From the NCBI GenBank assembly GCA_900088475.1, contig FLMG01000613.1, positions 1-52,423 of the forward strand: a DNA stretch of 52,423 nucleotides, in the 5' to 3' direction. Below, piece by piece: positions 1 through 52,423 of the stretch (positions within the stretch are counted from its first letter, which is position 1; each line of letters begins with the position of its first letter). A program made the position numbers and the translations under genes. The notes under the pieces are model-generated. The model was not told the DNA's origin and did not search any database. It was given only the letters and a program-made list of their open reading frames with translations. The stretch comes from Hyphochytrium catenoides (Eukaryota; Protista; Hyphochytriomycota).

Positions 1-500
1 AGAGAGAGAGAGAGAGAACTAGTAACAAAGACTTTTAACGCCTAGAATGTGGTGAATGGCCAGAAAGAGACAAGGAAGTGAGACTGTGAAGAAGAGTGAA
101 GAGAGACGCCGCCGAAGAGAAAGAGAAGAGAAGAGAGGCGGGAGGAAAGAGGAAAGGAGGCAGTGATTTGAAGCTAAAGGAGAGCAGTAAGTAACAAACA
201 GTCGCAGTCTCTCAGATAAGAGAATAGGACAGATTTGGAGACAGAGTCAGCAAAGAGAGAGGAACGGGGCTGGAGTCGGCACTGCGGTAGCTCCCCTAAC
301 CCTCTCTCTGTCTCCCTCTTTCTTTGGCTCTCTCTTACTGGCTCTCTCTTATGTTTCTCTCTCTTTTTCCTGTCTTCCTGTCCCTTCTTTCTCTCCCATC
401 CGTCTTTCTTCCGCCTGTCTCCTATGCGCTTATCTCTCTGGCCGTCTCTCCTATCTATTTCTCGCCATTCTCCATCGCCGTTTGTCTTGATCTACATCAG

Positions 501-680
501 GGCGCTGATATGTCTAAAGGATGAACTGCTAGCTGAGGCTCCAAGTCACCCGCCCGGCCGTCGGTCCTTCGGAAACTTCAATCCCGCCATTGAGGTGCGC
601 CTGGGTCGCTGTCTCCTCTCTGCAGTCCCTTTCCCCTCTTCTCTGGCTATCCCTTGCAGCTGCAGATTGCCTCTCTCCCC

Positions 681-743
<63 letters not shown>

Positions 744-1019
744 CCATTTCCACATCATTGTTTTAGTCTCTCTCTCCAACCCCAGCTTATCTTCGGTGCT
801 CTCTCTCCACACTGGTCTTCTTCTGTCAAATATCTCCTCTGCTCCACGTCGTATCAGCAGGCTTTGACTCCTGAGTCTCTCTTTCACCTTCCTGCTCAAA
901 CACGATCTCTTTCTCCCTCGTCTTCTTTCTCTGTATCTCTCTCCGTCTCTGTCTCCCTCCCTATCTCTTCTTCTCTCCCTCGTCTTGGCCTCTGCCCATC
1001 TTCCTTTACTACGTGTTGA
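501..1019 (+). CDS. Possible terminal exons of an unidentified gene entering from the left edge
   Basis: Pyrimidine tract and cag acceptor before ~501, an open non-repetitive segment (ALICLKDELLAEAPSHPPGRRSFGNFNPAIE), donor gtgcgc at ~595, a second acceptor near 860 and a stop at 1019. No recognisable domain. Confidence 0.25.
686..742. repeat. (CT)n microsatellite
   Basis: Near-perfect CT dinucleotide run read directly. Confidence 0.9.
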
Positions 1020-1890
1020 ACATTTGCTCTCCCGCCTGTCGCTGCCTTGGGCACTTATCTTCCGCCTCTCTACTGAGACAGCGGAGTTATGAGAAATTTG
1101 TCAGCGCTAACAAGTTCGCCACTTCTGAGGCGAAAGAGGCAGAGGAAGAAGTGAATGAAGAAGAGATGGTTCACAGGTAGGGGACTCTGTAGATGCGTAC
1201 GAAGCGGTCTTTCTCTCTCCCTCGTTCTCTCTCTCTTTCCTACCAACTGCAGACGACCTGATACGGGCTATCCTCTCATCTTCTTCTTCTTGCTCTTCTC
1301 TAGGATGACAAAGTACACTGGTCTTCCTGGACGGGGACGACAAGCAGGCTCTGGTGGAAAGAAAAGAGGAAAAGGAGAGAAGCATTCGCAAGGGCAGAAG
1401 GTATCGGGTGCCATATCTCGGAAGAAGAGAATAGCCCCATAGCGCTTACATCTTCCCTCTTTCTCTCCTTCTTTCTCCTCATCTCTTACGCTTGGGCAGG
1501 CAAATAAGAAGCAAAGGAATCGATGAGAGGCAGCGGCGATGGCGATAGTATGGACATCGCTTTACAATGCTATTAGCGTTCTGCTATAGTCCACATAATG
1601 ACAACAAGGGGCTCCAAGAGCAAGAGGATATTCTCTCTGCTCTCTTTGCGAGACTCTCTTTTCCTTTCCTTAGGAGCCAGCAGGGCGTGTTCTCTCTCTC
1701 CTAGAACTGCTAGAGCCTAGCCCTCGCTAATGTACAATAAAACAAGCCTTAGCTGATCAGCCGCCTTGCTTGGCCTCCCGATCCCCTCTCATATGCTACG
1801 TAATCTCTCCCTTTCTCTCACATTACTCTCTCACTCCCTCTTCCCTTCTCTTCTTTCTCTCTCTCTCTTCTCTATCTGACCTCCATCTTC

Positions 1891-4800
1891 TCATGCGGCG
1901 AACTGCTTGATTTCATGAACGCCAACGACGTCCTGGATCTGGTCGCAAACATCCTGAATGGCTCTCGGTGAGGCCTCAGGGCTCTCTAACATACATTCAT
2001 ACACTGCAATGCCATTCCGCATCCGAATGGACGACTGCAAGATTCGCACTTGCGAGTTCTTTCTGATTGCCTCCGTGATCTCAACCAACAAGTTGGGATC
2101 CTCTCGCCCTTCTACCCGCAAGATGACAGCTTTCCCTGTGGCCAAGGCGTCGCCAGCCTCTCTTCCTGCCTCCTTTGCTCCTGCGCCCTCCCGATCTGCG
2201 ATCAGCTGTAAGACTTGAAAGCGCTGGGGGTTTAGAGATGGAGAGAGGTGGAGATACTCGCATTGTGCGAGGACTTCTGTGGCAGATGGTCGGGCAGTTG
2301 GGGTCTTAGAGAGAAGCTGCTGAATGAGAGAGAAGACAATCGGATGCTCGTCTTTCACTTTTGCCGTCACAAAGTCGGGAAAGGATCCCAAGCGAGCTTG
2401 GCGAAGTACCTATATATATGGGAGCAGGAGGGCACAGGCTCAGCACCAAAGCTAATCAGGAAAAGGCGAGTAAGGGAATAGAAGCACGACCGCAGGTATT
2501 CAGAAGCAAGACGAAGAAGAAGCCAGATGAGGAGGAAGAGTGAGAGGAAAAAAGCAAAAGAGATGGACGACGCACGCCCTGCCATTGGCTAGGACTTCAA
2601 CATCTCGCGAAGATACCGGACGGAGCGTGGATGAAAGGCATCATGCACCAGACGTCCACACTCACCTGTATCCTCTCCATGGAGGTTGTGAAGCTGGGCA
2701 GCGAGAGCTCAAGGAGAATCATACCCAGCGAGTACATGTCCGTCTTAGAGTCATATGCTCTCTCCGCCATCTGCTCAGGAGACGCGTACAGAAGAGTCCC
2801 AACGCCTGCCGTGTTGTCTCCTTTCAGAAACATCCTCTTGCTATCTCTCTTACTCCCACCGGCTGCTCTAGAGGAAGAACTTGGAGAGAGAGAAGAGGGA
2901 AGATGGTCTACATGCCTAGAAAGGCCAAAGTCTCCAAGCTTAACGCTTCCTTCCTCTCCGTCCCCTGCCATGAAGACGTTAGCCGGCTTCAGATCTCTAT
3001 GAATCAACCCACAGTGGTGCACATGCTGCAGCGCCCGAGCGATTTGGACAAATATCCGTATGCCAGCCTTAATATTAGCGCCCTGCCGGTCCGGAGATGC
3101 CAAGTAGTCGGTCAATGTCTTTTCTGAGCAGAACTGCATCTGAATGTAGAGGAGAAGGTCGTAGACTGTCGGAGGACGTCGAGCTTCTCTCTTTCTCTCT
3201 CTCTTCTCTTCTTTCCTTGAAGCCTGTCCTGCATCTTGGCAACCAGCGCCAGAGAATGGCTGTGTGTTTGTCTGCTGAACCTCAGGAAGAGAGAGTGAAA
3301 AGCAATCCTCCCTTCCTTTGGACGATCTTCTTTCTCCCTCGTTCCCTTCTTCCTCTTCAAAGCAGTCTTCTTTTCCTTCCGCTTTGACTGACTCTTCACT
3401 AGCTTCCTCCCATTCAAAGCCAGTCTCTCCTAACGAAGGAGAGTCAAAAGTGTGCATCGCAGAGTCATCTTCCAATCCTTCCAGGTGCTTCGCGTCAGAC
3501 TTAAGAAACCACCCGTGGATGTCCTGAAGACTGCTGGGCCAGAAGCCTTTCCTTTTTCCTTTCTGTGCTCCTATCTCTCTATTTTGCTTCTCTTTTCCTT
3601 GCGAAATGGCGGAAGCAGAACGCGCGGCGGAAGGAGAGCGGCTTTCGTCCTCTTCTATTTCATCTTTTCCATCCACAGTGTAGAGATCTGCAGTCTCAGT
3701 TAACAAAGGGACAGAAGAATCAAGAGTGCTGCCGCCGCCTCTCCCTCTTGCTCCTCCGCCCACGCCGTCTTCGACGTTCTCTAACCAGGCCTGATAGTAC
3801 CGCACAATGTTGGGATGGTCGAGAAGGGCCAGAATCTTGACCTCTCTTAGAACCTACACGAGTCGAGAAGAAGAAAGGACAAGTAACATGTCAGTGAGGG
3901 TGACTTTGCATGCGAAGAGACTGTGAACCACCTAAGAGAAAGAGGGAACGCAAGGATAAGGGCCCCACCAAGTAGACAAAAGCCTTAAATACGAAGGTGT
4001 GAGAGCCACGAAAGTACTAGACGGCAGAAGAAGAAAATGTGTATGTGTGTGTGTGAGAGAGAGAGAGAGAGGAAGGATAAGAGAGTAAATGCTTCCGAGT
4101 ACCTTTTCCAGCTTAGGCTTCCAGTGCTCAGCGCTTGACAATCGCACCTTCTTGACCGCATACTGCCTACCATCAAGCCTGTTTCTAGCCAGAACTACGT
4201 GACCGAACCCTCCTTTTCCCAAAACAGAGAGCTCTTCAAACTCGTTCAGATATCTCAAAGAGCAGACAAAGGGAATTGCCGGGTCTGATGAGGATGAAGA
4301 AGGCGGCGGCGGAGACGCTCTTCTCTCCTTCTCTTTGCCACCTCCTGCTGAAGAGCCATGCTGTTGTTGAGAAGGAGGAGAAGAAGAAAGAGGCGCTGTA
4401 GCGCTCTCCAAACTCCTTAGACTGGGCGTAAGGCTTTTTCTTCTTTCCTTCTCATTAGAACTGAAAGCAGCACTCTGCCGACCCAACTTCTTAGACGATG
4501 GTCTCTCTCCTTTGTGTCTCCCTGGCGTCTTATCGCTTTCTGTGCTAGTCTTCGGACGTCTTTGAAGGCACTCCCTCGTCAGTTCATCATCAGTCCATGA
4601 TCCTGCCTTCTGGTTGTCTCTGGACTCATCGTCAAGTGAATAAGAGGAGGTCGAGGACATGGACTGTCCAGTACCCTCTTCACTGACCTCTGTCACCTCC
4701 GCAGGTAATGCGCTGCTCTCCATGCTAGAAACCAACGTTGTCGCTGTGTCAGCGACTGGAAGCTTTGGCGGAGATGACTCCTCCTTCCTTCTTCTTTCTT

Positions 4801-7242
4801 CGTCCAGCTTGGCTATGGCAGACTCATATATAGCAAAAACACTGGCGGGGAGGACAAAGTCACTGTCCAGAGAAGAGTCTTCTGACAGTGGAGCAAGGCC
4901 GTCGCTTCTGGACCCTGAACTTCTCCTTCTCTCCCTTCCTTTACCCCTTCTCTCCACACCGTCTTTCCTCTCTTCCAACTTAGCGTCCGTCCTGTCGGTT
5001 TCCTTGTTCTGCTCCAGGAGATCGCGAGACGAAGAAGAGGACGATGAAGATGAAGACACTCTTCTCTTTCTCGTTCCTCCTCCGACAGTCCAGCAACGAC
5101 GCTGCGGTGATGCCAGGCCCAATCCTCCTGCTCTTGTGCTTACTGGAGGCGGTCTCCTCGTGACGAAGGAAGGTTGACCTTTATCTCTCTTCTCGTCTGC
5201 AGGTCTTTCTCTGTCTTGTGGCTCAATGACTCTTTGTAGCGCTGATCGACTTCCGAAGCTCCCAAAGCTTAGAATTCCTCCCCCAGATATAGAGAGGCTT
5301 CTCTTCCGTCTTCTCTTCTTAAGATAGGAGACAGATGAGAGATTAGCGGATCTTGGACGAGGAGGTCGAGATGGTGGAAGCAAGTCAGAGAGCTCTCTCT
5401 CTTCAGAGCCACTTTCCTCTCCAGGCCGCTGGAGACCGTCAGAGAGAAGCTCGTCCACCGTATTCCTTCTAGACTTTGAGGGCCGCGAACGATCCGAAGA
5501 ATAGGGAGATTGGTATTCTAATTCTCCTTTCTCTCTCAGAAGAAGAGAGAGAAGATCATCCCCTGGCTTCTTCTCTCCCAAGCGCTCCTTTTCCTTGAGA
5601 AGAGAGAAAAGATCAAGATCTCTGTCTCCTTCTATTACTGACTTCCGAGGAAGAAGAGGCGGTGGAAGGAAAGGAGAAGCAGCATAAAACTGGCCCCTAC
5701 TGTCACTCCAGCTGTTCCTTCTCTTCAACCTAGCGTTACTCGGTCTGGACGATGAGGTAAACAAGAGCCCAGAGGGGATGGGAGAGGCTCGAACCTCGTC
5801 CTGAGAGGATAACTCAAACCCTTCTAAGGGAGGGATAGAGGAGAAAGAGCCTCCCGTGGCTCCTCCCTGAGGAGTGCAAGGATCACACTCGGAGAGAGAA
5901 GGGGAAACTGCGCCTGTGCTTGTCAGCGAGCTCGTAGAGTTTGTCCCGGGAGAGCATGCAAGTGTCTTAAGTGCCTCCGTATCTCCTCCCAAGGGCACAC
6001 TTGTGAGCTTCTCTTCTGGTCTCCAAGTTTCTCTCACTTTACCGCCTAAGTGCTTGAAGTACTTAAAAGTCATAGACGAGACAACGCCACCTACGACAGT
6101 AGTTACGTTATTAGCACGAGGAGTCAGCTTATATATGCATAGATGCTCTGTCTCTTCACCCCTTGTGCTTAGAGGAAGAAACGCCATAGACAGATCGTTC
6201 CCAGAGTGGTCATTCGAGCGGCAAGGGAGCGCCGCCGAAAAGGAGAAGCAAAAAAGCAGCAAGTAAGAACAGAAGATACAAGAGGGGCCAAGAGAACGGC
6301 GAACTAGGAGAGAGAGAGAGAGGGGGAGAGAGAGAGAGAGAAAGAGAGAGAAGGAGAGAGAGAGAGAAAGAGAGAGGAAAAGAGAGAGAAAGAGAGAGGG
6401 AAAGAGGAAGAGAGAGAACAGCGTCGGAAGTATTGCAGAAGTCCTAGTCCACCTCACCTGCCACGACCAGGACTAGCATTGCTATGAGTACCACCCTCCA
6501 GGCCACAAAGACTCCCTCAATGTAAATCCCACCAGACTCCAGGCCGTTCTGCATGGCCAAGACCGCAATGGCTGACAGATTGCTTGCAAAGAAAACACGC
6601 GCAGCATCATCCCCTTTACTCTCTCCAGTCAATCCGCTTAACCAAATCCTCTCTCCTTCAGCATCTCTTCCTTCTCGCGTTCCAGTGACTTCTCTAAAAG
6701 GCGGTAAAACCTTGCCATTGTCACCATCAGAAAGGAAGAGCGTGTCCGGATCCTTGCCTTTCTCGTCAATATCCATCTTTTGTCCTTGTTCTAAGCGGAT
6801 GACGAGGTCTTCAGAAGGCTTTGTCGATGCATCTCTGTTCGTCACTCCGTTCACTATCCCTTTTGAGGGCCCCTGCTCGCCTTCTAGAGGACTTCCCATG
6901 GAGGAGAAGTGGTAGAGGGAGGAGGCATGGTCCTCGCCTTGAGAAGCAATGCCAAATACCGATAAGAGAGGCGAAGGAAGCTCAACCTCCCAAAGCTTCG
7001 TGGAGGTTATGGCGTCTCTTGCGATAAGAAGCCTATCGTTGTCTTCACGTCCTCTTTCAAGGATAGGGAAATGCATTGGACAAAGGCTGTCGCTGGAGGC
7101 GCAAGTAGGTTTTCTGGCCCTCACACCATTCGCAGCGTCATTCTGCACAGCAAGGAACAAAAGAGACCGTCGCAGGAGGTAAGAGGAGAAATAGCGGCTT
7201 CGACACTTGCCCTCTTTAATTAAGGCCATCCCATGTGTCTCA

Positions 7243-7288
<46 letters not shown>

Positions 7289-9136
7289 CTGTCTCTCTCT
7301 CTGTCTGTCTCTCTGTGTGTCTCTCTCTCTCTCCTCTTTCCTTTTCTCTGTGAAGCATATCTCAGGCCTTCTCACGGTCTCAGCTACGCTAGACGTACTG
7401 CCTGCCTCTTGGCCTTACCTCCATATCGTCGGGTAGAGGCTCTCCTGGAAGCTTATGCAGTACATACTCGCCCACGTTAGAGGTCCATAGCTCGCCTCCC
7501 TCAAGCGCATCTAATGCTTGCACGACGTAGTCTGTCCGGCCTATAAGAAGTTTGGAAGACGACTCTCTCTTCATCTTCTCTCTTCCTCTCTTGCCTCTCT
7601 TTTCAGCTCGTTCTCTCCTGCCTTCCGGGGTTGCGACCTGGAAGTGGTCACCTGTCTGCATATCTAACGCAACAATCTTCATGTCCTTCTTCCCCAGAAG
7701 AATCGTGTCAGCAAGACCAGTCTCCGTCGCAGACAGCGGAGTCCCTCGGTTGACTAAGTCTCTGATTGAGATCCCCAGCTTAAGAGCTTTGGGTTCGCCA
7801 CTCCTGGACAGCCAAAGACGTCGGACAAAGAGTCACAAAGCAAACTCGGGAAAGAGAGCAAAGGCCTCACCCATAGCCTGACGTGGCAAACTTACTAAAA
7901 AGCAGCAGAGGTTATAGAGACAAATGCACCTTCTAAGGAAGAGGCAAAAAGTTCAAAATGGGAGGAGCGAACAGACTGATAGAGTCGAAAAATCTGGCGG
8001 GGAAGTGTATCAAGGGAGCCTTTACCTCGTGTCGACGCTAAAGAGTGTCCCATCGAAGGCCGCAACCACTTGTGTCGCCCGTACCAGCATCTGCTAAATA
8101 ATATAGATCAGTAACCCAATAGGAAGAGCGGTAAGGACTTGAGACAGCAGCGAGAGCGGGGGAGGGAGCGGAGCAATCAAAGCTCCTTTACCCTACCTGC
8201 CGGCCCGGCACTAGCTCCTTGGTTGGACGGTTAAAGCCGTCGGGCGTGATATCAACAGTCATCCTAGCGTCCTCTTTTCCCCTTTCTTCTTCTAACTCAC
8301 TTTCTTTCTGTCGGTCAAGAGATAACATGTAAGAGGTAAAGCGCAAAGGACAAAATGACAACAGGCCCAATCAAAGATAACAGACAAGGCCCGTAGAAAG
8401 GCGGCAAGGACAATCCCGCGGAGAAAAGATCACGGGCGAAGAAGGCAAGCGCTTATGGGAACGCGTGACTGTGTATAAAGTGATACAGCTCAAGCGACCA
8501 AAACTGACCGGCACCTGCTCCGTCGACTGGTACAACGAGGTCCACAGCATGGCTCCACCCGTGTCAAAGCTCCACTTAATGCGTCCTGAGTAGATGTGGG
8601 CCCGGAGAGATGATAGAGAAAGGCAAGAGATTGTTAGAGATGGTGAAGGAGGTAGCGCTATCAGGCTGCAGCTGAGGGCACGTGCCAGAGATGAGCTGTC
8701 AGCCCTTTAGAGGGTAGCTCAACATGTCGGAAGGACGGGAGATCTAACATCGGGAGCGTGGAAAGGAGAGACTTATAGAATAGATAAACGCACACAAGGA
8801 AAGCTTGCTTTTGATGCATTAACAGTGAGAAACGCAAGGGCCGAATAAGCGGGAAGAGGACTAAAGAAGCAGCAGGATAGGTTAACTCCTTATTGCTGCG
8901 TGAGAAGGCACAGATAGACGGACCTGTCCACGCGTCAAAAGCATAGAGAATGCCTTCTAATGTTCCCGCGATAACCACATCAGGCTCACGCTGCTGCAAT
9001 GCTAGGGATCGGGATGACTCCACTATAACAGCGACGATAGGGAAAAACAGGAGCGGATGACAACGAGAGACTGGTCAAGGACAGAAGACCCAGAAGACCT
9101 ACTGCCAAGGAATGAGGGAGACAGGGATGGAGAATG

Positions 9137-9167
<31 letters not shown>

Positions 9168-9370
9168 TAGAGGGAGAGATAGAGATAGAGAGAGAGAGAA
9201 TACAGGGTTGAATAAGGCAGGTATACAGCTCACTTACCATAGTCGCTTGACTGACCGAAGTGAGACTCTTCTCTCACGTCTTCAGCGTCAATGCCGGGCA
9301 AATAGGAAAGAGAGAAGAGGCAAAAAAGAAGAGAGAGAGTATGTAGGAGCTTCCCTCTTATCGTCATCAT
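1891..9370 (-). CDS. PERK-like type I transmembrane eIF2-alpha kinase with C-terminal ACT-like domain (10 exons)
   Basis: Hand-spliced exons with GT-AG junctions and consistent phases: 9370-9238, 9022-8924, 8585-8515, 8307-8197, ~8093-8026, 7803-7419, 7142-6458, 6090-4103, 3853-2666, 2409-1891. Signal peptide [32 protein letters not shown]1/PERK-like luminal motifs: [63 protein letters not shown]: [27 protein letters not shown]. Kinase motifs intact: [50 protein letters not shown], long insert, [39 protein letters not shown]. Confidence 0.9.
6308..6417. repeat. Imperfect (GA)n microsatellite inside a kinase intron
   Basis: Direct reading; lies in intron 6457-6091. Confidence 0.85.
7245..7332. 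repeat. (CT)n microsatellite inside a kinase intron
   Basis: Direct reading; lies in intron 7418-7143. Confidence 0.85.
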
Positions 9371-9826
9371 CACTCCGTCCATAGTTTCTCTGTCTTCCTA
9401 AGTTTCCTATCACTCTNNNNNNNNNNNNNNNNNNNNNNNNNNNNNNNNNNNNNNNNNNNNNNNNNNNNNNNNNNNNNNNNNNNNNNNNNNNNNNNNNNNN
9501 NNNNNNNNNNNNNNNNNNNNNNNNNNNNNNNNNNNNNNNNNNNNNNNNNNNNNNNNNNNNNNNNNNNNNNNNNNNNNNNNNNNNNNNNNNNNNNNNNNNN
9601 NNNNNNNNNNNNNNNNNNNNNNNNNNNNNNNNNNNNNNNNNNNNNNNNNNNNNNNNNNNNNNNNNNNNNNNNNNNNNNNNNNNNNNNNNNNNNNNNNNNA
9701 ATGCAGGGCAAATATGAAAGAGAGAAGAGGCAAAGAAGAAGAGAGAGAGTATGAAGGAGGTTCCCTCTTCTCGTCATCATCGCTCCGTTCATGTTTCTCT
9801 GTCTTTCCTAAGTTTCCTATCACTCT
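9290..9826. repeat. Diverged ~127-bp direct duplication (9290-9416 and 9700-9826) flanking the N-gap at 9417-9699
   Basis: Both copies run aatgc.gggcaaata.gaaagagagaagaggcaaa ... agtttcctatcactct with scattered substitutions. Both encode the kinase signal peptide on the minus strand. Confidence 0.85.
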
Positions 9827-10922
9827 CTTGTCAATCGCCTACATCAGAGTCCAGCAAATATCCTTTCTCCCAGTTCCGTGGCAAGCAAATGCACGCACCA
9901 GAGAGACTTTAAGCGGATGAGAGAAAGGGGAAGAGAGGAAGGAAAGAAGAAGAGAAAATGTTGCTCGACGGAGACGAGTTGGTCACATAGTCCTAGCTCG
10001 TTGGTCGCGTGGCTCTCGTCCCACCAGGAGTGTGGCCCCAACCAAAGGAACCCGGCTGCGAGAGGAAGTAGAAGAGAGAAAGACAGGATCCTCTTCTTGG
10101 AAGAAGAGACACCAGGCGCCAAGGCCTCAGAGAAAAGAGGCCGCCGGACACGACTTCTCTCTGTAAATAGTTTCACAGCGCCATCGTGCAACAGTGATCT
10201 GTGCAGGGAGGAGACAAGAAGATAGGAACGGATGAGAGCAAGAGAGAAAAACGTTCGGAGACGTTAAAGAGGACTCATAGACAGAGACAGGAGGGACAGC
10301 CCAAAGCCGTGACAGAGGCCGTCCAGGAGGGGAATCACCTGCAGCAGCAGCAGCAGCACGAGAGTGGAAGAGAGAAAGCTCAAGGATGGAAGCTCATGCA
10401 GGGCAAAGGGAGAGAGAGAGAGAGAGAGAAGAGAGAGAGAGAAGAGAGAGATCCAAGGTCTTCTCTCTCTTCTTGAGTCTCTCGCAGAGTCGAGTCTCCG
10501 TCTTTCCCTCTTTCTTACACGTATCAGCTTGCAATGCCGTCTCTTTTACCCCTTCTCCTGTCTCTTTCTCTGTCTCCTCTGTAACTTTTTTTTCTTGGAT
10601 GTGTCTTGCGCTCTTTCTCTCCCTCCTCTGTCTGTCACCCTATATCCCAATTACGCCTCGCTCTGGTTTTCTCTATCCTTCTCTCTGTCTCGCGGTTAGG
10701 TACCTTCTATCTCTTCTCACTCTTGCTCCCTCTCTGTTTCTCTCTCTTGTCTTTCCACTTTCCACCTCGACTAAAACTCTCGTTCGGCTCTGTGTCGCAC
10801 TTCTTCGTTCTCTGTCTGTAAGTATTCCTCCTCTCTATGTCTCTCTTTGTCAGTAGCCTCTTACTTTCTCTCTCTCNNNNNNNNNNNNNNNNNNNNNNNN
10901 NNNNNNNNNNNNNNNNNNNNNN

Positions 10923-10962
<40 letters not shown>

Positions 10963-13900
10963 TTCTCATCTTAGTTTCCTCCTTCAACACTACTTCAGCT
11001 TCAAACCCATCCCAGTCCAGACACATAGCTACGTAAGGGTAAGATCTTACTGTATATGTTACTGCAGAAAATCCAAACACAGATGAGCTACAAATTCACC
11101 ATCTCTTACCGGTGGGTAAGGGTTACAGGCTGCACTTCGGTTTTATTAGTAGGACATTAGGAGGAAGAATGGGATTCTCATTGCTTGGCCTTACTCTGTC
11201 TCCCTCTTATCTTACCTGTTTGCCATACATCAAGATCTCTCATCGCTTTCTCTGATTGAGCTGCTACTCTTTCTCTCCCTCATTTGACTCTGTCTCTCAG
11301 ACTGATATAGATTTCCTCCCTAACGCTTGTCTCTCCTCCCCAATGCGTTGTATCTCACTTGCCATTCTGTCTCCTTTCATTTGTTGGCGTTTCTAGGATG
11401 GACCCAACGTCAACCCCAACCTCCTTTCACAGGCGAAACCTTTCCCTTAAATGATATTGGAATCCTTCGAGTTAATTTGTGATGTAAAGCCAGCAATTTC
11501 CCCCCATGGAGTATGGCAGAAAGTTACACCGTTACGAAACATTTCAGCATGTATACTTCAGAAACTTCTTCAACCCAAGAAAAACTCAACAAGACAGGCC
11601 AGCACGCTTTCTCTCATCCTGGATTATCCCATTCTTGTCGCAAAAGTACAGGTTCTCAAATTCTCCTATTCAAGGGCTCGCTTTTGAGAAGACTGCATGT
11701 CCAATAACCTCGTAGTTTAGCTCCCCTTGGTTTAATAGCTACATAAGAGTCCGGATACGTCCTAGGGTTGACGCTTAAGGCTGCATTTTTATTTCTTGGG
11801 ATTCATTTTAATCTTGTGGAAAACGGTTAAGGATAGATAATATTCGGTCGGGCTCTCACTAAGAAGGTCGTTTGGGGGGTTAGGGAATACCGACTGTGCT
11901 GGCTTTGTTGAAGTTCTGGTGGGTGCGAAAGATCCGAAGATGCGGCCAAGGCAGCAGGCCAACATCATTGCGTTGAGCTTCAGTCTGTCATCGGTTCATG
12001 GTCTTGTCCACACGCCCAGGGCAACATCATCATTGAGCTCAGCTTTGGCACACCGCCTGCATGCTGTCTGTTTTTGCTGCTGTCCACTGCTGAACGTGCT
12101 CTCATACAGCTTGATCTTCTCCTGATGTTCCTTGTCCGGTGGTGCTGTTTGGAACGGGCTGATGCTTACGTTCAATCAGTACTCCTCCGTGGCTGTTAAT
12201 GCTGCCTACCTCCTGCTTATAACTCGCGGAAACCTAATGCCGCTGCTGCTGTCTACAATGCTGCCTCCCTGCCGTTGAAGACGTAATAGAGCATGAACTT
12301 TGCCTCCACTTCTCTCGAAGTGGCACGGCTGGAGTGCAAAGGTAGTAAAAGGCAAGGTGGGAAAGATATCACTCAGGCCGCTTAGCCATCCCACAGCAGA
12401 GCATTTGTCTGTGGACACTTCTGTGCTATCTCCTACCCTCTTGCACTTCCCTTTCTCTCCTCATCTCCACTCTAATAATTACATCGGCACCTCCTGTCAG
12501 TCGAAACCCCTGGCCTGTTTGCTGATCCTTCCTGAGTCATCACACTGCGCGGAATTGCGCCGGGTGACGTTAGGCCTTACCCATTGGCTGTTCTCCTCCC
12601 CTGTTTGAAAGCCTTTTCCCTCCCATGTCTGAACCCATATTTACCAGGCCATACATCGTGCCCTTTTTCTTCAATGCAAGCTATCCTTTTTCTCCCTTTG
12701 TCACATTGAATTCAAGTTGGTCGTGGTCCTAGTAGTGCTCCCAATGCGTTTCACCTTCTCACGCAGTCACGCAGCCAGGGATGCACCCTGGCTGGATTCG
12801 GCGGAGCTATGAGGAGAGTGTACGTGCAGAAGCGCACGCATTGCTCGTCACCACCACAATTTTTGGGGGGCCAGTAGGACAAGAACGTTCGTAACATAGT
12901 GCAATTTATTTCGCCGATATCACTCTACCGTGGAGAGGTATTTCCTCTACGTCCATCTGCTGAACGTCAGTCAGGCCACAGCCAGATTTTCTATTAGGCG
13001 CGTGCTCAGCGTATCCATCCCAGGGCCGTCAGAGGAGATGTGCCAGTAAATAAAGGGTCTCTCTTTAGTTGCCCTTAAGCAGCAGACCTTTTGTTCCTTC
13101 AGAACTCCACTTACTGCTCTCCCTGCTACACAATACGAACTCCCTTTGCCGCTAAGAGGGTACTGAGCGACATGGGTAGCTGGAAACCGGCCACTGGGAT
13201 GCCAAAGAGCAGCAAGTGGCCGACGTAGGGCACTAAGACTTAGGTGTTGTTCCTCACAGGCTTCTGATTCACCTCTCTCTACTTCCCTGTTACTGAAAGC
13301 AAATGGCATGATGGTTCACCCGCCATTTGAAACCATGGAGGCTATTAAAGACATAGAGCTTTTGTACCTTCTGCGCAATAAATAAGGGCAAGCTGGTGAA
13401 GATTGACTAACGGAAGTTGTAAGAGCGCCAAGCGTCTAATAGTTCATTGACCAGCAGATTTCACTTTGGTCATCGAGACGATACACGACCGCTTGGTAGA
13501 GTGCCCCTGGGAACACAGAAGTAATGAGATGCTCTATCAAGGTGTACGGAGGCTCCGCGTCAAGAAGTAGCGAGCCCAACTGGCCCTTGGAACAATGGAG
13601 GAGATGGCAGGCAACAACTCATCTATGCTGGAGATCCCCAGGATCGGTCGGCCGACTTCCATAAGCACTAACAAGCTTGAGCATTTTGAAAATGAGAGCC
13701 AGCCGAGCGCATGCTTTACGCTCTCTAGGACCCCAGCACCGCCTAATATACAAGTCTTTGACACACAGACCACTATTTGCTACTATCAGGCTCCTATGCC
13801 CTGGTGGTCGGGAAGCGCCAATGAAACAGTCCTCCGCTAAATGCTATAGTAGGGAACAATTCCCTGCTTCCTCTTACACCGCTTCTTCCTTTGAAGCCGG

Positions 13901-15692
13901 ATGGGCACATGGTCATCCTCCCACGTGCTTCTTATCTTCTTTCTAAAGGCCAGAGATCGTATCATGCAAATGAACCTGTGGAGATTAAGATGGTGGGGAG
14001 TGTGGGGAGTACCCCCAAAGTTATTAATGGCGCAGGCCGCGGGGCTCCCAGTGACTTATTAGTGCCAATGTGGTTTAACTGGCCAATGTGGTCTGCTCGC
14101 CATTGAACCGAATACCCGTATGCAGACGGGAAGCGCTGCCTGCTACGACGCTACTATCGCCACCTCAACATTTTAGTATATAACACTAGAGAATGATATT
14201 CGGGAGTTGGAAGCAGTGGCACGAGAAGTCAAACTCAAGGCAAAGGAATACCATCGATCAGGGAAGATACAGTGAAGAAGCCGTCAGAAGAAAGGACAAA
14301 GAGCGGTGCCAGTCGATTATAAATCAGCCAGCTCTTAGACTATTGTGCCGCCCCTCTACTGCTATGGTACAACGTCAGCGCCCGGCATACTGAGGAGTGA
14401 AAGCTTCAAAAGGACACTGATGAGGTCTGACATCTCCATCTTCAGGTCGCTTGATTGCCATCAGAACTTCGGACAAGAGCGCAGAGACACTGCAGAGACA
14501 ATGAGCCGTACAGAACCAGAACCTCATTTATTTGTGAGATACATGGTTAGCCGTTTATTATTCCTGATCTGAGAAGGTATGGTGATGTGATTGACACTGC
14601 CCACGAAGATCTTAGTCCAAGCCGAAAATCTTCCTTGCTCAAACACTTCTTGACCCAAAGTATAGTTTTCTATATCGATTCCTATTCTACCTAGCTACGA
14701 ATATAATATCGAAAGACAGTAACTCTAAGAGGGCTCCTTTGGGCTACGAAGATACCGTAAATATGAGCGGTTGATTAGGATCAAGGACGGAAACTAAAAT
14801 TTGGTCAGATCAGAATTGATGTTCGTTTCATTGGAACTTGAGTCTCCGTCCGACTCGCCTCCTCCTCCTCAGATCATTGGACAAACAGTGCCCTTTTGAC
14901 TTATATTAGCAGCAGCGGCGATGAGTGCTGAAGGAGAAGCGGTCTCTGGCTGGCTCTCGAGTCATGGTAGACAGACACCATCCACTGCTCAGACGGCTAT
15001 CCCTTACTTAGGTCCCAGGATGGCTGTCATGATGAGGGACGGCATGGAGGAGGGCCGATAAGAGATGGTTCCTCTTGATCTCCAGTGCAGTGAGGACAAG
15101 AGACGGACCGCGGACGGAACAACTATCGCTCATGAGGGTTCCACATACTCTTACCAACTCTCTCTCTCTCTCTTCCTGTGTGTGTGCCTCTCGCGTTCTC
15201 CTTTCTTTCTCTCCTCTCACACCTCTGACCGTTTTGGGGCTCGCGTCCTGGTGCTTTCTAACTATTCTCACTTTCTATGCCCGATGACCCTCTATCACAT
15301 TTGTTGCTTTGTTCTGTCGTTCCCGTTTCCACTGTCCTTTGCACCAAGCTGCCTGCCTCAATACTTCTTTCTTTATGTATTTTTTATCATATAATAAGAC
15401 CAGCTTAGCTCGCAGCACTGTGATGTCCTACCAAGGAATCCGAACAATGAACCTCAAGCAAGGCAATGAATGTCCATGGCCGCTAATCGACAGACACTTT
15501 GCGGTAAACCCACTAAAGACTCAGTGACAAATTTGACATAGAGAGTGTAGCAGTAGGCTGCGAGCGCACCAAATCGGCTACTTAGCTAGCCAACGGCGCA
15601 AGGGCTAATCCCTCCTCGCTCTCCTCTCGAAGATCTGATCTCTGTCATTCTGTCCCGAAAGCTGTTAGGCTTCAGGGATCCTGAGGGATATA

Positions 15693-17405
15693 ATGACCTC
15701 AAAGACAGGCAATGAACACTCAGCTTCTCCAGCGTATGAAGTCTCTCAGACCCCGAGGCCTCTTCAACGTGAGTCTGTTGCTACCTCCCGCCTCAGCGCA
15801 ATGGAGGCCACGCCTCTTTCTCAAGCCATGCCTGAGGGACGACATAGTCGATGCTACTCCATACTTCGGAATCAGACTTTCCTTATCCTGGTTGGCGCTG
15901 CGCTAGGTATCTTGCTAGGCATTGCCATTAGCAATGGCCGTGTCAGCAAGGATGTTGTCTCCTGGATAGCGTTGCCGGGAGATTTATTCCTACGCGCGCT
16001 AAAGTGCGTGGTGCTACCACTTGTCTTTGTGAATGTAGTCTTGGCCGTCATTGAGATGATGGAAGTGGGGAAGGCGGTCAGCATCGGCTGGAAGACAATT
16101 GCTTTGTACACATTCACGACTCTCGTCGCTGCGATGGAAGGATTGATCTCCGTTATAGCTTTTAAGTCGATGTTCTCAAGACTTGACGTTACCTCAGGCC
16201 AAAGCAGCGCGAAGATTGTGCAGCTAACCTGTCCGAGCGATCCTAACTCCTATATGTTTGAGCAGAATGGCACTCTCTCTTGCCTATCCGCAAATACCGC
16301 GGGCCTTAATAGCTCTTTCTCCCAGTTCGAGCTTGTAGATGTAAACAAAGTCCTCGTTGTGAAGGACGTGGGACCCAAGAACGACATCTCCTTCTCTCAG
16401 ACAGTGCAGGACGGCATTTTTCGCAAGATGGTACCCTATAACATCTTCGTTGACTTCAGCGATGCTAACTTCATTGGCGTCATTGCGTTCGCCGTTGCTT
16501 TTGCTGTGGCTGCACAGTTGAGGCCCAAGAAAGAACGGGATGTGTCGGCAAGAAAGCTCCGCGTGATGGAGATCATGTCAGAGCTGAATGACATCTTCTT
16601 GGTGCTGATCAATGCAGTGATATACCTCACTGCACCTGCCGTTGTCTCTCTCATTGCTGGCGCGTTAGGACAGCGGTCCAATCTGGCAAAGGTCTTCTCT
16701 GACATTGGAGTTTTGATGGCGGCAACGATGCTGGCAATGCTCTTTCATGCACTCGTGGTCTATCCTTCTCTATTCTACATGGCGGTGAAGAAGAACCCTT
16801 TTAGCTACCTGAAGTTCCTGGTCCCCGCGCAGACCTTTGCCTTTGCTTCCGCCTCGTCCGCTGCCACTTTGCCGGTAACCATGCGCTGTGTGGCGGATTC
16901 TGGAGAGGTGCCTTCCTCTGTGGCGAACTTTGTTCTCTCTCTTGGAGCAACTATCAATATGGACGGTGGAGCCATCTACTTTCCGGTCGCCATTGTCTTC
17001 TTGGCTGTCACCTCTGGCTATGAAAGTGAGCTTGGTATTGTTTCTTACATCCTTATGGTCCTCCTGGCAACGCTGGGATCGGCAGGAGCAGCCCCTGTGC
17101 CCTCGGCTTCGTTGGTTCTCATTATCACCGCCTTTAACACAGTCTTCGATACCTCTGGGACGCCGGAAACGTTCTCTTACATCCTCGCGATTGACTGGCT
17201 TATGGATCGCTTCCGCACGGTTGTTAATATCACTGGAGACGCGGTAGTAACAAGAATGGTGACCGCGATGTCTGACCTAGACGTCCAGGCTGAAACCTTA
17301 CTTCAGGGAGATGAGAAGAGAGGAAGCATTGCCTCGCAAGTGCTTGAAGGGCGACTTAGCCGCAAGATGACTGAGCCTCAGCTGCTGCAGCATCAGCACC
17401 AGTAA
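15693..17405 (+). CDS. Dicarboxylate/amino acid:cation symporter (DAACS/SDF/SLC1 family), probably a glutamate/aspartate transporter
   Basis: Intronless 570-aa ORF with family motifs PGDLFLRALKCVVLPLV, FAFASASSAATLPVT, LGATINMDGGAIY, LGSAGAAPVPSAS and LAIDWLMDRFRTVVNITGD; multiple TM segments. Confidence 0.95.
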   Translation: MTSKTGNEHSASPAYEVSQTPRPLQRESVATSRLSAMEATPLSQAMPEGRHSRCYSILRNQTFLILVGAALGILLGIAISNGRVSKDVVSWIALPGDLFLRALKCVVLPLVFVNVVLAVIEMMEVGKAVSIGWKTIALYTFTTLVAAMEGLISVIAFKSMFSRLDVTSGQSSAKIVQLTCPSDPNSYMFEQNGTLSCLSANTAGLNSSFSQFELVDVNKVLVVKDVGPKNDISFSQTVQDGIFRKMVPYNIFVDFSDANFIGVIAFAVAFAVAAQLRPKKERDVSARKLRVMEIMSELNDIFLVLINAVIYLTAPAVVSLIAGALGQRSNLAKVFSDIGVLMAATMLAMLFHALVVYPSLFYMAVKKNPFSYLKFLVPAQTFAFASASSAATLPVTMRCVADSGEVPSSVANFVLSLGATINMDGGAIYFPVAIVFLAVTSGYESELGIVSYILMVLLATLGSAGAAPVPSASLVLIITAFNTVFDTSGTPETFSYILAIDWLMDRFRTVVNITGDAVVTRMVTAMSDLDVQAETLLQGDEKRGSIASQVLEGRLSRKMTEPQLLQHQHQ

Positions 17406-18357
17406 GAGGAAGAAGCTCGAAATGATGCTCGCCAATGTTGGCATCTCAATGCCTATAGTAGACAAAGACAAGAGTGAGACGAAGATAACAAGTCGTCCTT
17501 TGCCTGAGCATCCTTCTTTCTTCTCTGCTTACCGTGTCCCTATCTTCGTCTTTGTATGTAGATTTAATTCCTAAAAATGACATGGACAATGCACCGCCGA
17601 TGTTTAGGAGGCAAAGCGGCTCCTCATGATAAAGATGCAGCTCGCCAGCTTCAGCGGCGAGCAGCGTAAACTCTAGGGCATAATAAGTGCAGGTAGTTTG
17701 GGAAGAGATGGTACAACCCTGAGACTATTGCCCTCTGCAGCGCTAAGATGGCTTGATTCATCTTTTTCATGGGGTGTCCTATCCCATCACTACGTCATGG
17801 GTAGCACTAGCCTTGTCTATCCTGACACACCGCCAACCCACCAAGCAGATCGTTCATATCATCAGTGACTTGCCAAGACTTTCGAGTGCTTTCATAGAAG
17901 AGACTGGCCTCATCAATAGGGGTGCAGTGCCGAATCGTCGCGGGTCGCTGTGTTTCCCTAACAAACCATAAGCAAACAGAAGTGGACTGACGGAACCTGC
18001 TCTCTGGAACTAGAGGAGCACGAAGGCTACGTTTCCTGGCACTTCCGGTAGTTTGTAGAGTGTCAAGCAGGCATTTTGCCAAGGGCATCTAGTCATTAGT
18101 AGTTCCCAAGGCTTTCACCCATTGTCATCTCCATCAGTCTTCCTCTTCCCTCACACGAGTTGGCGGAGTGACTTACGCTCGCTTCATGCCTTACTGATAA
18201 GTTGGAGCTGTGGAGTGGCACTCTCACAGGACAGAGGCTACTTCTGAAGGCAAAAGGACATGGAGGAGGCAAGTTATGTGCATCAATGCTTTACAGATAC
18301 TATTATAAAGACCTGGTTCTTATCAGATCATCACGAATTAATGCCGCAGCACGAGGT

Positions 18358-21300
18358 CTACACAGCTGCGGACGTAACGCCAGCTGCTGGCGCGGTGTTT
18401 CCTTTCCGAGACTTGAGCCAGCAAGTGCCACCATTGTAGCCACTCCATGAGAATGCTCCACAGCCTGTTGTTCCTCTGCAAATGGCGCAGCACTCCTCCG
18501 GGGCCGTGCCAGGAACTCCTCTGAGGTCGTTGCCGATGTAGTCAACTCCGACTTCTAAAGCCTTACACTTGTAGACCCTACCAGAGGTGACACCAGCTAC
18601 GGTGACGCCACTGCCTTTTCCTGCCTTGAGGAAGCACGTCCCTCCCTGCCAGGCAGACCAGCTGTACGCATTGCATGCGGTGTTTGCATTGCAGGCCGCA
18701 CAGCAGCCCGAGGCACTTGCACTAAGTACCTGAGCTACATTGGCCCCTGTGTAGTCAATGCCAGCCTCCAGGGGATAGCAACCAGTTCCTGAAGGTGGAG
18801 GAGTGGGAGCGGGTGTAGGAGCAGGAGTAGGTGCAGGAGGGGTTCCACCATTTAGGACGGCAGAGGTAACGCCAGGTACTACGTTTGTTGCCCCCTTTCC
18901 AGTTTTGAGCCAGCACGTCCCGCCTTCATAGCCACTCCAGCTAAAGGCCTTACATCCCGCAGTAGCTGCACAGATTGCACAGCAACCCGCTGGTGCTGAG
19001 CTTTTCGCTGCGCTGAGATCGTTTGCTACATAATCCACACCAACTTCGAGGGCACTGCATTGGGTCGGTGGAGGAGTTGGAGGGGTTGTGGGAGCGAGTG
19101 TAGGTGCAGGAGTAGGTGCAGGCGTAGGAGGAGTGGTTGGTGCAGGTGTAGGGGACGTCGTCGGAGCGGGTGTGGGGGTTGGAGGAGTTGTAGGAGCCGG
19201 AGTAGGAGATGGGGGTGTCCCGCCGTTGAGCACTGCAGAAGTGACGCCAGGAGCAGCTTTGGTAGTTCCTTTTCCTGTTTTGAGCCAGCAAGTGCCACCC
19301 TCATAGCCGCTCCAACTAAAGGCCTTACATCCCACAGTAGCGGCACAGATGGCACAGCAGCCCGTTGCTGCTGGGCTCTTCGCAGGGCTTAAGTCGTTAT
19401 TCACGTAGTCCACGTTAACCTCTAGGGCGCTACATTGAGAAGGAGGGGGAGTCGGAGGGGTGGTTGGAGCTGGAGTCGGAGTAGTAGTTGGGGCCGGTGT
19501 CGGGGTAGGAGGTGTCGTAGGTGCCGGTGTCGGGGTAGGAGGAGTTGTTGGCGCTGGTGTAGGGGCAGGAGGTGCTCCAAGGACGCCAGAGACCATACCG
19601 GCCCCAGGGACGGTGGCTCCTTTTCCGGTCTTCAGCCAGCACGTGCCTCCGTTATAGTTACTCCAAGTGAAGGCTCCACAGCCCGCCGTCGCAGCGCAGA
19701 TTGCACAACAGCCACCAGAAGTGGCGCTAGGAGCTCCCTTGATGTCGTTGTTCACATAGTCAACCCCAATTTCGAGGGTACCGCACTGGGGAGCAGGAGG
19801 CGCCGTCGTTGGCGGTGTAGGAGGTGGGGTGGGAGGTGCAGTGGTCGGAGTGATAACAACCACAGAGGCTGCCGAAGCACCTGGAAGTGCGACAGCTGCT
19901 CCCTTTTGGCTCTTCAGCCAGCAAGTTCCTCCGTTGAAGCCGGTCCATACAAAGGCCTTGCAGCCAGTGGTCTCCTTGCAATCCGCACAGCACAGATCAG
20001 CGCTAGCTCTCTGGGTATCCTTCAAGTCATTTCCTGGGTAGTCCACATCTTTCTCGAGAGCTGAACATGTGGTAGGAGGAGGAGTTATTGGCCCATCCTT
20101 GAGCTTTCCAGAGATAGTGCCTGGCTTTGCTACAGGGGTGGCTCCAGCAGCAGCAGCGCCCTTGAAGTAGCAGACATTCTCAAACCACGTCCAAGCAGCG
20201 CAACCGGCAACCTTCTGACACTGACTGCAGCACTCGCCTGGAGCCATATCCTTCCCTACGACCTGCTGGCCAGTACCATCAATGAGGTCGAGGCCAAAGA
20301 TGTCCATTCCCTCGAAGATATTGCAAGCACCATCAATGACGCCTGTTAGATGGTCGGAAAGCGTTAGATAAGCTCAAAAAGAACAAGGCACACGACGGCA
20401 ATGATCATAGCACGGAGAAGATAGAGCGGATGCAAAGGGAAGGAGAGGGAGAGAGTCTTCTTATAAGGCAGAGAATTTGAGCTTACCGCCTGCACAGGGG
20501 TTGCCCACATGGTTGCAGTTCTGTGGATACATGCAGAGTTCATCGGTAGCCTCCAGGCCCGAGGGGTTCTTCGCTGAGAGTTGAATGCAGTACCAGTAGG
20601 TGGCGGTCTCACATCCCAACGGAGCAAATGTGACGCTGGTGGACTTATCAGTGGAAACAAGTGCCTTCTCTTGCTCTAGATGCGTGTGAGCGTCGTGGTG
20701 GAGAATCACTCTCAGAGTGGTTGAGACCTTAGATAGCTCGTGATTAGCGTCGGAGACGGTGTAGCCAACGGTGTAGCGAATATCCTGAAGTCCAGGAGGA
20801 TAGAGACAATTCTTCTCTGGCTGCGTCAGCGTCGCCACAGGTGGAGCATCGTTCAAAGTGACTACTAAGCTCGTTGTCCCGCTCTTTCCCGCTGAGTTGG
20901 TGACAGTGAGAGTCACAGTGAATGTCTTGATGCCGGTTGCAGTGAACGTTTGAGTGGTGATCCTTGCATTGCTTGTGGCTCCATTGCCAAAGTCCCAGCG
21001 GTAGGTGAGCACTCCGTTGTTGGGGTCAGAGCTCTTGGAAGCGTCAAAGGTGACGGTAAGGGGAGAAGTTCCGTAGAGAGTTGAAGCTGTAGCAACCGCA
21101 ATAGGAGGCAGAGTTCCGTCGTTGAGCACTGCGCGCATGATGCTGCCCTTCCAGACATCGCCCTACAAGCCAACAAGAAGGACAGATTAGAAAAGAGCAG
21201 GAATGCTAGGGCTACAAAGTAACCTTGCTTACCCAGTATACACCTCCCCGCGTGGGATGAGAGGCGACGAAGACGAGATTCAGATCTCCAGCTGCATGGA

Positions 21301-22919
21301 AAAGGCTGCCGCCTCCCACAGTAGGCTCATGATCCCCATCAAACTTGAACCTTCGGATCCATTTGCCAGTGAAGTCAGCGTGTAGGTAAGAACCAAGGTA
21401 GTCAGCTGGTACACCTCCCGTAAGGAAGGTACCACCAACGCTGGAGGAGCCAGTGAAGGCATCACTGTACTGATTGGGCAAGCCCATGACCGCTACAAGG
21501 GAGTGATTGATGAAGGAAGTAGATTAGAGAGAGCAGCCTATGAAGGTGCAAAGGTAAAGAGATGCACTAACCTCCTCTGACGTTAACCTGAGATGCCTGA
21601 CGCCACGCGAACTTCGGTCCAATATAGTTGGTTGGGACTCCGAGTCCATGAGGATCTCCAGGGTACTCAGGAGTACGGGCATTACCCTCATAGAAAGGCC
21701 ATCCATGGTTCTGGCCAGCTGCAAGATGCAAAGATAATGGGGAGAAGAGGAGGAGAGCCGTAAGCTACCTCTTAACAACCTCGCTGAGGGTTTAAATATT
21801 CTTCCTACGTTCGCACCTGCAGTAACAATAGTAAGCTCATCCCAGCTTCCGAGGCCCACATCGCCCACGTACAAGATGTTGGTGCCAGGCTTGAAGGTCC
21901 AGTGGTAAGGGTTACGGAAACCTCTAGCATACACGCGGGCACGCGCAGAGAAAGGATCAACGCCACCCGTGAAGAAGGGGTTACCAGGCGCTCCGGCACC
22001 GGTCTCTGGGTCAATCCTCAGAATCTTCCCATTCATTGCGTCCAAGATCTGCGCACGGTAGGCGCCGACATTTGTCTGTCCGTTAATAATACCTCTCTCT
22101 AGCCCTTGGAGACCAAAACTTCCGCCCTCATTGTTCTTGGTATCTGCACCGTCAAACCCTGCGCCATCACCGTGGCTGAGATAGAGGTAGCCGTCGGCAC
22201 CGAAGTTGATAGATCCAACGCCATGAGTGGTGGAGAGCACTGGGATACCGTTAGTCTTGTCAGAGCCAATGAGGATTTTCTTCGAGTTAGCGATGATCTT
22301 TGTAAAATTGGCTGCCGGATCTGGATGATGAGAGCGAATGACTCGTTAGATCCTCTGACAGAAGAGGGAGATAGTAAGGAAAGAGAGGAGGAGAGAGTGA
22401 GAGAGAAGGAGAGAGAGAGAGAGAATGAGAGAGACAGGAGAGGATAATAAGCGAGAAGGTCAACAGGCCGGCGCACTCTGTTATACCTGCAGTCCAGCGG
22501 GAGAGACGGGAGATGGTGGCTCCAGCGGTATCAAGTGGATCATTGTACCCGATATACTTCTTCTCAAGCACGTAGAAGGTATAAAAGTACCCGTTGCTCT
22601 TGAAGTTTGGATGCAGTGCAAAGCCCAGCAGGCCATGGTCACAGCAGCTCATTACCTCGTCCTGAATGTCGAGCAGCACATTCCGCACGTTGCCGTCAAT
22701 AGCAAGGACGCGGCCAGGCTTCTCCCACACATAAACGCGCTCTCCAGTGCCAAGAGGACTATCAGGTCCCCAGACCATGCCAATTGGCTGATTGATGTTG
22801 TCAAGAAACACCTCCTCTCTCCATCCTGCCGGCACTGCACTCACCGGCCCGCAGTATAGAGCAAAGATACAGGCTGCAAGGACAGCCAGGCAACTCGGCA
22901 CAGACGATGGACGTACCAT
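18358..22919 (-). CDS. Secreted glucose/sorbosone dehydrogenase (GSDH, PQQ-type beta-propeller) + PKD domain + seven PAN/apple repeats with Pro/Thr linkers (6 exons)
   Basis: Exons 22919-22487, 22320-21817, 21718-21572, 21492-21233, 21162-20487, 20342-18358, all GT-AG and in phase. Signal peptide MVRPSSVPSCLAVLAACIFALYCGPVSA. GSDH motifs DHGLLGFALHPNF, THGVGSINFGADGYLYLSHGDG, NGKILRIDP, GFRNPY, LYVGDVG, NHGWPFYEG. PKD motif PLTVTFDASKSSDP..YRWDFGNG. Seven repeats of C..LE..VDY..ND...CC..C....GC.AF.W....GTCWLK. Confidence 0.9.
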
Positions 22920-23708
22920 CCTTCCGCCTGCAAATTGCTTGCACAGCCAAAACGCTGTGTTAAAGCTTCTTTTGAAAATCTCAGAGTAAAACGTCGGGGC
23001 AAACCACAACTGGATGTTGTCAAGACAAATGAAGAATGAGGGAAGTCGTAAGCCGTGGACATATACTAGAAAGTCAGGAGAGCAAATGGAGAAGAGAGCA
23101 CACATGAAAAGAGAGAGAGAGAGAGAGAGAGANNNNNNNNNNNNNNNNNNNNNNNNNNNNNNNNNNNNNNNNNNNNNNNNNNNNNNNNNNNNNGAGAGAG
23201 AGAGAGAGAGACCGAGAGAGAGGAGAGGGCAAGAGAACGCAGGAGTAGAAGGAGGGAGAAGAAAGTGAAGACTTGGTAGACCAGGGCCCTTGACAAGCCA
23301 GAGATGAACATGAAAGTGTGGCCAGAAGGGAGACCCAAGCAAAATTTGGTGCAGATCATATACAGAGAAGGCCAGAGATGGTAGGGCGATAGAGAGACAG
23401 CCAGGGCCTGGTGATTGTGAGACAAGGAAGGAAGAAAGCACCTGGAGAAAGTCAGAGGGGAGAGGAGAGAGGGGAGCGAATGAAAGCTCAGAGGGGAGGA
23501 AGAGACAGAGCGGAGAAAGAGAGAAAGAGCGAGAGGACTGAAAGAGACAGAGAAGAGAAAGAGAGAAGGAGAGACGAGAGAGAAGGAGAGAAAGGCAGGA
23601 GAAAGAAAGAGGTAACTCTGCGAAGAATGGGGAGAGATAGTCAGAGAAGGGAGAGACAGCTGGCAGTCGTCATTGAAGGAAGAAAGAGTGATAGAGAGAG
23701 AGCAAGAA

Positions 23709-23710
<2 letters not shown>

Positions 23711-23760
<50 letters not shown>
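23711..23760. repeat. (GA)n microsatellite
   Basis: Perfect GA run read directly. Confidence 0.9.
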
Positions 23761-23764
<4 letters not shown>

Positions 23765-25606
23765 TCCTCATTACTTAGGTGTTGGTGCACGCCATGAAGA
23801 TACGATCATGGACCTCAAGTCATCAAGTGAGAAATCTATCTCTTCACTGGCCTTACTCTTTATAACAGCTCCTAGCTCACTCTGTCTCGCGACAGTCCGA
23901 ATCTAGCAGTTCACCTACATTGTGGGTCCGCCTTCTGAGTCCAAACTCAGAGATGAGGAGGCTGCACGAGGCAGATGTTGAAGCTCGACAGCTGAGAAAG
24001 ATGCAAGACAGAATCGATCAGAACCGAGACAGAGCCCTGAGATCTTTGTGGTGGAGCAATTTATAATGAGTACTTGGGAGAGAAAGAGCGTACAGAGATG
24101 AGCCTACTCTTTGGATAGAGATCGAGAGCCAGTGCAGGTTAATGAGGAAGGGGGGCTTGGAGGGGGATAAACTCCTAATGGTACGTGCTCTCAGACAGAT
24201 CAATGAGAGATATCTCTCGTCTGATCAAGTGACGGTGCTCAGGTAAGACAGAGTAAATAGAGCTGAGACCACTGACAGTCACAGTCAGCTGGATGTCAGA
24301 AAGAGGTAGGAAGGAGGGTGGGAGGGTGGGGGGTCGAGCTAGGTAGGACACCTAATAATTGTACGAGTTTAGGAAGGAAGGCTAACTCAGTGTACAACGT
24401 TAGGAGGAAGTTTAGGCGGAAGAGCTAAGTTTAGAACCGGGGCCTTTTCTAGACCTGATAATCCTAAATCCTCCAGGTAATAAACTACTGATAAATAGGA
24501 CCTAGACCACGTTAAAAGGTTGTAGGAAGCTACGACAGGAAGTTTGGGGGCGGAAGGAGCGGCTTCTTGGTTCTTGGCAAAGCTGGCTCTTGGTTAAGCT
24601 TGTCCTATGACATAGCAAAAGCAGCGAATGATCTGATCTTCCCTTGATAGCTTCTCGTCACCGACCGCTGTCAGCAGGAAGAAGGTGGTTTGCTCTAAGA
24701 TAGTCGTACAGAGCGAGGGATGGTGATACGGGCCACGTTCTCTATGAAGATCCCTCACTTATTAGTCTTCTCGTCTGGATGTGAGGCTCTTGTTTGTAGC
24801 GTTTAGAGCGCCGGATTGACTTCCGGATACTCTCTCTCACCGTAGGCGAATGGCAGGCACCGAGGAAGCCTAGGAAAACAGTCCTAGCGCAGGTAACCGA
24901 AGTGCAGATCGTCGTCTGGAAATGTGAAGTGAGACCTACAGAGTAGCGCGCGGCGACAGCGGCAATTGCCCATCCCTTTGTTATGCAGAGCACATGGAAG
25001 GTCTTCTAGACTACTACTATTATCAGCTAAGCATGCGAAAGAGTCTCATTTATTGAGGAGGGTATCGGGTGTGGACTACCGATCCGACGATCATACTCTT
25101 TTATCAAGAAAAACCTGGCTTTATTTACTCCTCGTAATCGTTAAATGGGTGATACCCTAGTCGTTTATCATTCCACCTAGTAATGGTCCTTCTCTCCAAC
25201 AAATTTCAGCACCAGCTCAACCAGATGGCTGCTAAAGGATGAAGTTTGAGGCAGCACAACTAGAGACAGACAGCAAAAGGAGACAGGACGACAGCGACGG
25301 TTGACAGAGATGGCCGCACAGCAGAGGGTCAAAGGAACGGCTTCACTTGAACTCACAGAGCAACTCCACACAGAATTTGAAAGGTCAATCTATCATTCAT
25401 GTTATCCTATGTAGGCTAAAGAATTAGTATTGATTGAGAGGCATCGGTCTGAATGTGAGATGCTGAAGCTCCAGCGGGCGGAGATAGAAGAGCGGGGCAG
25501 ATAGAGGAGACATGAGGAGGAAGGCGAGAGAAGGCGAAGCGCAGAACAAGAGGAGAAGAACATAAGGGGGAAATAAGAGAGCGACGGTCGGGCCAGCGAT
25601 GGTACG

Positions 25607-26814
25607 CTAACTAGGAGGAGAAGAGGGAAGGATCCTATTGCTTGACAGTAGAGCCTTTCGTCCTCCTTCACCTCCGGTAGTCTCCGTAGACAGCTTTGAC
25701 CCCACTTTGAGAGAAGTGTACTCTCCCTTTCCTTCACTTCGTGCTCCGTCCCCTCCGCCTCCCATCATGATGATTTCAATAAAGCTGTTCGCCATCATGA
25801 AGAGCTTAATGTTGATCGCCCAGGTTAGATAGACGAGCACAGTCCCCAGAATTGCGTCTATATAGCAGTAGACAGTCGCCGCCAGGAAGATGAGACTGCC
25901 AAACTGAGTAGGAAGAGGAGACAGGAAACAAATTAGATCAGAGAGCAGAAGGGCTTAGTGCTACTGCCATTCAACTGGTTCGAACAAAGAGGAACAGGGC
26001 GCCAAGAAGAAGGAAAGTTACGACCCAGTGGACGTTTTGACCCTTCAACATAAGAGCCTGACGAAAGACGGAAGAGCAGCAAAGGCAGGAAGAGACCAAC
26101 GTGAAGAAGAACAGCCGAGCCCCGAAAGAGCAGGAACGGCGCTAAAGAGACTTAAGGAGATAGCTATGTGCAATGATTGCCTAAATGATAAGGACACTGA
26201 GGGCACCAGCGCCATTCCTTCCTCCTTACCATCAGCCCACGTGCCAGCGTCTGGCAATAGGCCTTATTCTTCTCCCCGGTCACTCTGGAGGCCAAGGTAC
26301 CTGCCGTGAGGGCGTGGATGAGTCCATAGTGCATGATAAGCTCGTTGATCACAAGAAAGATGTTCATTGTTGCCCAGATGGTGGTCGCCTTCTCAGCACT
26401 GACAATGCCATATATGGATAAGATCCACGCGATGTCAGCCACACCGTAGCCAACAGAAATGATACAGAAGAGAAGAATGCGCTTCCTCTCTTCCTCTTTC
26501 AGAAGAAGAGCCCTCATCCTCATAATGAAAGCCATGTCCAGAGTAGCAGCAGAGAACCAGTCCGCGACGAACACGAGAGAGTTAACAACGTTATTGCAGT
26601 TCAGTCCGCTATCGCCGATAGTGGGATTGCAATCGTATGTGAAGGAGAGGATCTGCAATCCTGCGAATGCAATGGTTGAGTAGACACAGATGACGAGAAG
26701 AAGAGGAATAATTTTGCCTTGGAGGGCGGGGCCGTAGCGAAGATGAGCGAGACATTCTCCTGAGATGGCGATGGTGCCTACGGAGATGGCCGAGAGGATT
26801 ACGGTCGAAGTCAT
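25607..26814 (-). CDS. Orphan seven-transmembrane (GPCR-like) protein, at least 2 exons
   Basis: Exon 26814-26230 (donor ATG|gtaagg) joins in phase to exon 25903-25607 (acceptor tcag|TTT). The spliced product has seven hydrophobic segments, a short N-terminus, a Cys pair in the loop before TM3, MRMRAL at the end of TM3 and a Gly/Ser-rich tail. The 3' end is uncertain. Confidence 0.7.
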
Positions 26815-27292
26815 ACTTCTTAGTTTTTCCTGCAAAGCTTTCTTCAATGATGAGCGCAGCCGTCTCCCTCCTTATATACTATCGCCTCTTCTCTACTATT
26901 TGTCCTGATGAAAAAATCTGCCTCTTCCGCGATTGATAACGAGCTTCTATTCTTCTCCGTGTCTCTCCTTTATACTGCTAGGGGAGGGAGGTTCGCGCTG
27001 CCCGCTATGGCCGTGTTAGCTGTAGGAAAAGAGTAATTGATCTCATCGACCTCGATGTCTTCTCTTGGCCGACTCTTCCATCATTTCTTCTTCTAGCATC
27101 TCTTTATCTATTGCGTCAGTGCCCTGTCTCTTCCTTTACTTCGCGGCCCTTCATCTCCATCATAAAACTTTGCTGCTTATCTCCTCTTCTCTCCCTTCAG
27201 AGCGCCCTCCTTGCACTTTCCTGCTGGCTAAAATTAGGCGGCCTCATCCTTCCTATCTTAGTAGCAAGTATCTATAGCAATAACGTCATCTC

Positions 27293-27325
<33 letters not shown>

Positions 27326-28607
27326 CTCCCTCTCTAGTCTGTCATCTACTTCCTTCTCACTTTGCCTTTCCTTCCACCGATCTATCTGCCCATCACCGGA
27401 ATCGTTCCCTTCCTTGATGACATCTGCAAGCATGGTGTGACTTTGGCTGCGATCCCCATCTACCGGTGGTTTATTATCCGTTAACATCGTGATAGGTCTG
27501 AGAGCCGGATGGAAGGAAAGAATGAGCCTACAAAGAATTGTCCGTCGACGAAACTGACAGTCGCTGCTGGTCACTCTGTTCTGTTAACATAGATATTTGG
27601 CCCGAGAGGCAGAGAAGACACTCAGCTAGGGAGGCTGATCAGACATTGGAAAGGTTAGAATTTCTTAGCATTGATGAGCAGATCAAAAGGAAGAAGGCGA
27701 TCTGCACGCCACCGGCTGGTGGTGCTAGTGTTGGCGAGCCGAGAGAAAAAGGAGGACGGAGGAAGGAAAGAACAAAGGAGAAGTGCGAGGACAGCAGTAG
27801 ATGGCGCTAATATAATAGACAGAAGAACACAAGAGCTAGAGAGAGAAGAGAAGAGTCGATAGGAGGAGCAGCCGGAAGAGAAGAGACAGAGGAGGAGGAT
27901 ATGATAATGTCATCGTCGTCGCCTAGATAACCAGCTCAAGACATCTGATCACAATGATGGTCGTCAACGCCGGTGCACAGCCTTAAACTGCACTCATTTC
28001 GTTCTTCGCTGGAAGCCAGAACGAAGAGAAAAGAAAGCGATAGGAGGGTGATCTGCCCAAGAACGTTACGGCGATGCTGACTCACTCCTCTGGCACCGGA
28101 AAGTTCCATGGGATGGTGCTACTCGCTCTACTACCGTTGACGAGAAGAGAGAAGATAGAGCTGCTCACTATTCTCCCAAATGAGAAGATAAAGTGAAGTG
28201 AACGACGACCGACGACCGTCTCACAACGAGGAGGGAGATGGAGAGACAATAGAGAAGGAAAGAGTAGAAGTAGCAAAGAAAGGAGAAGAAGCAGCAGTAG
28301 TTAGTAGTACGAGGTGCCTTGAGCAGCAGCAGCTTTGACATTGTTGGTACCATACAATGCAACGTCTCACTGCAGCTTACTCTTGCTCCGTTTATGCTGC
28401 AGATGGACGATAAGGCCGTCCGTCGGCCCAGTAGTAGTATGGCACGCCGCAGCATGCCTCATCAAGCAGAAAGAGGTAACCACCGCAGCAGTGTCTCACT
28501 CGTAACACCCGGAAGAAGCAAGCCACCCGACTCGACTCATTCAAGAACAACACTGCTTCTTATCCAAACCATGCAGTACGTTCCTATAACATCGTCTTCA
28601 GCAGGAA

Positions 28608-28622
28608 GAAGAGAGAGAGTGT

Positions 28623-28678
<56 letters not shown>

Positions 28679-28760
28679 AAGAAAGAAAGAGAGAGAGTGT
28701 GAGAGAGAGAGAGAATGAAAGAGACAGAGAGACAGAGAGAAACAAAGAGAGAGAGAGAGA
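28608..28760. repeat. Compound (GA)n/(GAAA)n microsatellite
   Basis: Direct reading. Confidence 0.85.
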
Positions 28761-31700
28761 CCAACAAAACGGTAGAAACTGATTTGTCACGAAACTCCAG
28801 TTTTATCAATTTTACATAAGAATAACCAACCTTCAAACATGTGACGGATTTAGACCGTAACTTCTGTCCTGACTGGTAGCACGTTCCAACAGTAATCAGA
28901 GCTGAAAATTCACTTCGAATTAGGACATTCAAATCGGTAGTCGATTTTAAAGTGAAATGTTCTATTTCGGTGGGTTGCCTCCTGACTACTTCCACCATCA
29001 CCGTTCTTCCTCCTCCTCAATCCTAATCTTCCTCCTCCTCCCACTTTCCTTCTTCTCTCTCCTTTTCACCATTGCTGTTTGTTCTTCTCTGTCCTTCTCT
29101 TTTCCTTCTTCTTCTTCTCTCTCCTCATCTCTTCCCTCCTCCTGGTTGTTCTTCTTCTCCCTTTCTCCTTCTTCTTCTTCCCTTTCCCTGCTCGCTGCTG
29201 CCGCTTCTTCTTCTTCTACTACTTGCACACCTTCTCGCCATTGGAAAGACGGCAGCGGACAGCGGGCAGCAGTCCTCCTCCAACACCATTCTCATACACT
29301 GCTGTCTTGATGATGATGACGATAAGGCAGGCAATGGCCGGAGTGGTGATGTCTTCTTTATTCTCTTTGTTCCGACTATAACCCTGCTAGCTGATGCACA
29401 GCAACGTCAAGACAATCTCCTCATATTATTCAACATTGATCAGTAGTAGAATGAGGACGATGAGGGGAGTACTATTCTCCTTCTTCTCTTCTCCTTGTCC
29501 CTCTTATTTTGCTCCACTACTTCCTCTTCGTCCTCTTCTTTTCTCATCGCCGCTCGGCTTCTTCAAAGTCATGATGACCGCAGCAGCATCTGGAGCATTG
29601 GGAAGATTATTAGGACCCCACAAGTCGTCCGTCGTCATCCTCACGGTGGTGATCGCAGACAGGGAGAAGAAGAGGAGCAATGGGCCGCCTGGTGTTGAGG
29701 GACCAAAAGAATAGGGTGTTCTTCTGAGCAGAAGAGAATGTTGCTGCGGTTACGCTCATCTGGCACGCAGTGGATAACGAGGAGGCGTCTGAACCACAAA
29801 CTGTTCCTTACGCATATCCCCTCTCGGTCGCAAGGTAAGGTTTAGACTTCCATCTGCAGGCGCGATTGCTCCTAGTCTAGGACTGCAGTGGTGAGGGTAG
29901 TACTATGGCTGCCATTAGACTCCACTGATAAGCTATCAGGACAGCTTTTTGGCGATCGCCCGCCACCCACCAGGCGGGAAGCACAGATAAGCTTTGTCAA
30001 CAAGTGTAGAAGGATTCATTAGATCAATGTTGAACGTGACGGCTTTCAAACACAAAGCTTCATCTCTCTCTCTGATTACCTACCGAACAGAAGTGAATGT
30101 CATGAATGTGGGGCCGCTTAGGAGGTTGTAGTGAGAGAAGAGCTGCGTTGCGCAACTTCTAGAACAACTATAGAAGAGAAGGAGCAACTTGCGGAGTGGC
30201 AGTGCTTCTTCTACAACTGTGATCATAACGACATAACGATGCCTCAAGCGGGGTTATTAGCAATTATCTGCTTATAGTTGTCCCTTGACAGATAACCTTA
30301 GCAGCATCTGTCTTCTTCATACCGCGTACTTGGANNNNNNNNNNNNNNNNNNNNNNNNNNNNNNNNNNNNNNNNNNNNNNNNNNNNNNNNNNNNNNNNNN
30401 NNNNNNNACATTGGTGACGAAGGGGAGACAACGAACACAATGTTGTTGAAGGTCGTAATAAGCCTCAGCACAAGCAAGACCAGCAGCGGAAGAGGAATAA
30501 GCAGCTTCCTCAACAAGAACAGTAGCTTCTTTCCTCCTTTTGAAGTCGTTCGATTCACAACCCTTCTAGCCTTTAGCATGCAAGGAGCTCTTGAGAAGCG
30601 GATAGCAGCGATAGGCAGAGATCCACCTTCAAAGATGGTGGCTGGCTCTTATCATTATGGTCTGGTGAATAAATCCTGCTTGCCTACACTAGCAAGGATA
30701 AGAACCGTGCATGCTCGGACTTGCAAGCAATATTTTGGAGCTACTGTTGGGTTGGAATGTTGGTTGGCAGCACCCCCCTTACACTACTCTATACTGCTGG
30801 TGGTAAGGAACAGGAAGATAGGAACAACAATCACTGACACTTTCCCACCCAACGCCAGCAGCACGTCGTGCTGTCAGGGCCATCCTTTGTCTTCTATCAT
30901 CAAAGATTGTGATGAGAAGGATAGAAGAGAGCTATAGACTCCTCCTCCTGTTGTTTGTTAGCCTCATCTTTCACAGACCTGCTTCAAATCCATCGTTCTC
31001 TTCCTCTGTTGTCTGACCCCCTCCTGCCCGCGACAACAACCTGCTGGATTGTTGCGCTGCACACTGAAGAAGATAAAATTCAAAGTGCGAACGAAGATGA
31101 TTCACCCAGTAAGAAGGTGGCCATCGATCGCGGCCCTTCTATTGAACCCTTGAAGCAACAAGAGGCTAGTGGCCAGCCAACCTGCTGCAATAGTAAATTC
31201 TAAGTTCGCAGCACCTTTTGTCCTTCGTTGTCCGACCCCTTCCCACAACAGCTCTCCTGAATAACTCTTGTTGCAGCAGCGGGACTTGGGGGCAGAAGGA
31301 GTTAATGTCGACACAAAGTTTGAAGAGGCTTCTTCTGTTCAGCTGGTGCTGCCCCGACAGACAGTCGTAGAACTACATAGCCATTCTTCAGAGAAGCAAC
31401 CTCTGCTGCCTCCGCTGTCTTTGCAGCCGTCGTTTTGGCTTCCTTCATCACCAGCAGCAGCAGCAGCAGCCACAGCCCCAACCTTATCATCATCACACTA
31501 CTATGTGCATAGCAAATGGCGGTGCGGGCCATATCATCAGTAGAACTATGGTGTGAAGCAAGCAATGTGTGGAGGAGGAGGACAGTGAGTCTGTTGATTG
31601 AGGCTGAGCCATCATCACCAGCTTTCCCTTGATGATGAGGATGATTGACCATCACTCTGTCTCTCCGCCACCTTGGACTCTGCCCGTCCAGCGCCATAAT

Positions 31701-34102
31701 AAACCTCTACAAAAAAATTAGCGGGGCGTTTTGGCCTATGATTGACTTCTTTCGTAGCGACTATTCCAGGAGCCAAAGCCAGGGAACCACCTGTAATAAA
31801 CAGTGGGTGAAATCACGGATTATATTTATACCTCCATTACCCCTATAATGCTAATAGCTATTTTGATAATTGGAAAGATTGCGAGCTTTACAGGGATTTA
31901 GACTTTAGGAGGGTCACTGTGGGTGCTGGGTCCCCAGCAGTCCCCCAGCAGAAGGCGCACAAGGAGGGGAGGAGGAGGAGAAAGGATACTCCTGCAAAGC
32001 CTACCATGCTGACTCTCTCCCTGTCTCTCTCCTTCTATATATCCATCTATATCTAAACTCTGTCTCGGTACTCCATGCATTCCTCTATGGTCGTCTCTTT
32101 GGGCTATGATCCTATTGGCTACATCTCTCTTACCTCTCTTCTTCCCTCAACCCTCGTCAGCTTACTCTTTCTTGTGCCATCTAGTGTTTAGACAGGCGAT
32201 CTATCATCTCTTCTGATCCTGTCACCTCTGTCTTGCTCCTGCCTTCTCTGTCTCTTTCCCCTTTCTTCTTTTAGATGGCGTGTCCCTCCTTGGCATTTCC
32301 CTCCTCCGTCTGCTGTCTTCCCTCCCTCCTACCTCTGACCGTTACTACAGCTTCTTTTTTGTGGCTCCTCCTTCCTTGTTAGCACTTTGTCATGGAGCTT
32401 GTCCGACCACAATGGCTCTCTTTTCCCCCAGGCCTAAGACGGCGCTGAGATCTGCATATTTTCCTCCCAACTCCTCTTGGTCTCAAAGCTGTCCGTTGTC
32501 AAGTTGCCCCAAGATAAGCCGCCGACTGGATGAGTCAGAGCCAAAGACTGTGTGATGAAGAAGCGCAGTCGGAGATGACAGGCATTTGACTGAACTGAAC
32601 TATCCATTTTCCGCCCCTACATGACTGCTCTTCACCTGCACGCTCTGTCTTCCACCATATAGGGCGTTCATCATAGAGAAGATGTTATCTCCTTCGTAGC
32701 ATGGTCGCTGCGTTGTGACGATGATCACTCAAGGTCTCCTTCACCTGCTCTTGCACTTCTCGGACTGTCATTCCTAATAGAGAGAGAGTTAGTTCTCTCT
32801 GTGCGGAAGCTATGCAGTAGGATCAACAAGAAATGGTTCTCAATCCTCTGCATTTCCCTCTCCATAGGTTCCGTCTCTCTCTTCTCTTGCTCCTCCCCAA
32901 TATCTTGCAGTCCAAAAGGTTGCAGTCCTTCAAGGGTTCCTTCGGGGTTAAATCTATGGCTTGTGAGTCTCCCTTGTGCATGAGTACGATGTCCAAGATA
33001 AGCGTTCACCTTGTGAGCTGGTTGGTGACAGTGCCCACCAGCAAGTAAAAAGAATAGCTAAGATATTTGGGAAGAGAGGACAGCAAAAAAATGGAGGAGC
33101 AACGAGAAGAGAGTGTTTGTCTCGATGTGTGTCCTCACTACTCCTCCTCTCAACGACAAGGGCGGTCATCACACTAACTGTAGGATGCACAATGCCTGCC
33201 ACCCCACCACCAGTCCCAGTGTATGTCTCCACCAAAGAGCTAAAGCACGATGATGATGGGTAGATTGGTACACCCTCAGCCTTTTGTCTCTCCTCCTCTT
33301 GTCTCCCTCTTCTTTTGAGGAGACTCTTCTTTGCTCACCATCTTCTCTCTCTCTCTACTCTTTCTCCCTACTCTTTCTCTCTTTCCCTCTTTTCTCTTTC
33401 TCTCTCTCTCTCTGTCTCTCTCTCTCTGGTTCTTTCTCTCTCTTCTTTGCAGCACTCTTCGTCTGTCAGGCACGTTTCCCCCTTCATTGCACTTGACCTA
33501 TTCTTAGCTTACGAAGATAGTTCACCGACTCCACTCGTACAGTTGGGGAATGTACCGCTTTTGCTGTGCTACCCAGTCCCGTTCTTTACTCCTCAATCCC
33601 AGCAACCTAGCAATTACTCAAGACTTCTTACTGGGTGGTCGTTTCCACAGTGTGGGACGCGCATGAACAGAAGCGGACCAGAGACAAGCACCTCATTCTC
33701 TGATTTGCATCAGAATGTTCGTCTCACTCTACGCAAGGTGCTGGTGCCAGTAGTTCTTGGGGTCGCTGCTGCTATCAGCGGCATCTGTGAGAGAAGAGAA
33801 GGAGCAAACACTCTCCAATACCATCTTTCCTTGCTCTTTCTCCACCACAATAACTCTCTCTCTCCTTAAGATCCCTTCCTTATCCTCTCGCATTTTCATG
33901 CCTCTTCATGAATAGAGGATAGGAGAGTAAGGGAAGCAGCAAGTAACCTTTCGGTCGAGCAAACACGGTGCCCGCAAACCAGCAAGCTCCTTTCCCCCGC
34001 TATATTGTTGGTCTGCTTGCCGCTCTCTTCCATCGTTTGCTGTCGTACAACGCAAGGAGCTTTGCCCCTACCGCCAGAAGTTTGTTATGAGAGAGAGGCA
34101 CA

Positions 34103-35728
34103 ATGCTTCTCCAAGCTTATAACCTCATTCCCGAACGTATCACATTCAACGATCTCCTTCCTCTTTCTCCAATGGCATCGCAACGGCCTTCTTTCAAGAA
34201 AGAGCCGATAATACGAAGAAGGCGTCCTTTCCCTAGACCTGCGGCATCCTCTTCTGCAGATTTATTATCCGCTTCTTCTTTCTCAGAAGGAGGAGGAGGC
34301 AACAGGTCCAGCGTTGTTGCTGCCCCTTCTAGTCTAAATCCACCAGTGGCAATAGGAGCAGAAGCTAATAGAGGAGATGCTGGGCAACTGAAGGGTTCAG
34401 CGAGTGGTCCCTCCGCTTCCATTGTGCCATTATTAGGTCTCAAGACAGAGAGAGCTAGTCCCAGTCCTATTGTTCCAGCAGGAGGACGAGAAGAGTTGAG
34501 GACCTTGATGCAGCACGCAGTGTATGCTCCCGCTATTAATTCGGAGAACCCCGCGATGGCTTTCACCTCCTATCAGATGGAGCGGTCAGACTACTTAGGG
34601 AGACTGCGGGAGATTGACTTCCTTAACCAGGAACTGTGGAGGCGGGGCTTTGCTCCATTATCCCTTAGCAGTGCGGAGACTCATCTCGGCAGCACTCCTC
34701 TGTCTACAAGGACATGGAATGCGGCCCCCATGCAGCCGGAGCTCCTCCACCCACCACTGACGCCTGTGGGATCATCAGAGCTGACCCAAGAAGATATCCT
34801 AAACCTCATTGGACTGCTGCAAGAAGGTGCCAGCAGTGGTAGGGACTCTCTCTCTGCTATGGACCTATTGCAAGATGTCATCGAAGGAGACACCGAGCCT
34901 GGCGGACGTCGCAGTAGTCTCTCCATGGCTCTATCGCTGTTAGAGCGCTATGATGAGCAGGTAGATGATGAAGAGGAGAGTAGCTGTATCCACCCAATGC
35001 TCGCGAACCATGACCACCACCACCACGACCAACATGAAGACAGAGCTCCAGGACCCTCGTCAGTGCAGAATAGCAAAGGAGAAGGGACTGATGGCAACGC
35101 AACGACGGCCCTTCTCACAGCGACGTTATCTACCGTAAAGCTTGAAAGAGAGGACGAAGACGGGGATTATGACGAAGACTCTTCGGTTTTCACTCAGCCT
35201 TCGCCATATCCTTCTCCATCACCTTCTCCATCTCTTCTCTCTAGTGAAGAAGGAGGCGGCCTTGCGGCATCTATCGAGGAAGAAAAGGCAGAGGGCAACA
35301 CAAGTCAAGGATCTTGCAGTACCAGCACAACGACAAAGAAGCGTAGTCGGAGGAAGAAATGTGCCATTGAAGAATGTGTACGCAGAGCTCGCTCTTGGGG
35401 CTTTTGCAAGGCTCACTCGGAGGTAACAAAGTGCTCGTTTCCTGGATGTCAACGACAGAGTCAGGGCAACAGACTTTGTATCAAGCACGGCGGAGGCAAG
35501 CGATGTGAAATAGAAGGCTGTGACAAAGCTGCACAGAGTCGTGGGAAGTGCAAAAGCCATGGAGGTGGGGTTCGATGCCAGGTAGAAGGCTGCACAAGGA
35601 GCAGCCAGGGTGGAGGCAGATGCAGAGCTCATGGTGGAGGCCCGCGTTGCTCATTTCCAGGCTGTGCAAAAAGCGCCAGTCGATTCAAGCTCTGTGCACA
35701 GCACTCCGACAGGCCGGATGATGATTGA
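34103..35728 (+). CDS. WRKY19-like Cys/His zinc-binding repeat protein (five C-x4-C-x9-C-x2-H repeats), putative transcriptional regulator
   Basis: Intronless 541-aa ORF. Disordered acidic/Ser-rich N-terminus, basic KKRSRRKK segment, then CAIEEC..FCKAH, CSFPGC..LCIKHGGG, CEIEGC..KCKSHGGG, CQVEGC..RCRAHGGG, CSFPGC..LCAQH. The start may be the second Met (MASQ). Confidence 0.85.
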   Translation: MLLQAYNLIPERITFNDLLPLSPMASQRPSFKKEPIIRRRRPFPRPAASSSADLLSASSFSEGGGGNRSSVVAAPSSLNPPVAIGAEANRGDAGQLKGSASGPSASIVPLLGLKTERASPSPIVPAGGREELRTLMQHAVYAPAINSENPAMAFTSYQMERSDYLGRLREIDFLNQELWRRGFAPLSLSSAETHLGSTPLSTRTWNAAPMQPELLHPPLTPVGSSELTQEDILNLIGLLQEGASSGRDSLSAMDLLQDVIEGDTEPGGRRSSLSMALSLLERYDEQVDDEEESSCIHPMLANHDHHHHDQHEDRAPGPSSVQNSKGEGTDGNATTALLTATLSTVKLEREDEDGDYDEDSSVFTQPSPYPSPSPSPSLLSSEEGGGLAASIEEEKAEGNTSQGSCSTSTTTKKRSRRKKCAIEECVRRARSWGFCKAHSEVTKCSFPGCQRQSQGNRLCIKHGGGKRCEIEGCDKAAQSRGKCKSHGGGVRCQVEGCTRSSQGGGRCRAHGGGPRCSFPGCAKSASRFKLCAQHSDRPDDD

Positions 35729-37092
35729 GCGAGGATAGAAGGCGAGAGGAGGGATGGCAAAAGAAGCAATAGTAGAGGAGCCGAGCTCGAAGAATAGGCT
35801 TAGGAGTTTCTTCATCCCGCCAACCTCTTCTTCGTCCTTCGTCATCATCTAGCTTTCCCTGTTGTCTAGGTCTACTATTTATTCCCTTTTTCGATGTACT
35901 AGGATGCTTGTTAATAGCTCAGTCTAGTCTGCGTGTTGAATATATATATCTTTGTCTTGGGACATCACCTCTTTGGAGCTCGCTTTGTTGATCAATAGAA
36001 CGTCATCCTTGACGAAAGAACTGCCCTTCCAACCAACCAGTAGATTGATGATAAGCAAACAGCGCTATTATCAGAACGCTGGCAGCTACCGACAAGTCAC
36101 AGTCACTACCGCGCTCTCGCTGGCAAGTAGGCTGGTTGTTATCTATCTATCGCTCAGCATTATCACTACGCACCACCACCTTCCAGCACCAAAAGGCCCA
36201 GCAGCCAGCAAGCAACGAGGGAAGCGAGCAACAGCCCCTTAAGGCTAGCGAATGAAAGATTCTGATGAGCTAGCGAGCAAGATAACTTTTTCAGGACTAT
36301 GAGATGTAAGACCTCCTCGCAGTATAACTGCTCTACTATTCCGTTTGACCTTTTCGCGCTAGGCCTGCTGGCGAGACGGCTTTATGATGATGACTCTTTC
36401 CTTTGCTGGATAGTTGTTGGTGATGGTGTCAAGTCAACAGCGCAGTTGCTGCCATTCCCCTATATCATATGGGGAGACTTTTTCGCGGCAGAGAACGTAG
36501 TTGAAAGTAGGAAAGTGCTGCCTATCGTAATAAGAAGAACTGCTGCATGGGTCACGATGTCTCTTCTTGTCTTAGCAGGTTGTTCATGCGTAGAGGTCTC
36601 GTGGTCGTTTGAGCTCGCTAAAGAGTATGATGCGTGGTTTCCCTGCGTTGGGAAAACATCTACCTACCTACCTCGCAGGTGTTTGGCCCATCTTGGTCGA
36701 TGAAGACGATGATGACTGATGGATCTTCTGCAGAAATCTGAAGCGCTCTGACGGCGCGCCTGCCTGGCTGGAGCCATCGCCGCCGCTGCCGAGGTGAGAA
36801 CGGCCCAATAAATAAAGAGGGCCATTTGTTCAGGGGGAGGTCTGGGCGCAATCTTTGCTGGTGCTTTGATGTGGAGCTTGTTGTTCCCTCATTCTCACTC
36901 ATCAGCAGACGATCAGCGCGCGACCAAGTGAGTACCAAGCTCTACGTAGAGGTAGATTATTGCTCAGCCAGAGCCTCAGCAGGACGTGCTCATCGTCAGC
37001 CGCGTTATCTTAGGCAAACATCCTCTGTGGGGGTCCTAGCTTGCCTTGGTGCTTTCANNNNNNNNNNNNNNNNNNNNNNNNNNNNAAGCGTA

Positions 37093-39026
37093 ATGAACTT
37101 CTCCATAGGTGCAGCGCCTAAGAAGAAGTATGGACTGGTCAAGCCTGGAAAGAAGGTCTTAGGCTTCCTGAACGCCTTAGTTCGTCGATTTGTTGCCGTC
37201 CTTGCTCCGCCATGCCTCGGCTGATTGCTGCTTCCAGTCTTCGATTGTCTCTGAGCTATCCCTCTGTTCGCTTGCTCCTTTATCTTTCTCCCTGTTCTTC
37301 TGCCAGCCATCTTTCTTCGCCCCCTCTTACTTCTAATCATCCTTAGTATTACCGGCCTATCTCCTACGGCAGAATATATATATGCTTAATCGCTCTCGTC
37401 CTTTTCTACTGGCTTGACCAGGCGCCACCAGCATCTAGGCCAAGGTCTTCGTTGTTTGCTGGCGGTGCAGACGAAGAAGACGTAGACCAAGGCGTGTCCA
37501 ATCATGAGCTAGTAAACCGAGCCCTCCAGCAGTCAGCGCTGAAAAGCAGTCAAAAACAATTCGAAGAAGCTCAGAAAGCTCTCGCGGAGGACCCGACGGT
37601 TTATGATTATGATGGGGTCTACGACGACATACAGAGAGCGAGACAGAGTGAAAGAGAGCAGAGAGAGGCCGAGAAGGCCCAACCAAAGAAGGTGAGAGAT
37701 AAGCGTGAGCATCTCTGCATAGCAAGACTTCGCCTTGGTCAATTCTTACCCTAGTTTCTCTGCTTGCTTGCGTCTTGAGTCATTGCTCGTTAAAGGCTCC
37801 ATGTATGCCCATCCTACCTCACACACCGGGAAGCTGTGATGGAGGCATTGAGGCTACGTTTTGCTTCCTCTTGGGCCTTTCAATCTATCTCTTGTTCCGC
37901 GTACAGATCATGATGCTTGCCGGCTAACTATAGTTCCTTGATGGCCTTCCCCCTGCTTTGGTCTCGTGGTCTCACAAGTTATTTCCGACGTACTCTCCTC
38001 TCCTTTTCCGCACTTTCTCTCTATGGGGCTCCCTAGACCTCCAAATATATCAACACACTTATGGAGAAGGCAACCATCAGACAAAGGGAGATAGACAGAG
38101 CGAGAGAAAGGTAACTACCATGTCACTGTCACTTCTTTGGGCGACCCTACGTCCCTCATAACATATATCTCTCTCTCTTTCCTCTCTCTCGTCTCTACTA
38201 GGAAGCTTTTAAAGGAAAGACAGGCTGAGGACGACCTCTACGGTCAGAAGGACAAGTATGTGACAGCGGCGTACAAGAAAAAGCTGGAAGAAGATCGAAG
38301 ATGGGAAGCAGCAGGTAGCATTTGCATCAATCTTCCTCTTTCTCAGTCCTTTAGCCATTCCACGCCTACAATTTCTAACCAGTATGCAGTCTTTCGCCCT
38401 TATTTGCTTATGTTATGCTTGCCCGGAAGAGCGGGCCGTTTGACGTATATACCCTGAGCGAATAGCCTCTCTCAAGTTTACCTCCTCCTCCTTCCAACGA
38501 AATACCTTGTGACCTCTAACCTGCTCCATCACAACTAGATGCCAAGGAAGCTGCCAGGGAAGAAGCAGAAAGTGCAGCAAGACGTGGGACTATGTCGGGG
38601 TTTTACTCTAATCTACTCACTCGGAACATTGCAATGGGGAGCAACGTCAAAGACTCGGCTAAAAGTCTCTATACAGTGGGGAATCGTGCAGGAGAAGGTA
38701 CCACCTCATCAGACAAGGCCAAGGAGAAGCTGGCTAACGAGGGTGAGGCCAAGCAAGGAGACAGAAGAGAACGCGAAGGAAGTGGCAGGCCGGTCTCCCC
38801 ATCAGGTGAAGCACAAGACGTAGAGAAAAAGCGCAAAGTAGATGAGCTTGCTGAGAAGAAGGCAGAGAGAGATGAAGAGGAAAAAGCAGCCATGCCGCCA
38901 CCTACGGCTGAGGCAGCAGAAGAGGACGCGAAACGCAGGCAAGCCGAGGCTGAAGCGCTAGCCAAAAAGGAAAGAGAAGACAAGATTGCCGCCGCCAAGG
39001 CGCGATTCTTGGCCAGAAAAAAGTGA
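37093..39026 (+). CDS. NSRP1: Nuclear speckle splicing regulatory protein 1-like (CCDC55/DUF2040), 5 exons
   Basis: Exons 37093-37155, 37422-37691, 38037-38110, 38202-38314, 38539-39026. Family motifs KKYGL, ALAEDPTVYDYDGVYD, SKYINTLM, KDKYVTAAYKKKLEE, MSGFYSNLL and C-terminal AAKARFLARK. Confidence 0.88.
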
Positions 39027-39155
39027 GCAATCAGGAATAAAGAGATTAACCGGATTCGCTTTCTTGCACCGAGCTCCTCCTGGTGTGCGAGTCGAGTCTA
39101 TCCATAGGGAGGCAGCGACAAGAACAACGAAGAGGCATAAGAAGGGAGATTAGCT

Positions 39156-40113
39156 TTATTTCTCCGAGGCGTCCAATGTTTTCCTCAGCACATAGCAATC
39201 TGGAGGATCGATGCGCTTATAATAGTTGCTGATCGTCTCAGAGATTTGAAAGCCAAACTTCTCATAGAACTGGATGGCTTCACTGTTGCTGGTCTGTACG
39301 TGGAGGTAGACCTCCTCGATCTGAGAGTCCTTGGCTGCAGCCTTCAGGACGCTCTGCAGCAACCTGGAGCCTAATAAGAGGAGGAGAGGGGTAGAGGGCC
39401 AAGAAGGCTCAGCGCAAGTTTTCAAATGGGTACTTGGGACATTTTCCTTTCTCTTCGGTCAGATTATTGGGCTGTTAGGCTGAGTCTTACCAATTTGACT
39501 CCTGCGGTAGGCAGCAAGCACCCCGAGCGTCATGATGTACACTTTCTTCTTCCCGTTGGGCGCTGTTTCTATCCGACAGCACACTGCGCCAATCACTAAG
39601 CCATTGAAAAAAGCTATCGAAGAAGCAGAAGGATCAGTACGGGCACCAGCGACCTGATTAGGGAGAGTCTAAACCCAGGCAACAAGGAGGTTCAACCGTA
39701 GTGAAGTCAACGGAACGGGGGCAGCGACGCTAGAGAGCACAGGGGCAGTAAGGGCCCAAGGAAATGGAAGCAGTCCATAACCGCCCAGGCTAGTGGACAC
39801 ACGGTGAAGACAAGTTGAGACGAAGAAAGGAGGAAGAGGTAGCGATAGGCTTCGTCCTACCGAACTTGGTGTAGTCCTCGGACGTAGCCAGGATGTCAGT
39901 GTAGAACTTATCGTTATACCGAACAGGGAAAATCGCGGTATTCAACTTCCTGAGCTGTCCTACATTGTTCTCATTGATCGGGCCGAAGGAGATAGGAAGA
40001 CTAGGCGTCGAGGAGTTTCCTGGTACAAAGGCAACAGCCAGCTTGAGACTCTAAGGAAATTTGCTCTCCTCTGCTTTGTCCTTACCTTCTGTGGTTTCGG
40101 CCATCATGCCCAT
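39156..40113 (-). CDS. NAA50: N-alpha-acetyltransferase 50 (NatE catalytic subunit, GNAT), 4 exons
   Basis: Spliced product contains NVGQLRKLNTAIFPVRYNDKFY, IGAVCCRIE, VYIMTLGVLAAYRR, VYLHVQTSN, FYEKFGF and NYYKRIDPPDCYVL. The start could be any of three closely spaced ATGs. Confidence 0.93.
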
Positions 40114-41289
40114 CGTCCGCTACTAGCAAATCTAGCGTCTTTCTAGCGTTGCAGGGCTAGATGATCCCCGTCTTGAGAAAGCCTGGCAAAGTAAAACTCC
40201 TCGAGGGACAAGCAGCAGACGAGGAGAAGGGCCCTTGAGTACGTACACTTCAAGGCCAAGATGAGGAGTGATGCAATGAAAAACTGCTTCCTTTTGACAG
40301 AAAGGGAAGGAAAGCTTGCCAGCTGTTCAACATCTGGAGCTGCTTCAACACTCTTCAATCCTGGCCGCGCTGGCCGCGGCCGCCTGCTTCCCTCGCCACA
40401 GCGCTTACAGAGCCTGACACTCTGTCTCCCCCTCCCAACCCAGCGGACCAGATACAAAGCTCCCGTTCCCGCGTAAACAGAGCCTCACCACTCGTCCCCG
40501 CGCTGAATCTTTCCAATTCACCTGAAGCTATCCATTTATTCAGAAATACCTCATCTCAACCAAAGCTGCCCAGTCTCGTTTGTTTCGTTGCATGAAACCT
40601 ATTATAGTTTGCATGTAGCGTACAGATTCTGATGTTCAAAGTTCATGTTGATGGTCTGATGCTTCTCCGATCCTCAGGAGCTCAGAAGTCGAAGGGTTGC
40701 CGACCAGCTTGGGGTCTCTTCAGTCGGCGGCGGCTGCCACAATGGCGCAATGGCTGGTGCATTCTAGGAGTAGATCAACCTCTGGTGAAGGTCCTTAGCA
40801 TCTGGAGTGTCGCGGTGGTAAAAGAATTGTGTTCGGCACAACTATATGGTCCGCACATGTGAGTCATGGCATAGAAGGAGGCCTCTCTTTTGGGAACAGC
40901 TCTACGGAGGACTAGTGCGATGGCACTGAAGCCCTGTAGGTGGCGCCCAGGATTCGTTTCAAAATCTATCTTGATGATTCATAAGCTTATGGGAAACACT
41001 AGCTTGCCAGCGATGGTGATCGGGATGACACTGAACAAAGGGGGCATATTAAGAACAAGGAGCGAGGGTCCGTTCCTCCAGCCTCCATAGTGATGATATC
41101 TTGACAAATGGTCAAGCTAGGTCCGGGCTGACTCGGAGCACTAAAGGCGCATCACCTAACTAAGAAGGTTCTTCAACTTCAACCCTCAAGAGGATAGACC
41201 ACGAGATTCAGTACCAAGCAGAACAATGGCAGTCCATCACTCATAGATATCTAACATAAAGTGAGAATAAATAACCTTTGTTTGCTCCT

Positions 41290-42438
41290 TCACGTGTCAA
41301 CTCGATGGCTGTCGTGAAGCACTTCCATGACGGTCATGACCCGCTGCCTATATTGTTCGTCCTCAGTCGCGTGCTTTGCGATGAGCTTGAACTTCTTCAT
41401 GAGTTCATCATAGATCCCAGACTTTCCCCTAGACGAAAGGGCTGCAGTATCTTCGATCTCCCGAACTACCTCTTCCTTGGATCGAGTCTTCAGGATACCC
41501 AGCTGATGATTGTGGCCATGACTAGGGACATCGTCAGCTTTGATAACCCATCCATCTGTGCCCTTTGCTCTCCATATCCGAGTCTTCCACTTGCAGCCGG
41601 TCTTTTTCGTGCCCTTGGTGGTGAGCTTGAGCTTGTGTGGATCACCCCAGCAGGAACATCGCAAAGTGATTATCGAGATCTTGTTGCCCTCACTGGACCG
41701 CCTTTCATGTCTCGTGCGGACGATTGCGAAGCCTTGCCTCGCCGCCCAGGTTCTAAGTGCAAGTATAGCCTCTTCCGACGAGTTCCATAGACCTCGAGGC
41801 ATCGGTATATTCGCATCTCGAGCGCGGCCCGCTGCCGGTATCGCTTCTCTCAGAAGGGGAAGTCTGGGATCTCTCTTATTAGGTTCCATGGAATGATTGT
41901 GGTCAAACTTGGGCATGTCAGTGGGGCGCAGTATCCATTCAGTTGCCCCCTGTGGTCTATGGACTTTCAGTCGCCACTGGCAGTTGCTCTTCTTACTCGG
42001 TCTTCGACCTACTCTTCCCAATTTATCGGCACTTCCGCCATGCTCACAGTGCAGATCTAAGGTGCAGAGCTTAGCACCCTCCGATTGACGCCGCGCTATG
42101 CGAGCTCTGCAAACCGAGAAGCCGATACCGCAAGCCCATGCGTTGATCTCGGCGGTAGCCTGCTCATCCGACTTCCAAGGTCCAGTTGGAATACCCTCAC
42201 AAAAGGCTGTCGACACCTGAGTTTCAGTTTCGTTATGCGGGGGAGCTGTGGAAGCCTCCGCCTCTTGTCTGGTGACTCCATCAGTGCTTGCTTGGGCTCC
42301 TTCAGTGATAATGGTCGTAGTGTCCTCTTGAATGACGTCGCGCTGGCTCGCAGGTATCTGTGACTTTTCCGGGGACTGCGACTCTGCCATGGAATGACTA
42401 ACTCCATTAGGCTTCCGGCGCGAGTTTCCACGTGGCAT
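41290..42438 (-). CDS. Protein with two tandem FAR1/AFT-like (WRKY-GCM1 fold) CCHH DNA-binding domains, Mutator-transposase related
   Basis: Two copies of the pattern W(A)xxxGF.....C...G.....KKxxCxW......W......HNH (AWACGIGFSV..LHCEHGG..KKSNCQWRL..DHNH and TWAARQGFAI..LRCSCWG..KKTGCKWKT..GHNH). The first in-frame ATG is at 42438. No DDE domain seen. Confidence 0.75.
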   Translation of the reverse strand: MPRGNSRRKPNGVSHSMAESQSPEKSQIPASQRDVIQEDTTTIITEGAQASTDGVTRQEAEASTAPPHNETETQVSTAFCEGIPTGPWKSDEQATAEINAWACGIGFSVCRARIARRQSEGAKLCTLDLHCEHGGSADKLGRVGRRPSKKSNCQWRLKVHRPQGATEWILRPTDMPKFDHNHSMEPNKRDPRLPLLREAIPAAGRARDANIPMPRGLWNSSEEAILALRTWAARQGFAIVRTRHERRSSEGNKISIITLRCSCWGDPHKLKLTTKGTKKTGCKWKTRIWRAKGTDGWVIKADDVPSHGHNHQLGILKTRSKEEVVREIEDTAALSSRGKSGIYDELMKKFKLIAKHATEDEQYRQRVMTVMEVLHDSHRVDT

Positions 42439-42792
42439 TGTCACTCCTTTATCGCGAGCCTGAGGACAAGCCGAGATGGAAGGACTCTTCAAGAGCCCTT
42501 TATAAGAGCTCTTCCCTGCAATGGCTGAGGCGAGGGAGAAGGATGATGCTGGGATTGAGCATCGCCTTGATCCTGATGTGGAGCTGTGATGTATGACTGT
42601 TTGATGTGAGCTTCTGATCTGCTGACCGCGGCCCGAGCCGCATCACCCGCGCTGCCGTAGACGCTTCACTAGACTCTCGCCAGCCACTATTACTTTACAT
42701 ATATACAGCATTTTCGGCCTTAGAGTCATTATGCTTCTATTACTACTGCTGTCGGTGCGTCTCAGCCGAATGGTACACCAGTTTTCTTAGTG

Positions 42793-42849
42793 TAACAAAG
42801 GTACAGATTGTGGATATATATAACAACGGTACAGATTGTGGATATATAT
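42793..42849. repeat. Two-copy tandem repeat with 28-bp period
   Basis: taacaa(a/c)ggtacagattgtggatatata occurs twice with one mismatch. Confidence 0.9.
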
Positions 42850-43343
42850 TAAAGTGTTGTTCCGGATAGAACGTATTACATTCCGGAGTATATCAAGTTA
42901 TCTCACGGTGTCCCTTGTCAGGAGCGTTCTCCATTGAAATTCTATAGAAAGCCCTGTGCGTTTGTCCCTTGAAGAAAGTCCAGAGCGCAAATGTGGCGCG
43001 GTACAGACAAAGGCTGTGTTATGGAGCTCATACATGTAGACGATAGAACTAACTTCATCTGCAATGGTCATTCGGAAGGCCCAGAACAGGAGCAGCTTTA
43101 TGAACGCCCATGGGTTGGGCTGTGTCACAGAGCGATAAGAACGTAGTGACAAGGCTTGCAACCTGCTCTGTTGCAAGTTAAAGGCCATACCTTCACAAAG
43201 CTCCGTGGAGGTGGGGACACCAAGAGATGGGCACTTGAGCTGTCAGAGAGAAGAGTGTTGCGCAAGGCTATCGCAAGATCTTTCTGACTCTTACGAAGAG
43301 CGTGACGATCGGAAGCAGTGCCATATAAGGTGGTGACCAATCA

Positions 43344-44037
43344 ATGGATACCGCAATGGATCAGGGTGGTCTCGGCGACGACATGGAGGACATGAGAGAG
43401 GTAAAACTCTTTCAGTACAACGAAGCGCTGTCACATGCAGTTCAATGCAAGGTACGGAACTCTATAGGTTCCTGGTGGCCCTTGACAACCACGCCATCCT
43501 TGAACTCACTAGGCTTTCTTTGCTGCATAGAATCCAGACTGCGAGGCGTTCGATCGACGGTGCCGGAAGGTGAAAGCTCATCTGATTCACATTTCAAAAT
43601 GTTACATGGCAAGGAGGAACACGCCAAACTTTAGAATGGATGCGTAAGTCTGACAAGCTGCTATCTTGCACTAGGTCGCTCCGATTCTGAACTTCTTCTG
43701 CTTTAGTTGCGCCGCCTGTGCGAAGACATGGGGTCTGCTATGCTTTCATGCTAAAAACTGCGCCACAGCCCTAGGCACAGGCTGTCATGTTCCCCAGTGT
43801 GACTACCTTCGGGCCAAAATCGCTCAGCACTCCGTCGCCACTGCTACAAGTGAGCTGACGCTGGGGGCTGACGGCTCTGTACAGATTCAGGATGCCGGTT
43901 TTGTAGATAGTTTAGAACGGCGACAGGCCTTGGCGAAACAGGCCAGGGAAGAGACAATGAAGATGATTTATGAGATTCGCGCTAAGAAGGCAGCCGCTGC
44001 GCAGCAGGGTTATCAAGCGGTGGACTGGATTGGGTGA
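43344..44037 (+). CDS. Small stand-alone TAZ zinc-finger protein (~183 aa, 3 exons)
   Basis: Exons 43344-43451, 43531-43643, 43707-44037, GT-AG and in phase. Product includes HAVQCKNPDC..RCRKVKAHLIHISKC..CAACAKTWGLLCFHAKNC..GCHVPQCDYLR, matching the His/Cys spacing of zf-TAZ. Confidence 0.85.
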
Positions 44038-44952
44038 CAGTCGTCACAACCCATGGATAAAACTCTCTAACTTATGCTTTCTTGGCAGCGAAGGAAAGTC
44101 GTAGTCTGAGGCTTACTAGCCAAGAAGACGTTACTCTTTTTGTGTTCCATGTCTAGTTCTGAGCTGTTCATAATGGACTTCAATGTGCTGCTGAGCTAGC
44201 AGCAGGTCTTTACCTGGAAGAGGTCAGCCGATGGGAAGAATGTGGTATGGAACAGCAGAGTACCTGTAGCGGTAGTGAGCTAATCAGCACATTGTTGCCT
44301 TACGTGACGCTGGTATGAAGAGAGGAAAGGCAACGTTTCCGATGCGTTGGTGTCGCCACTCCTCTCCGCGGAAGATGCAGTTGGCTAAAAGGGTGCAATA
44401 GATGTATCTCTTGTCAGGTCTTGGCAAGGATGTTGCTCTTCTCAATCAACAAACACTGGGATGATGGCACCACCTGGCCTTCTTCTCTAAAGCAATGAAA
44501 AAAAAACTGTTCGTTACTCTAAGGATTTACGCTCGTCACTCAGCTACCCATAAGGCCCATAGCAAGCCTTTCATAGTTATCTTCAAAATTGATAAACCGG
44601 GCCATCATCACCGAATCAGGCAGAATAAATCCATAACAAAACCCGGAAAAAGCCATAACAAATCTTGTAAATCTCATATAATATCGATAAATACTTTTAT
44701 GATTTTATTGTGGGACTAGTCTAGCCGTTAGCGGTTAGCCAGTTCTTGTGGTGGTCCTCTGTGGTTTGTGGTGGGGGCGGCGCTCCCAGTCCTTGTACAG
44801 CAGACACAGGGGCAAATCTTCGATCAGAAGCTGTGGGCTGCTCTTTCTGATCTGGAAAAGAGTTTTGGGCCTCTGTCATTGAGATCTGCGCTCAGCTCTA
44901 GCCTGTTATTTGTCAATATAAGTGTAGGAGGGATAGATCAGCTTGAGAAAAA

Positions 44953-47039
44953 ATGGCAGAAGAACCTGTTCAAGAAGGTGGGGAGATCAAGGAGGTACCC
45001 GGTGAGGAAGTAGAGCGGATTGAGTGCCGGTTCTATGAAAACCAGTTTCCTGAAGTCCATGAACTCGTTATGGTCAATGTCAAGGCTATTGCTGAAATGG
45101 GAGCTTACGTCTCCCTTCTTGAGTATAACAATATTGAGGTGAGAAGCGAGGTTACTGGGGGAATCAGCCGGACAAGAGCCACTGACCTCGCGCCCGTTGC
45201 TTAGGGTATGATCCTCCTGTCTGAGCTGTCGCGGCGTCGTATCCGGTCTATTAACAAGCTTATCCGCGTCGGCAAGAACGAGATTGTGATGGTTCTACGT
45301 GTGGACAAGGAAAAGGGCTATATTGATCTTTCAAAGAGACGAGTCTCTCCAGAAGACATAGCAAAGTGTGAAGAGAGATTTAATAAGGCGAAGACCGTAC
45401 ACAGGTATGTAGCGCGGCGCAATGGCACGGGAATGGAGTAAGCAAGATTATGCTCCAGAGAGACAGGCGTCTGTTTTTCGTTATTCGAACGGCGATGGGG
45501 TTGACATTTTCCTGGACGTTACTTGCAGTGTCCTGCGCCAGGCTGCACAAGCAACAGAGACGCCCTTGGAAGAGCTTTACCAGAAGGTTGGGTGGCCTTG
45601 CTATAAGAAGTTTAGGATCAACACAGATGACGATGAGCCAAACGCAAAGGTAAGAAGAGAAGATAGTTGTGGGCTGAAGCGAAGAGCATGTATGAAGGAG
45701 ACGAGCTATGGTCGCTTGCTGCATCAGCGCAGTCTTTGTCTGTCTATGGCGTTTGTCTCGCGTTCGCTCTGTGAGTTCTTGACCAGATCTCTTACTTTCC
45801 TCAACTCTGTCACTGAAACAGAAATGGCTGTTATTCAGAAGTGGCTGTTATCTTAATAAGACTGACAATATGTTCCTTCTGCACACAGCCCCAGTACATG
45901 CACGCTTACGATGTGTTCAAGATGTCTATTACCGATAAGAGCGTCTTTGACGGCTATGACCTAACCCAGGAGGAGCTTGACGCACTTAGCAAGTTTATTT
46001 CAAGGAGAATGACGCCTCAGCCCATCAAGATCAGGGCAGATATCGAGGTAATCTAGCGCTTTTCTGTTCCTAAGGGCCCTGTTGGTGCTCATCTCTACTC
46101 GTTATCCTCCACTCGTCCTGGGACTTGTATGGTCTGACAGAGCGGCCTCCTTTTGAGGCTCAGCACTCTCAGTATGCTGCTTTCCCCCATAAGCGCGGCG
46201 CCGCCTAGTCCTCAAGCAAAGCTCGTTCTTAACTGTCTTTATCTTTGGTGTTCCTCCTCCATTATATAACACTTGCAGGTCACTTGCTATAACTATGAGG
46301 GCATTGACGCCATCAAGGAGGCCCTCTCAAAGGGAGAGAACGTGGGCTCAGACGACTCACCTGTCAAGATCAAGCTGATCGCGCCTCCTCTGTAAGTTAT
46401 CTGTTCTTCTTGATACAGAATTCTATATTATCCGGGTTTAAGGCGGTGTTGGGCAAGAGGAGAGCCAGTCGAAGGGCTATCGGAGAATAGGGGACGAGGC
46501 GGAGGGCTAAGTTTAAGAAAGTGCCATCGCCCTGACTCGATACTCTTAGGCGAGAGGAGCTGACTTTCTGACTGTTCTCTAACCCTCATGCCTCTTTCCA
46601 TCATCAGATATGTGATGACCATCAACACCCTGGACAAGCAGAAGGGCTTAGACACTCTAACACAGGGCATTGAGGTCATCCGTGAGAGCATCACGGCAAA
46701 GGGAGGAAGCCTCGTGGTGAAGATGGAACCTAAGGTGGTTAGCCAACACGAGGAGAGAGAGCTCTCTCAGATGATGGAGAGGTAAGTTAGAACTTAAAGG
46801 TTTTCCGTTCCCTACTTGCTCCTATCACTCACCGCTAAGGCACCATAGAATGCTAGCTATTTTCTGCATCTTCTCTGAGCATGCTAATCTTCTCATCCAT
46901 ATTTGTCTGCCTTGTGTCCTCGGCTTCCTAGCATCTCTTTTCTCATCTTTAGTATCTTGTCATCTTACCCTTTGTCCCTGAAATTAGGCTACAGATGGAG
47001 AACCGCGAGGTGGACGGTGATGCTCCTGAGGAAGACTAA
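44953..47039 (+). CDS. EIF2S1: Eukaryotic translation initiation factor 2 subunit alpha, 7 exons
   Basis: Exons 44953-45138, 45205-45404, 45529-45649, 45889-46047, 46279-46391, 46608-46781, 46988-47039. Motifs [48 protein letters not shown] (Ser51-equivalent codon at 45229-45231), [36 protein letters not shown]. Confidence 0.97.
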
Positions 47040-47594
47040 TCTTATTCCCGCAGAATCAAAAAGTTTCATTTCTTCAGGGCTGAGCCCTAGCTTCCCCTCT
47101 CTCACTAGAAATAAACAATGCAGCTTCGAACACGTCCAAAGCAGTTCTCAGACAACTAAAATGGTCTCTTTTAATGCACTTGACCCCTGGCGATGGCAAG
47201 CAGGAACTCATTCACAGACCTGTCCTTTCTTTCTCTAAGCTACGGTTTACGGGCGTACTCCTTACTGTGGCAGGAGGGGCCGCTCAGGAGAAGTTGTCAG
47301 GGTAGTTGCAGGAGAAGTGAGAATTTTTGAGCCGCAGGACTTGGATGGCAAGCAGGAAGATAGATGTCCTTCTCCAAGAGTGCGGATCCTCTTCATATCG
47401 CCCATCGTTAGGAAACTTCTAAGCTAGATTAGACTTAGCGCTCTTCTTGCTGTGCTATAGGTGGCTAGAAGAGGCTCCCTTGTACGAGCCACCGCAATGT
47501 TTATTGTGCAAAGGCTGCGGTCGGGCAATATAATCCAAGCGGGCCAAGAAAGAGATCTAGAAGGCGAAGAGATGGATAATAGGATTGAAGCAAT

Positions 47595-50181
47595 TTACAT
47601 AGTCACAAGCTCGCCTAGGAAGACTGTCTTATCCGTGGAACATGAGCCAATAATAGGCTCCTTGGGGTGGAATACGACCTAGTCGGAGAACGAAGTTAGA
47701 GCATACGAAGGACGTCAGGGTTCACTACCCCTTGGAGCCTCAGGAAAAGAAGTAGGACGCCAAGCGGTGAATGTCGATACCAGAGATACGTTCAGGGCAC
47801 AGCGCATATAGCAAGACTGCATACGACAAAGAAGCAAAAACAGAGAAAGGGAGACGTACAGGGGCAGCAGTCCCTTATAAAAGGCACAGGAAAGAGAACG
47901 AATCGTGCAGAAAAATAGAGGCATACGGAGCTCTCCGCCATAGCGGAGACGGCGCCAGGGGCGATCGATGTACCCAGTAAAGCTACGCACCTCGTTAACT
48001 GAACCCTTGTGCCCTGGCAGGCGGTAAAGCAGTTTGCAGGAGGTGAAGTCCCAGACATTCACCATTCGATCCGCCGATCCAGCACAGACTTTGGACCCAT
48101 CGGGTGACCAGTGGCACTTGATGAGGTTGCATTCAGCGTTGTGCTGGAAGACAATAGCGCAGCGATAGAGCTATTAGTCGCAGAGCATGGCGCGGGAGGT
48201 GCAAAGTCACAGGGGCAGAAGCCAAAACGTTCAAAAGGGAGGATCAATAGCATGGAATAGGATGCCTTGACGCCTGGGTTGTTGGATAATCGCGGATGAC
48301 AACATGTAAAGGCATGTGAAGAGAAGAAGAAGCCCGAGGTAGGGGAGAAAGGCTGGTGTCTATGGCCACAAGTCCCGTGGGTGACATTCTGCCCTTGCAG
48401 AAGCTCACCGTTGATCCTTGAAACGCTTTGACACATCTGTCACCGGGTACGTAAGGCCTTACGTCCCAGCAGCGTAAGGCGTTGTCCATAGCATTTGACA
48501 AAAGGAAAGACCCATCTGGAGAGAGAGAAATGCCAGTAATCGTATCCTTATGGCCCTCTAACACCATAGATACCTCAGCTTTCCGGAGGTCCCACACCTG
48601 AAGAACAACAAAGTCAGTCAGGACCGACGACATTGCCATGTCACGGGGGCTGCTTTCAGCGGAAAGAAAGGACCATTGGGTTGGGAAGACATCGAAGTGA
48701 GACGAGGCTGCCGAAAAAGGGTGCCGTAAGAGAGAAGGAAGAGACCAATGACAGAGATAGGCGTCCATAAAGACTGATTTAGACGGTAAGCTTTTTGACC
48801 TTAATGTCATTGTCTAGTCCTCCGGCAAAGATAGACTCCCCATCGTGGGAGAATGCAACTGCCGTAACCTGGTACTTCCCTTCAAAGCTATCTTGGCACT
48901 TCTTCACACGAGTGTCCCATAGCTGCGCAATTTCATATCAACATTCGGATGACAAGATCCATGACAGACAACAAGGAAAACACGGATTAAAGGGCCATTT
49001 GTAGATAAGGTGCAGTCGAAAGGGAAGCCGAGGAGGTCGGACGATGTTGCGGGAGATTAAAGGCAATGGAGCAGAAGCCCAAGCCAAACAAACCTTGACT
49101 GTCCCATCATTGGACCCACTCGCAATAAGAGAGAGACCTCTTCCTGCTGGACAACAGCTGTTGACCACTGCATTATGTCCGACAAGCTTCCGGACCCTTT
49201 CGCCTTTTGTCGCGTCCCACACACCGACTGTCTTGTCCGCAGATGCGCTAATAACTTGAGACCCATCGTAGGTCCAGTGAACCTCTAAGACCGCATTCTT
49301 ATGTCCTTTGAGGACATCATAATTCTTGCACTCGCCATACACCTCCCAAAGAACTATCGCCGCAAGAAGGAGATGGGACCACGATGCGGACACATGTGAA
49401 GAATAGTAAGACGTTAGGCCAGACGAAACAGAGGAAACCTTATGTAGATAATTGGAGGTTTGAGGTCATGAGGCAAAAGAGGTCAATAAAAGAGGCAAGG
49501 AGAGAAGACAACCGCGTGACGGAGAGGGGAAGTCAAGGAGAAGACGTAGACGAAGATAAAACAGAGCAAACCTTATGTGGATGTTAAAGATTTGAGGTTA
49601 TGGGACAAATGAGGTTAAGCAAGGAGGCAAGCATAACAAGACTAAGAAAGAGAAGTGTATAAACCACTTCAGAGATCTGACTTACGTATCGTCCTGTCCA
49701 TCGAGGCTGAAGCAAGATGCTGTCCGCTAGGATCGAACTTAACAGAGTACACCGCGGACTGAGACGCAGTCGCAAGGAGGGATCGTTAGTCAGCAAAGGA
49801 GGAGGAAGAGGCGCAGAGTAAGAGATCGAGGGACAGAAAGGTAATGGACAATGACGGTCTTCTTGGGAACGAATGGATTAGGGAGGCGGAGACTAGGGAC
49901 AAGGTCACCGCAGTCCGCATAAGCACAGGTCAGACAAGAGAGCCAAGATACGTACTCCGTGGCCTTCTAAAAGCATGGTAGGCGAGAGGAGTCCTGAAGT
50001 TCTTTGCCCGGGCTGCAGAGGCAAAAAGTTTAATGGCGACGCTTAAAGTGAGCTATGCCTTTCTTACCTTGATTTCCATGACCTGCCGATTGTCAGCAGG
50101 GACGATGGCAAGCTTTGCCTTCTTGCTATCCGGCATATTCTCATCATTGTCTTCACTTTTCTTTCTTTTCTCAGGGTCCAT
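47595..50181 (-). CDS. SNRNP40: U5 snRNP 40 kDa WD40 protein, multi-exon
   Basis: Exonic segments read RTSGLLSPTMLLEGH, SAVYSVKFDPSGQHLASASMDR, LWEVYGECKNYDVLKGHKNAVLEV, GHKDTITGISLSPDGSFLLSNAMDNALRCWDVRPY, LLYRLPGHKGSVNEV, FHPKEPIIGSCSTDKTVFLGEL. Probable start MDPEKRKK at 50181. Confidence 0.92.
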
Positions 50182-51207
50182 GGTATGCACTGGGAACTTG
50201 TCCTAACAACTATAAACGGAGGCAGTCCTGCCTGGAGAAGCACTGGACCTTGACCTTTCGTCCTGTTATCCCCCGTCAGTCTAGGTACATGTACACTCCG
50301 GCGTATACAGGTTACGGACACAGGGTTGTCCTGCAGAAAGACGACTGAATGTAGGCAGGACAAAAGCCTCTCCTTCGCGGTCTGACGTTGAGTTGGAACC
50401 TCAAATGTAGAACCCTTACTTCTTCCCAAAATAAATAGTGAGAGAGGTAGCCTGAGCGAGAGCTACAGCCTGTAACCCTTCTCCGTAATAATCTAAGCCT
50501 GCCAAAGTGTAGCTATGGGTACTGTGAGCCTGGAATAGCTTCATAGATTGATAACACATGCAGCGGCGAAGCTTCATAAAAGCTCCATAATCAAGCTCCA
50601 GATCCTCCGATCTATTGCAGATTCCAAGCACCACACAAACAAGAGTAAGCCGCCTTGTGCTTTAATTCTTGAGGCTTCATTTAGCGCCCAGAAACTTAAA
50701 GCCCTACAACTGAACATACATACCACTTTTACAGACGAACAGCACCTAGCCAACATGTAACAACTACATCACCTTCATCGTCTATCGGCTCAAAGTTGGA
50801 TGATGAATCATTGATGAAGATTGATAAGGAAGAAGAAGAAGACAGGCAGCCTAGCGGTGCATCGAGAGATGAGGAAAGAGCCCGAGTGCGTCGGCTTCCT
50901 TCTTTCATTTGCAAAGCAGGAGAGAGGAACGACAAGCGCCTTCCTAGTAATAGTTCATCCTCCATGTGCGTCATCTCCGTGCTGCTGCTTATAATTGTAT
51001 CTTCCTTGGCTCAACGTCCATTCTGTCATGCGCCATTTCTTCCTCGAGCCGCGCAGAGAGGCGGCTGGAGCTGACGTTTGTCACAAAATTTGTACAAAAG
51101 GAATAGGGGGAAGCATTGAAGTTATATTGTTGATACATGAAATGTAGCCCCTGTCTCTAAGTGCAAAAAGGCCCGCTCGTTTTCTCCGTGTGCCTCCTAC
51201 CAATATC

Positions 51208-52423
51208 TTAGTCTGCCCGCGATGACGCCACCTTGGGCGCTACAAAGTAGAAAAAATTGGGGCCAGAACCGGGCAAACGGTTCGTGATAATGAAATAAAG
51301 GGGAAGAATGACTGCAAACAAAGAAATGACCCAGGCAACGATGGTCTCCTCCGCGCTGTGGAATGAAAGGGCCGTTTGATAAAGAAAATGCATACTAGTA
51401 CCGCAAATGCCCAAGAACCAAGCGAAGCAGAGTGCCAGCCGTGAGTTGTAAGCCCCTGTTTCCACCGCCGCAGCCAAAACTTCAAAGAGCCCAATAGAGA
51501 TGAAATGCACAAGGAAGAGGACAACATGATCTGCGAAGTCGAAGGCATCACCACACGTCTTATTTGCCCGCATACCAAGGTACCTGAGAGGACATGAAGA
51601 GTGTAAGACAGACTGAATCTACAAAGATTCCCAGGAAGGAGTATAAATGGTGCTCTCGCACGGATCAATAGCTGATAAGCTGCGTAGACACAGACACCGC
51701 AACGTCTACCACCATACTCCTGAGGATCAAACAATCTAATGGTAAGCACAAGCCATCAACACAAAGGAGGAATTGCCTTGGAGAAAGATACACAAGAACC
51801 CAGGTCCCCTACTCACCAACACTGCGGTTCTGGTACTTGAAAAAATGCTTCTTGGATAATGTTTAATCCAATGTACAGCGCCACCAGCCGGTAAGCCATT
51901 AACCCTAAGTAAAGTAGAGCTCGGCGGCCAGCTCTGTTGAGGGATCTCTTCGACCAGTCTCCCGTGACAACCGTCAGCCCTAGTCCAATGAAGGGAATCG
52001 TCCATGCGCCCTGCAAATACGCGTGTCAGAGAATGTAGGTTGAAAGAAAGGTGAATAGAGTGGACGAACAGCAGAGCAAAAAGAATGAAGGAGAAAAGAG
52101 AGTATCCACAAAAGACAAGAGAGCAACGTCGAGATCGACTATCATAATAACACTTTACCAATGGGGAGGTGAATACATTCACTGTCTCCATCATTGCGTA
52201 GCACGGTGATATCGATTCCGTAAGAGTCTTGGCGGTTGGGATCGAGCTAGACCGTACAGGTGCTGGGCAGCATAGTGGCTGCGTTCCTTCTGTTGCATCG
52301 ACAGGTATCCAACACCTTCAAAAGGAGGATGAGGAAGCGGCAACATCAGCAACAACGAGCCCGCCAAAAGTCACGTCTATACCACATACCGGCCTGAGAC
52401 TCTCACAAATTTCCCCGGGTATT
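51208..52423 (-). CDS. Multi-pass membrane protein with FIT/Scs3 (PAP2-like) histidine motifs; 5' end outside the window
   Basis: Several in-phase exons give hydrophobic helices and the motifs CGDAFDFADHVVLF and TALSFHSAEE, resembling the FIT-family FDISGH and YFH motifs. Confidence 0.55.

What the first reader, a model, noticed from the sequence alone, without database searches (positions are those of the whole stretch)
1894..2133. ACT-like ligand-binding domain fused to the C-terminus of a transmembrane eIF2-alpha kinase
Seen: after kinase subdomain XI (ARPSATEVL) the last ~80 aa read [61 protein letters not shown]. This fits the beta-alpha-beta-beta-alpha-beta pattern and the DRPGLL-like loop of ACT domains such as the RelA/SpoT C-terminal ACT. 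Known: ACT domains often bind amino acids allosterically, and the canonical eIF2-alpha kinases (PERK, GCN2, HRI, PKR) lack one; GCN2 senses amino acids indirectly through uncharged tRNA. Inference: one kinase may combine luminal unfolded-protein sensing with direct cytosolic amino-acid sensing, a mode of integrated stress response input I do not know to be described.
Basis: partly seen in the sequence, partly recalled or inferred. Interest (0 to 1): 0.85.

Follow-up and report, generated by a model that had tools for sequence, protein, structure and literature searches.

The report
RelA-type ACT domain on PERK-like kinase
The last 80 residues of this membrane-anchored stress kinase really do fold as an ACT regulatory domain, closest to the one at the end of the bacterial starvation sensor RelA/SpoT. 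The same tail sits on related kinases of diatoms, brown algae and oomycetes, but what it senses has not been tested.

Summary
Window 1894-2133 (minus strand) encodes the last 80 residues of an eIF2-alpha kinase, in one open exon with kinase subdomain XI.

- **Fold.** With an alignment of homologues, AlphaFold2 gives a beta-alpha-beta-beta-alpha-beta domain at pLDDT above 90. Its best structural matches are the C-terminal ACT domains of RelA/SpoT (rmsd 1.4-1.6 A over 80 residues).
- **Sequence.** Pfam ACT_4 alone is below threshold. A profile of the homologous tails matches the M. tuberculosis Rel ACT domain at E 1e-5.
- **Conservation.** The tail is not a local oddity. 37 of 133 related kinases fetched carry it at the extreme C-terminus, from diatoms, brown algae, oomycetes and metagenomic protists.
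- **Architecture.** IRE1/PERK-type luminal domain, one membrane helix, eIF2-alpha kinase and ACT recur together in a metagenomic relative and in Pythium insidiosum. Diatom-like proteins have the helix, kinase and ACT, but only a weak, non-significant luminal match.
- **Function.** Amino-acid sensing is plausible but untested. The classical ligand loop is variable, and the conserved residues lie on the beta-strands.
- **Novelty.** No paper in the searched library describes this fusion, and database annotation misses it.
- **Transcript evidence.** RNA evidence for this gene is minimal.

Verdict: a real, conserved, apparently undescribed variant of PERK-like kinases. Interest is moderate to high.

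The parts
1894..2133 (-). ACT-fold domain (beta1 2130-2104, alpha1 2091-2062, beta2 2046-2017, beta3 2010-1984, alpha2 1968-1933, beta4 1920-1897). It forms the extreme C-terminus of the protein.
   Evidence: AlphaFold2 model. Foldseek and VIA-align matches to RelA/SpoT, PHGDH and AHAS ACT domains. Family HMM built without the window: 35.9 bits. Coordinates.
1891..1893 (-). Stop codon of the kinase gene.
2134..2259 (-). Linker between kinase subdomain XI and the ACT domain. It contains the motif QRFQVLQL, which I read by eye as the counterpart of the family's conserved stretch of the form LLxEYTVxSLD. MAFFT gap-isolated it in both alignments. Otherwise low complexity and low pLDDT.
   Evidence: Motif correspondence read by eye from the family consensus; not aligned by MAFFT. 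pLDDT 35-52.
1894..2409 (-). Last coding exon (172 aa): end of the kinase C-lobe, the linker and the ACT domain in one open frame. Acceptor AG at 2411-2410.
   Evidence: One RNA contig from a plant metatranscriptome covers 2227-2365.
2410..2665 (-). Inferred intron (GT at 2665-2664, AG at 2411-2410, phase 0).
   Evidence: Read from the sequence. The reading frame and the kinase homology continue across it. No RNA junction read was available.
2666..3853 (-). Kinase exon (396 aa). It holds the eIF2-alpha-kinase hallmarks: a long insert, [22 protein letters not shown] and [10 protein letters not shown].
   Evidence: Pfam Pkinase E 5e-26. The best solved relatives are HRI, PERK, GCN2 and PKR. The best database hits are eIF2-alpha-kinase-like proteins.
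3854..4102 (-). Inferred intron (GT at 4102-4101, AG at 3855-3854, phase 0).
4103..4240 (-). Start of the kinase N-lobe (GKGGFG, the AVKK lysine), at the end of a long low-complexity cytosolic linker exon.
   Evidence: Pfam Pkinase at residues 740-781 of the 841-aa ORF. Homology to P0123 and the L002 protein.
6456..6515 (-). Predicted single transmembrane helix ([20 protein letters not shown]), followed by a GTGAGG splice donor.
   Evidence: The same position as the helix in the L002 orthologue.
6516..8978 (-). Exons of an IRE1/PERK-type luminal domain. Recognisable motifs lie at 8978-8922, 8586-8536 and 7550-7464. The exact exon borders were not resolved.
   Evidence: Window pieces match the luminal domain of the L002 orthologue at E 2e-12 and 2.6e-6. 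That domain in turn matches the human IRE1 luminal domain 2hz6 at E 7.6e-5. Weak PQQ_2 match, E 6e-4.

Best explanation
The segment is a genuine ACT-fold domain of the RelA/SpoT (Pfam ACT_4) type. It forms the conserved C-terminal module of a stramenopile family of PERK-like eIF2-alpha kinases. The full architecture is an IRE1/PERK-type luminal domain, one membrane helix, a cytosolic linker, the eIF2-alpha kinase and then the ACT domain.

Most likely it is a cytosolic regulatory module that controls kinase activation. All eIF2-alpha kinases need kinase-domain dimerisation to become active. The ACT domain would act either by pairing with the ACT domain of a second chain or by docking on the kinase or a partner, through the conserved face and upper edge of its beta-sheet (R48, E50, Q75, R79, E88 of the 122-residue tail). 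A small ligand may gate this pairing or docking.

Shown: the fold, the homology, the position, the conservation and the architecture. Inferred: every functional step.

My split for the input it reads:
- small metabolite such as an amino acid, about 35%
- ligand-independent dimerisation or auto-regulation, about 35%
- ribosome or RNA contact, about 10%
- something else, about 20%
For: **Fold**
- AlphaFold2 with a 26-sequence alignment gives beta-alpha-beta-beta-alpha-beta at pLDDT 87-96.
- The top Foldseek PDB hit is the ACT domain of Chlorobium GTP pyrophosphokinase, 3ibw (TM by target 0.81-0.83), followed by the PHGDH ACT domain and M. tuberculosis Rel, 6lxg.
- VIA-align Z is about 11.
- The nine best Swiss-Prot AlphaFold DB hits are all RelA/SpoT C-terminal ACT domains, at rmsd 1.4-1.6 A and 16-27% identity. 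In those proteins too, the domain is the last one.

**Sequence homology**
- The family profile matches Rel ACT 6lxg at E 1.1e-5 and RelA 8fr8 at E 0.007.
- ACT_4 is the commonest Pfam match among the members: 5 of 26, best E 4e-5.

**Conservation**
- 37 of 133 fetched relatives carry the domain directly after the kinase.
- An HMM built without the window finds the window tail at E 4e-10.
- The conserved polar residues sit on the strands.
- The two differences in the ACT region between this assembly and a sequencing run of the same organism label are both synonymous.

**Architecture**
- Luminal domain, membrane helix, kinase and ACT occur together in the window, in metagenome scaffold L002 and in Pythium insidiosum L005.
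- Diatom-like P0124, P0125, P0130 and P0131 have a membrane helix, kinase and ACT. Their luminal match is weak and not significant.

**Kinase family**
- The best solved relatives are HRI, PERK, GCN2 and PKR.

**Known behaviour of the closest relatives**
- The RelA/SpoT ACT domain acts as a regulatory module through ribosome contact, amino-acid binding and a protein partner (PMC7058999, PMC6344854).
Against: - There is no functional data for any member.
- The window sequence departs from the family consensus at several conserved positions (Y76 to S, G77 to S, F89 to C, R118 to K). It may therefore work differently or be relaxed.
- Dimerisation and docking could not be modelled with the tools at hand.
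- RNA support for this gene is a single 163-base metatranscriptome contig at 2227-2365. It covers neither the ACT region nor a splice junction.
- The Pfam match of the window sequence is below the curated cut-off.
Confidence: 0.6

Rival explanations
1. The ACT domain binds free amino acids directly in the cytosol and changes kinase activity allosterically. One kinase would then integrate ER-luminal folding stress with amino-acid supply.
For: - ACT domains are classical amino-acid binding modules. Structural neighbours include serine-bound PHGDH and valine-bound AHAS regulatory subunits.
- The closest relatives, the C-terminal regions of Rel/RelA, are reported to bind valine, leucine or isoleucine (Fang and Bauer 2018, as cited in PMC7058999).
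- Conserved E50 and R79 lie at the end of the sheet next to the classical ligand loop (geometry inferred).
- A related kinase, P0034, carries a canonical DRPGLL-type ACT domain at its N-terminus. ACT-kinase pairing therefore recurs in this clade.
Against: - The beta1-alpha1 loop is the most variable part of the domain. Its length varies, and its Gly is present in only 18 of 37 members and is Asn in the window.
- The Asn needed for binding in Rhodobacter Rel maps, by approximate register, to a column that is K, E, T or R in this family.
- PMC7058999 warns that amino-acid binding to this domain does not by itself imply regulation.
- No binding data exist.
Confidence: 0.25
2. The domain works like the RelA RRM/ACT domain on the ribosome. 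It would contact ribosomal RNA or protein and so tie the ER-anchored kinase to translating or stalled ribosomes.
For: - The nearest sequence and structure relatives are RelA/SpoT ACT domains, including ribosome-bound RelA (5iqr, 5l3p).
- In RelA this domain contacts the A-site finger of 23S rRNA (PMC7058999).
- The conserved basic and acidic residues lie on the open face of the sheet, the face that RRM-like domains use (orientation inferred from strand alternation).
- From general knowledge, GCN2 also needs ribosome contact.
Against: - RelA needs its TGS and zinc-finger domains as well, and these are absent here.
- The eukaryotic ribosome differs at the A-site finger.
- No aromatic RNP-like motifs are seen.
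- The idea rests purely on analogy.
Confidence: 0.1
3. The resemblance is due to chance, or the segment is not part of the mature protein because it is untranslated, spliced out or a gene-model artefact.
For: - The Pfam match is below threshold.
- A single-sequence search of 1.84 billion representative proteins found only one hit, and it is spurious.
- No RNA read covers 1894-2133.
Against: - The open frame is continuous with kinase subdomain XI.
- The window-free family HMM gives E 4e-10, against at most 8.7 bits for shuffles.
- The domain sits at the same position in 37 relatives from independent sources.
- The fold prediction is confident.
Confidence: 0.02

Closest known systems
C-terminal ACT (also called RRM) domain of long RelA/SpoT homologues (Pfam ACT_4, PF13291; structures 3ibw, 2ko1, 6lxg, and RelA on the ribosome 5iqr)
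   Same: - The same beta-alpha-beta-beta-alpha-beta fold, at rmsd 1.4-2.2 A over 76-80 residues.
- These are the best sequence-profile matches.
- The same position as the last domain of a stress-signalling enzyme.
- A similar beta1 motif (VEA-x-D ... LL).
   Different: - It is attached to a eukaryotic protein kinase, not to a (p)ppGpp synthetase/hydrolase.
- There are no TGS, helical or zinc-finger domains before it.
- The Asn linked to branched-chain amino-acid binding is not conserved.
- The family has its own signature (QYGLR, MEF, VRQ).
PERK (EIF2AK3) of animals, and PERK-like kinases of protists
   Same: - The luminal domain is related to that of IRE1/PERK.
- A single membrane helix.
- A cytosolic eIF2-alpha-kinase domain with a long insert.
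   Different: - From general knowledge, animal PERK ends shortly after the kinase domain and has no ACT domain.
- Here an extra 80-residue regulatory domain follows a linker of about 40 residues.
- Orthology to animal PERK, as against an independent fusion with an IRE1-like luminal domain, was not tested.
GCN2 (EIF2AK4) and its C-terminal domain
   Same: An eIF2-alpha kinase whose extreme C-terminal domain is regulatory. From general knowledge, that domain is involved in dimerisation and ribosome association, and the kinase responds to amino-acid supply.
   Different: - From general knowledge, GCN2 senses uncharged tRNA and the ribosome through its HisRS-like domain and C-terminal domain.
- No GCN2 chain appeared among the best 50 Foldseek or VIA-align matches.
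Plant STY-type protein kinases with an ACT domain, and ACT-like domains of plant bHLH factors
   Same: An ACT or ACT-like domain joined to a signalling protein. In the bHLH factors it acts as a dimerisation module (PMC8202348, PMC10175843, abstracts listed).
   Different: - From general knowledge, in STY kinases the ACT domain lies N-terminal to a kinase that is not an eIF2-alpha kinase.
- No sequence relationship was tested here.

Membership tests
ACT domain superfamily | A compact beta-alpha-beta-beta-alpha-beta (ferredoxin-like) fold of 70-80 residues | tested here: met
   AlphaFold2 elements E44-52, H57-66, E72-81, E84-92, H98-109 and E114-121 at pLDDT 87-96. Foldseek probability 1.00 and TM by target up to 0.83 to solved ACT domains. 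VIA-align Z about 11.
ACT domain superfamily | A sequence match to a curated ACT model above its gathering score | tested here: not met
   For the window sequence, ACT_4 scores 18.3 bits against a cut-off of 27. Among 26 family members, 5 match ACT_4 with best E 4e-5.
RelA/SpoT-type ACT (ACT_4) | Profile-level homology to RelA/SpoT C-terminal ACT domains | tested here: met
   The family profile matches 6lxg at E 1.1e-5, and also 8fr8, 5iqr and 5kps. The nine best Swiss-Prot AlphaFold DB hits are all RelA/SpoT.
ACT domain superfamily | A conserved Gly-containing beta1-alpha1 ligand loop | tested here: not met
   The loop varies in length and composition. Gly is present in 18 of 37 members and is Asn in the window.
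ACT domain superfamily | Binds a small ligand (usually an amino acid), often at a dimer interface | not testable with these tools
   This needs binding assays or a complex structure.
eIF2-alpha kinase family | A kinase domain closest to HRI, PERK, GCN2 and PKR, with an insert between the lobes and the family motifs | tested here: met
   The best PDB matches are exclusively eIF2-alpha kinases, E 9e-31 to 6e-21. The named database hits are EIF2AK1-like. The motifs are read.
eIF2-alpha kinase family | Phosphorylates eIF2-alpha on Ser51 | not testable with these tools
   Needs a biochemical assay.
PERK-type (ER membrane) eIF2-alpha kinases | An IRE1/PERK-type luminal domain and a single membrane helix N-terminal to the kinase | tested here: met
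   Membrane helix at 6515-6456. The window's luminal pieces match the L002 orthologue at E 2e-12, and that orthologue matches the human IRE1 luminal domain 2hz6 at E 7.6e-5. The link to IRE1 is therefore indirect, and the exon borders and signal peptide are unresolved because of an assembly gap.
PERK-type (ER membrane) eIF2-alpha kinases | Orthology with animal PERK in a kinase phylogeny | not tested

The most novel reading that the evidence does not exclude
Stramenopile PERK-like kinases carry a sensor domain of the same type that bacteria use in the stringent response. Through it they read a cytosolic metabolite, such as a branched-chain amino acid, directly. A single ER-membrane kinase would then merge unfolded-protein and nutrient signals without GCN2-style tRNA sensing.
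Probability: 0.25. Interest if true: 0.85.

Novelty: new variant of a known kind. Interest (0 to 1): 0.62.

Why it matters
- **A new kind of input domain.** The regulatory domains of eIF2-alpha kinases define which stress each one reads. An ACT domain has not, as far as I could find, been described on any of them.
- **It is conserved, so it is probably under selection.** The domain sits on PERK-like kinases across diatoms, brown algae and oomycetes. These groups include major primary producers and crop and animal pathogens. Automatic annotation misses it.
- **A link between two stress systems.** Its nearest relative is the last domain of the bacterial stringent-response enzymes. This raises a testable parallel between the bacterial and eukaryotic starvation pathways.
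- **Ready experiments.** Genetically tractable diatoms and oomycetes allow deletion and binding tests.

Tried and rejected
- **Coccidian origin.** I first suspected a coccidian (Toxoplasma-like) gene because of the CT-rich introns. The best hits are stramenopile, the window holds WRKY19-type zinc-finger, FAR1 and PAN genes, and earlier notes on this genome say stramenopile. I dropped the idea.
- **Single-sequence search.** A search with the 90-residue tail against 1.84 billion representative proteins gave one hit, P0001. It is a repetitive 2504-aa protein whose score is built from many weak repeats. I rejected it as spurious. The true relatives are too diverged (15-27% identity) for a single-sequence search.
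- **Heavy-metal-associated domain.** There are weak phmmer matches to copper-ATPase metal-binding domains (E 0.05-0.3). I rejected this reading because the CxxC metal site is absent and the profile and fold searches favour ACT.
- **NCBIfam.** No match.
- **ESM Atlas.** Scores of 0.89 to MgtC C-terminal and ACT_4 clusters. This is a lead only.
- **RNA runs.** None was listed for the 2.7-kb stretch. One metatranscriptome contig covers only 2227-2365, so splicing and the 3' end remain unconfirmed.
- **Search with the L002 luminal half.** It returned only itself and P0123.
- **Aphanomyces cochlioides locus L004.** No ACT tail was found next to the kinase P0061. This is probably a different paralogue.
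- **Fang and Bauer 2018.** The paper is not held in the library, so I cite it only through PMC7058999.
Full report
**What is in the sequence**

The gene lies on the minus strand. The last coding exon runs from 2409 to 1894 (172 codons, stop at 1893-1891). It begins after a TAG/AG acceptor at 2411-2410. It encodes the end of the kinase C-lobe (GSFPDFV ... Those 80 residues map to exactly 2133-1894. The kinase end and the tail share one uninterrupted frame, so the fusion does not depend on any splice.

Upstream I infer four features:
- an intron at 2665-2410
- a 396-codon kinase exon at 3853-2666
- an intron at 4102-3854
- a long exon that ends with the kinase N-lobe

The kinase exon carries the catalytic motifs ([24 protein letters not shown]). 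Its best solved relatives are exclusively eIF2-alpha kinases: HRI, PERK, GCN2 and PKR, at E 9e-31 to 6e-21.

**Is the tail an ACT domain?**

On its own the window sequence gives only a sub-threshold Pfam ACT_4 match (18.3 bits against a cut-off of 27, E 0.004). NCBIfam gives nothing. There are also weak matches to copper-ATPase metal-binding domains, which share the same general fold but have a CxxC site that is absent here.

The decisive evidence came from relatives. A search with the kinase exon returned eIF2-alpha-kinase-like proteins. Many of them continue past subdomain XI into a tail that aligns with the window's.

- A profile of 26 such tails matches the ACT domain of M. tuberculosis Rel (6lxg) at E 1.1e-5, and also RelA from 8fr8, 5iqr and 5kps.
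- ACT_4 is the commonest Pfam match among the members.
- With that alignment, AlphaFold2 predicts beta-alpha-beta-beta-alpha-beta at pLDDT 87-96.
- Foldseek against the PDB puts the ACT domain of Chlorobium GTP pyrophosphokinase first (TM by target 0.81-0.83), followed by the serine-binding ACT domain of PHGDH and by 6lxg.
- VIA-align gives Z about 11.
- In Swiss-Prot AlphaFold DB the nine best hits are all RelA/SpoT C-terminal ACT domains, at rmsd 1.4-1.6 A over about 80 residues.

To avoid circularity I rebuilt the family HMM without the window sequence. It finds the window tail at 35.9 bits (E 4e-10 over all six-frame pieces of the window). The best of 1000 shuffles of the tail reaches 8.7 bits.

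**Conservation and architecture**

The named sources are:
- diatoms: Thalassiosira, Fragilariopsis, Pseudo-nitzschia, Grammatophora
- brown algae: Ascophyllum, Scytosiphon, Discosporangium
- oomycetes: Nothophytophthora, Peronospora

Animal HRI and amoebozoan relatives found in the same search end in coiled-coil tails instead.

The full architecture recurs in other organisms.
- **Metagenome scaffold L002.** The kinase-plus-ACT ORF (P0013) is immediately preceded by a 545-codon ORF that encodes a luminal domain, one membrane helix, a linker and the kinase N-lobe. That luminal domain matches the human IRE1 luminal domain 2hz6 at E 7.6e-5.
- **Pythium insidiosum (L005).** The luminal, kinase and ACT parts lie in consecutive ORFs that the public annotation splits into three genes.
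- **Diatom-like proteins.** Proteins of 857-1000 residues (P0124, P0125, P0130, P0131) have one membrane helix, the kinase and the ACT tail. Their match to the luminal domain is weak and not significant on its own.
- **This window.** A membrane helix lies at 6515-6456. Luminal exons match the L002 luminal domain at E 2e-12 and 2.6e-6.

Some short diatom gene models (P0036, P0045) begin right at the kinase. They may be truncated models or soluble paralogues. One related kinase, P0034, has a canonical DRPGLL-type ACT domain at its N-terminus.

**What the domain probably does**

Nothing functional is shown. The residues conserved across the 37 members are L47, R48, V49 and E50 (beta1); L58 and I65 (alpha1); I73, Q75, Y76, G77, L78 and R79 (beta2); E88 and F89 (beta3); and R118 and Q119 (beta4).

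From the alternation of residues along the strands, R48, E50, Q75, R79 and E88 should lie on the open face of the sheet. E50 and R79 should sit at the end next to the classical ligand loop. This orientation is inferred; I could not inspect coordinates.

The beta1-alpha1 loop, the usual ligand site, is the most variable part. Its Gly is present in only 18 of 37 members, and oomycetes have an 11-residue insertion there.

The RelA/SpoT ACT domain has several documented modes of action:
- contact with the ribosomal A-site finger
- a role in auto-inhibition
- binding of a protein partner, EIIA-Ntr~P

These come from PMC7058999 and PMC6344854. PMC7058999 also cautions that amino-acid binding does not by itself mean regulation. 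The Asn reported as needed for binding in Rhodobacter Rel maps, by the approximate registers, to a column that is K, E, T or R in this family.

I therefore commit to this reading: the domain is a cytosolic regulatory module that controls dimerisation-dependent activation of the kinase, by ACT-ACT pairing or by docking, possibly gated by a small ligand.

**Limits**

- RNA support is a single 163-base contig from a plant metatranscriptome at 2227-2365. No read covers the ACT region or a junction.
- The two differences in 1894-2133 between this assembly and a DNA run of the same organism label are both synonymous. That is weak support for constraint.
- The window tail departs from the family consensus at four conserved positions.
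- An assembly gap (a run of N at about 9410-9790) lies in or just upstream of the 5' part of the gene, so the signal peptide and first exons are unresolved.
- Whether the tail exists outside stramenopiles could not be tested.
- The organism's name is coded in the tools. I place it among stramenopiles from the best hits and the gene content.

**Novelty**

Five full-text searches found no paper that describes an ACT domain on an eIF2-alpha kinase or that characterises PERK-like kinases of stramenopiles. The precomputed Pfam columns list only kinase families for the members found.

I rate this a new variant of a known kind: a PERK-like eIF2-alpha kinase with an added RelA-type ACT module. It is conserved enough to be worth testing, but its function is open.

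Noticed in passing
P0034 (JGI metagenome protein, 489 aa): A related eIF2-alpha-kinase-like protein has a canonical ACT start (INSPDRPGLL) at its N-terminus, about 130 residues before the kinase. It is cut off at its C-terminus. ACT-kinase pairing may therefore have arisen more than once in this clade.
   Followed up: partly
L005 (Pythium insidiosum, GCA_001029375.2) 4578-9173: The public annotation splits what looks like one luminal-kinase-ACT gene into three gene models (5181-6248, 7001-8518, 8568-9176).
   Followed up: partly
L002 6235-9164 (metagenome scaffold, ENA ERZ23491423) and L006: The closest full-architecture relative of the window gene found here comes from an unidentified AT-rich eukaryote. 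Its gene is called as two ORFs, separated by a short interruption after the kinase N-lobe.
   Followed up: partly
window about 9410-9790: A run of N (an assembly gap) lies in or just upstream of the 5' part of the kinase gene. The first exons and the signal peptide cannot be read.
   Followed up: no
P0036, P0045 (Fragilariopsis, Pseudo-nitzschia gene models): These short models begin at the kinase domain with no membrane helix, while metagenomic diatom-like relatives of 857-1000 aa have one. The short models may be truncated, or they may be soluble paralogues.
   Followed up: no
window 15693-17405 (+), 34103-35728 (+), 41290-42492 (-), 18358-20307 (-): Neighbouring ORFs: a single-exon sodium:dicarboxylate symporter, a protein with five WRKY19-type zinc fingers, a FAR1 DNA-binding protein, and a protein with seven PAN domains. 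This gene content is typical of oomycete-like stramenopiles.
   Followed up: partly
window 1-1900, and the introns at 2410-2665 and 3854-4102: Long CT/GA microsatellite-like tracts fill the introns and the 3' flank. They create many spurious low-complexity ORFs on both strands.
   Followed up: no
window 2059 and 2091: A DNA run with the same organism label differs from the window at two positions inside the ACT region. Both changes are synonymous. A second organism label (run X5) matches parts of the gene mostly at 90-95% identity.
   Followed up: partly
P0001 (2504 aa): This highly repetitive protein of unknown origin was the only 'significant' hit of the single-sequence search. Its score is summed over many weak repeat matches.
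   Followed up: partly
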